A stretch of DNA of 64,000 nt from contig JAHLVW010000062.1 in assembly GCA_019058275.1 (NCBI GenBank), positions 1 through 64,000 on the forward strand, read 5' to 3'. Positions 1-64,000 of the stretch are shown here, one piece after another. The DNA comes from Candidatus Heimdallarchaeota archaeon (GTDB lineage Archaea > Asgardarchaeota > Heimdallarchaeia > JABLTI01). Below the pieces are notes generated by a model that did no database searches, was not told the DNA's origin, and was given only the letters and a program-made list of their open reading frames with translations. Both the position numbers and the translations under genes were made by a program. Position 1 is the stretch's first letter. Every line of letters begins with the position of its first letter.

Positions 1-366
1 ATGTAGATCTACACGGAAAATACCATGCTCTTCAGCAAGCTCTAATGCTTTAAGCAAGAGTCTTTTGCCAAACTTCTTACCTTTTGCTTTTGGCGTTACA
101 CCTAGTATTGATATATATGCAGCATTCTTATCTCGCCAATGTGGATAAAGTCCACAATAGCCTACTAATTCATCCTCTTGATCTATTGCTATTAAATCAG
201 CTATTGCAGATGTTTTATCAAGCCAATCATGCACTCTTTGTTCTGTATATGGAACTCCACCGCCAAATCCTCCAGGCCAAAGTTTATTGAACTCATTAAA
301 CATCTCAGCTGTTTGTTTCGCCATAGTTGGTTCATAGTTAACAATTCTATCTATTTTTTCACTCAT
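1..366 (-). CDS. GNAT family N-acetyltransferase (5' part, runs off the window start; not in ORF track)
   Basis: Hand translation from ATG at 366: MSEKIDRIVNYEPTMAKQTAEMFNEFN...LVGYCGLYPH...YISILGVTPKAKGKKFGKRLLLKALELAEEHGIFRVDLH, containing a GNAT motif A (V.P...GK.FG..LL). Confidence 0.8.
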   Translation of the reverse strand, partial: MSEKIDRIVNYEPTMAKQTAEMFNEFNKLWPGGFGGGVPYTEQRVHDWLDKTSAIADLIAIDQEDELVGYCGLYPHWRDKNAAYISILGVTPKAKGKKFGKRLLLKALELAEEHGIFRVDLH

Positions 367-618
367 AAGAAACAACTCTTAATTAATTCAGTTCCTTTTT
401 ACAATTTTAACAAAAGTAAATAAAAATTGAAAAGGACTTATTTGTTTTCTAACTTGTGTTTGAATATTTTTCCTATCATAATTCAATTTTATTAACACAC
501 CATTCTTTGTTGCCTTAATCTATTTGATAAATATATGTTAATTAGATATGAATTGGTCACTATATAATAAAAAAATGAGTAAATGTGACCATAAGCAATT
601 AACCAAAAAAAGGTTGTT

Positions 619-3453
619 TTAAGAAAATTTTAGTAGTTTGATTTCAAATGGTTCAAAAGCTGTATCAAATTCTCCTTTCTTAATGGCAATACTTTTCTTC
701 TTTGTTCCATCAATAAGGACTTCGTCACAATTGGAAAGATTGTCATGAGCAACTATTTTACTTGAGCATTTAATGTCGCTAATATTATAAAGTAAAATTA
801 ATGGTACATTATCTCTCATTCTTATAGATGAAATACGAATCATTGGATTTGTTACTGTTAAAATTGGTTTTGTTAAATTATTTTCTAGTGAGCTATTTTC
901 AAAAACAATGCTCTTAGAAGCTAAAGCGAAGACCTCAGCATGGTCATAAATATTTGCCATTGATAGTAATTTGGAGTGTATCATAATGCTATATTCAAAA
1001 GTATATTTTTGATCTAATTCTTGTGCACCAGGAGTTTCCATAAAGGGACCAGCATGAATGGGTCTTTCAGGGTAATCCTCTCGAGAAAGATAACCTATAG
1101 AACGTATCAAAGTTAAAGCAATCTTTGATTTCCCAACCAATTCTACTTCAGGTAATCCTTTGTTGAAAACTGTAATTGCTGCAAATCCTGCTTCATCGTT
1201 AACTCTAATGAATCTCTTTTGAGCTTGAATGCCTGATGGCATTTCAATATATTCCTTAGGTTTTATTGGATCTCCTTTTCGTTCTACATGTCCAAAATGC
1301 GTTGATGTTATCGAATGCTCACTCTCGAACGGCAAATCAAAACAGATACGAAGCCTATGATTCTTAGCAGTATTTTTCAACTCAGTTTTGATGTCAATTC
1401 TTGGTAGATCTTTGTAAAATCTGAATGTTGTTTTTACTGGTATCCTAGTTTTACCAATACGTTTGTCTCGAGCATCGTTTAACGTATAAAATGTATCAAT
1501 GTATAGTTCTTGCTCAATTTCACCGAAATCATGACCTTTATTGATTATCGTTCTTTTTACACCTTTAGCTTTTGAGACTACAGGATATAACCTGCTAAAT
1601 GTATATTCATCTCCTCTATCACCAAAATCCTCAAAACAATGTAAATGGTTGAATTGTTTTTCACTTATTTTATCATATAAATTAAATGTACCATCTTTAT
1701 TGAATGACAATTTATAGTATTCATTGCTTACAGAATTTTTCTCAATTGTAAAATTAGTACTATCTTTTTCCAAAATTGGTTCATCACTAAGTTCTACCTT
1801 GTTAAATGACCAAGGTTTTAGTGGGAACAGAGTACCAAAGGTTTGTTTTGAACCCATTGTTGCTTTAACGTAAAACTGCTTATATTTGCCTGAATTCAAA
1901 ACTTCAAGCATGTCTTCTTTCATCTTTTTAAGATCTAAATCACCTATGGGTCTAAGACCTAAGATTAATAGAATATTGCAAATTGAAGGATCAAAACCAT
2001 CTTTGATGGTAACTTCATTAATATAGAAATTCATTATTTTCCTGCCTGGAAGCATTTTCAAAGCAGATTTTAGCATGAAGGGTTTGAAAGTGTTTTCAAA
2101 TAACATTTCTTCTTTTGAGCTTAAAGGTTGCACAGTATGTTTAGTACCATTCTCTGTCAGGACACTTTGAATATTTAATTTAGAGGGAACCTCAAATTCA
2201 ACATACATAGGTAATTCTTGATTATTTGTCGGATTAAAAATTAAACATGTTGATTTTTCGTTTTCTTGTTTTTGTTCGTATATTTTTTCAAAGGAATCTT
2301 CGATAATTGTATCTGCTATTGATTCTGACCAATAATACCTTGACTTCATTTCTTCATGTGTTTGATCCACAGAACAACCACAAATTGAATCATGTGGTTG
2401 ATTTTTCAATAGCCATTTCCAAGCTAGTGTTAGATATGATGTAGGATAGCTTTGGTAATTATTAAAAGCTAAATAAGTACTAACTGGTTCTGCATAGTGG
2501 ACAAGGAGGTCTTCAGCTTTATTATCCCATTGTTTTATCCACATCCTTGCAGAATAGGTATCTTGTAATAAGGGTGCTCTTTCTGATGATCTAAATTCAC
2601 CGGAATAGATAGGTGGAAGGTAATTTGTCTTTTCTATCAATTGCTTTAATTGATCAATATAATCATTCAATAAGCTAATTTTTAGATTTGTATTTTTAAT
2701 TTTGATTTGAGGTAATAAATTGATAATGTAATCTTGAGCCATTTGATGATCAGTACCATTCATTAACAAGAAAATGGGTAAAGGAGAGTATGGTTTTAGC
2801 TCATCCATTTTGTCCTGTATTGTTTTCAAAAGCTCATTTTTATCATTTGGTAATGAAGCAGCATTTCCATAACCAAAAGGCATGTAATTACATAAGATGC
2901 TTGTAGACGCATTTTCATGACTCTTCCAAATGAAAGGAATAGTTGTAATCTCTGAACCAACGCCCCTCCAAATAACAGCTGCTTTGAAAGTTGTTAGATC
3001 TGAAAGTATTTGTGGAATAGCTCTTGTATGGCCAAAACAATCTGGCAAATAACCTATTTCCATCATTGGTATTTTTAGTTCATTTGCTAAATCTAAACTG
3101 ACTTCAAGATTTCGTATTAGACTCTCCTGACCAACTAACCATTCGTCTGGTAGAATGTACCACGGACCAACAGCTATTTTTCCAGTACGGATTAATTCAA
3201 GCAGTTTTTCCTTCTTCTCTGGATGGATTTCAAAGTAATCTTCTAAAACTATTGTTTGACCATCCAACATAAAATAATAGTCATCCTTGTCAAGTATCTC
3301 AAGTAATTGATTTACAAGTTTTACAAGCTTAAATCTGAAATTTTGAAATGGTAAATACCATTCCCTATCCCAATGAGTTGATGGTACAATAAAAACAAAA
3401 TTTTTTACTTCTGAAGTCAATTTCAAACATTCCATATAGATACTATATTTCAT
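619..3453 (-). CDS. Glycoside hydrolase family 38 alpha-mannosidase (MngB-like)
   Basis: THWDREWY, LDGQT, GPWY.LPDEWL, GYLPDCFGH and PHDSICGCS motifs; true start may lie slightly downstream. Confidence 0.93.
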   Translation of the reverse strand: MKYSIYMECLKLTSEVKNFVFIVPSTHWDREWYLPFQNFRFKLVKLVNQLLEILDKDDYYFMLDGQTIVLEDYFEIHPEKKEKLLELIRTGKIAVGPWYILPDEWLVGQESLIRNLEVSLDLANELKIPMMEIGYLPDCFGHTRAIPQILSDLTTFKAAVIWRGVGSEITTIPFIWKSHENASTSILCNYMPFGYGNAASLPNDKNELLKTIQDKMDELKPYSPLPIFLLMNGTDHQMAQDYIINLLPQIKIKNTNLKISLLNDYIDQLKQLIEKTNYLPPIYSGEFRSSERAPLLQDTYSARMWIKQWDNKAEDLLVHYAEPVSTYLAFNNYQSYPTSYLTLAWKWLLKNQPHDSICGCSVDQTHEEMKSRYYWSESIADTIIEDSFEKIYEQKQENEKSTCLIFNPTNNQELPMYVEFEVPSKLNIQSVLTENGTKHTVQPLSSKEEMLFENTFKPFMLKSALKMLPGRKIMNFYINEVTIKDGFDPSICNILLILGLRPIGDLDLKKMKEDMLEVLNSGKYKQFYVKATMGSKQTFGTLFPLKPWSFNKVELSDEPILEKDSTNFTIEKNSVSNEYYKLSFNKDGTFNLYDKISEKQFNHLHCFEDFGDRGDEYTFSRLYPVVSKAKGVKRTIINKGHDFGEIEQELYIDTFYTLNDARDKRIGKTRIPVKTTFRFYKDLPRIDIKTELKNTAKNHRLRICFDLPFESEHSITSTHFGHVERKGDPIKPKEYIEMPSGIQAQKRFIRVNDEAGFAAITVFNKGLPEVELVGKSKIALTLIRSIGYLSREDYPERPIHAGPFMETPGAQELDQKYTFEYSIMIHSKLLSMANIYDHAEVFALASKSIVFENSSLENNLTKPILTVTNPMIRISSIRMRDNVPLILLYNISDIKCSSKIVAHDNLSNCDEVLIDGTKKKSIAIKKGEFDTAFEPFEIKLLKFS

Positions 3454-3529
3454 TCTATAAGAATAAAAAAATTTACTTAAAGAAAAAAGGAAAAATGATT
3501 AGGAAAACTACGGATTGTTATTTTTGTTT

Positions 3530-4693
3530 CTATGTTTCATCCTCAAATTTTGTTCCACAGTCTAAACAGAATTTAGCCTTAGGTTCATTCATTGTTGAGC
3601 ATTCTTTACATTTTTTTCTCTTCTTCTTCCTTTTAGTTTTCTTTTCTTCTTTAGGCTTTTCTTCCTTTATTTCGGGTTTTATTTCATCCTCAATTACTAG
3701 TTCTTCTGGAATTTCCTCTATCATCTCTTCTGTTGGTGAAAATTCCTCTATCATACTCTTAGCTTGTGATAATAAACCAGCAACATTTGTAGCACTAGGT
3801 TTCAAGATAAGTGCTCTTTCTAACATTACAACAGCTTTTTCAAAATCCTTGATTGTATAATAGGCTAAACCTAATCCTGCTGTAGCAAGATAATTCTCAA
3901 TGTCAATGGTTAGAATCTCTTTCCAAATATCTATTGCTCCGTTTGGATTCCCTCTTGACATTTCTTCTAGAGCAAGATTTCCTTTCTGCTCAACTCGTGT
4001 TAATGGTCTTTTTGATCTTGGTAGATTTGGATCTCGTATTATACTTTGATTTTGCGTTCTTCTTAATCGCGGTTGTCTTTCTACAAGTAAAGAAAGCTCG
4101 CTGGGTTCCCTTCTAGATTTAACAACAAAGAAAATAACCAAACCACCAATAAGTGCTAAAACTATTGGTACAAATATTATAATATAAACTAAAAAACCAT
4201 CAAATGAAAGAATTGATGGTTCCCCAATGTAAACTACATTGGCAAAATAGGTAATTTGTGTCAATTGTTCTCCTGTATTTTCAAATACTATTACCCAATA
4301 TTCTTCTTTTTTGAACCTCCATACATCTGAGTCACTTAGTTTTCCTCTTGACAACCTATATTTCTCATGTTTAGCATCCAATAGCCAATTAGTATAATCG
4401 CTTTCTGTCATAGTATAAACAGTAATTTTAGAAGCTGTTGAAAAAAATGTCCAATTGAAACCATGCTCATCAGTATAAGCATTTGGTGCAGTAATTCGAC
4501 GATGTTCTGCTGGTCCCATAAAAGCTGTTACACATCCTCCTAGTAAATTATCTGATTGAGTGCTTTTTGCTGATGACTTAAAAACAGTACTAATCTGAAC
4601 TGTACTCAAAGAGAAAATAAGAAAGAATATAATGCTATAAATTAACTTACTTTTGTTTCCCTTTTTCATTTCTGTAAACATCCAACTATCCAT
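3530..4693 (-). CDS. Single-pass membrane protein: signal peptide, beta-sandwich (GOLD-like) ectodomain, TM, TPR repeats, C-terminal zinc ribbon
   Basis: Hydrophobic N-terminus; YWVIVFEN strand; TM at about aa 167-190; TPR pattern (LGLAYY...A...LERAL.L.P); CxxC..N...AKFCxxCG. Confidence 0.75.
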   Translation of the reverse strand: MDSWMFTEMKKGNKSKLIYSIIFFLIFSLSTVQISTVFKSSAKSTQSDNLLGGCVTAFMGPAEHRRITAPNAYTDEHGFNWTFFSTASKITVYTMTESDYTNWLLDAKHEKYRLSRGKLSDSDVWRFKKEEYWVIVFENTGEQLTQITYFANVVYIGEPSILSFDGFLVYIIIFVPIVLALIGGLVIFFVVKSRREPSELSLLVERQPRLRRTQNQSIIRDPNLPRSKRPLTRVEQKGNLALEEMSRGNPNGAIDIWKEILTIDIENYLATAGLGLAYYTIKDFEKAVVMLERALILKPSATNVAGLLSQAKSMIEEFSPTEEMIEEIPEELVIEDEIKPEIKEEKPKEEKKTKRKKKRKKCKECSTMNEPKAKFCLDCGTKFEDET

Positions 4694-4772
4694 GTTTAAC
4701 TCTACAATTTTTTTCAGTTAATTTTAATTATAAATTATTTGTTAATTTTCAAGAAAATTGTTTTGTTATATT

Positions 4773-5648
4773 TTAGTCAAATATTTCTGGAACATTTTTC
4801 CTTATATATTCCATTGAATCAATTGCTTCCTGTAATGATAGTTCAAATACTAATGGACCAGAAAAATTCTGCTTATCTAACGTTAAAAGTAATTCTTTTA
4901 CTGGAAGGTCATGTGTTCCTAATGGTTTATGGTCAATTCTTGGATAAGATCCATCATGAAGATGTATTTCAGCAAAACGATCAATGTAACTATTAACGAA
5001 ATCCAGAGTGTCAATTTTTCCTGAAAAACCAGCTAATAAATGACCAGTATCAAAACAAACACTAAGATCATGTTCTTCAATTATTGGATACATTATTTCA
5101 AAAGGGAATTCGATATTTTCTATAGCAATTTTTCTTGGAGGAAGATTAGATTCTTCAAGAACCTTTTTGATTGATTCTTCAGCAAAAGCTGCAAATTGTT
5201 GAGCAATGAATTCCTTAACAAAATCTGGCAAGTTCATATGTAAAAATTCTACTGTTAAAGCTCCCGTTGGATGTAATACCCAACAGATAGGATCCAATGA
5301 TTTTGTTAATTCAATACATTCGATTAGCGTTTTAACAGAACCATTGCGTATATGTTCTGAGAAAGCAGCTGGTTCAATTCCCCAAAGAGGAAGATGAACA
5401 GAATAAGTGATTTTCTCTTTCTTTTTGAATTTAGCAAGGTTATTGATTACCTCTGGAGTTAAAACACCTGGAAGTACATATGGTAGATCACCTGTTATTT
5501 CAATATGATTGAAACCAGCATCAACTGATTTTTTCATGACATCTATGTAATTAACATTAGAGAAATCAATCTCACCATTCATAATTAGTTTGAAAAAATC
5601 AGAAAAATCAAAAGGACGATTGCCAAATATCAAACCCAACATTATCAC
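4773..5648 (-). CDS. AP endonuclease 2 / xylose isomerase-like TIM barrel, resembling cobamide-remodelling phosphodiesterase CbiR
   Basis: SVHLPLW, VLHP, IEN, CFDTGH, EIHLHD, DHKPLG, LVFEL metal motifs. Confidence 0.7.
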   Translation of the reverse strand: MIMLGLIFGNRPFDFSDFFKLIMNGEIDFSNVNYIDVMKKSVDAGFNHIEITGDLPYVLPGVLTPEVINNLAKFKKKEKITYSVHLPLWGIEPAAFSEHIRNGSVKTLIECIELTKSLDPICWVLHPTGALTVEFLHMNLPDFVKEFIAQQFAAFAEESIKKVLEESNLPPRKIAIENIEFPFEIMYPIIEEHDLSVCFDTGHLLAGFSGKIDTLDFVNSYIDRFAEIHLHDGSYPRIDHKPLGTHDLPVKELLLTLDKQNFSGPLVFELSLQEAIDSMEYIRKNVPEIFD

Positions 5649-5657
5649 CTACAATTA

Positions 5658-7049
5658 CTAATTAGTCTCATCTATTTCTTTATCATTGGAAATGCTATCT
5701 AGTTGTTTAACTTCCTTTTCTTTACTGATAAAAGGGTCGAAGTTGCCTAGCATTAGTACGGGAAGTGAAGCAAGAATAAAAACAGCTGCGATTGGACCTA
5801 ACCAATACAATCGAAATATTTTGTATTCATCATTCAGAAATCCGACAAGTATTAAAGCAATTGCTTGAAAGATGTTAAGTGGAATTGAATTGAAACCCGT
5901 ATACATGCCTGCACGCTTTTCATTAGTTTTCTTTTCATCCATGGCAGCAATATCTGCTACAATAGCATATGGAAAGAGATATGGGGCTGATAAACCAACA
6001 CCAATTAAGAAAGCATAAAGATATCCAATATAATCAAAAGTTAATGTTCCAGCAGGAATTATTTTGAAGATCATTGAAAATGGAAGCACTAAAACTAGGA
6101 AAGAAAAACCAATGATGATTGACCATTTCTTCCCTATTCGTTTAGAAATAGGAATCCAAGCTAGGAAGCAAACCATAACAGTTCCAAAAACTAACAAACC
6201 GAAGACTACTGTCGGAACCATGGTTGTAAATCCTAAAATATCCGTAGCAAAATCCAACACAAGTGCAGTTATTAACGTTAAACCCATAGAATAAAGTCCT
6301 TGTGCCATAAACCATATTACATAATCCTTGTTGCTTAAAACTACTTTGAATTCCCTCATGAGATTTCTTTCTTTTCGCTCAACATCCTTTTCCTTTATCA
6401 TTAATAAAGTAGGAAGGAAGAAAAGCATTTCAATAACTGCGAATCCAACAATAGTAGCTAGTAAAATTGTGCTTGCTGTTCCTGACAATCCCTCACCTTC
6501 ACTTAGTTTGAGCAATCCAGGAATCAGAAAAACATATCCAAAACCAAGTAGTGATGAAAATAGATTTGTGAAGTTCTGCAAACCAGACATGCTAACTCGA
6601 TCTTCTTCTGTTGTTATTTCAGCCATCCATGATTGATAAGGAGTTAACAGAAATCCATAGAATAGATTAAATGATGAATTCCAGATTAACAGCCAAAAGA
6701 AGACTGAAAGAGTACTTTCTGCAGAAATAAATAGATGAGGAATGAACAACATAACAAAAGACAGTGCCAATAAGGGTGAACCTATCCAAATGAAAATTTT
6801 CCTTCTACCAGCTTTTGATGGAGGAAGAATATCTGATATATAACCAAAAATAAAACCGGAAAAAGCAATTACAATTTTCCCAATGGCTACAGCTGAAGCA
6901 TTCATGTAAATGTAATCTTGTAAACCAAAGACATTGTCATAAATCCAAATAGTTGCTAAAGATACCACATTCATGAAAATGCTAGTTCCAAAACGACATA
7001 TCCCATAAGCAACTTTCTGTTTGGTTGAGAGAATTGACATTTCAATCAC
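5658..7049 (-). CDS. MFS transporter, GPH (MelB-like) family
   Basis: About 12 TM helices; GYISD...GRRK, PYQSWMAEIT..R, ADI..D...R.G.Y.G. Confidence 0.9.
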   Translation of the reverse strand: MIEMSILSTKQKVAYGICRFGTSIFMNVVSLATIWIYDNVFGLQDYIYMNASAVAIGKIVIAFSGFIFGYISDILPPSKAGRRKIFIWIGSPLLALSFVMLFIPHLFISAESTLSVFFWLLIWNSSFNLFYGFLLTPYQSWMAEITTEEDRVSMSGLQNFTNLFSSLLGFGYVFLIPGLLKLSEGEGLSGTASTILLATIVGFAVIEMLFFLPTLLMIKEKDVERKERNLMREFKVVLSNKDYVIWFMAQGLYSMGLTLITALVLDFATDILGFTTMVPTVVFGLLVFGTVMVCFLAWIPISKRIGKKWSIIIGFSFLVLVLPFSMIFKIIPAGTLTFDYIGYLYAFLIGVGLSAPYLFPYAIVADIAAMDEKKTNEKRAGMYTGFNSIPLNIFQAIALILVGFLNDEYKIFRLYWLGPIAAVFILASLPVLMLGNFDPFISKEKEVKQLDSISNDKEIDETN

Positions 7050-7172
7050 TACAAAGGATTTGAGACTAATACGATTGTTATTACGAGATTATCTTTAAGA
7101 ATTCTTCAAAAAAATCGAACAAAGATGATTTCTAAGATAACAAATATAAAGTTTTTTTTCTAATAGTATTAT

Positions 7173-8093
7173 ATGTCTTATTCAAATTTCACTTTCACTG
7201 ACCATCTAGGTATAGAATTATTTGTACATAAATGGATGCCTAAAAAAAACATTCCAGTTAAAGGTTTGATATGCATAGCTCATGGAATGGCTGAACATGC
7301 ACTAAGATATGAACACTTTGCCAATGCATTAAATAAAGAAGGTTATGCAGTATATGCACATGATCTGCGTGGTCATGGCAAAACATTAGGATCAGGTATC
7401 AAAGGTTGGATAGGAGAAGATGGTTGGAAGGGAGTTATATTAGATTTCAAGAAATTATTAGAAATAATGAAAGAGGAAAATCCCAATACTCCTCTCTTTC
7501 TTTATGGACATAGTATAGGTAGTATTATAGCTCAAGATATTATACAGCAATATGGTAGTTTAGTCAGTGGTGTAATACTTAGCTCAACTTGGGGTAAACA
7601 AGATCTTTTGCTGGTTTCATTAATTCTGGGAAGAATTATAGTACTCTTTAGAGGTAAAAAAAGAGAAGCAGGATTATATTACAAATTGGGAGTTGAAGTT
7701 TGTAATAAACCATTTGAACCCTCTAACTCATCTAATAGTTGGATTTCTACACTTGAGGAAGAAGTAAAGAAATATGATGATGATCCATTATGTGGTTTTA
7801 AATCTACGAATGATTTCTTTTTGGAAACTTCAAAAGCAATCCATCGAATATGGAAGAAGAAGAATGAATCATTAATACCTAAGGAATTGCCAATTTTCAT
7901 GGTTTCTGGTTCAGAAGATAGTGTTACTAACTTCACTAAATATTTCATGCTATTATTTAATAGATACAAAAAGCATGGTATTAAAGATCTTAATTACAAA
8001 ATCTATCAAGATGCACGTCATGAAACACTAAATGATTTTACTAGAGATGAGGCAATCTCTGATATTATCAAATTCCTCAATGATAGAATCTAG
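7173..8093 (+). CDS. Alpha/beta hydrolase, lysophospholipase/monoacylglycerol lipase family
   Basis: HGMAEH, DLRGHG, GHSIG nucleophile elbow, SGSED, RHE. Confidence 0.9.
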   Translation: MSYSNFTFTDHLGIELFVHKWMPKKNIPVKGLICIAHGMAEHALRYEHFANALNKEGYAVYAHDLRGHGKTLGSGIKGWIGEDGWKGVILDFKKLLEIMKEENPNTPLFLYGHSIGSIIAQDIIQQYGSLVSGVILSSTWGKQDLLLVSLILGRIIVLFRGKKREAGLYYKLGVEVCNKPFEPSNSSNSWISTLEEEVKKYDDDPLCGFKSTNDFFLETSKAIHRIWKKKNESLIPKELPIFMVSGSEDSVTNFTKYFMLLFNRYKKHGIKDLNYKIYQDARHETLNDFTRDEAISDIIKFLNDRI

Positions 8094-8149
8094 CCATACA
8101 ATGTTGAGTATGCAAAAGAAGCGATAACCATACATTAAATTAACTTCGC

Positions 8150-8941
8150 TTACTTCTTCTCTCTAAGCTTATTTTTAGAACAGATATAAGCTGTATATGA
8201 TTCAGGTTTTACAAATCCTAGTTTGATTGCGAATTTTGATGATATTTCGTTGTCTGCATCCCAAAAAGGAGTAATGCCTTTTTCTAAACTTTCTTTGATT
8301 AATGCAGCTGTTGCTATAGACGCAAAACCCTTTCGTCTAAATCTTGGAGCTGGATCAGTTATTGCTTGAATATCAAATTTATTATCATGAATTGGCATGG
8401 ACGATCCTGCCATACTTACAACATAGTCGCTTTCTTTTATACAATATCCAAGCCCCTTAGTTTCAAATTCCTCTGGTGTTTTAAAGAATGGCAAAAAACC
8501 TGGAGCAAGTTTTGGATTCAATTTTTGTATAGTCTTGCTATCAACTTTTTCTAAAATAAATCCTTCTGGAAGTTTCTGTTCTAGTATTTCATTACATCTT
8601 TCAATTGATAGTTTTTCACTTGAAAATTTAGTTCTAGGGTATGGAGATAAAACTAATTTATCCTTTACTAATTCCAACCATTTGTCATCAGGAAACAGCA
8701 ACATCCTATTTTCTACAACATACTTCAAAAGCTCTTCTGCATGTTCATTCTCGCTATCTCCTACTATAAATTCTAGAACTTTAAATGATAATAAAGCAAT
8801 CTGAGGATTATCAATATTATCAACAAAAACATCCCCTTCTTTTTCTTTTAATATTGAATTAATTGTTATCGTCAGATATTTATGATTACTAAAAAGTGGT
8901 AAAAGATCTTCATACTTGTCTTTAGGATATTCCACTATCAT
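8150..8941 (-). CDS. GNAT acetyltransferase
   Basis: FRRKGFA motif A; P.WDADN..S...A.KLGF. Confidence 0.85.
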   Translation of the reverse strand: MIVEYPKDKYEDLLPLFSNHKYLTITINSILKEKEGDVFVDNIDNPQIALLSFKVLEFIVGDSENEHAEELLKYVVENRMLLFPDDKWLELVKDKLVLSPYPRTKFSSEKLSIERCNEILEQKLPEGFILEKVDSKTIQKLNPKLAPGFLPFFKTPEEFETKGLGYCIKESDYVVSMAGSSMPIHDNKFDIQAITDPAPRFRRKGFASIATAALIKESLEKGITPFWDADNEISSKFAIKLGFVKPESYTAYICSKNKLREKK

Positions 8942-9042
8942 CTAACTCAAACCTAGAATTTACTCTATACAAAGAAGCTCTAATCAACTATTTAATTGCT
9001 TTTTAATGAGTTGAATACTTTATTTGTTTTTACAGTAATAAC

Positions 9043-10746
9043 TCAATTCCAATCTTTCTTTTCTGCCTCTTTGGATTTCACTTTATTTTCCGGATAAGCA
9101 ACAAGTGAAACCGTTTCACCATATTTTGTTGATGTTTTTCTCTTTCTAAATTTAACCAAAATAGGTATTCGTAAAGCTGCACCAGATAGTACGCCTGTTC
9201 CTCTCTCAAGATAAGGTAGCAGACCAATGTACCTTTCTGCGAATCCAGCAAGGATATCCTTTGCAACATTTAAATCAGATTGCTCAGTAATCCTCAAAAT
9301 AAGTTTTGAGTTACATTGAGAAAGTATATCACGATCCAAACCACTAGGTCTTTGACTAACAATTCCTAATCCGGCCCCCATTTTTCTACCCTCTCGAGCA
9401 AACCATTCAATAGCACGTTTAGTTGGGGATTCACCAATTGGTATAAATCGATGTGCTTCCTCTATCAGAAGAAAAACTCTTTGAATTTCCTTCCTTTCCA
9501 TTGTTCTTCTTAAACGATTCAAATAACTAGAGACAAATATTCGTCTTGCTCTTTCATCTAAACCTGGTTGTGAAACATCTAGAATTGTTATTACTTCGGG
9601 ACCAAAATGCTTTCTTACACTAGCAAGATTTGAAAGGTCTCTAGCTTTTTCATTAGATTCTCTTCTGCGATAATTGCTGTCATATTCTTGTATTATTGAA
9701 CCAGTCATATGACAGATTGAACCATCTAATTCAGTGAAGAAACCCATTTTTCTAAAAACTTCAAGCTTTCTTGTGATTGGTCTCCTACTACTACCGTCTA
9801 TAATGTTATTCTCAATACCAAAACCAAGGAAACCGTCAATATCATAACAAACTGCAAATCCAAAAGAATCGCGTATTGCATACCAAGTGTTCTCAATTTT
9901 TTCCTTTTGTGTGGATGTTAAGTCATACATAAAACTAAACATTTCAGAAGTTGATATTTCTGAAAAGAGCATAGTAACAGGTTCAATCTTGAGATTAACA
10001 TCTAGTTTCTTGGACATTTTTTGCATCAGATTATGGTATCTAGGGAGATATCGATTGGGATAAAGAACATTAACAAAGTATTTTGGTAGGGAACCCTCAC
10101 CTTTTGGACCTGTTGTTTGAGATAAACCCCAGTATTCTCCATGTGGATCCACAATCAAAGTAGGTAGACCGAATTCTGTGAATTCTTCAATTATAACTCC
10201 TGTTGCATACGATTTTCCACTACCTCTTGAACCAAAAATTGCTAAACCATCAGAACCTAAAGTGTTAGGATTTAATCTTACAACAATTTCTCCAGAATGT
10301 TCAGAGAAGAGACCTACATCCATGACTCCTCTTTCTTTTCCAAATACTGCCAGCTTTAACAAATCGTCCCTGCATTCAAAAACCATAGATCCTGGTGAGA
10401 TCCAAGCATTTGGTGTTGATAAATCACCACTATGGGAGATGTTTGATACAAGTACAACTTCTATAACATGGAATTCAGTAAATTCCAACATTGAACGAGA
10501 TTCTAAAGAGCGTCTAAGACGATCCATCCAAAATTTTGCATACCGTTCATCACTTAGCTGAGGATTTTCAGCTCTAATATTGGTTACTCTACCGATAATC
10601 GTATTACCATTTGCCAAAGGAATGCTAACAAAACTACCTTCTACTATATCTTCGTGTTCTACATTTTCATCTAATCGAACAACTACTGTTCCTTGTTCCT
10701 TTGAAACCCCTAAAACAAATCCTATCTTCTTTGAACCTTTTGGCAA
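9043..10746 (-). CDS. herA: HerA-like (DUF87) hexameric ATPase/helicase with N-terminal HAS barrel
   Basis: Walker A GSRGSGKS, DPHGEY, Walker B LLIEEAHRF, REGRK.G, SQRPS. Confidence 0.85.
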   Translation of the reverse strand: MPKGSKKIGFVLGVSKEQGTVVVRLDENVEHEDIVEGSFVSIPLANGNTIIGRVTNIRAENPQLSDERYAKFWMDRLRRSLESRSMLEFTEFHVIEVVLVSNISHSGDLSTPNAWISPGSMVFECRDDLLKLAVFGKERGVMDVGLFSEHSGEIVVRLNPNTLGSDGLAIFGSRGSGKSYATGVIIEEFTEFGLPTLIVDPHGEYWGLSQTTGPKGEGSLPKYFVNVLYPNRYLPRYHNLMQKMSKKLDVNLKIEPVTMLFSEISTSEMFSFMYDLTSTQKEKIENTWYAIRDSFGFAVCYDIDGFLGFGIENNIIDGSSRRPITRKLEVFRKMGFFTELDGSICHMTGSIIQEYDSNYRRRESNEKARDLSNLASVRKHFGPEVITILDVSQPGLDERARRIFVSSYLNRLRRTMERKEIQRVFLLIEEAHRFIPIGESPTKRAIEWFAREGRKMGAGLGIVSQRPSGLDRDILSQCNSKLILRITEQSDLNVAKDILAGFAERYIGLLPYLERGTGVLSGAALRIPILVKFRKRKTSTKYGETVSLVAYPENKVKSKEAEKKDWN

Positions 10747-10858
10747 TTTTGTAACCTACCATCTTATGTGAAAGTACTGTTCCTTAATTTAATTTTGGGA
10801 GATAGTTAAATAAACCCGACTATTTTAAACAGAAAAAGTTTCATTTTAAAAGTAAAGA

Positions 10859-10888
10859 AAATTGAAAAAGGTATTTCATTTTCAATTT
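10859..10888 (-). terminator. 10-bp hairpin followed by a U-rich tract on the minus strand
   Basis: AAATTGAAAA (10859-68) / TTTTCAATTT (10879-88), immediately after the stop at 10891. Confidence 0.45.
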
Positions 10889-10890
10889 AA

Positions 10891-11178
10891 TTACCTAAAG
10901 AAATAATTGAAATACCATTTGATAATGTCAAATCGTACCTTTAATCTTTCTTTAAATGAGATGGAACTTATTGATTGAATGCATGCTTCTTCGCAAGAAT
11001 TAGCTCAAGCTTCACCACAAGTGTTACCCAATGCTTCACCAATTCCTTCTGCAAGTCCAAAAGCAACAAGAAGAAGTAGAACTACAATAACAATGATAAT
11101 TACTAAAGGTATGATCCCACAGAAAATTAATAATAGGATATTTTTTCTTCTTTTTGGATTATCTTTTTTAAAAGCCAT
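10891..11178 (-). CDS. Small single-pass Cx3C protein with in-frame UGA at codon 58 (candidate selenoprotein or nonsense pseudogene; not in ORF track)
   Basis: MAFKKDNPKRRKNILLLIFCGIIPLVIIIVIVVLLLLVAFGLAEGIGEALGNTCGEA*ANSCEEACIQSISSISFKERLKVRFDIIKWYFNYFFR; SD-like GTGAT upstream; same architecture as 11312-11887. Confidence 0.7.
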
Positions 11179-11311
11179 TTTATCACATAAAAATCAACGA
11201 AATAATAATGACAAGTTGTTAAAGCAAAAATAGCATAAAAGATTTTTCTTTTTCCTATGATTTCTTAGCTAAATTCTCAAAGAAAGAGAAAAAAAGTAGA
11301 ATAGTTGTTTT

Positions 11312-11887
11312 CTACTTTAATATACTAAAGACTGAATACATTATCCATTTAAGCAGATTTTTAGTATTTTGCAACGATTCTATTGGAGTTATCTTACCAG
11401 AACAACAACCACTACAAGCATTTTCGCAGCACCTATCACCGCAACCTTCACAACAATCTGCACACATTTGTTCACAAGCATTTTCACAGCAGTTTCCACA
11501 AGCATCATCACATCTTTGTGCACACTGTTGCTCACAGCCCTCACAACAACCCGCACAAATTTGGCTTGCACAATTGTCAATACAAGTTTCAAATACTCCA
11601 ACAATCAATAAACCGAAGAAGACAACTCCTAAGATAATGAGGACTATAGGTAATGCAATTCCAAAAATACTAATGTATAGCCATCTTTTTCTTTTATGTT
11701 TTCTTAGCTCTTCCTCTGTTAAGTCTTCTTCTGTAAATTCATCAGTTCCATCTTCAAATGGTTCTGCAGGTGTTTCTTCAATTGAGTCAAATTTCTCATC
11801 TGGAGGTGGTGGAACTGGTTCATCATAAGTAGGAACATCATTCTCTCTTTCATCTTCCTCAGAAGACCAATTTTCTTCCTCCGACAT
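11312..11887 (-). CDS. Membrane-anchored cysteine-rich protein (acidic N-tail, basic patch, TM, Cx3C/CC repeats)
   Basis: CEGCEQQCAQRCDDACGNCCENACEQMCADCCEGCGDRCCENACSGCC after a long TM helix. Confidence 0.8.
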   Translation of the reverse strand: MSEEENWSSEEDERENDVPTYDEPVPPPPDEKFDSIEETPAEPFEDGTDEFTEEDLTEEELRKHKRKRWLYISIFGIALPIVLIILGVVFFGLLIVGVFETCIDNCASQICAGCCEGCEQQCAQRCDDACGNCCENACEQMCADCCEGCGDRCCENACSGCCSGKITPIESLQNTKNLLKWIMYSVFSILK

Positions 11888-11999
11888 AAAATAACTCTCA
11901 CGTTTTTACAAATTTCGTAAAGTATAATTGTAGTTAATTGTAAACTCGAGGTAATAATAACTTTTTGTGGAAGAGATTTTTTGAGTATTAAAGAAAAAA

Positions 12000-12662
12000 T
12001 CATTGTTCTGGAATTGGTTCCACATTTTTTTGTTTAGTTTTTTCTAGTTCTTCCTCAATAATCTTGTATAATTTTCGTACTCGAATGTTGGTATTTTGAT
12101 CAGGATTGCAAGGAGGATCTGCTTCAGCTAAAGGACAATCACTACACTTTCTCCTATTTGCATTACGTCCTCGACTTAAACCATATAAATTGTTTCCTGC
12201 AAGTAGGAGAAATACTAAAACAACTCGTAACCACCATAGAGGAACTTCAATAACAATAGCACAATAAGCTCCGATACCAAAACCTGCTATGAATCTGAAA
12301 ATAGCTTTTAGCCATTTAATCTTTAATCGAAATAACTTGTGTAAAATTGCTAAACCAAAACCTGTGAAAGGCAAAATTGTAATTACATAATGATTGTACC
12401 AAAAAACGTTCGGAACAGCAAAGAATAGAATAGTGTAAAGTATTAATGCAGAATATATCATCGAACAACCAATGCAAAAGTTAAATGAACCAATTTTGAA
12501 AGTATGGTTATCATATCTGCTGCATAAAGGATGGTGACCAAGAATTCTCCAAGCTTTTACTTTAAAGATAGCCCATTGTGTATGAAAAGGAGTACGTTTT
12601 TTCAAAGTAACTTCTTCAGAGAGATAAGGACTAGTTATATTCTCTGAACTTGCATCAGTCAA
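12000..12662 (-). CDS. Membrane protein with His/Cys motifs (DUF2085-like)
   Basis: HHPLC...H, FCIGC, four TM helices, CxxC..C tail. Confidence 0.6.
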   Translation of the reverse strand: MTDASSENITSPYLSEEVTLKKRTPFHTQWAIFKVKAWRILGHHPLCSRYDNHTFKIGSFNFCIGCSMIYSALILYTILFFAVPNVFWYNHYVITILPFTGFGLAILHKLFRLKIKWLKAIFRFIAGFGIGAYCAIVIEVPLWWLRVVLVFLLLAGNNLYGLSRGRNANRRKCSDCPLAEADPPCNPDQNTNIRVRKLYKIIEEELEKTKQKNVEPIPEQ

Positions 12663-12865
12663 TCATAATACTCCCAGGTTAATTCTAATATAAATTGCAA
12701 TTTCAATATAAATTAAATATTACTTCATATTGAAGAATTTATCTATTTTAAAACAAATATCAGAAAGAGAACATAAAATATGATTCTCGCCAAAAGCTCT
12801 TTAAAATGAAAAGCTATCTTAATTAATCGTAATTCAAATTACCATAATATGAGGAATGGATTATT

Positions 12866-13093
12866 GTGACCGCTGTAGACAGATATTCAATTAAGTATAA
12901 AGAAGAAGTAAAGCATTTTGACAATCACACAGATGCTGTTGTTTATGTTTTGAGCTTACCTTCGAATAGCGAAAAGGTTGATATTAAGAAATATGGAAGC
13001 TGGCAAAAAGTTCTGATTCATATTATCGGAGAGGTAAATGAGATACAAAGATTAGTAAAAATAGTAGCTGATTGGGAAGCGAAGACTAAATAA
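12866..13093 (+). CDS. Small hypothetical protein
   Basis: 75-aa ORF with GAGG SD-like sequence upstream and T-tract downstream. Confidence 0.6.
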   Translation: MTAVDRYSIKYKEEVKHFDNHTDAVVYVLSLPSNSEKVDIKKYGSWQKVLIHIIGEVNEIQRLVKIVADWEAKTK

Positions 13094-13203
13094 TTTCTTT
13101 TTTCTCAATTAGTTTTTGTTTTACTTTAAGCTATATGGGTTAGAGGTTTTTTCAATTATTTTAGTGTATAAATATAATGAGTAGTTAAAGGAAGTTCAGA
13201 TCT

Positions 13204-13713
13204 TTGATATCAGTAAGAGAAGCAATTTCTTGGAAATTATATAAAGAAGCATGGATCAAAGGAATGAAACATATACATTGGTTTAATGAAGATATTCCAT
13301 TTGATTATAATAAAGATGAAGAATTATTAGAATTAAAACAAGACTTCAGTAATTCGCAAAATCTTTTTCTAGAAGCAATTACAAAAAATGAAGAAATTCA
13401 AGGAGTACTTGGTATTAGAATTCGTAATAACATTGCTTCCTTTAGAAGATGGGAACCAGCCATTCCCAAAGTAAACCAAGATAAGGAAATTGGTAATATC
13501 CTAATAAAAGAGGGAATCACTTCACTAAAAAATAAAGGAATAAAAGAAGTAAATTGTATGCTCAAGTACCCATTTAATTTTCCAGAATTTGCTATTTGTC
13601 ATAATGATCTCTACAAAGATGTTGGTTTTAAAAAGAGAAAAGTTGATGGTGTCTCTTTACTTCTTAATTTGTCTAATAAACATAAATCAAAAAGAAGAAT
13701 TCAGACGTCGTGA
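13204..13713 (+). CDS. GNAT-like protein (probably N-terminal half of a split tandem GNAT)
   Basis: P..Q.K.IG..L...G...LK..G and LY...GF pattern. Confidence 0.6.
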   Translation: MISVREAISWKLYKEAWIKGMKHIHWFNEDIPFDYNKDEELLELKQDFSNSQNLFLEAITKNEEIQGVLGIRIRNNIASFRRWEPAIPKVNQDKEIGNILIKEGITSLKNKGIKEVNCMLKYPFNFPEFAICHNDLYKDVGFKKRKVDGVSLLLNLSNKHKSKRRIQTS

Positions 13714-14186
13714 TTGATAATTGTAAAGATTTTTCACTAAATGAACTTGTTGATTTTACATTAAGAGCTTTTGGATCAACTAAAGAAGATCGGGCTATTC
13801 ACGGTGACGATCAATTAGTTTCAAATCCAGAAGTGTGCATGAGAGTTCTACAAGCAATAAAAAAAGGTAATTTTGGAAAATCTAATCCTGATTTTTGGAA
13901 AGTCGCTTTAGTCGATGGCAAAATTGCTGGTTTAATAGTTTCGTTTATTCCCAAGATAGCTTCTAGGCCAAAACATGGTGTTATCGGGCAACTAGCTGTT
14001 TCTCATGAATTCAGAGGAAGAGGGATAGCGTCTAACTTGATTTCTAAAACTCATAAACTCTTTAGGTCTGAAAATTGCAAGTATGGTTTTGTAGGAACTC
14101 CAATTACTAATATTGGAGCAATAAAGTTATATGAAAAATTTGGATATGAAATAATCTTTAGAATGAGCCATTTTGTATACATTTGA
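13710..14186 (+). CDS. GNAT acetyltransferase
   Basis: LAVSHEFRGRGIA, N.GA..LYEKFGY. Confidence 0.85.
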   Translation: MIDNCKDFSLNELVDFTLRAFGSTKEDRAIHGDDQLVSNPEVCMRVLQAIKKGNFGKSNPDFWKVALVDGKIAGLIVSFIPKIASRPKHGVIGQLAVSHEFRGRGIASNLISKTHKLFRSENCKYGFVGTPITNIGAIKLYEKFGYEIIFRMSHFVYI

Positions 14187-14206
14187 AAAAGTAAGAATAA
14201 TTAGCA

Positions 14207-15178
14207 TTACTTATTTTTGTTTCTTACAAGTTTTTCTAATATACTAAATTGAATAATTTCTTCAAAAGACTCTTTGTAATATTTAAGCTGTAGTAATAAT
14301 TGTTTGTATTCTGTAAATTTAGTATTATTTAATAATAATAATTCAGTTGTTTTCTGATAAGTTAGAATTGAGCAGTAATCAGTTAAATCAAGTGAATTCT
14401 CATTAGACTTTCTCATGCAGTTTTCAATATCAGAGAGAAAAGTTGAAAGCTTTGATTTATTAATGATCCAACAATTGCTGCCATCATATAGGATTTCAAA
14501 TATCTTATTCTGATTGTATCTTTTAATTTCCAAGAATAAAGCTAACGAAATATCGATTTTATTCAATAAATTATTTTTATTTATATCCCTTGTCCAATCA
14601 AATTCTAAATAAGATTTCTTGTAGACTTTTCCATCTAGTTCAACAATTCTTCCTTGATTAATCCATCTAGTAAACATTACGAAACAAAATTCTATAATTG
14701 TTATTGTTATTATACTGGCTATAATTGTATTTTTTATTGAATTTGAGTATATCCATTTTTCAAAATCTGTTTTATAAACAGCCAATAAAGTTAGGTAATA
14801 TATATCTATATACTGACCAGTGTAATCTTTTATTGTACTTAGATTACTAATAACTTCCATAGTTGAACGAATTAATCCTGTATCCATTATACTTGTTTTA
14901 CTCGGTGCAAAACGATAACCCATTTCATTATAATACACTTCAACAAATCCATATATTTTAAGCCTTCCTTTGGCGTTTAGTAGCTTCTTAACTTCTTCTT
15001 TAGGTATTTCTTTCCATAAATTAACAAATATCTCATTTCCATAATGATCCCCTATAATAAATGAATCCGCTTCTGTGTTTGGATTATTATACTGAAATAT
15101 CAGTATTGACGATATTGAATTCATAATAATCCAGCAGATTATTGAATAAAGAAAGGTTCTAGTTCTGAGATATGCCAT
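14207..15178 (-). CDS. Hypothetical membrane protein (two TM segments)
   Basis: 323-aa ORF, GGTGG SD upstream, two hydrophobic segments. Confidence 0.6.
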   Translation of the reverse strand: MAYLRTRTFLYSIICWIIMNSISSILIFQYNNPNTEADSFIIGDHYGNEIFVNLWKEIPKEEVKKLLNAKGRLKIYGFVEVYYNEMGYRFAPSKTSIMDTGLIRSTMEVISNLSTIKDYTGQYIDIYYLTLLAVYKTDFEKWIYSNSIKNTIIASIITITIIEFCFVMFTRWINQGRIVELDGKVYKKSYLEFDWTRDINKNNLLNKIDISLALFLEIKRYNQNKIFEILYDGSNCWIINKSKLSTFLSDIENCMRKSNENSLDLTDYCSILTYQKTTELLLLNNTKFTEYKQLLLQLKYYKESFEEIIQFSILEKLVRNKNK

Positions 15179-15304
15179 CCAAAACCACCATCCTATTTAT
15201 ATCGCTTTAATTACACATCGTCTACACTTTATATATTTTTACATTTTTATGAAATTGGAAATAATTTGCATTTTTACATCAAAAATTAATTTGGAACTTT
15301 TGTT

Positions 15305-15400
15305 ATGCCAAAGTAAAAAATGACGAAAAGGTGACTATTTTAAGCGTTTTGCAGACCCAAACGGATTGAGAGTTCTGCAATATTCTTTTGTAGTCTTTTT
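15305..15400 (+). pseudogene. Possible degraded ArsR-family regulator fragment
   Basis: One frame reads YFKRFADPNGLRVLQ, close to the ArsR N-terminal FKALADPNRLRIL; no intact start in frame. Confidence 0.35.
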
Positions 15401-15632
15401 CCTTCGGAAATCCTACACAACAACAATACCAATCCCATGCTGTTATGAGTCTTTTCGGAGGCTTTCTTTTCGCCAATTTAATATTAGGCACTATATTTAA
15501 AGAACCTATCATAAACATAATTAGTATAATTTCTTATTACATGTCAACCAAAAGAAGGGAAATATTAACATGAAAGTGTTAATAAATAACTGACCTTGAA
15601 TTCTATTGCAACTCAAATCCCTGCGAACTAGA

Positions 15633-16196
15633 CTATTTGACTTGTTTTATCCATTTATCAAGAAGATCTGAGTATTGAGCTACTGCTAACCCATAATTAA
15701 ATTGAGTTTTATCTCCCTGTTCTTCTGTTTTGATGATTTTTAAGATTTTCTCGACACTTGTAACAAACTCATCACTGCAATTCTTACAAATAATACCCTC
15801 AAGTGTTGGGAACATGCCAATTGGCATTTTTTCAATTAAGTGAGCAGTTTCATATTTATCTTCATTTTCAGCTTTATCTTCAAGATCGGTCAATTCTGTT
15901 TTCTTGGTCTTGTTTTTTGTAGTTTTTACAATTATGTTGGACTGTTGAAAATTCATTCTTATAATTAGATCGTGAACTTGTTTCTTATGTTCTTCCATAT
16001 GATTTTCATAGATAGATATTTGTGATTGACAATAGAAACAATGATCTTCTTTTCTTTTGCTAAAATTATCCATTTCATTAGGGTAAATTACTAGAAACTT
16101 CTCCAATATGCCTTTAGTAGCTTCATTAGTAAAATTCTTCCTTAATTTGAGATATTCTTCATAGCGATCACTATTTTCACTTTCCATTACATGCAC
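15633..16196 (-). CDS. Hypothetical protein with putative zinc ligands
   Basis: CFYC-x9-H-x3-H and a distal CKNC; GAGGTG SD. Confidence 0.65.
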   Translation of the reverse strand: MHVMESENSDRYEEYLKLRKNFTNEATKGILEKFLVIYPNEMDNFSKRKEDHCFYCQSQISIYENHMEEHKKQVHDLIIRMNFQQSNIIVKTTKNKTKKTELTDLEDKAENEDKYETAHLIEKMPIGMFPTLEGIICKNCSDEFVTSVEKILKIIKTEEQGDKTQFNYGLAVAQYSDLLDKWIKQVK

Positions 16197-16373
16197 CTCA
16201 AAATATCTATTACAATAATGCGGAGTATATTTAAAACATTCCAGTGAAAAAAGGTTAAAACTATAACAATAATGATTGAATAACGAATAATTTAAAGGAA
16301 AAAGTAAAACCAGTTTGTTAAATAAAGAAATAAATTAAATTTACTTCAAATAGTAAAATATAATATTATTTTA

Positions 16374-16742
16374 GTGTTGAAACCAATTCAATGTGTGAGT
16401 AAAATGAGACGATTTCCTAAAAATAAAGCTACAAAACAAGTCTACAATGTTGATACAAACAGCATGATAATGAGAGACCATTTAGCAGCAGATAGAACAG
16501 CTTTAGCTAATGAACGTACACTATTATCTTATATTAGAACAGCATTAGCACTTGTTGCAGGTGGATTTGGTTTAATCAAGTTTGTAGAAGAACAAGCATT
16601 CATAATCTTAGGTTGGATTCTTGTTCCAATAGGGGTTGCTATTTTAGTATTTGGAGCTTATCGATTTGTTATATTTAGACGAACAATCAGGAAATTAGGT
16701 TGTAGCTATAATATAAATGACACTGAATCAGAGAAGAATTAA
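16374..16742 (+). CDS. DUF202 / YidH-like small membrane protein
   Basis: RDHLAADRTALANERTLLSYIRT followed by two TM helices. Confidence 0.9.
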   Translation: MLKPIQCVSKMRRFPKNKATKQVYNVDTNSMIMRDHLAADRTALANERTLLSYIRTALALVAGGFGLIKFVEEQAFIILGWILVPIGVAILVFGAYRFVIFRRTIRKLGCSYNINDTESEKN

Positions 16743-16813
16743 GTTCAAGAATTCTTAAAAATACAAATAAACTTATTTTCTCGATATTTGTATTATTTAG
16801 TAACAATTCAATA

Positions 16814-18190
16814 ATGGGAGTTATTATCTTGTCATTTGTAAAAGGGATATTAAAAATCAGTTATCTTCAGTTAGTAACAGGAATTATTGGTTTTCTTGGA
16901 GCAATTTTCTTAATGGTTGGATTAACAACTCCAAATTCTGTTTATCCAAATAATTCATATCATCCTGGAAGGACTTTTTTACATGATTTGTATGAATACA
17001 ATAATGAGTACTTTATTTATACAAATACTACTTATGGAATAATATATGCTATAGCAATTGGAATACTTCTCATCAGTTTGTTTACTATTTTGGGTTCAAT
17101 AATACCAAAATTGGATGTTTTTTCCAAGTTAAATCCATTATTTATAATTTTGTTCATATTCTTCCTTGTTCCAATGTTTATTCCAAATTACTATTTCTCA
17201 CCAGTGAAATATCTGACATTTGATATGACAGATATTGCGTCAGATGTTGCATATTGGTCCATGAGAGATGTAAATGAATCAGTCAGACTTGAGATAGCTA
17301 GCGGTTTCATTCATTGTATTATTGCAATAGTTACACTTGTAATTGCATTTTTCATGTCAACAATTAGCATTTTTAAGAAATATACTGAAAGACAAAAATC
17401 TTCAGAAGAAATAAGAGAAATGAATATCTTCCAATTTGATGTACATCAATTATATCAACCCAAAAATATTTTCAACATCATATTATCAATTTTCGCAGTA
17501 ATTTTAGGCATTGGAATTATGAATGGGTTAAATAAACCATATTATGATTGGGAGTATCGTGGAACTCCACCTATACCAGCTTATAGAAATCCGAGTTTCT
17601 TACGACCTGAAAGATTATTTTACGATGGAGAAAATTATCATTATAAAAACTTCGTAGATATTTCTGCTGTACTTTATCTTCTCATTGCTTTGTGTGTTGT
17701 TTTAGCTAGTATTATGTTATTTCTATCTAGTTTTCAATTATTTAATCCTGCATTAGCAAAAGGATCCCTTGTCTTCTTTTCAGCTATTCTTCTATTCTTA
17801 CCATTGTACACTATTGATTTTGGTTGGTGGGGTGAAGTATGGTACCCCTCATTTGTACAGATTTTCATGGAACTAAATTACATCTTTTATCAAGCAACTA
17901 GTACTGGTGTTAGATTTGCCCAAGGAGATTTAGATTACCAAAGAATAGTAACATCAGATGGTAATTTTCTATATTCATCTATGTTAATGTTGCTTGTTGT
18001 TTTTGTACTATGCATAGGAAGTTTGGCACTAAGCTTCAAAAAACAAGAAGAATTCGTAGAACCAATTGTTAGACCAGAAAGAAGAATGGTTGTTGAAGTT
18101 CCAGAAGCAACTCCAAAAGAAATAATTTTAGATAATGAAATAAAGAAAGCAAATCTCAAACTTGTAGAAGAACTGCTAAAAGATAAATGA
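16814..18190 (+). CDS. Hypothetical multipass membrane protein (apparent two-fold internal repeat)
   Basis: About 8 TM helices arranged as two TM-loop-TM-TM-loop-TM units. Confidence 0.65.
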   Translation: MGVIILSFVKGILKISYLQLVTGIIGFLGAIFLMVGLTTPNSVYPNNSYHPGRTFLHDLYEYNNEYFIYTNTTYGIIYAIAIGILLISLFTILGSIIPKLDVFSKLNPLFIILFIFFLVPMFIPNYYFSPVKYLTFDMTDIASDVAYWSMRDVNESVRLEIASGFIHCIIAIVTLVIAFFMSTISIFKKYTERQKSSEEIREMNIFQFDVHQLYQPKNIFNIILSIFAVILGIGIMNGLNKPYYDWEYRGTPPIPAYRNPSFLRPERLFYDGENYHYKNFVDISAVLYLLIALCVVLASIMLFLSSFQLFNPALAKGSLVFFSAILLFLPLYTIDFGWWGEVWYPSFVQIFMELNYIFYQATSTGVRFAQGDLDYQRIVTSDGNFLYSSMLMLLVVFVLCIGSLALSFKKQEEFVEPIVRPERRMVVEVPEATPKEIILDNEIKKANLKLVEELLKDK

Positions 18191-18218
18191 ATATTATTAT
18201 CAAATATTGAATGATTCC

Positions 18219-18236
18219 GGGTGAATAAACTCACCC
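18219..18236 (+). terminator. Hairpin plus T tract between convergent genes
   Basis: GGGTGA-ATAAAC-TCACCC followed by ATTTTTGTTTTT. Confidence 0.55.
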
Positions 18237-18314
18237 ATTTTTGTTTTTATCAAAATCATTTACATTTAAGAATTAAAAAATAAAAGAAAAAAGTAAGGGA
18301 TATACCCTTCTAAT

Positions 18315-19553
18315 CTAATAATCTAACTTGTCAAATAGACGCATTGTATCTGCTTCAATTTCCATTTCATCAAGAAATCTCATAGCAGCTCTGTGAGGAT
18401 CACTAGAACGATAGATGTATCTACCAACGATGACAATATCTGCACCAGCTTTTAATGCATCTGCTAATGGTTTGCCTGGTTTAAGCCCACCAGCTACAGC
18501 TGCTAATCCGCCTGTAATCTTCTTTATGCGTTTCAAGTCACCCCAAACACCTCTTGAAGCTGAAGTTCCCTCTTTCTTTGCTGCTCCTTCTTTTTGGGCT
18601 ACTTCTTGATCGATACCCCTGTGTAGAATTACTACTTTTGGTTTTTCTTTTAGCTTCTCAAGTGTTGCTATAAATTGTGTTTGATTAGTGTTTAGAGAAT
18701 CAACCCAAGCATGTACTCCTCTTTTGTTACACTCTCGAATGAATTCTTTAATGGTAGATTCAGGAGCTACTCCAGAAACAACAACAGCGTTTGCTGTAGC
18801 ATCAGCTGCTGCTCCAACTTCAGCTCGTCCAACATCCATTGTTTTCATGTCAGCAATAATATATGCTCCTGGTTTTAAAGCTCTCATCTTTCCAATTGTA
18901 TCTTCAATACCATATTTCTTAATGTAAGGAGTACCAATTTCAATAATAATTCGATCAGATTTTGGTAACTGTTCTACAATTTTCACAGCAGTGGATAGTG
19001 AACCTACATCGAGAGCAATTTGTAAGTAAGGTGGATCCCATATTGTTTGAGGTCTGAATTTCATTACTGGGTGTCTAGCTCTATCTTTCTCAGCAATTAA
19101 TTTCTTTAATGGTGGGTAATTGCTTAAAGCTCTTTTAATAGCTAATCTTGTTGCTCCATAATTATAATAGTAAATTTTAGACTCATCTTCAGCTTTAGGA
19201 TGGATAAAAACACTAACAATGCAAACATAATCGAATATTTTGGCTTGAGGAATATCTCCCTCTACTGTTGCATCAGCTACTGCTTTAGCAACAGCCATCT
19301 GAGCTGGACCAAAGATTTTTTCTGCTTGATCTAAATTGTCAATTGTTACCTTAGGGACAATTAAAGTCCTTGGATGTGGACTTAAGTTTGGTTTAATTAG
19401 AGCTAAAAGGGGTGTATGCCCTTGTGACAATTGAGTCATACCGTTAGCAAAAGCATGACCAACAGGACCATCTTTATCTCCAATCATTAAATCAATATGT
19501 GCAAGTTCGTTACCTTTACCTTGAAGAGCTTCTCCAATAAAAAAGTCTGCCAA
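18315..19553 (-). CDS. fae-hps: Bifunctional formaldehyde-activating enzyme / 3-hexulose-6-phosphate synthase
   Basis: GEAL.G.GNE.AHIDL, FGPAQ.AVA, VFIHP (Fae); LQIALD, EIGTP, DMKTMD, HRGID, VGR (HPS). Likely start is TTG at 19553 after a GGTGG SD, not 19664. Confidence 0.95.
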   Translation of the reverse strand: MADFFIGEALQGKGNELAHIDLMIGDKDGPVGHAFANGMTQLSQGHTPLLALIKPNLSPHPRTLIVPKVTIDNLDQAEKIFGPAQMAVAKAVADATVEGDIPQAKIFDYVCIVSVFIHPKAEDESKIYYYNYGATRLAIKRALSNYPPLKKLIAEKDRARHPVMKFRPQTIWDPPYLQIALDVGSLSTAVKIVEQLPKSDRIIIEIGTPYIKKYGIEDTIGKMRALKPGAYIIADMKTMDVGRAEVGAAADATANAVVVSGVAPESTIKEFIRECNKRGVHAWVDSLNTNQTQFIATLEKLKEKPKVVILHRGIDQEVAQKEGAAKKEGTSASRGVWGDLKRIKKITGGLAAVAGGLKPGKPLADALKAGADIVIVGRYIYRSSDPHRAAMRFLDEMEIEADTMRLFDKLDY

Positions 19554-19759
19554 TTTTTTTAAAACCACCGTGGGATTGGTTGTGTGTAAACTACGAATGC
19601 TTTCGTTTAATAAATCTATCTGATTCGTTGTTTTAATAAAGTAACTAGTTTCTAGATAGTACATCTTTAGTGTTTATTTCGTCCAAAGACATAATTTTTT
19701 CAAAAAAATAGAAGAAATATGGAAAAAATTTTTTTACAGTAAAGCTTGTATTTGGTACT

Positions 19760-20641
19760 ATGTGGAAACAAAGTCCAGTTTCTTTTCTGAGAGGGAAGAG
19801 ACCATTAGTTATGGCCCATAGAGGGGATTCAGTAAATATACCGGAGAACTCATTACAAGCATATGAGGATGCTTTCAAATTAAAAGTTGATGTTATTGAA
19901 ACTGATTTGAGAGTTACTAAGGATGATGAAATAGTTTTCTTTCATGATGCAACAGTAAATAGAACAACAAATGGACGAGGAACTGTTAAATCATATACAC
20001 TTGAGGAGCTAAAAAAACTCGATCAAGGATATCATTTTAAAGGTGTAAATGAGCTAGAGGGAACTTATCCATTTAGAGGAAAGGGGTTGAAAATCCAATC
20101 ACTCGAGGAAATTTTAACAAATTATCCCAAAACGAAGTTCAATATGGATATTAAGGATCGATTTTCAAAAGCACCTGAAATACTTGCCAGAAAAATAAAG
20201 GAATTAGATTCAGAAGATCGTGTTATGGTAGGATCGTTTCATCACATGCAACTAGAAAGATTCAGGTTGAATTCAGGTGCTCCTACAAGTGCAAGTCCAA
20301 TTGAAGTTTTACGTTTTAGACATAAAATAAGAGAGTGGATAAGGAAGAACAAGAATTTTGATTATTCCCAAGAACTAAAGTTGGAACAAGAAGACATCCT
20401 GGGTGAAGCTTTACCTTATTTTGCATTACAAATACCTGAAAAAGTAATTTTTCTTAGAGCTTTTAAAGGTCCAAAATTCTTCTCAGTAAGTCATATGTTG
20501 GATATAGCTATTCATGTATGGACAGTGAATGATCCTGGAGATATGTTCCGTTTATTAGACTGGGGTGTAGATGGTATATTTTCTGATAATCCAAGTATAT
20601 TACAAGAGATTGTTGACTTCAAATTTAGAAAGAAAAAGTAA
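19760..20641 (+). CDS. Glycerophosphodiester phosphodiesterase
   Basis: AHRG, PENS, ETD, HD, HVWTVN, GVDGIFSD. Confidence 0.93.
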   Translation: MWKQSPVSFLRGKRPLVMAHRGDSVNIPENSLQAYEDAFKLKVDVIETDLRVTKDDEIVFFHDATVNRTTNGRGTVKSYTLEELKKLDQGYHFKGVNELEGTYPFRGKGLKIQSLEEILTNYPKTKFNMDIKDRFSKAPEILARKIKELDSEDRVMVGSFHHMQLERFRLNSGAPTSASPIEVLRFRHKIREWIRKNKNFDYSQELKLEQEDILGEALPYFALQIPEKVIFLRAFKGPKFFSVSHMLDIAIHVWTVNDPGDMFRLLDWGVDGIFSDNPSILQEIVDFKFRKKK

Positions 20642-20649
20642 TGTCTGAA

Positions 20650-20720
20650 GTCACATATAGTGACTTCACATATTGTGGTCTCTTTATGAGTCTCCATTAT
20701 GTGAATTTGCTTTTTAAATA
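20650..20720 (+). promoter_or_regulatory. Palindrome array plus TATA box upstream of bactofilin-like gene 1
   Basis: GTCACATATAGTGAC, then CACATATTGTG-N2-CTCTTTATGAG-N2-TCCATTATGTG-AATTTGC-TTTTTAAATA. Confidence 0.7.
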
Positions 20721-20765
20721 AGAAATGCATCAGTAATATTGCAAATAAATATTTGGTGATAATAA

Positions 20766-21944
20766 ATGGCTGCGAAAAAACGTGTCATAGTAAAGAAAAG
20801 ATCACGAATGAAACTTTCTGTAGTAGAAGGTGATCTTAAAATCGGAAAAAAAGCAACAATTGTTGCAGAAGCTGATACCATCATTGTTAAAGGACGAGTT
20901 AAGAACAAAGGTGGTTTCAAATGCAAAGGAAACTTAGAAGCTCTAAGTGTAGACAGTGAAAAGGGTTCAGTTACCATCTATGGTGATCTCAAAGTAAAAA
21001 GAGAGGTTGAAGTAGATGTAAAATTGACTGTAAAAGGTTCACTTGAAGCTGAAGAAGTATCTGTAGGCATGACAATCATTGTTGATGAAAATGCTAAAGT
21101 TGAGAAAATATCTTCTGGTATGAATATAATTATTAAAGGAAATACTGAAGCTGAAAAAGTAAGTGTTGGTAATAAAGTATCCCTTTATGGTAAAAATAAG
21201 GTTGATATAATATCAGCAGGAAGACGCATTAATTTATACGGTCCTAGTGAGGTCATGAAAGTAAGCGCTGGTGCTAAAGTAGTTGCTCATGGAAGTAAGA
21301 TAGAGAAAGCAAGTGCAGGAATGTCATTAATTTTCAAAGATGGTGCAGAAATTGGAAAAGCAAGTGCTGGTTTGAGCATAAAATTCTATGGTAAATCACA
21401 AGTAGATTCTGCGAGTGCTGGTTTTAGAATAAAAGCAACAAAAGATCTTATTTTCGGTAACTTAAGTGCTGGATTTGGAATAAAGCTCTTTAAAGATGCT
21501 AGTGGTGAATCAGCAAGTGCTGGATTTAGTATTCAATCAAAAGAAAACCTTAATTTGGAAGATAAAATATCAGCTGGTTTTGGTTGTTATATAAGAAAGA
21601 CCTTAACTGGAGGTAAAATTTCTTCTGGAAAGAAGATTAAGGCTACCTTAATCAAAGCAAAACAAATAGATGTTCCCAGAAGAGGAAAGCTAGTAGGTGT
21701 TGTAATAGCTGATAGAGTAGTCCTTAATGAAAGAGCACAAGCAAAGAACTTGTATGTTACTGATTTGGAAATGTATGAGAAGAGTAAAGCTCGAAATGTT
21801 TTTGCTGAAAATATCACAATCGAAGATGGTGCAAGGTTATCAGGAATTGTGGAATATACTGGCTCATTGGATGCAGAAGAAGGTGCAAAAATTAAGGCAA
21901 AGCCAAAAAAGATGGAAGCTCTACCCTCTCCAAAAGCAAAATAA
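20766..21944 (+). CDS. Long bactofilin-like (polymer-forming cytoskeletal) beta-helix protein, SAG-repeat paralogue
   Basis: Repeats of about 16-17 aa centred on SAG/SVG; rich in V, I, G, K; bactofilin-like C-terminus ITIEDGARLSG.VEY. Confidence 0.75.
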   Translation: MAAKKRVIVKKRSRMKLSVVEGDLKIGKKATIVAEADTIIVKGRVKNKGGFKCKGNLEALSVDSEKGSVTIYGDLKVKREVEVDVKLTVKGSLEAEEVSVGMTIIVDENAKVEKISSGMNIIIKGNTEAEKVSVGNKVSLYGKNKVDIISAGRRINLYGPSEVMKVSAGAKVVAHGSKIEKASAGMSLIFKDGAEIGKASAGLSIKFYGKSQVDSASAGFRIKATKDLIFGNLSAGFGIKLFKDASGESASAGFSIQSKENLNLEDKISAGFGCYIRKTLTGGKISSGKKIKATLIKAKQIDVPRRGKLVGVVIADRVVLNERAQAKNLYVTDLEMYEKSKARNVFAENITIEDGARLSGIVEYTGSLDAEEGAKIKAKPKKMEALPSPKAK

Positions 21945-21960
21945 AACGAAATAATTAACC

Positions 21961-21994
21961 TGCTATTCAATTTTGAATAGCAACACTTTTTTTT
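21961..21994 (+). terminator. Perfect 10-bp hairpin plus T tract
   Basis: TGCTATTCAA-TT-TTGAATAGCA, then ACAC and T8. Confidence 0.65.
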
Positions 21995-21998
21995 ATTA

Positions 21999-22052
21999 GT
22001 CACATTTTGTGACCTCAAATTGAGAGCACAAAAAGTGAATCTGCTTTATATA
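21999..22052 (+). promoter_or_regulatory. Palindrome array plus TATA box upstream of bactofilin-like gene 2
   Basis: CACATTTTGTG-N2-CTCAAATTGAG-N2-CACAAAAAGTG-AATCTGC-TTTATATA. Confidence 0.7.
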
Positions 22053-22100
22053 TGATAAAATAGGTAGTTAATTCAAATCAAAATAAAGAGTGATCAAAAA

Positions 22101-23273
22101 ATGTCTGAAAAAATAATCAAAAAAGGATCTACTGAAAGACTTGGCAAAGTCAAAGGTAATCTGAAAATTGGTAAAAACTCTACATTAATTGCTGATAATG
22201 GTACGATTGTTGTTGATGGAGCCATTATCGCTAAAGGCAGTTTTGTTTGTGAAGGTGCTCTCGTAGCTAGAAATTTGCGTGTTAAAAATGGTTCAGCTGA
22301 AATTGTTGGACATCTTGAGCTACAGCAATATGCACAAGTTGACAATAAATTGGAAGTCAATGGTAATTTACTCTGTCCTGATGTATCTGTTGGTGGAACT
22401 CTAGAAGTAACTTCTGATATACAAAGTGAATCTGTTAAAGTTGGCGGTACAATAAAAATAGGTGGAAATGCAAAGATTGAGAGCTTGAAAGTAGGTGGAA
22501 CGCTAAAAGCTTATGGAGAGGTTGACATTGGTTCTATTGCAGTTGGTGGAACTGTTAAATTAATGGCTACATCAACTGTTGAAAGTGTCAAAGTTGGCGG
22601 AACTGTAAAAGTTACTGGTGGCAAATTCTCATCAATTAAAGTTGGTGGTTCTTTCAAAGCAACTGAAAGAATTGAAATTGATGTTGTAGATGTCGGCGGA
22701 ACTATTAAAATTGAAGCTCCTGCTAAAATCATGGATCTGGATGTTGGCGGAACTTTCAAGTGTGATGCTGATTTAGAATTCGGTAAATTGGATGCTGGTG
22801 GAACAATAAGAATTACCGGAAATGCAGAAGGTGAATCTGTCAAGGTTGGTGGAACATTTGTTTGCAATCAAAACTTAACTTGTTCTGAAACCATAAAAGT
22901 TGGTGGATCATGCAGAGTGGACAAAGTATTGACTGGAAAAGAAATAAAAGTCGGTGGGAAAGTAGAAGCCCTGTTGATAAATGCTGAATACTTTGAAATT
23001 GGTCGCAAAGGTGAAGTTATTGGTACAGTTAACTCCGATAGAATAATAATATCCTCTCGAGCTACTGCAGAAGATCTATACGGAAAAGAAATCAGAATAG
23101 AAGAGAGAAGCAGAGTAAAAAATGTTTATGGAGAAGATATCACTATAGAGGAAAATGTTCGAGTTAGTGGTGAAATACTTTATACAGATGAAATCTACGT
23201 TGAGGATGGAGCAAAATTAGCTTCTGAACCAAAGAAGGTCACTTCACTTCCATCTGCAAAAGCTTCCAAGTAG
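22101..23273 (+). CDS. Long bactofilin-like beta-helix protein, VGG-repeat paralogue
   Basis: Repeats of about 16-17 aa centred on VGGT; colinear with 20766-21944 (G.LKIGK...I.A at the N-terminus, P.K...LPS.KA at the C-terminus). Confidence 0.78.
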   Translation: MSEKIIKKGSTERLGKVKGNLKIGKNSTLIADNGTIVVDGAIIAKGSFVCEGALVARNLRVKNGSAEIVGHLELQQYAQVDNKLEVNGNLLCPDVSVGGTLEVTSDIQSESVKVGGTIKIGGNAKIESLKVGGTLKAYGEVDIGSIAVGGTVKLMATSTVESVKVGGTVKVTGGKFSSIKVGGSFKATERIEIDVVDVGGTIKIEAPAKIMDLDVGGTFKCDADLEFGKLDAGGTIRITGNAEGESVKVGGTFVCNQNLTCSETIKVGGSCRVDKVLTGKEIKVGGKVEALLINAEYFEIGRKGEVIGTVNSDRIIISSRATAEDLYGKEIRIEERSRVKNVYGEDITIEENVRVSGEILYTDEIYVEDGAKLASEPKKVTSLPSAKASK

Positions 23274-23380
23274 TATTTCTTCTATCTATTTCTCCTTTTT
23301 TCTTATTTTGTAAAGGAAAGAGATTTTATTTTTGTTTTATCACCAATATTTTGTAACTATTGTGAATAGGTTGATGTGAT

Positions 23381-23855
23381 ATGCAATCATTAAATAAAAT
23401 AAAAAACCACTGGAAAATTCTTGGAATAGCTTTCGTGTTTATTAGTTTGTTTTTAATAAATCCATTGAAAGTTAACGGACATTCTCCTTCCAGTATGACT
23501 TTAGAATATAATCTTGATACTGAGCAATTAACATACTCCTTATCAATTCCGTAGGTGATCGTTAACACATTTCATCAATTTAATTGAATTTTGGAAAAAT
23601 GATGTTAGCATTAAAAATAATACTTTTACAAGCCAACCAACAATGTCAGTTTTTTCATATGACTATAATATCTCAGCTGTTGTTGGAGATACTTTAAGAG
23701 TAAAAGCAAGCTGTAATCAAGATGGAACAATAATTGAGACTTTAACGATACAAAGTGTTAATCCAACGGAATCAGTTCCTGCTTATCCTGTTTGTGTAAC
23801 GTTAGCTGGTCTGTCAATTCTTGCTATAGTTTCTGTATTGACTAGAAGAAGGTAA
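23381..23855 (+). pseudogene. Frameshifted exported protein with desulfoferrodoxin/SOR-like Ig domain and C-terminal anchor
   Basis: ATG 23381: signal peptide then HSPSSMTLEY, stop at about 23554; another frame continues THFINLIEFWKN...RVKASCNQDG...TM-RRR. Confidence 0.5.
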
Positions 23856-24010
23856 ATTTTTCTTTTTTTCTAATTTTCAAAGAATTTTTTTAATTTTACC
23901 AGAAAAATTAATTTTCCATTCTTGCAAAAATTCTTAAGTATCTAAACTGGTAACATACGAAAAGATTAATAGTAAGCTAAATATTTGGAAACAACTAGGA
24001 GGAACTATCA

Positions 24011-25090
24011 TTGAGCAAGGCTATAAGAAATCTAACAAAAATAAATCTACTAGTCTTTACAATTCTTATTATCACACCATTTTTATCTTCAGCTCTTGTT
24101 TTGGGTATTACAGACTTTGACAGACCCAGAACCATAGAACCTGGGTATGATTTAGCATTTACACATACCGTTGAGAATTTTAAAAATCAAAAATTCACCA
24201 TTGAAATAGAATTCAATGAAACTGTACCTGAAGATTATGTTCTGAATGTTTTCTGTACTACACGAGATGAATGGGATGACATGCTAGAAGGAAGTGTTTC
24301 TGTAAATAATATGACTCATTTCCTATACAATGGCTCAGTCATTTTTGGAGAATTATTTACATATGAAGTAGTTATACCAGATTGGGAAGAATGGACATTC
24401 GTCTTTTTAAATCTTAATCAAAATGATATGTTAACTCAAATTAAATTAAGTCACCAACATATTCTTTGGTGGTTATGGATAGTTCTACCTGGATTAGTTA
24501 TAATTGGCTTGGTTGCTTATGGTGTTATCGAAAATGTTACGAAATATGAACGGGTTCGGATGGATAGCGACAAAGCCTTTGCTAAACTTTCAAGTCGGAG
24601 TGAAGGAGAAAGGAAACGAGCTGCTTATTGGTTAATTAGTAATGGGGAAAAAGAAGATTTAGCAATTCTAAAGGATAAGTTAGATGATGATAAATCAATT
24701 ATGAGAGAAAATGCTGCATTTGTTATTGGAGGAATTTCTCGTAAAATTGGTGATAAGAGTATGTCACCAATTTTACAGAAAAAGTATGAAGTTGAAGCAG
24801 ATCCACTAGTAAAAGAGGAAATTGTTGGTGCTTTATGCGATGTCGCAAGTGCATCCGCAGTACCAATATTAATAAAATATCTTCTAGTTGATCATAATGA
24901 GCATCTAAGATTTAGAATAGCTGAAGCATTAACTGAAATAGCTTCACCAAAATCAGTTCCTGCATTAGTAGAAACAATAGAAGGCGAAAATACTGATACA
25001 TTAAAAATGGCATGCAATCGTGTTCTAGAGAAAATAGCCTTAAACGAAGGAACAGACGTAGAAAAAATTAAAACTAAATATAGCAAATAG
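24011..25090 (+). CDS. Single-pass membrane protein: signal peptide, beta-sandwich ectodomain, TM, HEAT (PBS-lyase-type) repeats
   Basis: WTFVFLN strand; TM ILWWLWIVLPGLVIIGLVAY; repeated R..AA..L / A.P.L HEAT units. Confidence 0.8.
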   Translation: MSKAIRNLTKINLLVFTILIITPFLSSALVLGITDFDRPRTIEPGYDLAFTHTVENFKNQKFTIEIEFNETVPEDYVLNVFCTTRDEWDDMLEGSVSVNNMTHFLYNGSVIFGELFTYEVVIPDWEEWTFVFLNLNQNDMLTQIKLSHQHILWWLWIVLPGLVIIGLVAYGVIENVTKYERVRMDSDKAFAKLSSRSEGERKRAAYWLISNGEKEDLAILKDKLDDDKSIMRENAAFVIGGISRKIGDKSMSPILQKKYEVEADPLVKEEIVGALCDVASASAVPILIKYLLVDHNEHLRFRIAEALTEIASPKSVPALVETIEGENTDTLKMACNRVLEKIALNEGTDVEKIKTKYSK

Positions 25091-25133
25091 CTGAAATGAT
25101 GTTCTTATCATTCAGCTTATCTTTCTTTTCTTT
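25089..25133 (+). terminator. Bulged hairpin plus T-rich tract
   Basis: AGCTGAAATGAT-GTTCTT-ATCATTCAGCT followed by TATCTTTCTTTTC. Confidence 0.5.
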
Positions 25134-25238
25134 GTTAAAAATGAATAAATCCCTTATGAATTGTTGTTCTATAGTGATTACAATGCTATAGTAAAGAGAA
25201 CTAGTTATTCTAGTCATTTTTCAGGATCAGTAAAAAAA

Positions 25239-25466
25239 ATGCAAGAACTACAAAAGATCGAAAAAGAAATCACTCATCAATTTAATAATCAAAAAGGAAT
25301 TAGAGAGAACCTTGTTGTCATAAAAGAAGATCTAAACTTACGAAATGAATATCTACAAAAACTCTAGGATTCAGAACTTCATCTTGAATCACTAAAAGAG
25401 GAATTAAATAAAATGAAAGCTGAACTTACAGAATTAGAACAAAAATTATTGGAAGTTCAAGGATAA
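25239..25466 (+). pseudogene. Coiled-coil ORF interrupted by an in-frame TAG (25365-25367)
   Basis: MQELQKIEKE...YLQKL*DSELHLESLKEELNKMKAELTELEQKLLEVQG; the heptad pattern continues through the stop. Confidence 0.5.
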
Positions 25467-25569
25467 TAACTAAACAAGCCTAATCATTTGATTAGGATGC
25501 ACCGATTTTTTTTGATAAACATTTTTTATATTCAATTTGTAATAACTATTGTAGTTTACATGGTGGTAT

Positions 25570-25949
25570 TTGTACATGACATTTAACTCACAAATTAGCT
25601 TTCTTTATTATAAGGATGTGAAAAAAGCTAGTGAATTCTATGAAAAGATATTCAATTTTGAATTAAGTGTTGATCAAGGTTGGGCTAAAATTTACAAAGT
25701 AGTAGATGGAGCTTACCTGAGTTTAGTGGATGAGACGAGAGGTCACTTCAATTGGCAGAAAGATAAGACAGTTATGATCACATTAGTTACATCAACAAAA
25801 GAAGAAGTTGATGAATGGTACGAGAAGTTGAGAACTTTTAATGTTAAATTCCTTTCAGAACCTAAAAATTATGATGAAATTATATACGTTGCTTCATTTT
25901 TGAGGATCCTGAAGGATATGTAATAGAAATTCAACATTTCTTGGAGTGA
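25570..25949 (+). pseudogene. VOC/glyoxalase family protein with a frameshift near 25880
   Basis: N-terminal FLYYKD...A.EFY; the canonical C-terminus IRCFIFEDPEGYVIEIQHFLE* lies in another frame. Confidence 0.8.
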
Positions 25950-26070
25950 TATTAACTTATCTTCATTATCAAGAAAACTTAATATTATTTTATAATCATA
26001 AAATATACAAATACTTAATTACATTATACTATAGAAAAACGAGCAATCTGAAGCTTTAAGAGGTACGACT

Positions 26071-27429
26071 ATGTCAAAAATGGTTTATCAAAAAATAATC
26101 CAAGAAAATTCATTTGAAAATATGAAAAAAAAGAGCACTGGATTAGTAGGTGTTCGAGTTGATATTAATAGTCCCCTAAGTATCGATGAGTTTGAAGGAA
26201 AAGAGTATAAACGGGTTGTTAAAAGCCCAAGGTTGGATGTATGTGCTGATACAATTCTTCGCATCACTAAAATGGGCTATGTTCCAATAATATTTGCTCA
26301 TCAAGGTCGTTGGACAAAGGATGGACCAGATGAGAGTTGTATTTCTTTAAAATCACATGCAGATATGTTAGATGGAATGCTGTACAATATTAACATTCAT
26401 TTTCAAGATGATCCTATTTTGAAACTCTCTGAATATGATTTTCTTGGTCTTGGACCTGGTGATGCTATTGTTTTAGAAAATACTCGAATGCAAATGATAC
26501 CTAATGTTGGTAGTATGGAAAGCAAAGTGGATGAAGGGAGAAAAGTCTTCAATAAGGTATTTGATTCAATTTTGGACTATTATATAATTGATGCCTTCCC
26601 AACATCTCATAGAACAAATACTACAATGGCTCCTATCTTTGATCACACTCCTGTTATGTTTGGACCTGAATTTATCAATGAATTTAATGAAATATCAAAA
26701 ATAAGAAAGAGACTCTATTCAGCTCAACCAATTATGTTTGGTTTTGGTGGAGCAAAATTTGATAAATTAGATAATATGAAGATAATTCTTGAGAGAAAAA
26801 ACGTTATTGCTTTCTTTGGAGGAATTCCTGCTCAACTGTTATTACGAGCTCAAGGATATTCTCTTGGCGAGAAAAATAATGAATTTTTGGACAACCGTGG
26901 AGTGGATGTTGCTAAAGAATTATTAAAGACAATGAAAGAAGGTGCAGATTGTTATCTTCCAATAGATTTTACAGTAAAAATTGGTGAGACAGGAAGAACC
27001 ATTCGTACATTAAGTATTGCTGATACCTCAAAATACTCTGATGGTTTCATTTTAGATATTGGAGAACATACAGTCGATTACTTCATTAATGATGTAATAC
27101 TTTCATTCCTTTCAACTCAAGGGGGTTATATTCTCAATAATCATAATGGCAAAAGAGAATTTGAATGGTTATTTGTTCAAGCAGGACCTTATGGAAAGGT
27201 TGACGAATATGGCCTCAACACTTTACCGTTTATAGCTAGGTTATTGAAGAAGGATTTAAACATAACAATTCTTGGTGGAGATTCTGCAGCATATATGAGA
27301 ACTAGTGGTTTTGGTGATGCAATAAATCTAATTCTGAGCGGTGGTGCAGCATTATCCTATTTAGCAAATGGTAAAATCAAATGCATTGATGATAATCCCA
27401 CTTTTAGTAAATATTTTAGTAAGAAATAA
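26071..27429 (+). CDS. pgk: Phosphoglycerate kinase (divergent)
   Basis: VRVDINSP, AHQGR, LENTR, DAFPTSHR, GGAK, DIG, GGDS, SGGA. Confidence 0.85.
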   Translation: MSKMVYQKIIQENSFENMKKKSTGLVGVRVDINSPLSIDEFEGKEYKRVVKSPRLDVCADTILRITKMGYVPIIFAHQGRWTKDGPDESCISLKSHADMLDGMLYNINIHFQDDPILKLSEYDFLGLGPGDAIVLENTRMQMIPNVGSMESKVDEGRKVFNKVFDSILDYYIIDAFPTSHRTNTTMAPIFDHTPVMFGPEFINEFNEISKIRKRLYSAQPIMFGFGGAKFDKLDNMKIILERKNVIAFFGGIPAQLLLRAQGYSLGEKNNEFLDNRGVDVAKELLKTMKEGADCYLPIDFTVKIGETGRTIRTLSIADTSKYSDGFILDIGEHTVDYFINDVILSFLSTQGGYILNNHNGKREFEWLFVQAGPYGKVDEYGLNTLPFIARLLKKDLNITILGGDSAAYMRTSGFGDAINLILSGGAALSYLANGKIKCIDDNPTFSKYFSKK

Positions 27430-27498
27430 ATATTGAAGGATTCCCTACAATTGCTTGAATTGAAGCAGTAAATATAGTAAACAGAAGGATTACAATGT

Positions 27499-28572
27499 AT
27501 GGCAATTTCAGGATATTTAGATGAATTCTACAATAACCCAACTAAGAAACAAAGAGGACGATTCAAGAAATTTCTAGCTCAACAAGGACTAGAATACGAA
27601 GATTCAGTCGAAATGACACTAAAGGTTGCAGATGAAGCAACCGGAGAGATGGTAGGAACTGGTAGTATTGAAGGCAAAGTAATCAAATGTATGGCTATTG
27701 ATTCAAAACGAAGAGGAGAGGGTTTGTCAGCTCATGTTCTATCTGTTCTTGTTAAAGAGCAATTTAATCGTGGAAGAACTCATATCTTTGTATTTACTAG
27801 TCCCAAAAATATTGAAGAAACTTCTGGAAATGTTTTTGTTGGATTCAGGATTGTAACCAAAACTGATGACATTGTCCTCCTTGAAATGGGTACAACAAAT
27901 ATTGATAATTATCTCGAGGAGTTAAAATTCAAAACAAGAGGAATTCAAGAGAGTGTTAATGGTTCAATTGGTGCCATCATTGTAAACTGCAATCCTTTTA
28001 CATTAGGTCATCAATTTATCATTGAAACTGCTGCAAGTGAATGTGAATTTCTATACATATTTGTTGTATCTGAAGATCGGTCCCTTTTTCCAACAAATGT
28101 GAGATTGAAATTAGTGAAAAGTGGAACAAATCATCTTTCAAATGTTATGGTACTTGAAGGAGGAGACTACATTATCTCTCAAGCTACTTTTCCAAGGTAC
28201 TTCCTGAAAGATTGCGATGATTTAGCATTAGCCCAAGCACGACTTGATGTTATGATTTTTGGTGAATACATAGCACCAACTTTGGGTATTGATAGAAGAT
28301 ATGTTGGGGAAGAACCATATTGTGCCTTAACTAAATCTTACAATCAAGCTATGAAAGAGATTTTAATTCCCAAAGGGGTTGAATTGCAAATTATACCTAG
28401 AAAAGAAATTGAGGGAGAAGTAATTAGTGCTTCAAAAGTAAGAACGCTAATCCATGAAAATAAAATCTATGAAACTATGAATCTCGTTCCTCCTTCTACT
28501 TATAATTTTTTGATTTCAAAAGAAGCAAAATCTATAATTGATAAAATAAGGAGAAATAAAACAAGAAACTAG
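27499..28572 (+). CDS. citC: [Citrate (pro-3S)-lyase] ligase
   Basis: GNAT-like N-domain; VNCNPFTLGH, IISQATFPRYF, RYVGEEP, ISASKVR. Confidence 0.93.
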   Translation: MAISGYLDEFYNNPTKKQRGRFKKFLAQQGLEYEDSVEMTLKVADEATGEMVGTGSIEGKVIKCMAIDSKRRGEGLSAHVLSVLVKEQFNRGRTHIFVFTSPKNIEETSGNVFVGFRIVTKTDDIVLLEMGTTNIDNYLEELKFKTRGIQESVNGSIGAIIVNCNPFTLGHQFIIETAASECEFLYIFVVSEDRSLFPTNVRLKLVKSGTNHLSNVMVLEGGDYIISQATFPRYFLKDCDDLALAQARLDVMIFGEYIAPTLGIDRRYVGEEPYCALTKSYNQAMKEILIPKGVELQIIPRKEIEGEVISASKVRTLIHENKIYETMNLVPPSTYNFLISKEAKSIIDKIRRNKTRN

Positions 28573-28580
28573 TCAGTAAA

Positions 28581-29528
28581 CTAGTACCTTGTGCCTTCTT
28601 CAATTGTTAGGAAGTATAACATTAATGCTACAGCAAGTAAATCTGCGCAACCACCAGGACTAATATTTTGTTCTATAAATTTCAGATCAAGATCTTTAAC
28701 TCGTTCCATCCAAGAATCACTATATGCATCTTCACTTAGAACCAATTTATTTGCTTCACTTCTTACCCAAGTTAATGACTCTGAACCATGTCGGGCTAAT
28801 ATATTAGTATCATCAACTCGAGTCATTAGAAATAGTAAAGCCATAATCATGCCCTTTTCAATTGGTATTTTGGAGTCTATAGCTTTTTGAATTACTTGGT
28901 AAGCAGTATCAGCATTCGGAAATCCGTGTTCAGCTTCTCCTCTAACACCTGTAATGCCTTGGTCTAAGAAAATCCATTCACCAGCTGATATCTTCTTTTC
29001 ATTCTTATCCATTTGAATGAGCTCTCTTTGAACAATTCCTTTAGTCATTTCTTGTACTATTGCTAGAATTCTAATAACTTTAGGTGTACCAGTTTCACGA
29101 GCAGAGAGATAACCTGCTGCAGCAGCTATTAGCATTCCACTAAAAATTAATCCCTTTTGTGTATTAACTTTGTTTGTTGCTAAGAACATCTCTTCCTCTG
29201 CTGATAAACCAATCGACCTTAATTTTGGCAATAAATCAATTAACTCGCCACGATGTTCAATTGCAAATTGAGCTGCAACTGCCATGAAATGAGATATAGC
29301 TGCTGAACTAATCATGTAAGTACTAATATCCATATCTTTGTGGGAGCCAGGATTATTTCTGTCAACTAATCCAGGCTTAGGAGTGCAAATTGCTTCTAAC
29401 AATATTGCTTTTGTTATTTGTGAACCAATCTTAAATGCAATGGGTTGGATTATCATACCTTTCATGTATTTTGTTCTTGCAGTATTATCATATGCTATTC
29501 TATCTGACATTATTATCAACTCAATCAT
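28581..29528 (-). CDS. citG: Triphosphoribosyl-dephospho-CoA synthase
   Basis: TPKPGLVD, GSHKDM, VNTQKG, GVRGEA, DTN..RHG, SPGGCADL. Confidence 0.93.
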   Translation of the reverse strand: MIELIIMSDRIAYDNTARTKYMKGMIIQPIAFKIGSQITKAILLEAICTPKPGLVDRNNPGSHKDMDISTYMISSAAISHFMAVAAQFAIEHRGELIDLLPKLRSIGLSAEEEMFLATNKVNTQKGLIFSGMLIAAAAGYLSARETGTPKVIRILAIVQEMTKGIVQRELIQMDKNEKKISAGEWIFLDQGITGVRGEAEHGFPNADTAYQVIQKAIDSKIPIEKGMIMALLFLMTRVDDTNILARHGSESLTWVRSEANKLVLSEDAYSDSWMERVKDLDLKFIEQNISPGGCADLLAVALMLYFLTIEEGTRY

Positions 29529-29732
29529 GAAATGTTAAGTGAATGCTTCTTAACATTTTTTTCTTTTTAGATTAAAATAATGTTGGTTTTATTTGTATAT
29601 TAAACTAAAATTCTCAACCTAATAAATAGAATGGAATGAAAAAATGAAACCGTAATAAAATAAACTTAAATGCTCAGTAATTCTTTAGTATAACATTAAT
29701 TATATGATATTATCTGTAATTTTTAACCAATT

Positions 29733-32327
29733 GTGAGAATAGAGGAATTAGACATGAAAAAGCAATTAGCTATTAAATTGCTACTACTTATAGTTTTTAA
29801 CACTTTGTTTATTCCTCTTATGTATCAAAATGAAACATCTTTGAAAATATTCACAGAAAAAAAGGCTATACCAAATCATAATGAATTTGCTTTAGCACAA
29901 GCAACAAATGAAGTTAGTTTGTATGAGTACTCACGATTAGATGATGATGGTGGGAGAGTAAGAGGTGTTACAATACAGAATGATTTAGCATTCGTAGCAA
30001 ATGAAGAACAAGGATTAGAAATATTAGATGTATCTAATCCAACTCAACCAACAAAAATATCCTCAATAAAAACAAAAGGTTTTGCGAGAGATGTTCTTGT
30101 ATTGAATAATTTTTCTTATGTCGCACAACTTTCTAGAGGTGTTGCAGTAATCAATGTTGAAAATCCTCATAAACCAGTTTATATAAAAAACATCTTGAAT
30201 GATACAACTGTATTAGAAATAGACTTTTACAGAAATCTGCTTTATATAATCACTACAAATGGTCTCTATACTTATGAAGTAAGCAATCCTTTTGAGCCAT
30301 TATTTATTTCCCACTGGGAACGTTCGCCAAGTTATTCAAGCAGTTACACAGGTGTAAGTGTTGTGTATAAGTATGTATGTCTTTCAAACGAATTAACTGG
30401 ATTAGAAATTGTTGATATGACTTTTACCTCAAATCCAACTTTAATAGGAACTTGGAAAGGTTCAACAGGAAAAGGATCTGGTGTTTTCACTACTTACATT
30501 GGGGAAAAGACGATAGCTTTTTTGGCAAATGAGTACAGTGGTTTAGAAGTAATCGATTATACTGATCCTCAAGCACCTACAAAAATTGGTAATTATGATG
30601 TCTTAGGAAAAATAATAGATGTATTTGTAAAAAATAACATTGCATACTGTTGTAAGTATAATTTAGGATTAGTTTTATTAGATGTCTCTGATCCTTCCAA
30701 TCCTGTTGAACAAGATAGTTATGATACAGATGACTCTTGTTTAGATGTTTGGGTTTTTGGTAACTATGCTTTTGCAGCTGATGATGAAAATGGTTTACTA
30801 ATATTAAGAATAAGTAATCCAACAAGCATCTATAAGGTAGCAGAATATTTCGATCATGGTTCAGCATCAAGAGTAGTTGTTGAAGGAGATTTAGTTTATT
30901 TAGTAGATGAAAGTGCAGGTTTAGAGATTATTGATATATCTGATCCTGAAAATCCAATTAAAATTGGTCAATATGATGAAGACGATATAAACGTTAAAGA
31001 TGTCACAATTGTAGATAATTTAGCAATAGTCTCTGCTCTTGATTTAGGGATTTATTTCCTAGATATTTCTGATAAAACAAATCCCACAAAAATAGCTTCT
31101 TATGTAGATGGTAAGGTATTTGTTAGAACTATCGCGAAAGGTGATTTGGTTTTTGCAGGATCGTTGCAAACATCTTCTATTTTAGTATTGAATATTTCAA
31201 ATTTACCAACAATTAATGTTGAAGGGGAATACATTTTTTCAACACCAGAAACTAGTGTTAATGCTTTGGAAATAGATGATAATATTCTAATCGCTGGATC
31301 AGATAAAGAAGGAGTCACATTACTAAACATAACAGATCTGTCAAATATAACTCTAGTTGTTAGTTATGATATAGGACTTGTAAACGATTTTTGTCGAAAT
31401 GAAGATGTATTATTCACAGCAAATCAGAATAACAATTTGACAATATTTAATGTAAGTAATAATAACATTACAAAGGTAAGTGAAATTGATATTGGAGGTA
31501 TTGCTGAAGAGCTAACCATTTCAAACGATATTGCTTATATTGCAATAAGATATAATGGAATAAAAATCGTAAATGTCTCTTATATAAATAATCCTGAAAA
31601 AGCAGGCGAATATCAGGAAATTTATTGTTTTGGAATAAAGACATATAGGCAGTATGTAATTACTGGAGCTCAAGATGAAGGACTCAGGTTGTTTGCTTTA
31701 GATTCAGATAGCGATTTAATAACAGATGCAGATGAATTAGAAATATGGGGAACGGATCCGTATGATGAGGATACAGATGGTGATTTGATTCCTGATGGAT
31801 TTGAAGCTTACAATCAATTAGATCCTTTAGATTCATCTGATAAATGGGAAGATCCTGACCAAGATGATTTAACAAATTTTGGAGAATACATACAGAAATT
31901 CAATAAAGATTTTGGTGGTTCAACTGATCCTCAAAATCCTGATACAGATTTTGATTTAATGCCTGATGGATGGGAGGTCGAAAATGACATCAATCCATTG
32001 GAACAAAATGCTGACAAGGACTATGATTTTGATTATCTAACTAATTATGAGGAATATCTTTTTGGAACTGATCCTCAAAATCCTGATACAGATGGTGACG
32101 GTGCCAAAGATGGTATTGAAATTCTCTATAATACAGATCCTCTCAATCCGAAAGATAATCCTGCAAGAAACAGACTAATTCGATTTATCATAGTTCTTGT
32201 TTCAGCTTTTTTACTTATTGCAGGTGGCTCATTTTTACTCGTTAGATATATCAAAAAACGCATTACTAGAAATCTTGAACGTGATCGACGCATACAAGAA
32301 TCAGAAGACGATGTATTGATTTTCTAA
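29733..32327 (+). CDS. Surface protein: LVIVD-repeat beta-propellers, TSP3-like Ca-binding repeats, C-terminal TM and short tail
   Basis: Repeated GL.I.D.S.P..P units; D.D.D...DG.E....DP repeats; TM FIIVLVSAFLLIAGGSFLLV; likely start ATG 29754. Confidence 0.88.
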   Translation: MRIEELDMKKQLAIKLLLLIVFNTLFIPLMYQNETSLKIFTEKKAIPNHNEFALAQATNEVSLYEYSRLDDDGGRVRGVTIQNDLAFVANEEQGLEILDVSNPTQPTKISSIKTKGFARDVLVLNNFSYVAQLSRGVAVINVENPHKPVYIKNILNDTTVLEIDFYRNLLYIITTNGLYTYEVSNPFEPLFISHWERSPSYSSSYTGVSVVYKYVCLSNELTGLEIVDMTFTSNPTLIGTWKGSTGKGSGVFTTYIGEKTIAFLANEYSGLEVIDYTDPQAPTKIGNYDVLGKIIDVFVKNNIAYCCKYNLGLVLLDVSDPSNPVEQDSYDTDDSCLDVWVFGNYAFAADDENGLLILRISNPTSIYKVAEYFDHGSASRVVVEGDLVYLVDESAGLEIIDISDPENPIKIGQYDEDDINVKDVTIVDNLAIVSALDLGIYFLDISDKTNPTKIASYVDGKVFVRTIAKGDLVFAGSLQTSSILVLNISNLPTINVEGEYIFSTPETSVNALEIDDNILIAGSDKEGVTLLNITDLSNITLVVSYDIGLVNDFCRNEDVLFTANQNNNLTIFNVSNNNITKVSEIDIGGIAEELTISNDIAYIAIRYNGIKIVNVSYINNPEKAGEYQEIYCFGIKTYRQYVITGAQDEGLRLFALDSDSDLITDADELEIWGTDPYDEDTDGDLIPDGFEAYNQLDPLDSSDKWEDPDQDDLTNFGEYIQKFNKDFGGSTDPQNPDTDFDLMPDGWEVENDINPLEQNADKDYDFDYLTNYEEYLFGTDPQNPDTDGDGAKDGIEILYNTDPLNPKDNPARNRLIRFIIVLVSAFLLIAGGSFLLVRYIKKRITRNLERDRRIQESEDDVLIF

Positions 32328-32472
32328 CATTTCCTTAGTTTCTTATTTAGATTCCTTTTTAGATATGATTAGGTACAAATTCTATTGCAGCAGATTTCAA
32401 TTGCCCTAAATGAAATCTTTTTATCACAGAATAAAATATTAAGAAATAGATTTAGATAAAGGTTGGCACCAA

Positions 32473-34881
32473 ATGTCGGAAGAAGACTATTATATTGATA
32501 TCCTTAAAGACGAGGAGGAAAAAGAACCTAAAAAACAAGAAGAATTTTCATGGGGTTCTGAATCTCAACCTTATGAGGAGAAACAACCTGATTATTCTCA
32601 ACAGGATTACTCCCAAGAGGAGCAACCATATCAACGGGAATTCTATGGTGAAGGTTATTATCAAGATTACGAAGCTGCTAGAAGACCTACAGATGAGAAA
32701 GGAACTCCTTGGTTCTGGATTGGCATACTCATAGGTATTGGTGTTTCAGCAGTTGTAATGGTTATTTTCAATTTCACTGGGACTTCTTTTCATCCAGGTT
32801 TAGCTTTTCTTGAAATAATACTATTATTAGTTTGTTGTATGTTACCAGGTCTCTTTGTTAGGAAAATAGGTAAGGGTATTCTAGGTGGATTAATGATTTT
32901 TGGTTTGCAATTCTTTGTACCATTAATTGTTTTCTATGCAACAGGTCAAAATCCAACTTCACTTTTCAGTCCATATTTAATATTCCTAAATGCTTTAGGA
33001 TTAATTAAAATGGGTATCAAAGACATCTTTGGATTCAGTTTTGTCCCCATAACTCCAGAGATAGAAGGTTATTATAACCAATATTCTGGTTATGCAACTT
33101 TCGTTTGGGTATTTGATTTGTTAATTATGTTTGGTATTATGATTACCCTAGTGATTGCTAGCTCTTGGATGTTCACAAATCTTTTCACTGATAAAGCTAA
33201 GAGCTTTTGGACATGGTGTTTACTGCCAGGACAAGCAATTTTTATTATTCTTAATCTAATTGTAGTTCCATGGATACTCCTATGTTTTTCAAGTACGATT
33301 CAAACAGGTGGAGCTTTAGCTGCAGGTGCAGCCAATGTTGCAGAAGCTGGTATGCCAATTATTCAAGGTAATATAACAGACTTTGAAAGCATTAACTTCG
33401 ATGATATTCTAACTCTATTCGATCGTGCTGATGAATGGTTTGAAATTGCTAGAGGAAATTATGATGGACTAAATTCATTACTATTCTTCAGGTTATTGAC
33501 AGCGGTTTCTGGACCGTATGGGTTTGCAGTAGATATATTCAATCTGACGATAGCAGCTGGTTTTGAGTTACTAGCAGCTTTAAATCCACTTGCACATGGT
33601 TTATTTGATAATACCAATACATCTGAAAATGCTGAAGTAGATGGATTCTATTATCAATTTCAAGATTTCATGGAAATATATGATACTTTTCCTGAGATGT
33701 TCAACTTTACTGGTGGTGGAGGTAAGCCAACTGAAACCCATTTGAGTAACACCGAAGCTGAAGTTGATGGAATAATTGATAATGTTGATATCTTACTAAA
33801 CACCCATATTGTAGATGTTCTTGATCATATAATCAAAGCTGAAGAAATTTTGTTATCAATTGATCCTGATGATTTGAGAAATGTGGGTGGAAATGCACAA
33901 GTACAAACTGTTCTCAATCAAGTTGCTGATCAACTTGATATGATTATGAATGTAACAAAAGAGTATGCTGCTTTAGCTCCACTTGCTGTTGATCTATTAA
34001 TGGAAAGTCCACATATAATTAAAGCCATGTTGAATATGCTCATAGGAAATGTTCGATTACTTATGGGTTGGCAATTCACTTTAAGTCAGCAATACTTCTA
34101 TAATGCTTCAGCAGAGCTTGAAACCATTAATGCAATTTTTAATTCAGATAGAAGATTAGAAGTTGAAGAATCTGGTTCAAAAACAGCTATGGGTTTCTTT
34201 GATTTTATGAATGATACATTAACAATGGCAAATCCAACAATTATGCTTGAAGGAGATCTAGCACAAATGTTGGGTGGAATAGTACATGCTTTAGATGAAT
34301 ATGAAACAAATCCTGATCCATTGATTGATGAATGTGATTTTGATCTAGTAAACTTTACAAGAGTCTTTGAAATAATGGACGAAGCAACTATTTTCAGTGA
34401 TTTAGGTGTACAACATGGTAATCTTGCAGCATATATGATTGATGTAATCAATAATCGTGCTAATCAATCAGATTACTCAATTATGAGTGGTCCAGCTCAA
34501 ATGATGACAGATTCTTTAGCAACTGCATTTCAACCAGCTGAATTTGCACAAGTAATGAGCAATATGACAAGAGCAGTAAATCACACATATGCACTTGGAT
34601 ACCATGTCTGGAACAATGATTCAACAGGATTTAACCAATCATTAGCAATTGCTCAAAGTAATATTGACGCTGCTTTGACAGTAGTAGATGAAAATCCTGA
34701 TACACCAGTTTATGCACTAAGAGAATTTCTGATAGTTTACAACAATTCAATTTCTGATATAAGAGATACAGTCGAACCACACTATGCGAATCTAAAACTT
34801 GCAGAAGGATTAATTGAAGTTATATTCTTAAACTTATGGAATATGATTCATGAAATTGTTGATGAAGGTCTACCACCGTAA
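32473..34881 (+). CDS. Large membrane protein: acidic Y/Q/E tail, TM bundle, long helical domain
   Basis: Low-complexity N-terminus, 5-6 TM helices, many N-x-S/T sequons in the C-terminal half. Confidence 0.75.
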   Translation: MSEEDYYIDILKDEEEKEPKKQEEFSWGSESQPYEEKQPDYSQQDYSQEEQPYQREFYGEGYYQDYEAARRPTDEKGTPWFWIGILIGIGVSAVVMVIFNFTGTSFHPGLAFLEIILLLVCCMLPGLFVRKIGKGILGGLMIFGLQFFVPLIVFYATGQNPTSLFSPYLIFLNALGLIKMGIKDIFGFSFVPITPEIEGYYNQYSGYATFVWVFDLLIMFGIMITLVIASSWMFTNLFTDKAKSFWTWCLLPGQAIFIILNLIVVPWILLCFSSTIQTGGALAAGAANVAEAGMPIIQGNITDFESINFDDILTLFDRADEWFEIARGNYDGLNSLLFFRLLTAVSGPYGFAVDIFNLTIAAGFELLAALNPLAHGLFDNTNTSENAEVDGFYYQFQDFMEIYDTFPEMFNFTGGGGKPTETHLSNTEAEVDGIIDNVDILLNTHIVDVLDHIIKAEEILLSIDPDDLRNVGGNAQVQTVLNQVADQLDMIMNVTKEYAALAPLAVDLLMESPHIIKAMLNMLIGNVRLLMGWQFTLSQQYFYNASAELETINAIFNSDRRLEVEESGSKTAMGFFDFMNDTLTMANPTIMLEGDLAQMLGGIVHALDEYETNPDPLIDECDFDLVNFTRVFEIMDEATIFSDLGVQHGNLAAYMIDVINNRANQSDYSIMSGPAQMMTDSLATAFQPAEFAQVMSNMTRAVNHTYALGYHVWNNDSTGFNQSLAIAQSNIDAALTVVDENPDTPVYALREFLIVYNNSISDIRDTVEPHYANLKLAEGLIEVIFLNLWNMIHEIVDEGLPP

Positions 34882-34896
34882 TAACACAAAGTAATG

Positions 34897-34932
34897 AAGC
34901 AATCTCTGATTGCTTTTCTTTCTTTTATTTTT
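34897..34932 (+). terminator. 8-bp hairpin plus T tract
   Basis: AAGCAATC-TCT-GATTGCTT followed by TTCTTTCTTTT. Confidence 0.55.
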
Positions 34933-35237
34933 TAAAAAATAACTCTAAAGCTATTGAAATTTTCTAATTTATTTGCCCATTTCACTTGAACATCGGATAC
35001 ATCAGAAGCTGGTGATCCTTCATTTCTAAGCCATTTAATAAACTGATAAATTTGTATTTGAGTACCTTCCACAATAATCTCTACATCTCCGTTTGATAAG
35101 TTACGAACGTATCCTACGAGTCCTAAGCTTGATGCTCTTCTTCGTGTATAAGCTCGAAAGGAAACTCCTTGAACTAAACCTTTCACAATTATATTGGCTC
35201 TTTTGATTAATGTTTCAGTCAAAAAATCACTTCTCAT
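34932..35237 (-). CDS. acyP: Acylphosphatase
   Basis: GLVQGVSFR, GYVRNL..G.VE, GSP. Confidence 0.93.
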   Translation of the reverse strand: MRSDFLTETLIKRANIIVKGLVQGVSFRAYTRRRASSLGLVGYVRNLSNGDVEIIVEGTQIQIYQFIKWLRNEGSPASDVSDVQVKWANKLENFNSFRVIF

Positions 35238-35306
35238 ATCAATATCAGAACATCTTTTTCCTAACTTGTGTAAAATCTAAGTTCTTATAAATTTTTTAGC
35301 TTCCAA

Positions 35307-36641
35307 ATGTCCTTTCATAAACATTTTTTAGGTTCTACAGCTAAGATTAAACTAGTAATTTATTTAATAGGAATGGGATTTATACTGAAACAAAAAAGAG
35401 GCGTCTGTTTAGTTATCTTTGATGATAAACAAGGACCAGGTTGCCTTTATCATGAAGGTCTAGATTTTACCTTTGCGGAAAAAGTATGTGTAAAATCACA
35501 TTTAAGTACTATGTCCTTATCCTCTGCATCTAATTTGAAACAAGAGGAATATATCGAGTCAGTTATACCTTTTCTTGATGAAGGATACGTTGCTTATTCT
35601 ACATATTTTTTTGTTAATGATCACACAGCAAGAGGCAGAAGGAGAGCACTAGGTATTGTCACTCTTGTTGATCGCTCTGAACAATTATCTCTCTATAAAT
35701 CAATTCCGGAAATCTCTGCAACAATAAAAGATATAGCGAGTGAGCTAATAAAAATTGGTGACCCAAAAAATAATGTACCTGATGCAATTAAAGATCGTTT
35801 GAACCAACTAATACATTTTACACAATTATCTGTTGATTTTGATGTCTCAAATGATTCAATAAGTTTAATTAAAGAACGAATGAAAGAAGAAAAAATTACA
35901 CTAAAAGAATCTTCAACTGAATTTGATACTAGTACAGTTACAGAAGGTAGTTTTGAATTTCTACTAAACAGAGTTCCTAAAGGTTTAGACCGAGTAATCT
36001 TTGCTCTACTAAAAAATGAAAGAGTTCTTGTTTTTGGAGAGAAAGAAGAAATAGCTATTTCCCTAGCTACTTTACGTTGGTTTCTTCCTCATAAAAAGCT
36101 CTATAATGATTTGTGGACTGTTCCTTTAATGGATGCAGAAGCACTTTTCTCTAGAAGCAGTGACAGTACAACTTTGCATGTTTTAGGAATTGAAAGTGAC
36201 AGTTTTTATGAAATCCTACAACTAGACAATAATATTCCTGAATCATCTAGTTCAGAATTCATAGATAATGAAAAGTATTACAATAAAAAACTTCCAATTG
36301 ATAGTAAAGTGATTATCAATTTAGATGGCGGGAGAGTAATTGGTGGAATTTCAAATCGATTCTGCAATAAGCTTCTAGAGACCATTAATGTGGAAAATTT
36401 TGCAAAAGCTCCAGATATAATCTCTGAGCATATTGATTATTTAATAGGACGAGTAAATGATCTAACAAGTCTGTTTTTGAATGACCCCTCAAAAGAAGAA
36501 CTAGAACAATTTATTTCTAACTCAATTGAAGGTGAAATCTCATTAATAATGACAATAATTAATGAAACAAATACTGGATTGCTTGAAAAAATTATTAATG
36601 TGTTTTCAAACTACCAGTTACCTTTAGAGGTTCTCTTCTAA
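35307..36641 (+). CDS. DENN-like protein (uDENN/longin plus cDENN)
   Basis: CLVIFDDKQGP longin-type start; D..ARG..R; IFALLKNERVLVFG cDENN-like segment; real start probably near 35385. Confidence 0.6.
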   Translation: MSFHKHFLGSTAKIKLVIYLIGMGFILKQKRGVCLVIFDDKQGPGCLYHEGLDFTFAEKVCVKSHLSTMSLSSASNLKQEEYIESVIPFLDEGYVAYSTYFFVNDHTARGRRRALGIVTLVDRSEQLSLYKSIPEISATIKDIASELIKIGDPKNNVPDAIKDRLNQLIHFTQLSVDFDVSNDSISLIKERMKEEKITLKESSTEFDTSTVTEGSFEFLLNRVPKGLDRVIFALLKNERVLVFGEKEEIAISLATLRWFLPHKKLYNDLWTVPLMDAEALFSRSSDSTTLHVLGIESDSFYEILQLDNNIPESSSSEFIDNEKYYNKKLPIDSKVIINLDGGRVIGGISNRFCNKLLETINVENFAKAPDIISEHIDYLIGRVNDLTSLFLNDPSKEELEQFISNSIEGEISLIMTIINETNTGLLEKIINVFSNYQLPLEVLF

Positions 36642-37013
36642 CACGGTCTGTCCCTTTACAACTGAATCAATTAGTGTTAAGATAGCTTTTACAGAGAATG
36701 GTTTAATTAGATAACCTATTGCTCCCATTATGAGAGCTTTCTTCCTAGCACTTTCATCTGCACTAACAAAAATAACTTTAATGTTTTTATCAATTACCAA
36801 CAATTCTTGTAGTGCTGTCACACCATCTTTCACAGGCATTCTATGATCCATAATAACAAGCTCTGGCCATTCATTTATTGGATCTTTAAAATAGTCCACT
36901 GCTTCTTGACCATCTATAGCAGTATGAATAATTGTATGTCCCTTTAAATTGAGTATTTCTCGAAGTATCTCCTGAATTACTACCATATCGTCTACGATCA
37001 TTATTTTTGCCAT
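36624..37013 (-). CDS. Single-domain response regulator (CheY-like receiver)
   Basis: IMIVDD, MDHRMP..DG, VSA, KPF. Confidence 0.93.
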   Translation of the reverse strand: MAKIMIVDDMVVIQEILREILNLKGHTIIHTAIDGQEAVDYFKDPINEWPELVIMDHRMPVKDGVTALQELLVIDKNIKVIFVSADESARKKALIMGAIGYLIKPFSVKAILTLIDSVVKGQTVLEENL

Positions 37014-37232
37014 TAGTTACAACTCAATCTTATGATATACTGTGATTGTAGTTTCGAATTTGCTGTAAGTACATCCTATTGCGCTCGAAGTAAGATGCTA
37101 TTACGACCTACAGAGGTATTATTTTTTCATCGAACCTATTCTTATTATTAGTAACTCACTTAAAAAAAATATTGAATCATGCAAAGTCGAGTAATTTTAA
37201 TATTTTATTAAATCAGCTTAGTATAAGTAAAG

Positions 37233-37314
37233 TAAAGAGATGGGGAAAAGGTTAGTTGGTAACACCCATCTCTTTATTATTAAAACTTTATCAGGGGATG
37301 CTGATAAAGTTTTA
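37233..37314. repeat. Two adjacent long inverted repeats (12-bp and 14-bp stems)
   Basis: TAAAGAGATGGG...CCCATCTCTTTA (37233-37276); TAAAACTTTATCAG-GGGATG-CTGATAAAGTTTTA (37281-37314). Confidence 0.85.
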
Positions 37315-37544
37315 TGCTGCATATTGAGTTGAGAATATTAGCGTTATTTTTTGGTGAACAATAATGTTCTAATTTTCAAGTTAAATCTGTTTTAATTTTT
37401 TCGCCAAATTATCTCTTGACTAAGTAATGAGTTTGTTAATAAAAAAGCGTTTTAGAGAATTTATACCTAGTATCTAGTAAATCTATCCGCACATTAATTA
37501 TGAGAAAAAGAACAAAGAGAAAAAATCTAGTTTCTTCTGAAAAA

Positions 37545-38060
37545 CTACTTTTCTTCCAGTTTTTGTTTTGAATACTCTAAAAGACCTCCAGCTTTAAATA
37601 TGCTGAGTGCTTCTCTTTTTAATGATGGGAATTTGAAGTTTTTCTCTTTAATTGAAACTGTTCCTTCTACTAGATCAACTTCAATTTTTTCATCTTTCAG
37701 AGATTCTTTATTTTCAAAAATAAACGCAGCTGCTTGTGGGCATTGAAGCAATGGAAAAGCATTATTTATTGCATTTCGATAGAATATACGACCAAATGAT
37801 ACACCAACTACTGCTGCAACACCTACTGCTTTCAAACAAGTAACTGCCTGTTCTCGAGATGATCCTGATCCAAAATTCTTGCCTGTTATGAGTATATCTC
37901 CTTTCTTCACTTCTTTTGCAAATGTTGGAAGATAATCCTCCATAGCATGTTCAGCCATTTGTTCAGGTGTTAAGGGATCATAAGTATATTTACCTGGAAA
38001 GATTTGGTCTGTGTTAATATTCTTATCTTCAAATATCCACATTCTACCTGTAAATTTCAT
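37545..38060 (-). CDS. leuD: 3-isopropylmalate dehydratase / homoaconitase small subunit
   Basis: NINTDQIFPG, NFGSGSSREQA, SFGRIFYRNAIN, GGL. Confidence 0.88.
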   Translation of the reverse strand: MKFTGRMWIFEDKNINTDQIFPGKYTYDPLTPEQMAEHAMEDYLPTFAKEVKKGDILITGKNFGSGSSREQAVTCLKAVGVAAVVGVSFGRIFYRNAINNAFPLLQCPQAAAFIFENKESLKDEKIEVDLVEGTVSIKEKNFKFPSLKREALSIFKAGGLLEYSKQKLEEK

Positions 38061-39322
38061 TTGAAAACCTCCTTTGGTGGTTCAACTATTTTCCCTTCTA
38101 AAACAGAAGCTGCTACAGTTGCAGGGCTGCCTAGATAAATACCAGTATCTTCTTTACAGCCCATTCTTCCCTTGAAATTACGGTTTGCAGAGGATATTGC
38201 TGTTTCTCCTGGAGCTAAGCATCCACCATATGCACCAAGGCAAGGACCACATGCTGGCACAGCAAGTTCGCCACCTGATTCTACTAAGGTTTGTATAGCG
38301 CCTGACTTCATCCCTTCAAGTAATACAACTTGAGAAGCTGGATAAACTAAAAGCCTAACTCCTTTTTTGATTTTCTTTCCTTTCAAAACTTTTGCTGCAG
38401 CTTCAAGGTCATCAATTCTACCGTTAGTACATGTTCCCAATAGTCCAACATCAACTTCAATTTCAGAGAGTTCGCTTATTGGTGAAACATTATCAACATT
38501 GTGAGGTTTAGAAACAACTGGTGTAATCTCATTTAGGTTAAAACTTTCTTCACTAATGTAACTAGCATCTTGATCTGGTAAGACTATTTTGTATGGATCT
38601 AATGCTCGATTCTCGAGATATTTGTCAGTTATTTTATCAGCAGGGAACATACCTGCTTTACCATCCATTTCAGCTACCATGTTACATAAGGTTAATCTTT
38701 CACTTATTGAGAAATTCTCAGTTGCTGATCCATGAAATTCTACAGCTTTATAGCTAGCTCCATCTGAGCGTATTTTACCAATGATTTGTAGAATAACATC
38801 TTTAGCAAATACATTATTTGCTAGTTCGTCTTCAAGGTTGATTTTTATCGTTTCCGGAACTTTTAACCATGTTTGACCGATAGCCCATATACTTGCTGCT
38901 TCTGTTCTACCTATTGGGATTCCTGCAGCACCAAGTGCTCCATGTGATGTTGTATGAGAATCTGAACCAAAGATTACTACGCCTGGTACTACATGTCCTT
39001 CTTGTGCTAATAATTGATGACAAATCCCTGCTCCACAATCATAAAAGTACTTAATATTTTGTTCTTTAACAAAATGTCTTATTTTCTTATGATTAGCAGC
39101 TTTCTTTTCATCTGGGGGCGGCACAGCATGATCCAGTGCAATAAAGATTTTTTCCGGATTCCAAACTTTTCTTGCACCAATTGTTTTGAATTTACCAATA
39201 ATTGCTGCAGAATTGTCATGAGTGAGAATCCTGTGTGGCTCTACAAAAACTATCGAACCTTCTTTGGGTTTTTTAATTCCTGAAACGTTGCTTATTATCT
39301 TTTGTATCAATGTTTGTCCCAT
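38057..39322 (-). CDS. leuC: 3-isopropylmalate dehydratase / homoaconitase large subunit
   Basis: DH, GICHQ, DSHT, GTCTNGR, CGPCLG, NRNFKGRMG. Confidence 0.9.
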   Translation of the reverse strand: MGQTLIQKIISNVSGIKKPKEGSIVFVEPHRILTHDNSAAIIGKFKTIGARKVWNPEKIFIALDHAVPPPDEKKAANHKKIRHFVKEQNIKYFYDCGAGICHQLLAQEGHVVPGVVIFGSDSHTTSHGALGAAGIPIGRTEAASIWAIGQTWLKVPETIKINLEDELANNVFAKDVILQIIGKIRSDGASYKAVEFHGSATENFSISERLTLCNMVAEMDGKAGMFPADKITDKYLENRALDPYKIVLPDQDASYISEESFNLNEITPVVSKPHNVDNVSPISELSEIEVDVGLLGTCTNGRIDDLEAAAKVLKGKKIKKGVRLLVYPASQVVLLEGMKSGAIQTLVESGGELAVPACGPCLGAYGGCLAPGETAISSANRNFKGRMGCKEDTGIYLGSPATVAASVLEGKIVEPPKEVFK

Positions 39323-39521
39323 AGCAATCTACCAATTGTCTTACTAAATCAAATGCCTTTTATCTATAATTTAGTTGATAAATTTATTGTCAAGCTCTAA
39401 CTTTTGTAGTTACTGTTATGAATCAGCTTTTACTTTGTGACAATTAACATAGTTTTAAATATGTTTATGTATGTAAATTATATGTAGCTGTATGTATTAT
39501 TTTGCTTAAATTGATGAAGAG

Positions 39522-39746
39522 GTGAAAAAAATGACTAAACAAGTCAATGCAACTATCCAAGAAAATGTTAAAGAAATCGATGAAATGGAATCAAATCTAC
39601 AACATGTAATTAACGATTTAATAGATGAAGCTGAATATCAATCTAAACTAGTCTCTCAACATGTTTCAATGATTATTACCCACTTAGCAATGGTTGCAGC
39701 CTCTTTAAGAGTTAAAAAACAACAACAAATTATGAAGATAAAATAA
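39522..39746 (+). CDS. Small helical/coiled-coil hypothetical protein
   Basis: GAGGTG SD before ATG 39531; heptad-like sequence. Confidence 0.6.
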   Translation: MKKMTKQVNATIQENVKEIDEMESNLQHVINDLIDEAEYQSKLVSQHVSMIITHLAMVAASLRVKKQQQIMKIK

Positions 39747-39779
39747 CTGACAGTTCAAAAAGATTTGATTTCCTTTTTT

Positions 39780-41231
39780 TCATTTATCTCGAGGCGAGAT
39801 GTAGGTTTTATTTTCAATAAAGACAATTTGAGCATCTATTTCTTGTTTATTAATAAGATCGAAAAGAATCTGTATTGCGCTATTTGCATCATCTTGGAAG
39901 AAGGAGCTTAAAACATCGAGAGGTAGAATTGTGACATTTGAGAGAACATCATCTATTCTGCATTTTATCATATTGTTAATGATTTTATTCGAGAAATTAT
40001 AACCCAATTTTGGATCAACGACTTCTGAAATCTTCTTGATATTACATTCCTTAAAGTGGAAAAGAAAATTGGATATGGAATCTTTAAATGGTTTCTCAAA
40101 AACACCCTTGACATATTTAGATTCTAAGAATGAATTCCATTTAGTTTGATCAACAGAACGAATTAATCCATAAGCAATAATGATTGCATTATAATCTTCT
40201 AATAGTTTAACGAATTCAGTCGCATCATCCTTATTTTTGGAAATTTTGTAAATATAGTTATTGACTATAATTTCTTGAATGTCAAAATTGTTGACAAAAA
40301 TTTTCAAGTTAAGATTATGAATTCTATTTTTAGTAATATTTTTGCACATCTTTCCATCAATGATCAATTTACCAAAAAAATCATTGAGATCAAGAATAAG
40401 TATCTCCTCATTTTTCGTTGTTGCTGTTCGAGTTAACCATCTGATAATAACCTGCTCAACTTCTTTACTTGGTTCATTGTAGACTGATTGCAACCCTTCA
40501 AGAAAAACTGGAACAAGAAGTTCAGGTGAATTTTCTGATATTTTATTTAAAATTAATGCAGCGCTTAATCTAATTTGTAAATCAGTTGTAACCATTTGTT
40601 TCAAGAGATTTGATAATGCTCTTTTTCTGAATTTTTTATTTTTCTTAAGTTTATTAATTAACTCAATGATCAGAATTTGTTTAGTCTCATTATCTTTTTC
40701 ATCTACGATTTTCTTGAATGATTCCTTAAAAGCAATTTCCATTTGGTTTTTTGTTTCTCTTTCTTTAGTACTAGTTTTTGTAGTTAAACACTGGTATTTG
40801 CTTTTAACCTTATTTTTAGGTAACTTAGATATTTCTGAAACTTTTTTTGTGCTAGGTTTTATAGATTGGTTATTACTAGGCTTGTTTTTGCTATCTTTCT
40901 CTTTCATGTCTTGTTCTTCAGTTTTATCTACTTCATCTAGTATTTCAACCATTACGAGATCTTCTGTAGATATAGGTTGGATTTCAAATAATCGTTTCAA
41001 AAGAATGACTTCACCGATTTTGCTAATTAGTTGTACAGGAATTGTTTCTTCGACAATAAAATCACTATCAAGTTCAGTTTTAATAGAAATTCTTAATCGT
41101 AGTTTATTTTTTTCGTCTTTGAAAACACCAACACAATTTGCAAGGATGTGACCATTAGGATCTACGATAGTTTTACCTACTAAATTCTCTTCAGTAAAAT
41201 CTTCTTCCTTAGGTGTTTTCGAACGTATCAT
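39780..41231 (-). CDS. PRC-barrel, basic linker, ARM/HEAT-like repeats and possible PCI-type winged helix
   Basis: LVGKTIVDPNG....C and I..IGEVILLK (PRC barrel); IRLSAALIL (HEAT); DLINKQEIDAQI C-terminus. Confidence 0.55.
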   Translation of the reverse strand: MIRSKTPKEEDFTEENLVGKTIVDPNGHILANCVGVFKDEKNKLRLRISIKTELDSDFIVEETIPVQLISKIGEVILLKRLFEIQPISTEDLVMVEILDEVDKTEEQDMKEKDSKNKPSNNQSIKPSTKKVSEISKLPKNKVKSKYQCLTTKTSTKERETKNQMEIAFKESFKKIVDEKDNETKQILIIELINKLKKNKKFRKRALSNLLKQMVTTDLQIRLSAALILNKISENSPELLVPVFLEGLQSVYNEPSKEVEQVIIRWLTRTATTKNEEILILDLNDFFGKLIIDGKMCKNITKNRIHNLNLKIFVNNFDIQEIIVNNYIYKISKNKDDATEFVKLLEDYNAIIIAYGLIRSVDQTKWNSFLESKYVKGVFEKPFKDSISNFLFHFKECNIKKISEVVDPKLGYNFSNKIINNMIKCRIDDVLSNVTILPLDVLSSFFQDDANSAIQILFDLINKQEIDAQIVFIENKTYISPRDK

Positions 41232-41441
41232 AATTACTCACTGCTATTTCTTGATTCCAAATAAAGTACTTTTTTCTCCAAGCTAAATTAATTAGAGGTG
41301 TTTTGAAATGAAATCTCTCTAATTTTCAATTAAAAAATAAGCTAAGTTATTGTTATTTAATGTATTGACTCGAGATTTTTTACTAGAATATATCTTATCT
41401 ATCTAAAATTTATATATTGAAATCATGGACATAAATGTAGG

Positions 41442-42944
41442 ATGTTAGAACTTTCACCTTATTTGATAGTAGCAGTGTTCAATCAAATAAAAAACAATCG
41501 AGGTGTATCTGAAGAGGAAATTGTGAATAATCTTCTTAAGAAAACAGGATTAGAGAGTGATAGAATAAAAGAATCAATAAAGAAATCAATAGATTTTCTT
41601 CTGGACTCAAAACTAATAGCTGTTTTACCTGGAGAGAAAAAACGATACAAGAAAGTCGACAAAGCAGAACTTTCAATTTCTGAATCAATCTCAAATGGTT
41701 TTACAAGAAAAGCAAAAGAGATCGCCAGAAGAACACTTTCAACTGTACCAGGAAACAAAATAAGAGAAGCATTGTTAGGTAAAAAAGTGTCAGATTGTAT
41801 TCTTGCTGAAAACCCCCTTTCAATAAAGTGTTATTCGCCTGTAGGATATACTGAATATCAATTCGACTTGAAGGATTTAGATTCCGAGAATGAAATTGCT
41901 GAGTTAATAAAACGATTAAATCATTATCCAACTTACCAGATAATATACGATGTACCTATTATTGAAAACTTGGATCTAAAGTTTGAATTTCCATCTGAAA
42001 AACTAATTTCAGCTTCTGATGCAAGTAGATATACAATTCCTGTACAAAGTCCAATTGCAACTAATGATCTTACACGTTCGCGTCAATTACTATTTACAGT
42101 AGCATCAGCATGTAGGTGGGTTGGAAAATTCTCTCCTGAGGGTCCTGTAGGTGAATTTGAGAGTATCCCTGATTTAATTGATATTAATGATAGCTTTGGT
42201 TATGGGGCAATCGAAGAAATAACAACATTACAACAACAAGATTTTGTTGCTGATCAGAATTTTGCTCAATCATATTTCCAAATGGAAAAAATGCATAATG
42301 AAGTCGATTTGATAGGTTTTGACGAAAAACCTACTCATTATCATATTAGAGATGGACCTATAGTACCTCACAGTTATAGGGATCCAAGATTCTATGAAGC
42401 GTTAAGCCAATCAAAACAACTTGTGGATATAGCTTTACACAGAAATATTCTATATTTTGGGTATATCAAATTTTCAGCCGATAAAGCATTGACCTCACTG
42501 ATCAATAGTGTCATTTTTAACAATATTTTGAAAGGTTCTGTACCTGAGAATTTCTGGAGTGATTTTGGACTATTAAGTCAAGTGCTAGAGGATCAGGACG
42601 TAACAGTTCCTATCATTCGTTTAGATAGAGGGTATGATGATCAGAAAAGAAAGTGCTTAATACCATATATGAGCTTCTATATGAAAATCTTCGATTGGGT
42701 ATCAAGAATAGATATACCATGGATGCTTTGCAGAAACGATCCAATAGGTTACCGGAATAAAGTAGCACAATTGGTATATTCCTTATCATCAATTGAATAT
42801 TCAAAACCAGGAACTTCTCAAATTGTTCCTTTTCCAATTGCAATGGTAGATGAAATGGCTAGGATTGTTGCTCGAAACTTCATAGATATATCAATAAAGC
42901 AATTTTATGAAGAACTTGGTCAATTAATTGATAACACAGAATAG
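41442..42944 (+). CDS. nurA: NurA-family nuclease with N-terminal winged-helix extension
   Basis: ASDAS, RDGPI, GYIK, RIDIP, PFPIAMVDEMAR; N-terminal helix-helix-wing pattern. Confidence 0.7.
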   Translation: MLELSPYLIVAVFNQIKNNRGVSEEEIVNNLLKKTGLESDRIKESIKKSIDFLLDSKLIAVLPGEKKRYKKVDKAELSISESISNGFTRKAKEIARRTLSTVPGNKIREALLGKKVSDCILAENPLSIKCYSPVGYTEYQFDLKDLDSENEIAELIKRLNHYPTYQIIYDVPIIENLDLKFEFPSEKLISASDASRYTIPVQSPIATNDLTRSRQLLFTVASACRWVGKFSPEGPVGEFESIPDLIDINDSFGYGAIEEITTLQQQDFVADQNFAQSYFQMEKMHNEVDLIGFDEKPTHYHIRDGPIVPHSYRDPRFYEALSQSKQLVDIALHRNILYFGYIKFSADKALTSLINSVIFNNILKGSVPENFWSDFGLLSQVLEDQDVTVPIIRLDRGYDDQKRKCLIPYMSFYMKIFDWVSRIDIPWMLCRNDPIGYRNKVAQLVYSLSSIEYSKPGTSQIVPFPIAMVDEMARIVARNFIDISIKQFYEELGQLIDNTE

Positions 42945-42945
42945 C

Positions 42946-43317
42946 TTAGAATGCTGAGAATATCCAGGCTACACCTAATAATAGGAAAATTATTCCAGGA
43001 ATGATAATAGAAGCTAATAGCATGAAAAATCGTTTATCTTCATTAGTTTTGAATTGTGGATATGTACCAAAATCAAAATAATATAACTTTTTCTTTTCTT
43101 TTACTTTCTTGTCTTCATTTATACAAATGATAATACCATTCTTAATTAGATAATTGATTTTTGACTGATATAGATTCAAATCAAGGTTGAGTTCTTCTAA
43201 AGTACATGGATGTTCTTTATCAACAGCTCCCATTGAATAATAACGATCAACAATATGTATTCTCTTTGGTTTAATCTTAGTATTTTCCTTTTCAGAATCT
43301 TCATTTGATTTAGGCAT
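42946..43317 (-). CDS. Small winged-helix-like protein with C-terminal TM (tail-anchored)
   Basis: TLEELNL...INYLIKNGII...YY followed by a hydrophobic C-terminus. Confidence 0.6.
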   Translation of the reverse strand: MPKSNEDSEKENTKIKPKRIHIVDRYYSMGAVDKEHPCTLEELNLDLNLYQSKINYLIKNGIIICINEDKKVKEKKKLYYFDFGTYPQFKTNEDKRFFMLLASIIIPGIIFLLLGVAWIFSAF

Positions 43318-43403
43318 TTACCTTCTTCCCAACCTTACATCTGATTTAACAACTTGTTTACTAAATAAGCTATATATGCAGAAGCAATTTATACTTTTAC
43401 ATT

Positions 43404-44069
43404 TCATTTTGAAAAGCACTCTTTAAAATCATCATGAATTTTAGGATGTTCATGGATAAATGAAAGCCAGCACAAAGTATCAATGATATATTTTGTTGCT
43501 CGTATATCAATAGAAGTTAATAAATCAAGGATTTCTGGATTATCGATTTTATTAATCTTCTCTACATCTATTCTTTTCTTTTGGGTAAATACCTCAAATA
43601 CCTTTTTGAAACATTTCTCATCAAAACTGGAATAATTCTGCATTTGGCATAAAATCTTGCCAATAATAAGATAATATTCCTCTTCTTCATCCTTCTTTTT
43701 GGTATCAATATCTAGTGCAATGTAGAAAACCTTAGCAGTTCGGGAATATAAGGACAAAGTTTTGATATGGCTTTCTGAATAAGTAATAATTCTTTTACCT
43801 GCTTCCATAACAAGATTAGCTTTCTTTAATTTGTTAAGATATCCATAAATTGTTTTATCAGATTTCTCTGCATTAACCTCTCTAAATGCGTTCTTAATAT
43901 CCTCAAAAGTTAATGGTCCCGCTAAAAGGAAATTTAAAAGAAGTTCACAATTCTTATCATCTTGTAGGCATTTTGTACTTTTAACGTCATAAATAGTCTT
44001 TACTAACTTCTCTTTGTTCATTATAACATCTTGAGTTTTCATTTTGAACCAACTTAATATGTAGCACAA
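43404..44069 (-). CDS. ArsR-like winged-helix transcription regulator (paralogue 1)
   Basis: GPLT.E.I....KSDKTIYGYL.KLKKA.LV.EAGKR...YSRTAK; likely start ATG 44042. Confidence 0.8.
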   Translation of the reverse strand: MCYILSWFKMKTQDVIMNKEKLVKTIYDVKSTKCLQDDKNCELLLNFLLAGPLTFEDIKNAFREVNAEKSDKTIYGYLNKLKKANLVMEAGKRIITYSESHIKTLSLYSRTAKVFYIALDIDTKKKDEEEEYYLIIGKILCQMQNYSSFDEKCFKKVFEVFTQKKRIDVEKINKIDNPEILDLLTSIDIRATKYIIDTLCWLSFIHEHPKIHDDFKECFSK

Positions 44070-44178
44070 CCTATTTTTATGTTTTTCACATAAAACTGGA
44101 AAAAATCAAGAATACAATGTAAAAAATGATAGAATTTATTCTCATACAAAAATTATTTGCTGGAAAAAAAGAATTGTT

Positions 44179-44829
44179 TTACCTAAAGCATTTGACAAAC
44201 TCTTTTAGAACTTCTGGGTGTTCCTCAAATAGTAATACCCATCCTGCAAAGTCAAGTATGGGGTATAGTTCATGTATATCTAATTCTTGAATTAAGCTTA
44301 ACAGTTTTTCGTTATTATTACCTTCAAAGAATTGCGCAATAGTATTATTTTTTTGTGTATAAACTCCTTCAATTTTCTCTTTCAAACATGCTTTATCAGC
44401 AGAATTCTTGAAATTCATACGCTCTTGGAATATTAAATTAACAATTTCCAATGATTTTGATCGTAGCTCTTCTTCAGGACCAAAAACACCTAATGGGGCA
44501 AAAATTATCTTTGACACTCTAGAGAATAATGTCTGAGTTTTGATTTGGTTTTCAGTATCTGAAAGAAACCTTTTTCCAGCCTCAATAACTAAACCAGTTT
44601 TTTTCAATTTACTAAGATATCGATAGATGCTTTTATCAGATTTATCATTACCTGATTTCTTAAAAGCAACTTCCAATTCCTCTACAGTTAAAGGACCTTT
44701 AAATAAGAAATGTAACACTTGTCTATGGTTTTCATCTGCCAATGTATCTTTAATATCATCACTCGAGAAGAATTGAACAATTTTTTGTTGATTAGTAATA
44801 ATATCTCTTTGACTCATATATTCCGCCAT
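44179..44829 (-). CDS. ArsR-like winged-helix transcription regulator (paralogue 2)
   Basis: GPLTVEEL....KSDKSIYRYL.KLKK.GLVIEAGKR...FSRVSK. Confidence 0.82.
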   Translation of the reverse strand: MAEYMSQRDIITNQQKIVQFFSSDDIKDTLADENHRQVLHFLFKGPLTVEELEVAFKKSGNDKSDKSIYRYLSKLKKTGLVIEAGKRFLSDTENQIKTQTLFSRVSKIIFAPLGVFGPEEELRSKSLEIVNLIFQERMNFKNSADKACLKEKIEGVYTQKNNTIAQFFEGNNNEKLLSLIQELDIHELYPILDFAGWVLLFEEHPEVLKEFVKCFR

Positions 44830-44933
44830 TTTAATATTAATTTTTTATATTTAATATCTTCTGTTGAATAATGTCGTTAATAGTTATTAAATCTATTATT
44901 TATAAGAATATTTATAACTATAATCATAGAATA

Positions 44934-44955
44934 TATTCTCATGTTATTGAGAATA
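44934..44955. promoter_or_regulatory. Palindromic operator candidate upstream of the wHTH pair
   Basis: TATTCTCA-N6-TGAGAATA; a half site TATTCTCA recurs near 44137, upstream of the second paralogue. Confidence 0.5.
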
Positions 44956-45012
44956 GAAATGTCTATTTTCAAGACAAATTACCCTTTCCTCAAAGGTTCA
45001 TTAAATAGGTAT

Positions 45013-45099
45013 GAATCACAAGAGAACTATATCCCGAATAATCTTATGCTTAATCATCAAAAATTCGGATCCTTCTGAATCTTGGTTCTCTCGTGATTC
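45013..45099 (-). ncRNA. Candidate structured RNA (long interrupted hairpin)
   Basis: 15-bp outer stem whose single mismatch is a G-U pair on the minus strand; inner CCGAAT/ATTCGG stem. Confidence 0.4.
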
Positions 45100-45149
45100 T
45101 CTATTTTTTATTTTTCAATAAGAAGTTATTTTGTAATTGACATCAACAC

Positions 45150-46577
45150 TCAATCATATGTTTCTACTTCTAAAGGACTATCACTTTTCATTGTAATATC
45201 TTCGAGTTTTGGTGTAATGACATCTTCTGTAATTTTATTCTCTTCATCCAATTGTTCAATATTTGATTCCTTATCCATTGCTTCTCGTTCTTTACCAACT
45301 AAGGGCATTAATATGATAGTTGGAACTAGACCTAAAATGTAAACAAAAGTTGTTATGATAAAACAAAGAAAGAAATTGTTGTTATCTCCTACTAGAAATC
45401 CTCCAATAAAAGCTGAAACATTCCAGAACAAACCCCATGCAATAGCTTCTATAGAATTCCATTTACCTCTTTGCTTTTTAGGTATAATGTCCATTAAAAT
45501 TGATCTGCTAAGAGGTTGAGCTGCATTCATGAATGCTCCTCTAGCGATGAAAATAGGAATTAAAACTCCTAAAGGTGGATAAATTACTATTACTAACAAG
45601 CATGCTGTAGCAATGAATTGTACTGTAAATATGGTTTGTACTCTTCCAAGTTTAAGAGATAATTTTTGGGAAACAACTGCTAAAATTCCAGTCGCTAATG
45701 CAGTAGCACCCATGATTGCTTGTATAATAATTGGAGACATTGTATAATAATCTCTGAAGAATACTGGAAAATATTTGATAGTCATACCTGCACCAATCCC
45801 AATAATGACATTTCCTCCAACAAGCAAATATGGGATTAATTTCGCAGCTTTATTGCTGTCCATATTAGCTAGTCGACTTATTCCATTTACTTGGGCAACT
45901 TCTTCTGCTATAGCTTCACTTTCTTCACCTAAAGAACGCTTATCTTTAAACAGAAATAAAATAACTATAGCGATTAGACTGATAGCAAAACCAACAGACA
46001 TTACATTTCTCATAGAAACAAGATCATGAACATTTCCAAAGATAGCAAATAAACCAATGTTAATGAAAGGACCTGCAGCCATAGCAACTTGTCTAACCAA
46101 ATGATTCCAAGAATAAATCCTTGAACGATATCCTGATTCAACTGAATCCGCAAATATGGATTCTGATGTAGGTCTAATAAAAGCATTAAACAATCCCCAA
46201 AGTAACATTGAAACGAGAATAAAGATGATTGATTGACCAAAAATTAGGAAACCAATACCAGCTAATCCTATAGGAGTAGCTAATTTCATTATTATGTCTC
46301 TACGGAATTTATCAGCAAGAAATCCTGCAGGAAAAACAAAGAGTGTCATTGTTATACCAGATGCTGCAGCTGTTAGACCAAGAATTTCATTGGAACTTAA
46401 ACCCAGAAAGTCACTGCCTTCAGCAAAGAGACTAATGTATAAACTCAAAACACTACCCATCCAAATCCCTCTACCCAAAGAGCTAGAAATATTGAAAGCA
46501 AATATTAGTTTAACATTGTAATTCATCGAACGAATTACTTCTCTTGTTGAAACTTTTGAATTAATATCATTAGCCAT
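45150..46577 (-). CDS. MFS transporter
   Basis: GFLADKFRR motif A; about 12 TM helices; LMDIIPKKQRGKWNS. Confidence 0.9.
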   Translation of the reverse strand: MANDINSKVSTREVIRSMNYNVKLIFAFNISSSLGRGIWMGSVLSLYISLFAEGSDFLGLSSNEILGLTAAASGITMTLFVFPAGFLADKFRRDIIMKLATPIGLAGIGFLIFGQSIIFILVSMLLWGLFNAFIRPTSESIFADSVESGYRSRIYSWNHLVRQVAMAAGPFINIGLFAIFGNVHDLVSMRNVMSVGFAISLIAIVILFLFKDKRSLGEESEAIAEEVAQVNGISRLANMDSNKAAKLIPYLLVGGNVIIGIGAGMTIKYFPVFFRDYYTMSPIIIQAIMGATALATGILAVVSQKLSLKLGRVQTIFTVQFIATACLLVIVIYPPLGVLIPIFIARGAFMNAAQPLSRSILMDIIPKKQRGKWNSIEAIAWGLFWNVSAFIGGFLVGDNNNFFLCFIITTFVYILGLVPTIILMPLVGKEREAMDKESNIEQLDEENKITEDVITPKLEDITMKSDSPLEVETYD

Positions 46578-46811
46578 TTTGTGTATTTCCGTGGAAATTC
46601 ATTCAAATTTGGTTGAATAGTCAACAAAGCCTTTCCTTTAAAAAAAATTCTAACACTTTTAATTTTTTGCTTTAGGAAATTAAAAATTTAACTTGAATAA
46701 AAAAGTCATTATTAATTAGTAATTCCTAATGAATATTAGAATTCAAAAAAGATGTTTGGGAATAATTTTTATTCTTTTAAATCCCTAATTATCCACTAAT
46801 GGGTGTAAAAA

Positions 46812-47318
46812 ATGGATGCACTTGAATTAATAAAAGGTAGAAGAAGTATCAGAAAATATAAATCAAAACCAATTGAAGAAGAAAAGATTTTGAAATGTCT
46901 CGAGGCAGCAAGGTGGGCACCATCTGCTTCAAACAAACAACCATGGGAATTCATTATAGTAAAGGATGAAAAAACTCGTCATAAACTTGCTGAAATTCAT
47001 CCATATGCAAAATTTGTTGCTGAAAGTCCAGTGGTATTTGTTCCATTAACAAATCCAAATATTCATCCAAAATATCATATGTCTGATACTGGCTTAACTA
47101 TTCAGAATTTTATGTTACAAGCTCATGCACTGGGTCTTGGTACTTGTTGGGCAGGAGTCATTGCTTCATCTATTGAACCACCAATCAAAGAATTGCTTAA
47201 TGTTCCAGATCATCTAAATATTATGGCATTGGTTGCTCTTGGCTATCCGGATCAAGAACGAGAATCTTCAAGAAAGTCACTTGAGGAAATAATTCATTGG
47301 GAAAAGTACTCCGAATAA
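46812..47318 (+). CDS. Nitroreductase family protein
   Basis: RRSIRKY, APSASNKQPW, LGLGTCW, LGYP. Confidence 0.95.
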   Translation: MDALELIKGRRSIRKYKSKPIEEEKILKCLEAARWAPSASNKQPWEFIIVKDEKTRHKLAEIHPYAKFVAESPVVFVPLTNPNIHPKYHMSDTGLTIQNFMLQAHALGLGTCWAGVIASSIEPPIKELLNVPDHLNIMALVALGYPDQERESSRKSLEEIIHWEKYSE

Positions 47319-47324
47319 AACCTA

Positions 47325-47938
47325 TTGGTGAAATTTATGAGTATATTTCATGTATTGGCTATTTGCGGAATGCTAAGTCCAATTATTTATACTTTGATGT
47401 GGATTATTGGTGATGTATTGGTACCTGATTATAATCATATACGAGATGATGTAAGCTCACTTTTTGCTGTTGATGCTTATAGAAGATGGTTTTTCCAATC
47501 TTTCATGATTCTTTCTAGTGCATTGTTACTAGCATTTTTCATAGGATTATATTGGGGAGTAAATAACGGAGAAGGATTAATTGTAGGACCTATTCTATTC
47601 ATCATAAGCTTAGTAATTGGTTTGCTTGTTTCTTCCCGTTAGATACTGGAGGTGAAATGACAACTTGGAGAGGGAAAATGCATTTAATTCTTATAATCAT
47701 ATCGGGAATATTAACAATTACAGCAATGGTGTTTATGTTCTTTAGATTAAGATCGGTAGAAGGATGGAGTGGTTTTGCAATATATTCATTAATAGCAGCT
47801 ATTGTGTCATTGATTCTAGTATTGGTATCTGGTATCTTTATAACTAGCAATTATATGGGTCTAATTGAAAGATTCATGGTTAGCTCATATCAAATATTCT
47901 ACTTTGTTTTTGGTCTGATGGTGTATCTTAGGAATTAA
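47325..47938 (+). pseudogene. DUF998 family membrane protein split by a frameshift near 47630
   Basis: PDYNHIRDDVSSL in ORF1; FPLDTGG...GKMH...GLIER in the second frame. Confidence 0.75.
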
Positions 47939-47947
47939 TTAAATAAA

Positions 47948-49177
47948 TTGGTGTTGAGAAGAATAAAAGAAAAATTGTTTAACCATTTATTCAAACACAT
48001 ATATTTGAAAGTGGGGAAAATGGACTTCAAAAAACTTCGAATGTATCTATTACAAAAGCAATCATTAATTGAGAAAACTGTAAAGGAAGAATTTATGTCT
48101 GTTATGAAAAATCAACTGGCATTACATTCAACTGACTACCTCACTCCTTATCTGTCACTTTGGGCTAGGGTAGACGATTTTGATCCAAAACAATTATTTC
48201 ACAATATTTCTAATGAAAAGTCAGCAATAAGAATGAGAGTTTTCAGAAGAACTGTTTTTGTAGTCCATAGAGATAATCTGGAAATTCTAATAGGTTCAAT
48301 TGTGCAATTCCTTGAACCATTCAAAATAGGTAATATCAAATATTTAATCAAAAATATGGGAATGGAAGAAGGAACAACTGAAAAAATTGGTTTAGATATA
48401 ATTGAAATTCTAAAGAAGAAATCACCCCTCTCTACAAGACAAATTAAGAAAGAGTTGTCAGAAAAATGGGAAGGTGATTGGATAAGGTCTGCAATAACTC
48501 TTCTTGAGTTTGATGCTTTAATAGCTAGAATAGGTCAAAGATACATTATAGATAAAACCATAAATTGGGGTTTATTTGAGGAATATTATCCTGAAGTAAA
48601 AAGAAAGGAAATTAACCCAGAAAATTCACTAGTAGCAATTTTAAGTAAATATATACAGCAATTTGGTCCTGTTTGCATAGATGATTTTTGCTGGTGGTTA
48701 CCAACCAAAAAAACTATGACCAAGAAATTACTCGAGAAACTAGCAGATGAAATTACTGAAATTGATTTTAACTCAAAGAAATATTATATGATTAATGAAG
48801 ACTTTAAGGCTTTTACAGATTTCAATCTAGAGGCATATGAATTACCGATTGTAAATTTCCTACCTTATGAGGATCATTATCCTAAAGCCTACAAACACAA
48901 AGAATGGTACATCTCTGAAGAAACAGTAACCAAACTATTCAAAGTAGGTAAAATGGATTGGGGACAAATACGACCATCAATCTGGATTAATGGTGAAATT
49001 AAAGGTCGATGGGAATTAGATTGGGTAGACAAAAAGAAATCCGAAATGAAAGCTGATATTGTTTATCTTGATAAAAAAATAAGTCAATCAACAGATATTA
49101 TGATTAAAATAAATCAGTTGAAGACAGAAGTAGAGATATTCGCTAATGAGAAATTAATACCTTTAATGAAAAAATAG
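47948..49177 (+). CDS. AlkZ/YcaQ-like (HTH_42) DNA glycosylase family protein
   Basis: HSTDY..PYLSLWARV, R.TVF, Y...FGP...DF.WW, FLPYED, G.I.G.W; likely start ATG 48020. Confidence 0.85.
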   Translation: MVLRRIKEKLFNHLFKHIYLKVGKMDFKKLRMYLLQKQSLIEKTVKEEFMSVMKNQLALHSTDYLTPYLSLWARVDDFDPKQLFHNISNEKSAIRMRVFRRTVFVVHRDNLEILIGSIVQFLEPFKIGNIKYLIKNMGMEEGTTEKIGLDIIEILKKKSPLSTRQIKKELSEKWEGDWIRSAITLLEFDALIARIGQRYIIDKTINWGLFEEYYPEVKRKEINPENSLVAILSKYIQQFGPVCIDDFCWWLPTKKTMTKKLLEKLADEITEIDFNSKKYYMINEDFKAFTDFNLEAYELPIVNFLPYEDHYPKAYKHKEWYISEETVTKLFKVGKMDWGQIRPSIWINGEIKGRWELDWVDKKKSEMKADIVYLDKKISQSTDIMIKINQLKTEVEIFANEKLIPLMKK

Positions 49178-49181
49178 AAAC

Positions 49182-49931
49182 TCAAGCTTCTAATACTGAT
49201 ATCTCTTCAGTAAACTCTAATTTCTTTTCTTTGATTCTTTGTATGACAGCTAATCCCATACCTCCTAACCAGAAGAAGAAGAGAATTGATGCTATAGAAG
49301 CCAAAAATGTGAAAACCGAACCTGCTGTTCCAAGGATGAATACACCAACTTCACATAAACCTAGTATTCCACAAAGAAGTGCTAACCAAGTTTGTGTTTC
49401 TTTTGTTACTTGATATTTAAAACTAGCAATCCCAAAAATACCCGCACCAAGTGAAAAGATTAACACGTAAGCTACAACTTGCAAAATGAAAATTACTTTT
49501 ACCCAATTTTCAAAAATAGCAAATATTTCATCTTTTGCTTCACCAGCAGCTATATTATATTCTGGAGCTAATTGAAAAATAATCTTGAATTTCAAAAAGA
49601 CCAAGCTAATAAGTAGTAGAGATCCTAATATGGTTGTGATTGTTGGTACTACTAACCAATTCTTGATTTTTTCATCTACTTTTGATCTAAAAAGTAGTAG
49701 AACTCCAATAATTGAAGGTATGATGAAAATTCCTTGAATTATATTTAGAATGGTATCAAAAGTGTGAATGTGATTAAATACAAAATAATTTTGCAACAAT
49801 TCCACATAATTAGCTGAAGGATATTTGTAGGTAATTACAAAACTCAAGATGATTGTAGCAATCATACTCGAGACTACAATGATAATTGAAATTAATGTTA
49901 TAAACCCCATAATATTCTTCTTTGTTTTCAA
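49182..49931 (-). CDS. Membrane protein (DUF4386-like)
   Basis: About 6 TM helices, WLA..G and F.W..G..L pattern. Confidence 0.6.
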   Translation of the reverse strand: MKTKKNIMGFITLISIIIVVSSMIATIILSFVITYKYPSANYVELLQNYFVFNHIHTFDTILNIIQGIFIIPSIIGVLLLFRSKVDEKIKNWLVVPTITTILGSLLLISLVFLKFKIIFQLAPEYNIAAGEAKDEIFAIFENWVKVIFILQVVAYVLIFSLGAGIFGIASFKYQVTKETQTWLALLCGILGLCEVGVFILGTAGSVFTFLASIASILFFFWLGGMGLAVIQRIKEKKLEFTEEISVLEA

Positions 49932-50368
49932 TTGTAATCACCTAAATATCCAGATTTTACAAATTTTATATAGCTTTCCAATTTGTTTGAATTAGTAATT
50001 ATCATGTTCCTTGTACTTGTGTTGCTTTTCTATCGAGTAAGACCATAAGTATTCCTATAGCAATCATCCAGATTAGCATTAGACCAATTAAGTAAATACT
50101 GACCAACATCAGTTAACTCTTCTGGTTTTGTTAAATCTGCTATAAACGTAAAGATAACGTTCCAATATAGCTTACAGCAGCAATGATCGAGCTTATACAA
50201 CATATTCTAATGAACTTCTTGTCAGTCATATCAGATACATGATTTTATAGATTCTATTTAGGTTGTGTTGTTTTAGACTCATCTTGACAGCTCTAGGAAT
50301 ACATTTAATTTTGTGTAGAATTAAAGTGCTTTAGATGTAAAACAAACTCTATTCATCAACAAAGGAAT

Positions 50369-51361
50369 GTGATTATTACGAAAGCAACAGCAATTGCCAA
50401 CTCAAACACTGCTTTAGTAAAATATTGGGGAAAACAAGATGAACAGCTGATTATTCCTATGAATAATAGCATATCACTAACTGTTGACTCATTGTCTACT
50501 ATAACAACAGTGGATTTTTCTGAAAGTTATGATGAGGATTTGTTTATATTAAATAAAAAAATACAGAGTGATACGCCAAAAAAGCGAGTTCAGAAACACT
50601 TAGACATAATTCGAAATATAGCTAATGTTGAATTAAATGCAAATGTTGTTTCTGAAAACAATTTTCCTACAGCTGCTGGATTAGCTTCGTCTGCTTCTGG
50701 TTTTGCAGCTCTAACTGCAGCAGCAAGTAGTGCATTGGGATTAAACATGAATCCTAAAGAATTATCCATGTTGTCAAGACGAGGATCAGGTTCTTCTTGC
50801 AGATCATTCTACAGTGGTTTTGTAGAATGGATAAAGAGTGACGATAATAATGAGTCCTATGCTATTCAGCTTGCTGATGAAAATTGGTTTGATATACGTG
50901 ATCTTGTTATAGTTTTTAAGAAGCATAACAGAAAATATACTACTCGAGAAGCTATGAAAATATCCAAGAAAACGAGTCCACTTTATGATGCACGTTTGGA
51001 AATAGTTGAAGATAATTTGGTTAAAGTTAGGAAAGCAATAAAGGAACGTGATTTTAGTTTATTAGGACAAACTGCAGAAGCTGATTGTTTGTTAATGCAT
51101 TCTATTGCTTTAACATCCAATCCGTCCCAGCTGTTTTGGACTGCTGAGACTTTAGGGATGATAAAATTCGTTCAAGAATTAAGAGAGGGAGGGTTAGAAT
51201 CTTATTATACTATAGATACTGGAACGAATATGCATATCTTAACAAAACCAGAATTTTCTGATGAAATTTGTGCTATTCTAAGAAAAATACCCTACATTAC
51301 AAATATCATAGAATGCAAACCTGGACCTGGGGTTCAAATTATAAAAGATGATTTATTTTAG
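50369..51361 (+). CDS. mvaD: Diphospho/phosphomevalonate decarboxylase
   Basis: NTALVKYWGK, SISLT, FPTAAGLASSASG, RRGSGSSCRS, YTIDTGTN. Confidence 0.92.
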   Translation: MIITKATAIANSNTALVKYWGKQDEQLIIPMNNSISLTVDSLSTITTVDFSESYDEDLFILNKKIQSDTPKKRVQKHLDIIRNIANVELNANVVSENNFPTAAGLASSASGFAALTAAASSALGLNMNPKELSMLSRRGSGSSCRSFYSGFVEWIKSDDNNESYAIQLADENWFDIRDLVIVFKKHNRKYTTREAMKISKKTSPLYDARLEIVEDNLVKVRKAIKERDFSLLGQTAEADCLLMHSIALTSNPSQLFWTAETLGMIKFVQELREGGLESYYTIDTGTNMHILTKPEFSDEICAILRKIPYITNIIECKPGPGVQIIKDDLF

Positions 51362-51363
51362 TA

Positions 51364-52329
51364 ATGGAAAATAAGGTTTTCAATATGGAAATTATAAGTA
51401 CAGCTCCCGGAAAACTAATCCTTTTCGGAGAACATGCTAGTAGTAGAGGAAAACCAGCTCTAGTGTTTGCTGTGAATTTAAGGTTACAAGTAAAACTAGC
51501 ATCACATGATTTTCCAAACAAAAATATTCTCTTAACAAGTAAAGAATACTATTTGAAAGGAATAGAGTATCCAACTGACAGACTTAATGTTGTTTCGCAA
51601 ACAGTAGCTACTTTTTTGGAAGAAACTAAACAGAGTACTGAATCTTTTGAATTATCAATTGAATCTAACATTGAACCGGGTTTTGGAAGTTCAGCAGCAG
51701 TAATAGTTGCTACTCTTGGTGTACTAAATGAATATTATAATACAAATCTAACTCGAGAAGAATTACTAAAATTAGGTATAAAATCAAATTATGCTGTCAA
51801 AGGATATGGAAGTGGATTAGATATTGCTGCTTCACTTTATGGTGGATTAATAAAATATCAAGTTAATAAAAAACCAAAATCTCTTCCTTTTAATGAGTTG
51901 AATTTTGTTATTGTAAGTACATGTACTAAAGTTCCTAGTGGACCGATTGTTGATGCTGTAAAGCAATTTGAGAAAGCAAATAAAAAAGAAACTAAAATAC
52001 TTTTCGATGAAATCAAAGAAGTTGTACTTGATGCTGAAAAAGCAATTATAGCTACAGATTTGGATAGAATTGGTCTTCTCATGAATAAAAATCAAGAATT
52101 GCTTCGTAGTCTTAATGTAAGTTCATCAATTCTAGAGGTTATGATTAAAACTGCAATTAGCAATGGAGCTTATGGAGCCAAATTATCAGGTGGAGGAGTA
52201 GGAGACAATATGATTGCATTAATTCCTAAGAACAAAAGAGACCAAATAATCCAATCACTGAACTTAACAAATGGTAAAGTTTTGCCTGATATTTGCATTG
52301 ATAAAGACGGACTAATTATCAAGAAGTAA
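51364..52329 (+). CDS. mvk: Mevalonate kinase (GHMP kinase)
   Basis: APGKLILFGEH, GFGSSAA, SGLD, GAKLSGGG.G. Confidence 0.85.
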   Translation: MENKVFNMEIISTAPGKLILFGEHASSRGKPALVFAVNLRLQVKLASHDFPNKNILLTSKEYYLKGIEYPTDRLNVVSQTVATFLEETKQSTESFELSIESNIEPGFGSSAAVIVATLGVLNEYYNTNLTREELLKLGIKSNYAVKGYGSGLDIAASLYGGLIKYQVNKKPKSLPFNELNFVIVSTCTKVPSGPIVDAVKQFEKANKKETKILFDEIKEVVLDAEKAIIATDLDRIGLLMNKNQELLRSLNVSSSILEVMIKTAISNGAYGAKLSGGGVGDNMIALIPKNKRDQIIQSLNLTNGKVLPDICIDKDGLIIKK

Positions 52330-52455
52330 TTTTCCCTTTTACCGAATTTTGCATTTATGTGCAAGTTTGCGCAGACCATCAGTGTTTTATATTATTCTCA
52401 CTGATATGGGTATAACTAGCATAAGGAAATGACACTAGTGAAGGAATGTTAGAAC

Positions 52456-52923
52456 GTGTCTAGTGACTATGATTATTGGATCAGTGTAAGCAATTTCACT
52501 GATGTTGGTATTACTCCACGCGTTAACTGTTGTAATTTTCCCTTAAATAATGATGAACTTAACACAATCACTAACAGTTATGCTTCCATTTTGAACTATA
52601 TATTGGAAAAATCAATTGTCGGTCCTTTACCTGTTGTTAATCATCGTGGACTATTAGTTTTAGTATTTAAATTTGAAATAATTGATAATGATGTTAAAGA
52701 TAAGCGTATTGTTTCAGAAGGTGGTAAAACAATAGGTTTGTTAACACTCTTCTATAAGATAAAATTAGATGAAATCTTCAAAAAGCTTCACAAAAAAATT
52801 CTACAACAAATTACTGTCTGGGTTAAACAATACAATAATATCAGAGACATAAATCAAGTTGAAATAACTAAATTAATGGATGATATTAATCAAATAAAAG
52901 TAAAACAAAAAATAAAACATTGA
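52456..52923 (+). CDS. Longin/uDENN-like small protein
   Basis: SNFTDVG.TP, GPLPV, F.FEI.D....D.RI pattern parallel to the N-domain of 35307-36641. Confidence 0.45.
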   Translation: MSSDYDYWISVSNFTDVGITPRVNCCNFPLNNDELNTITNSYASILNYILEKSIVGPLPVVNHRGLLVLVFKFEIIDNDVKDKRIVSEGGKTIGLLTLFYKIKLDEIFKKLHKKILQQITVWVKQYNNIRDINQVEITKLMDDINQIKVKQKIKH

Positions 52924-52952
52924 GAAGTAAACTCAATACTCCTCTAATTTTT

Positions 52953-53297
52953 CTACCATCTTTCAATTGGTCGTCGTTCTGGAATACCATCTGGCATTTT
53001 TCCAGTTTTAAAGAATTCTTCAGTTAAGTAAAGTCCACAGTAGCAGTGGCCAAATTCTTCTTGATCAGGTTTACAATAATCGCATGGACAAAGTAAATCT
53101 TTATCCTTCTCTCGATCTCCTTCAAGTAATCTACAAGGACAACCGAAATATCCAAAACGATTAAAGTTCGTCATAAGACCTTCTATGAGCATATCTAGAA
53201 ATTCTTTATCAGGATGTAAATGCCATCCTTGTTTTTCAGCAACCATCTCGACAAATTTTCTTACATCTTCTTTGGTTTTTTCATTTGTTGGAGGCAT
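52953..53297 (-). CDS. Ferredoxin-thioredoxin reductase catalytic subunit
   Basis: CPCR, CPC, CYCGLY motifs. Confidence 0.93.
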   Translation of the reverse strand: MPPTNEKTKEDVRKFVEMVAEKQGWHLHPDKEFLDMLIEGLMTNFNRFGYFGCPCRLLEGDREKDKDLLCPCDYCKPDQEEFGHCYCGLYLTEEFFKTGKMPDGIPERRPIERW

Positions 53298-53324
53298 ATT
53301 TCTTATCCCTCAATAAATTTAGTT

Positions 53325-53630
53325 TTAACTTTCTAAGAATGCTTTCTTCCATTTATCCTCAGTAAATCCAACAAGAACTTTATCTCCACCATCTATAACG
53401 ACAAATGGAAAACCAAGTCTTTCTTCAAAACTGTCACGTAAATCACGTTTAATTAGCATTCTTTGCTGAGATTCAAGTTTATCAACATAGATATATTTGA
53501 ATTTTAAATTATTTTTTCTTAAAAAATCTAATCCGCGTTTACAAAAACCACAAGTGGAAAGTGCATAGACTTGAATCTCACAAGGATTTTTTTCTCCTTC
53601 TTCCATAACGAAATCATATTTTTCATGCAT
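53325..53630 (-). CDS. Glutaredoxin (NrdH-like)
   Basis: YALSTCGFC, FP.VVI, VGF. Confidence 0.9.
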   Translation of the reverse strand: MHEKYDFVMEEGEKNPCEIQVYALSTCGFCKRGLDFLRKNNLKFKYIYVDKLESQQRMLIKRDLRDSFEERLGFPFVVIDGGDKVLVGFTEDKWKKAFLES

Positions 53631-53754
53631 TGATTATAACCTCATTAACTTATCAAATCGAAATTAGTTCTCCTTTATAATAAAAGCTGTGTGAAAGAAA
53701 GTTAAGTTACGTAAATATAAATCCGCATTTTGTTAACATTTTTCAGCAGTTTTT

Positions 53755-53901
53755 TTAACTTGGTTGTTCTTCTTCTGCCTTTTTCTTCTGTTTTCTCTTT
53801 TGAGTAACAGCTAGAATTGTTCCAAACAGCAAAACGAAAACCATGAAACCGGCATAAATAACTAAATACAACCAAGGTTTATCAGGTGCAAAATCAACCA
53901 T
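53755..53901 (-). CDS. 48-aa single-TM small protein (below ORF-track cutoff)
   Basis: MVDFAPDKPWLYLVIYAGFMVFVLLFGTILAVTQKRKQKKKAEEEQPS; AGGAG SD upstream. Confidence 0.7.
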   Translation of the reverse strand: MVDFAPDKPWLYLVIYAGFMVFVLLFGTILAVTQKRKQKKKAEEEQPS

Positions 53902-54076
53902 TAACAAATCTCCTGTTATATATGCTTTTAATGAAATGTAAGTACTTTATTACTTTTTAATCCATCGAATATTAGCATTGCTTTGAACAGAAAAACCAGC
54001 ATTAGCATTCTTTCATTGTTAATGAATAACTTTTAAATTAAACATTAATTGTACTAAATTCAAAATCAATTAATGG

Positions 54077-54565
54077 GTGCAAATAATGGATGATAAAGAA
54101 TTTATTGAATTCATTGAAAAGCAAATTGCTCTTGAAAAAGAAATAGTTGAAATATCAAATAAGAGCGTTGAAGATGTGAAGAACATTCTAGTTAAAGAAC
54201 TAATAAGAGGAATCGCAATGGATTCCAAAAAACATGAATTACTTCTTACTGCTCTAAGTGGGATGATTAAAGGTCCAACACCATTAATCGAGGAGGAAAA
54301 TTATGATAAAATTAAAGCTACTATTGAAAAGCATATTGAACTAGAAGCAAAAGCAATTGACACATACAAAGAAATTCTAACAACATATGAGAAAGAAGAT
54401 AGAATTAGATTTGTTGTAAGCGAAATCCACAAAGATGAAGTACGACATCACACCTTCTTGAAAAGATTGCTTAAAGCTTTAATCGAGAAAGAAACATTAA
54501 CTGAAGATCTTCTAGAAGATTGGATGTTCAAATATGCTCCATTCCATGGTTCTCCAGGTGGATAA
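54077..54565 (+). CDS. Ferritin-like / rubrerythrin-type diiron four-helix protein
   Basis: E...DS.KH and E...DE.RH ligand pairs; C-terminus APFHGSPGG. Confidence 0.8.
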   Translation: MQIMDDKEFIEFIEKQIALEKEIVEISNKSVEDVKNILVKELIRGIAMDSKKHELLLTALSGMIKGPTPLIEEENYDKIKATIEKHIELEAKAIDTYKEILTTYEKEDRIRFVVSEIHKDEVRHHTFLKRLLKALIEKETLTEDLLEDWMFKYAPFHGSPGG

Positions 54566-54590
54566 GATAAAAAAAGGAAAATAAGGAGAT

Positions 54591-55415
54591 CTAGAGGAAT
54601 TTTTCTGAAAATTTCTTCAGATCTCGTTCTCTTTTATATATGGGCTTTTTATTTGTATGATAAACTTCTGTGTTTTCTTCAAATGTTGGTTTTTCATTTA
54701 TATAGAAAATACCAAGTGGGAATTTCTCCACCTCAGCAGCTCGCTTTAATGCTTCCAGTCTATCAGTTGGATCATGGTTTTCAAGATAATAAATACGTTC
54801 CTTGAACCATTGATAGGTGTTTACTTTGTTAAATGAAACACAAGGCTGAAGAATATCTAGTAAAGCATATCCTTTGTGTTTGATGGTTTTTATCATCATT
54901 TCCTTCATATGTTTTTGATCACCTGCATAAGTTCGAGCAACGAAGGAAGCATCTAATCCTATAGCTATAGTTAATGGATTAAATGGATCAAGAATTACAC
55001 CATCAACCTGAACACCAGTTTTCATACCAAATCTTGAGGTTGGTGAAGCTTGTCCTTTTGTTAAGCCATAGATCATGTTATTATGAACAAAGTTGGTTAT
55101 GTTTGGATTTCTCCTTATAGTATGGATAAAGTGATTTCCTCCTTCACCATAACTACAACCATCACCACTTTCAGCAATAACAACTAGTTCTGGATTCGTT
55201 GCTTTTATTGCCCATGCTGTAGGTAAAGATCGTCCATGAAGTCCATTAAAGAAGTTACAATTAAGATATTGAGGGGTTTTTGCTGCTTGACCTATACCAG
55301 ATACCAAAACTAAATTATTGGGTTTAATATCTAATTCAACTAATGCTTCTTTTAGTGTTTCTAGTATTGGGAAATCACCGCAACCAGGACACCAAGCAAT
55401 ATCTATATCATCCAT
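54591..55415 (-). CDS. korB: 2-oxoacid:ferredoxin oxidoreductase beta subunit
   Basis: [37 protein letters not shown]. Confidence 0.92.
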
Positions 55416-55441
55416 GTCAAAGATATTTTTCTTACTTATTT

Positions 55442-57175
55442 TTAGACCTCCACAATTTTCTTAATTTTCTCAACCAATTCCTCTACAGAAAACGGCATAC
55501 CATTAAATTTCAGGATTTTATTTTCAATCTCAAAACCAGTATATAATTTGATTAATTTACCAAATTGTGATGTTACATTGTTCTCAATTATGATTACTCT
55601 TTCTGCTTTCTCTAAGAGCTCCTTGGTTTTCTGATGTAATGGATATACTTGCTTAAAGTGCAGGAAAGAAATTTCTTTGTAATCAATTATGTCTAATGCT
55701 TCTTTTATTGCTGTAAATGTTGACCCCCAACCTATGATGAGTGTCTTGTATTTATCTGTTCCAAGTAAATCGGGAGGTATCACACTTTTCTTAACTTCCT
55801 CAAATTTCTTTAATCGTTTTTCAACCATTTTTACTCGAGTGACATCAAGATCTTCTGTTATGAAGCCATCTTCAGTGTGTTCATCACTATCTGCTCGAAC
55901 CAATCCTTCCCCGTAACCAGGTATTCCTCTTGGAGATATTCCATTTTCAGTGTATTTGTATCTCTTGTATCCTTTTTCAGTTTTAGTTATATGTTTTTCA
56001 ATTGAAATCTTGGAAATATGTAGAGGAGGTATATTGTAATACAGATCCATAAAATACTGATCTGTCAGAATGATTACTGGTACTTGGAATTTGTCAGCTA
56101 AATTAAATGCTTTCTGTGTAATATAAAATGCATCTTGAAGCGATCCTGGAGCAAGGATTATCCTAGGAAAGTCACCATGCCCGGAATATAGAACTAACTC
56201 CAAATCTCCTTGTTCTGTTCTTGTAGGCAAACCTGTTCCCGGACCAGGACGCTGAGCAACGTGAATTACTATTGGTGTTTCAGTAATTCCGCTCAGGCTT
56301 AAACCTTCACCCATTAAAGCAAATCCTCCTCCTGAAGTTGTAACCATAGCTCTAGCTCCAGCATAAGCTGCACCTAAACCAGCATTTATAGCTGCGATTT
56401 CATCTTCTGCTTGTTCAACTAGAATATCAAAATCATGAGCATGCTTTGCTAGGAATACTAAAACTCCAGTTGATGGACTCATAGGGTATGAACAGATAAA
56501 ATTACAACCACCAGCAATTGCTCCCATACCAACAGCAGATGCACCATTGTAAAGTAGCTCTTTATCTTTCTTTGAAGCTTTTTTGATCGCAATCTTCAAT
56601 CCTTTTTCTTTGATTAATGTATCAGCTATTTCGCATCCTTTATTGAAAGCTTCAAAATTCTTCTGAATTATCTCTTCACCCTTTGAAGCAAATCTATTTC
56701 TGAGATATTTCTTGCCAATTTCCTTATCCAATTGAAATAACTCAGCAATTAATCCTGCTGCTATTGTATTCGAATAAACTTTACTGCCTATTTCTTGTGC
56801 CATATCTGTCCAAGGAATCTCAATTACTTTGTGTTTGGAAATATCGATTTCATCCTTGATTAGTTCTGATTCACTAATAATTATTGTATCTTTGGTTATA
56901 CGTTTTCTTTGTCTAGCAATAGCAGTTTTATTTAAAGCAATAAAGATATCAATTCGATCAACAAATGCAGACACTCGATTTGAAGAAATCCGTATTTCTG
57001 TTGAATTTGTACCACCTCTAACACGACTCATGTACTCTTTAGTTGCTGCAACATTGTATCCATCCTCTTGTAGAACATGAGTTAAAAACTGTTCAACTGT
57101 CTGAATACCTTGTCCAGCAGCTCCACAAAGCACAATTGAAATATCTTCTTTGTCTTCTAATGAAAATGAGCTCAT
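55442..57175 (-). CDS. korA: 2-oxoacid:ferredoxin oxidoreductase alpha (gamma-alpha fusion) subunit
   Basis: [39 protein letters not shown]. Confidence 0.93.
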
Positions 57176-57288
57176 GCAATCACATACTTTAGATTTCTAA
57201 TTAATATTTGTGTTTTAAAAAGTAAAGAGGTGTTTTTACTTATTAAATACATCACTGAATATCAATCAAAAATCAACCAAAGTAGCAA

Positions 57289-58188
57289 TTAAGCTATTAA
57301 TTTTGAAATTATCTCGTTAAAATGTGTATAAATTACTTTGTGCCCTTCCAAAGGATAAAGAATAAGTTCAGAATTTAAGATTAATTTCTGTTGTTCTATA
57401 GAGGATATTGGAGGAACTATGTTGTCATTTTCTCCATGCCAAAAATAAACTGGGTATTCAACACCTATTTTGTGAGAAAGTTTTTCTGGATTAGTAAGTG
57501 ATTTTAACATCAAAAATAAGTCATAGGAGTAACCTCTTAGATTCGGTTGAATTAAATCAGGTATATAATCACCTAGAAACCACTCTTTAATAGATGGATC
57601 TAACCAAGTTTCTCTATCAACATCTGGTAATGCCTTCAAGCTTTTCTCATATTCCTTTTCAGGGTTTCTTCTGTAATTATTGATACCTGCTGAACTTAGA
57701 ATATGAGATATAGTTCTACCTAATAGTGGAAATCTCGAGCTACCTTTTATCATCCTTAACTGAAATGGATGACTTGATTGTGAATAATCAATAACAAAGT
57801 AAGGAATTGAGCTTACTAAACCTAATTTAACAATTCGTTCTGGATAATGCAAAGCGTAATCGAGAGCGTAAACTCCTCCAGTAGAAAACCCTAAGATAGA
57901 AAATTTATCTAAAGATAATTCTTCTGCAAGCTCATTTATATCAAAAGACCAGTCTGATATTTTCCGTCTCTCTTGGTATGTTGATAATCCACAACCAGGT
58001 CGATCGATTGAGATTATCCTAGCTCCTAGCTCTTTTGCTTCTTTATGAAAACACGAGATATCAAGTCTAGTTCCAGGCCAACCATGAAAGTAAAGGATAG
58101 GTTTCCCTCTAGGATCACCTAGTAATGCATAACCAAGAATTCGACTATCACTTAATGTAAATTCTATATCTCTCTCTTCATTTAACAT
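57289..58188 (-). CDS. Alpha/beta hydrolase
   Basis: FHGWPG, DRPGCGLS, GFSTGG, HGEND..VP, EGH. Confidence 0.9.
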   Translation of the reverse strand: MLNEERDIEFTLSDSRILGYALLGDPRGKPILYFHGWPGTRLDISCFHKEAKELGARIISIDRPGCGLSTYQERRKISDWSFDINELAEELSLDKFSILGFSTGGVYALDYALHYPERIVKLGLVSSIPYFVIDYSQSSHPFQLRMIKGSSRFPLLGRTISHILSSAGINNYRRNPEKEYEKSLKALPDVDRETWLDPSIKEWFLGDYIPDLIQPNLRGYSYDLFLMLKSLTNPEKLSHKIGVEYPVYFWHGENDNIVPPISSIEQQKLILNSELILYPLEGHKVIYTHFNEIISKLIA

Positions 58189-58393
58189 GTTTTTAATTGT
58201 TTGATTTTACTATTAAATTATTTCTTAATTAAATCAAATCTAGGTATCAAGTAATTTGTTACTATTTCAGAAACTACTAAAAAGAGTGTTTTTGCTAACG
58301 AAGTATGATTGAAGAACTCTTAGCCATTGGATCCTTAATCTGTTTCGTAGGATCAAATATCATATTTAAAAGAATGCAATAATGTCCATTGTA

Positions 58394-58957
58394 TTAGTTA
58401 ATATCAGATGAGGATTTTTTCTTATTTAATCTGATGAAAATATCTAGAAGAATTCCTGAGATAATTATTAATGAAAAATATATGGTAGCAAATATAAAAC
58501 CAATTGAATATTTTGTTTCAGCATGCAAACTCTTTAAGTAAGCTACAAATGGAATCTGTAAAAGCGTACCAGCTAACCCAATAATTCCACAGATAATAAC
58601 CAGTATACTAAATACTTCCCTGAAATGCTTGAAATACCTATCACCTCTATTTAAAGAAAAACCTAAACTTGGAACTAATATAAACGAAGAAACAAGCCCA
58701 ATTATAATTAGCACCAACGAAAATATTGGAAAGTTAGTTAAAGTACCTGATCCTCCTTCAGAAATTATAACACCGTCTTTATATAAATTCCAATATCCAT
58801 AAAAAAATGTTTGATATTTATAATCGTCTCCAGTAACTGTCCATTCCCTTATAGTAAAAGGTGTAAAGATAATAGTAATGATTCCAGCTACTACAATTAT
58901 GATTACAATGAAACCTGCTAACATATTCTTGTTTAAAGTCCTATTTGTCATTAGCAA
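58394..58957 (-). CDS. Four-TM hypothetical membrane protein
   Basis: Four hydrophobic helices with a W/GYW-containing first loop. Confidence 0.65.
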   Translation of the reverse strand: MLMTNRTLNKNMLAGFIVIIIVVAGIITIIFTPFTIREWTVTGDDYKYQTFFYGYWNLYKDGVIISEGGSGTLTNFPIFSLVLIIIGLVSSFILVPSLGFSLNRGDRYFKHFREVFSILVIICGIIGLAGTLLQIPFVAYLKSLHAETKYSIGFIFATIYFSLIIISGILLDIFIRLNKKKSSSDIN

Positions 58958-59027
58958 TCACTCTTACGATAATTATTTCATTGTTAATTTAGTTTATTAC
59001 TTATTCCATTTTCTACCTGTTGGTAGT

Positions 59028-60296
59028 TTAACTATACTCTTCATCAATAAGCTTGACAAAACACAATGAGATACCTATAACATCATTAAGGAATTTTTTA
59101 TCTATACATTCTATTGTATCTTGTAGAGTATGCCAATTAACAGGTTTCCAAGATTCATCTCTTACACCAATTATAAAAGCAGATTCATAACCAGCTTTGA
59201 CATAGATATTTGCGTTTGATGATCCCATTAGAAGCTTACCCCTAGTACATGGAATTGCATCCTCGTTTTGTTTTCTGTAAATTTCATATGCTTTCACAAA
59301 TCGACTAACAACTTCTTGACTATATCTTGCCAAATGCATGTAATCTTCTTCAACAATAACAATTACTTTGCCAGCCCCAATACATTCATACACAAGAGAT
59401 AAAGAATCTTGAAAGAGCTCAGGATTATTTCTAACAAAATGATAAGCACCTCTTTCACCGATTTCTTCTGATCCAGTTGATACTATTATTAATTCAACAT
59501 TTTTCAGTCTATTTTTGCTGAAGTATTTACCAACTGCTGCAGCTACTGCTGTTCCAGATAGGTTATCGTTTGCTCCCATCACAGTTTTCCCATATATTAC
59601 TCCTAAGAAGAAAATAATGTACAATATCAATAGAACAAAGATGATTGGAATAATATATAAATCAAACTTTGTTAATTCAAATATAAACCAATTATAACTC
59701 ACCAAATGATCAACTGATGATGATTGAAGACTTACTTTAACAATAGAATAAATAAGAACAAAAAATCCATAGACTAATAAATTACTATATAATATGACTT
59801 CATAAAATCGATTGTTAATTTTACCAATATGTAATTCCTTAGCAGAATCTGTGTGACCATCCAAGATAACCCTGCATTTTGTTTCTTCTCGAGGTTTAAT
59901 TATTCCAAAAACATTAGAAGAAGTTTTTTTCTTATAAAGAAATTTTAGAATCCCCTTTAGAAGCATAAACTCAAAGAAATAAACTAGCATACCCAATAAG
60001 ATTATAACGGAAGCAAAAATAGAAAAAGGATACTTCAAAGGGAGCATCAAAAAAGAAAATACTCCTAAAGCAAAAACCATTCTAAGTACACCTTGAGGAT
60101 AGAAATGAGGATGTACTTTGAATTCTTCAATGTTAGTTTCATCACAAAACTTAGACCATTTCTCCTTTATCCATTTGTTTGCTTTATCCTCTGCTTCAGA
60201 TCCTGAATATCTTGGTCCAAAATCTTCACAAATTGTCTCAATAAAATCATACGTATAATCAACATAGGAATCTAAGTTTTCCAGTAGTATCACCAA
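59028..60296 (-). CDS. M28 family metallopeptidase with inserted TM hairpins
   Basis: GPR.SGS.AE, GHTDS, GANDNLSG, GSEE.G..GA, WH...D. Confidence 0.88.
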   Translation of the reverse strand: MVILLENLDSYVDYTYDFIETICEDFGPRYSGSEAEDKANKWIKEKWSKFCDETNIEEFKVHPHFYPQGVLRMVFALGVFSFLMLPLKYPFSIFASVIILLGMLVYFFEFMLLKGILKFLYKKKTSSNVFGIIKPREETKCRVILDGHTDSAKELHIGKINNRFYEVILYSNLLVYGFFVLIYSIVKVSLQSSSVDHLVSYNWFIFELTKFDLYIIPIIFVLLILYIIFFLGVIYGKTVMGANDNLSGTAVAAAVGKYFSKNRLKNVELIIVSTGSEEIGERGAYHFVRNNPELFQDSLSLVYECIGAGKVIVIVEEDYMHLARYSQEVVSRFVKAYEIYRKQNEDAIPCTRGKLLMGSSNANIYVKAGYESAFIIGVRDESWKPVNWHTLQDTIECIDKKFLNDVIGISLCFVKLIDEEYS

Positions 60297-60361
60297 TCTT
60301 TTCCAATAAAAGAGATAAGCTAATCACATTAATAATTATAATTGTTAAAATTATCTTTTGT

Positions 60362-61138
60362 CTAATCATCTTTAATATAATCATCCATTGTAACCTTAGG
60401 TTTTTCATTAGCTAAAGATGGAAAAATCTCTTGCCAAGGAACTTCTAGAGCCTCAAGATTATTAGCTCTTAAAACATTCATAACCTTGCTACTGAAGCTT
60501 TGTGCTACAAGAATTCCTTGAACCTTTATTTTTTCAACTTCTTCGAAATACTCAACATATCTTTTAAGTTGATGTGCATCAGCAGGAGTTGCCCCTCTTT
60601 TCTTTACTTCAACAATGATTGGGTTTCCACTCTTGTCAACTCCCCTTAAATCAAGAAAACCAAAAGGTGTTTCAAATTCCCTGGCTGTTGGTTGAAAGTT
60701 TTTATCAATAATTTCTGGATGACTAAATAAATAATCAGATAAATCGCTTTCTGAACCGTAGATGCTTAATGAAGCAGAGTCATGAGCATCGTATATTGTT
60801 GCTTGATATATTTCATCAAAGAGTATTTCTAAGGTTTCTTTTGTTTTCGGACGATACGTTCGAACAACAAGCTTTTCATCTTCAATGAGGTAGTTAATCT
60901 TTCCAGCTCCGCTCAGTTGCCAGTTTAAAGGTTTCAACCCCTTAGAACCATGTAAAATCAATGTTTCATCCTTTTTCACAAAGAGCATTCTGTCACCTTT
61001 TGGAAGAAAGGATTTAATTCTACCATCAAAAATTGCAGTACAAGATCCAAAGAGGACAATCATTTTTTTGCAAGCTTCATCTAAAAGCTTCTCAACAAGC
61101 TTTTGCTGTTTTTCTGGTAGATTTTTGGTTCTTTTCAT
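60362..61138 (-). CDS. nucs: Endonuclease NucS (EndoMS)
   Basis: C...FDGR.KS.L..GDR, KPLNWQ, E..L, RE....G..D, VEVK, QL.RY. Confidence 0.93.
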   Translation of the reverse strand: MKRTKNLPEKQQKLVEKLLDEACKKMIVLFGSCTAIFDGRIKSFLPKGDRMLFVKKDETLILHGSKGLKPLNWQLSGAGKINYLIEDEKLVVRTYRPKTKETLEILFDEIYQATIYDAHDSASLSIYGSESDLSDYLFSHPEIIDKNFQPTAREFETPFGFLDLRGVDKSGNPIIVEVKKRGATPADAHQLKRYVEYFEEVEKIKVQGILVAQSFSSKVMNVLRANNLEALEVPWQEIFPSLANEKPKVTMDDYIKDD

Positions 61139-61339
61139 TTTATCTAGTCCTCTAGTAGTTATTTAACTTGTAAGGGTTTATTCTCATTCTTTAAATTAAG
61201 ATAAGTGTTAGTTTATTTAGATTTTCTAATTATCAGAAAAATCTCGAATGTTAAAAGCTGATGAAGCTAAAAGCTAGAAAATGTGTTAAAAAGATTATGA
61301 AGAGCTTATTAAAAATGATGAGAATCCTCCTTAACTCAT

Positions 61340-62338
61340 CTATTCTTCTCCCAGATTCATTTTTAGACACTTAATAACTCTTTCAATATTTTCTTCTGTT
61401 GGATGAAAATATACCCATCCATAAGTTATAGTATTAAGGTAAGCCATAATTTTATAGATTCGCTTTCTAACATCATTTTTATTTGGAATTTCTATTCCAT
61501 AATTATCGAAGAAAATTTGCTCTAGCTGCTCATCAAGTAACCACATTTCTTGAATGTCAAATAGCTCAAGTAAAGTGTCTCCTGCATATGACCATTCAAA
61601 ATCTAATATTGCACTGATTTTCATACTTTTTTTATCTTTTATTACGACATTTGATGGATTTAGATCTGCATGAATAAGACTTGGTTTAGAACTATAAGAT
61701 ACTCTATCCAAATTATCCTCTACAAATTTCTGTGCTTTCATGATCAGATTTGTAGGTATAATTGTACGAGTACCAAGAAGCCTTGTCGTTCTTCTTAAAT
61801 TAGCTTTCAAAAAACTTGCATAAGTGTAAAATCTTCTTGGACAGCGATATTCCTCAATTTCTCCAAACATGTCAAACTTAACTGCATGAATATTCTTAAC
61901 AATTTTAGAGAATTCTTCAATAAAAATTTCTTTCTTTGTAGAATCTAAATCTATCCAGATATTTTCAAGATTTTCTCCTTGAACTTTAGACATTATAATA
62001 AATTTGCAACCTAATTTATTAGTATCTGATTCTATATGGAAAATTTCAGGAACCGGAACCATACTTCTCTCTTTAATAGGTATTCCAGTAGCTTTTTTGA
62101 CTACAGAGAATTGTCTCATAAGTTCTGCTTCTTTTTCTAATCGGTAAAATTCGTTTTCAACAGTAACTGGTCTAGTTAAAATTTTCATTACATACCTTTT
62201 TCCTTCAACTTCAAAACTGTATAGAGTATTTACAGCCAATTTAGTGAGCAATTGTAATTTCATTATTTTATCTGTTTCAAAAATTTCCACAAGAATTGAT
62301 TTAATGCTATTTGAAGTTAATTCAGTCACTGTTTCCAC
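61340..62338 (-). CDS. Aminoglycoside phosphotransferase / choline kinase-like protein
   Basis: VPVP, LIHADLNPSN, ILDFEW..GD. Confidence 0.88.
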   Translation of the reverse strand: METVTELTSNSIKSILVEIFETDKIMKLQLLTKLAVNTLYSFEVEGKRYVMKILTRPVTVENEFYRLEKEAELMRQFSVVKKATGIPIKERSMVPVPEIFHIESDTNKLGCKFIIMSKVQGENLENIWIDLDSTKKEIFIEEFSKIVKNIHAVKFDMFGEIEEYRCPRRFYTYASFLKANLRRTTRLLGTRTIIPTNLIMKAQKFVEDNLDRVSYSSKPSLIHADLNPSNVVIKDKKSMKISAILDFEWSYAGDTLLELFDIQEMWLLDEQLEQIFFDNYGIEIPNKNDVRKRIYKIMAYLNTITYGWVYFHPTEENIERVIKCLKMNLGEE

Positions 62339-62452
62339 CAGTTATCATTCGCGAAAATTATTTTGCTTATGAATTTCAGAGTTTATATTGAAACCTTTTA
62401 AAATAAAAAATAATTCTAGAATCTGTAATAAGAAGCTTTTGAGGATTACAAA

Positions 62453-63271
62453 TTGAAACTGGGCATTTCGTTTACAATGGGGTTTAAGGGAATTAACACA
62501 ATTTCAGATTTCCTAGCATTTGCTTATAAAAAAGAATTAGCTGGTGTAGAACTTGTCGCAGAACCACCATTTTGTTTCATTGACAACATGAATGATAAAG
62601 ATGTTCAAGATATTAAAAAGCAAGCAGCTAATTTTGGTTTGGAACTCTCTCTTCATGCAACATTCTCAGATGTAAATATCTCAGCTTATAATCCAAATGT
62701 AAGAAATTACTTTCTCAATTTAATGAAGCAAAATATTGATTTTAGTCAAAAAATTGGTTCTGAAATTGTTACAATACATCCTGGAGAGCTTAGTGCAGCA
62801 GGAGCTTCATTTCCTGATGATGTAAAACGTTTGAATTTTGAATCATTTCAGTTTCTAGCAAAATATGCTGAAAAAAAGTTTGTAAAGATTGGTTATGAAA
62901 ATATGCCTATAATGACTTGGAGTCAAATGGAAGAAAGCTATACACCAATATTGATACAATCGATAGTTGACAAAATTAACTCTAAATCATTAGGAATAAC
63001 TTGGGATGTAGGGCATTCAAAAACAACAGAATTCAGTATGGAGGGTTTTGCTAACTCATTTAAGGGTAATTTAGTTCATGTTCATATCCATGATAATACT
63101 GGACCAGGTAAAGGCTGGGTTGATAAACATCTCGAGATAGGTAAAGGAACAATTGATTGGTCGAATCTATTGGGTTTGATAAAAAAACTCGATTATCGTG
63201 GTGTATTAATAATGGAATTAGATAATTGCTCCAAAATTGAGAACTCTTTAGAGTACTTGAAAAATTTGTAA
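62453..63271 (+). CDS. Sugar phosphate isomerase/epimerase (AP endonuclease 2 TIM barrel)
   Basis: SLHA.F.D.N, TIHPG, ENM, WDVGH, HVHIHDN, HL..G.G.IDW. Confidence 0.88.
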   Translation: MKLGISFTMGFKGINTISDFLAFAYKKELAGVELVAEPPFCFIDNMNDKDVQDIKKQAANFGLELSLHATFSDVNISAYNPNVRNYFLNLMKQNIDFSQKIGSEIVTIHPGELSAAGASFPDDVKRLNFESFQFLAKYAEKKFVKIGYENMPIMTWSQMEESYTPILIQSIVDKINSKSLGITWDVGHSKTTEFSMEGFANSFKGNLVHVHIHDNTGPGKGWVDKHLEIGKGTIDWSNLLGLIKKLDYRGVLIMELDNCSKIENSLEYLKNL

Positions 63272-63292
63272 CAAAAAATACTTGGGTTTGAT

Positions 63293-63739
63293 CTATCCTT
63301 TTTTGATAAATTCATTAAACCTTTTAAGAATATCCTCTTGGTTGTTTTCTTGTAAGAATTTAGTAAATAGCTTAATTTTTTCAACAGTATCTTTCGATAA
63401 ATCATGTTCCATTATACAACAATCATGATTGGCATCTTCTTCGTTTACACCTATTAATTTTAAGAATTGATTTATCATCTCATGTCTTTCTTTAACATCT
63501 AATGCTATTTTGGAACCCTCTTCTGTCAAAGTAATAGTACTATATTTTTCATAATATACCAAATTGTTGCTTTTTAGTTTAATAATCATCTCAGTAACAC
63601 TTGCTTTGCTAACACCAAGGGATTTAGCTATTTCTGTCACTTGAGCAAATCCTTTATTCTCACTAAGAACAAGAATACTTTCTAAATAATCTTCGATAGT
63701 TGATGTAATTGTTAGAACAGAATCTGTTTTCATACTCAA
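63293..63739 (-). CDS. DtxR/MntR family metal-dependent transcription regulator
   Basis: EDYLESI, IAKSLGVSKASVTEM, LT..G...A.....RH, CIMEH. Confidence 0.92.
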   Translation of the reverse strand: MSMKTDSVLTITSTIEDYLESILVLSENKGFAQVTEIAKSLGVSKASVTEMIIKLKSNNLVYYEKYSTITLTEEGSKIALDVKERHEMINQFLKLIGVNEEDANHDCCIMEHDLSKDTVEKIKLFTKFLQENNQEDILKRFNEFIKKG

Positions 63740-64000
63740 TACTAGCTCGCCTAACTGAAATAGATATATGTAGATTATTGTTCTTTTTATCTATATAATT
63801 AATGGATTATATGCTTAAGTGAAAGTGATATTTCAAATAAAAGCAATATGCTAGTATGCAAATAAGTAATAATTTTCATAGGAAAATTTATCTTTATATG
63901 GAATTTTTCTTATCATGAAAGCAATGGAATTTTCATATTAACACAATAATTGTGTGGTATGTAGTTTTGAAAGAAGATCTAAAGTGGTTAGTAAAAGAAT

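What the first reader, a model, noticed from the sequence alone, without database searches (positions are those of the whole stretch)
10891..11178. Hidden gene with an in-frame UGA exactly on a Cx3C cysteine position: candidate new selenoprotein
Seen: a minus-strand frame missed by the ORF track encodes basic patch, TM, then TCGEA*ANSCEEAC, then ...DIIKWYFNYFFR. The TGA (11007-11005) gives C-x3-*-x3-C-x3-C, exactly where the 4-residue Cys periodicity predicts Cys. The frame stays open for 37 more codons, and that tail resembles the C-terminus of the upstream paralogue (NLLKWIMYSVF). Known: some Asgard lineages (Loki-, Thorarchaeia) decode UGA as Sec using 3'-UTR SECIS elements. Inference: either a Sec-containing member of an undescribed family or a single TGY>TGA nonsense change. 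Caveats: I see no canonical AUGA/GA SECIS downstream (only AT-rich hairpins, each with AAAATGAAA...CTTTTTC), and the window holds several other broken genes.
Basis: partly seen in the sequence, partly recalled or inferred. Interest (0 to 1): 0.8.

Follow-up and report, generated by a model that had tools for sequence, protein, structure and literature searches.

The report
Nonsense-mutated cysteine-rich membrane gene, not selenoprotein
The in-frame TGA is real, but it is a recent one-base stop mutation (TGT to TGA) in a small cysteine-rich membrane-protein gene of a Heimdallarchaeia archaeon that has none of the machinery for making selenoproteins, so this is an ordinary broken gene.

Summary
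A 57-codon minus-strand ORF (11178-11005) ends in TGA. The frame stays open for 37 more codons, to a TAA at 10893-10891, and the TGA sits on a Cys column.

The selenoprotein reading fails. All seven orthologues found, in the same genus and a sister family, carry TGT at that column. No other member in 29 related loci has an internal stop.

This genome is 92.8% complete. It has no tRNA-Sec, no tRNA with a UCA anticodon, and no SelD, PSTK or SepSecS. SepSecS was not found in 61 genomes of the class or tRNA-Sec in 11 of the genus. The same SepSecS search gave full-length hits in about half of 201 Asgard genomes, all outside this class. Two papers report no Sec use in Heimdallarchaeia.

TGA ends 23% of long ORFs here. 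The 3' UTR holds no SECIS match and folds no better than shuffled sequence.

Independent contig assemblies of three sediment runs carry the TGA, so it is not an assembly slip.

The tail's dN/dS against the closest species is 0.17, so the mutation is young. One congener lacks this short paralogue entirely, so the gene is dispensable.

Verdict: an ordinary recent nonsense mutation, of low interest.

The parts
11005..11178 (-). Truncated ORF (57 aa): basic patch, one transmembrane helix and the first Cys of the Cx3C array. It ends at the premature TGA.
   Evidence: transmembrane helix 8-47 modelled with pLDDT 73-87
11005..11007 (-). Premature stop codon TGA at codon 58. All seven orthologues have TGT (Cys) here, so this is a single third-position T>A change on the coding strand (+ strand base 11005).
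   Evidence: present in contigs of runs X1, X2 and X5
10891..11004 (-). Former 3' part of the gene (37 codons plus TAA): three more Cx3C cysteines and the conserved C-terminal K-W-aromatic helix. It is now downstream of the stop, still in frame and undecayed.
   Evidence: dN/dS 0.17 against G004; neutrality over the whole divergence rejected at P=0.02
10747..10890 (-). 3' untranslated/intergenic region up to the HerA-like gene. AT-rich, with weak hairpins only and no SECIS.
   Evidence: Rfam E-value scan gave no SECIS family; fold -17.5 kcal/mol against shuffles -19.3, z = +0.57
11312..11887 (-). Intact long paralogue (191 aa): acidic N-terminus, basic patch, transmembrane helix, about 60-aa Cx3C/CC array and a K-W tail.
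   Evidence: 88% identical to the G004 orthologue, dN/dS 0.17
12000..12662 (-). His/Cys-rich polytopic membrane protein (sub-threshold DUF2085 match). It is the conserved neighbour of the Cx3C gene pair.
9043..10746 (-). HerA/DUF87-type ATPase immediately downstream. It is syntenic within the genus and very conserved.
   Evidence: 98% aa identity to G004, dN/dS 0.04

Best explanation
The gene at 11178..10891 (minus strand) belongs to a small family restricted, so far as sampled, to Heimdallarchaeia. Its members are single-pass membrane proteins: a basic cytoplasmic patch, one transmembrane helix, a Cx3C cysteine array and a conserved C-terminal K-W-aromatic helix. In this species one third-position change turned the invariant TGT (Cys58) into TGA. 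The organism reads TGA as a stop and has no selenocysteine system. Translation therefore ends after 57 residues, giving a membrane stub that lacks three of the four cysteines and the conserved tail. The gene is most likely a young pseudogene, or at best a truncated product. Its intact long paralogue lies directly upstream. Shown: the TGA, the TGT in all orthologues, the missing Sec machinery, normal use of TGA as a stop, and loss of the gene in a congener. Inferred: that the truncated product is non-functional and that the loss is tolerated because the paralogue remains.
For: (1) Codon 58 is TGT in all seven orthologues (L020-L024, L026, L027) and TGA only here. The closest orthologue is 83% identical with no stop.
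(2) A family HMM run over six-frame translations of 21 further Heimdallarchaeia loci found no member with an internal stop (for the other 8 loci).
(3) In this genome (92.8% complete) no tRNA-Sec passes the cut-off, and the best hits are tRNA-Ser, tRNA-Gln and tRNA-Gly. None of 38 intron-tolerant tRNA predictions has a UCA anticodon. SelD, SepSecS and PSTK are all below cut-off.
(4) No convincing SepSecS in 61 genomes of the class: three partial matches just over the Pfam cut-off (25-27 bits, about 80-100 of 389 positions) against 340-440 bits for full-length hits. tRNA-Sec was found in 0 of 11 genomes of the genus. The same SepSecS search gave full-length hits of 340-440 bits in most of the 102 matching genomes among 201 Asgard genomes, all in other families.
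(5) PMC9723677 found no tRNASec in Heimdallarchaeia. PMC11227280 reports Sec use in Loki-, Thor- and Sifarchaeia and says other clades appear to lack it.
(6) TGA terminates 695 of 3057 long ORFs.
(7) Families that are selenoproteins in other Asgards (MvhD x3, NiFe hydrogenase large subunit, Prx) carry no TGA at a Cys position here. The one Prx fragment with a TGA has it at a Trp/Lys column, keeps its catalytic Cys and is also truncated, so it is another pseudogene.
(8) No SECIS match, and the 3' UTR is no more structured than shuffles.
(9) G003 (L055) has only about 140 nt between the long paralogue and HerA, with no short paralogue, so the gene is dispensable.
(10) Contigs of three runs carry the TGA. 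One of them is a variant haplotype with an extra SNP at 11022, so the TGA is not an assembly error.
Against: The tail after the TGA shows no decay: no further stop or frameshift, and a dN/dS of 0.17 that equals the rest of the gene. A still-translated tail would look the same, although a recent mutation predicts it equally. The TGA is the majority base in three samples and two haplotypes, so it is not a rare deleterious variant. The genome encodes a 537-aa SelB-like GTPase. The MAG is incomplete and has 6.8% contamination. PMC11227280 notes a few Heimdallarchaeia with Sec-type homologues of known selenoproteins but no machinery. Only contigs, not raw reads, could be examined, and there are no RNA or protein data.
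Confidence: 0.92

Rival explanations
1. Low-level translational read-through of the TGA by a near-cognate tRNA such as tRNA-Cys or tRNA-Trp. This would still yield some full-length protein, so the gene would be down-tuned rather than dead.
For: The tail is intact and shows purifying-selection-like divergence. The allele is fixed or in the majority in three samples. Near-cognate decoding of UGA as Cys or Trp is known in other organisms (general knowledge).
Against: No read-through signal or structure lies downstream. TGA is an ordinary terminator in this genome. The intact tail is equally explained by a young mutation. A congener has lost the gene outright.
Confidence: 0.05
2. A true selenoprotein: UGA58 decoded as Sec.
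For: The TGA lies exactly on an invariant Cys column with conserved downstream coding. A SelB-like GTPase is encoded. Sec is used by other Asgard classes (PMC4989117).
Against: No tRNA-Sec, UCA tRNA, SelD, PSTK or SepSecS in this genome, and none found in its genus or class. No SECIS. No other family member has TGA. The SelB-like protein scores 134 bits against a cut-off of 242 and ends at EF-Tu domain 3. That fits the aSelBL family found in archaea that do not use Sec (PMC3037878). Other potential selenoprotein families use Cys here.
Confidence: 0.01
3. A sequencing or assembly artefact: the real base gives TGT.
For: It is a single-base difference in a metagenome-assembled genome. Only contigs, which drop minority variants, could be checked.
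Against: Independent Logan assemblies of three runs, at depths 115, 14.6 and 13.8, agree with the window. One of them differs at 11022 but keeps the TGA.
Confidence: 0.02

Closest known systems
Ordinary nonsense-mutated gene (young unitary pseudogene) in a prokaryotic genome
   Same: A single-base change creates a premature stop at a conserved codon. The downstream frame is still intact. Orthologues are intact. A related species has lost the gene. Another TGA-interrupted, truncated gene (a Prx fragment on C101) exists in the same genome.
   Different: Nothing unusual. The only twist is that the hit codon is a Cys codon in a Cx3C array, which mimics the Sec/Cys signature used to find selenoproteins.
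Asgard/archaeal selenoprotein genes (HdrA, MvhD/VhuD, Prx-like and SelD of Loki- and Thorarchaeia; PMC4989117, PMC11227280)
   Same: An in-frame TGA aligned with Cys in homologues, with conserved coding downstream.
   Different: No tRNA-Sec, SepSecS, PSTK, SelD or SECIS. There is no Sec/Cys alternation across orthologues. The organism belongs to a class with no Sec trait in the genomes sampled. The family is not a redox enzyme with a catalytic Cys.
TIGR04117, Cys-Xaa-Xaa-Xaa repeat radical SAM target protein (Syntrophobacter type)
   Same: The long paralogue gives a sub-threshold match (E 8.6e-5; 22.6 bits against a cut-off of 50). This reflects the shared Cx3 repeat periodicity.
   Different: The match is below the cut-off. 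No radical SAM/SPASM gene was seen among the neighbours I scanned. The proteins here are membrane-anchored and have a conserved K-W tail. The resemblance is probably only compositional.

Membership tests
Selenoprotein gene (archaeal/Asgard type) | In-frame UGA aligned with Cys in homologues | tested here: met
   TGA at codon 58 against TGT in 7 of 7 orthologues
Selenoprotein gene (archaeal/Asgard type) | tRNA-Sec (UCA anticodon) in the genome | tested here: not met
   RF01852 best hit 35.6 bits, below 47, and it is tRNA-Ser. No UCA anticodon among 38 tRNAs. 0 of 11 genus genomes. Sensitivity caveat: the model found tRNA-Sec in only 2 of 4 SepSecS-bearing Asgard genomes.
Selenoprotein gene (archaeal/Asgard type) | Sec synthesis enzymes SelD/SPS, PSTK and SepSecS | tested here: not met
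   All below the curated cut-offs in G000. No convincing SepSecS in 61 genomes of the class, only three short partial matches of 25-27 bits. Full-length hits appear in about half of 201 Asgard genomes, all in other families.
Selenoprotein gene (archaeal/Asgard type) | Sec-specific elongation factor SelB/EFSec | tested here: inconclusive
   A 537-aa GTPase hits TIGR00475 at 134 bits (cut-off 242). It has EF-Tu domains 1-3 only, with no C-terminal extension. This fits aSelBL of archaea that do not use Sec (PMC3037878), but I did not build a tree.
Selenoprotein gene (archaeal/Asgard type) | SECIS element in the 3' UTR | tested here: not met
   No SECIS family in the Rfam E-value scan. The 3' UTR fold has z = +0.57 against shuffles. 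Caveat: I could not confirm that Rfam holds an Asgard/archaeal SECIS model, and no dedicated one was run.
Selenoprotein gene (archaeal/Asgard type) | Sec/Cys alternation in several independent orthologues | tested here: not met
   No internal stop in any other family member across 29 loci. The metagenome scans found no further copies.
Pseudogene by nonsense mutation | Premature stop at a codon that is sense in all orthologues, removing conserved parts | tested here: met
   The truncation removes C58, C62, C66 and the invariant K87/W88.
Pseudogene by nonsense mutation | The stop is real in the DNA, not an artefact | tested here: met
   Contigs of three runs, including a variant haplotype. Raw reads were not available.
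Pseudogene by nonsense mutation | Relaxed constraint or decay downstream of the stop | tested here: not met
   Tail dN/dS is 0.17 and the head is 0.23. This implies a young lesion. With only 37 codons, power is low.
Pseudogene by nonsense mutation | No full-length product made | not testable with these tools
   Needs proteomics or ribosome profiling.

The most novel reading that the evidence does not exclude
UGA58 is partly read through, for example as Cys or Trp by a near-cognate tRNA, possibly helped by the SelB-like GTPase. A Heimdallarchaeia lineage without Sec machinery would then keep a functional full-length Cx3C membrane protein behind a leaky stop. That would be Sec-independent UGA recoding in the archaeal class closest to eukaryotes.
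Probability: 0.04. Interest if true: 0.7.

Novelty: already known. Interest (0 to 1): 0.08.

Why it matters
As a selenoprotein candidate it does not matter: it is a false positive. It is a useful cautionary case. In Cys-rich repeat proteins, a TGT/TGC>TGA nonsense change automatically mimics the Sec/Cys signature. The presence of Sec machinery in the genome and lineage should therefore be checked before such calls are made. The host gene family is uncharacterised and deserves its own look: a Cx3C single-pass membrane protein pair next to a His/Cys membrane protein, conserved across Heimdallarchaeia. That is a separate finding.

Tried and rejected
- The search for homologous proteins with the read-through product gave no hit.
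- The ESM Atlas feature search gave no usable hit.
- Both metagenome-contig scans found nothing, one with the protein and one with a degenerate DNA pattern around the codon. No further strains could be compared.
I used the neighbouring membrane protein instead.
- The AlphaFold model of the read-through product was poor (mean pLDDT 59; the Cys region below 50), so I ran no fold search.
- The bacterial promoter/terminator scan is uninformative for an archaeon.
- Run X7 (cold seep) holds only a 409-nt contig of a relative, and it stops at 10961, short of the TGA. It says nothing about the codon.
- A genome-wide TGA reassignment to Trp or another residue is rejected. TGA ends 23% of long ORFs, and long in-frame continuations after TGA (6.9%) are about as frequent as after TAG (5.8%) and TAA (4.2%).
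- My first two attempts at a HerA dN/dS were spoiled by a one-codon indel. One search corrects this.
- I did not check the list of other in-frame-stop ORF pairs in the window by homology.

Full report
**Observation.** The minus strand of the window holds a 57-codon ORF at 11178..11005. It encodes MAFKKDNPKRRKN, then a long hydrophobic stretch, then ...GNTCGEA, and ends in TGA at 11007-11005. The same frame runs on for 37 codons (ANSCEEACIQSISSISFKERLKVRFDIIKWYFNYFFR) to a TAA at 10893-10891. I stored the read-through product as P0001.

**Is the register meaningful?** Yes. A search of 60 relatives found intact orthologues in seven genomes of the same genus and in one of a sister family.
- The closest orthologue (G004, L020) is 83% identical over all 95 residues and has no stop.
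- In the alignment of the read-through product with seven complete orthologues, the TGA column is invariant Cys. C54, C66, K87 and W88 are also invariant.
- At the DNA level all seven orthologues use TGT at this column. The G000/G004 nucleotide alignment shows TGA against TGT as a single third-position difference.
- The upstream 191-aa gene (11887..11312) is a true paralogue (profile matches).

**Whose genome is it?** Relatives of the neighbouring membrane protein carry record titles of Candidatus Heimdallarchaeota MAGs. These include Ca. Heimdallarchaeum aukensis and endolithica, and JABLTI01, the 'Gerdarchaeota' type genome, which sits in the window's own genus. The organism is therefore a Heimdallarchaeia, not a Loki- or Thorarchaeia.

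**Sec machinery in this genome.** In this 92.8%-complete genome I found no component that reaches its curated cut-off.
- The tRNA-Sec model gives nothing above its gathering score. Its best hits are tRNA-Ser(UGA/GCU), tRNA-Gln and tRNA-Gly.
- An intron-tolerant ARAGORN run finds 38 tRNAs, none with a UCA anticodon.
- SelD, SepSecS and PSTK models give only sub-threshold hits to unrelated paralogues.
- The SelB model's best hit is a 537-aa GTPase at 134 bits (cut-off 242). It has EF-Tu domains 1-3 and no C-terminal extension. That matches the description of the aSelBL family found in archaea that do not use Sec (PMC3037878). I did not make a tree.

**Sec machinery in relatives.**
- No convincing SepSecS appears in 61 genomes of the class. 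Three genomes give short partial matches of 25-27 bits covering about 80-100 of 389 model positions, just over the Pfam cut-off.
- As a positive control, the same search over 201 Asgard genomes matched 102 of them. Most matches are full length at 340-440 bits, and all lie in other families. The count is 0 in families f1-f6 of this class.
- tRNA-Sec was found in 0 of 11 genus genomes. That model is less sensitive: it found tRNA-Sec in only 2 of 4 SepSecS-bearing Asgard genomes.

**Literature.** Sun et al. 2021 found no tRNASec in Heimdallarchaeia (PMC9723677). The 2024 Asgard selenoproteome survey reports Sec use in Loki-, Thor- and Sifarchaeia and says other clades appear to lack it. It does mention a few Heimdallarchaeia with Sec-type homologues of known selenoproteins but no machinery (PMC11227280).

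**Following up that caveat in this genome.**
- The three MvhD/FlpD homologues and the NiFe-hydrogenase large subunits have no internal stop.
- Among seven AhpC/Prx hits, one (C101:2086-2328) holds a TGA.
- That TGA aligns with a Trp/Lys column (GKW-V). The catalytic Cys (PVCTTE) is encoded normally, and the gene is truncated after about 100 residues.
- It is therefore another decayed gene, not a selenoprotein.

**Genetic code and SECIS.** TGA terminates 695 of 3057 ORFs of 150 codons or more, against 684 for TAG and 1678 for TAA. Long in-frame continuations after TGA are barely more common than after the other stops. So TGA is an ordinary stop here. The 147-nt 3' region gives no SECIS match in a permissive Rfam scan. 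It folds to -17.5 kcal/mol against a shuffle mean of -19.3 (z = +0.57).

**Is the base real?** Five sediment runs hold the stretch. I laid Logan contigs of three of them (X1 at depth 115, X2 at 14.6, X5 at 13.8). All agree with the window at 11005-11007. X5 differs at 11022 (codon 53, Thr>Ala, the G004 state) but keeps the TGA. These runs may be the source of the MAG, so they are not independent samples of nature. They are, however, independent assemblies, and one carries a distinct haplotype. Contigs hide minority alleles, and raw reads were not available.

**Age and consequence of the lesion.**
- Against G004, dN/dS is 0.23 for codons 1-57 and 0.17 for codons 59-95.
- It is 0.17 for the long paralogue and 0.04 for the HerA-like neighbour.
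- Neutral evolution of the tail over the whole divergence is rejected (P = 0.02).
- The stop is therefore young relative to the species split. A read-through tail would look the same, so this test cannot separate the two readings.
- Truncation removes three of the four cysteines and the invariant K-W helix.
- The gene is dispensable in nature. In congener G003 (L055) the long paralogue is followed after about 140 nt by the HerA-like gene, with no short paralogue at all.

**What the gene family is.**
- A profile search of 1.84 billion cluster representatives found only 35 hits at E <= 0.001, of which 19 are at E <= 1e-10. Several of the weakest look like low-complexity noise.
- Pfam and NCBIfam give nothing for the short protein.
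- The long paralogue has a sub-threshold match to TIGR04117, the Cys-Xaa-Xaa-Xaa repeat radical SAM target.
- Within the genus the gene order is fixed: His/Cys membrane protein (weak DUF2085 match), long Cx3C protein, short Cx3C protein, HerA-like ATPase, GNAT.
- In a sister family the Cx3C pair lies divergently next to the same membrane protein.
- The structural model is all-helical but of low confidence outside the transmembrane helix.
- Single Cys columns are not sacrosanct in the family. One orthologue has Ile at column 62, and one database member has Trp at column 54.

**Verdict.** This is a recent TGT>TGA nonsense mutation in a dispensable paralogue, in a lineage without selenocysteine. 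I put Sec at about 1%, an artefact at about 2%, and functional read-through at about 4-5%. Interest as a selenoprotein candidate is low.

Noticed in passing
window 10891-12662 (minus strand); L021-L027, L050-L069: A conserved module: a His/Cys-rich polytopic membrane protein (HHPxCSxY, CIGC and CxxCP...PPC motifs; sub-threshold DUF2085 match) next to a long and a short Cx3C single-pass membrane protein. The genes are co-oriented in the window's genus and divergent in a sister Heimdallarchaeia family. The Cx3C family has only about 35 cluster representatives in 1.84 billion proteins.
   Followed up: partly
L055:5274-5417 (G003, same genus): The short Cx3C paralogue is missing altogether. Only about 140 nt separate the long paralogue from the HerA-like gene.
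   Followed up: yes
G000:C61:129469-130335 (L039:1360-2973, minus strand): A 537-aa SelB-like/EF1A-like GTPase in a genome without Sec machinery. Its best NCBIfam hit is selB at 134 bits, below the cut-off. It has an N-terminal extension of about 120 aa and ends at EF-Tu domain 3. It is probably an aSelBL-type factor of unknown role.
   Followed up: partly
G000:C101:2086-2328 (minus strand): A peroxiredoxin (AhpC-TSA) fragment with an in-frame TGA at a Trp/Lys column, an intact catalytic Cys and a truncated C-terminus. It is a second TGA-interrupted pseudogene in this genome.
   Followed up: yes
window 11312-11887 (minus strand): The long paralogue gives a sub-threshold match to TIGR04117, the 'Cys-Xaa-Xaa-Xaa repeat radical SAM target protein' (E 8.6e-5). 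I saw no radical SAM gene among the neighbours scanned.
   Followed up: no
window 9043-10746 (minus strand): The HerA/DUF87-type ATPase directly downstream is far more conserved than its neighbours: 98% aa identity to G004 and dN/dS 0.04. It keeps its position after the Cx3C genes throughout the genus.
   Followed up: partly
G126:C3:129645-131583; G181:C2:188523-190018: In two SepSecS-bearing Asgard genomes from other classes, the tRNA-Sec gene lies within about 1 kb of SepSecS.
   Followed up: no
P0007 (database protein, relative of L021): A family member has Trp where the others have the Cys54-column cysteine (…TACSSAWDDAC…). Single cysteines of the array can therefore be replaced.
   Followed up: no
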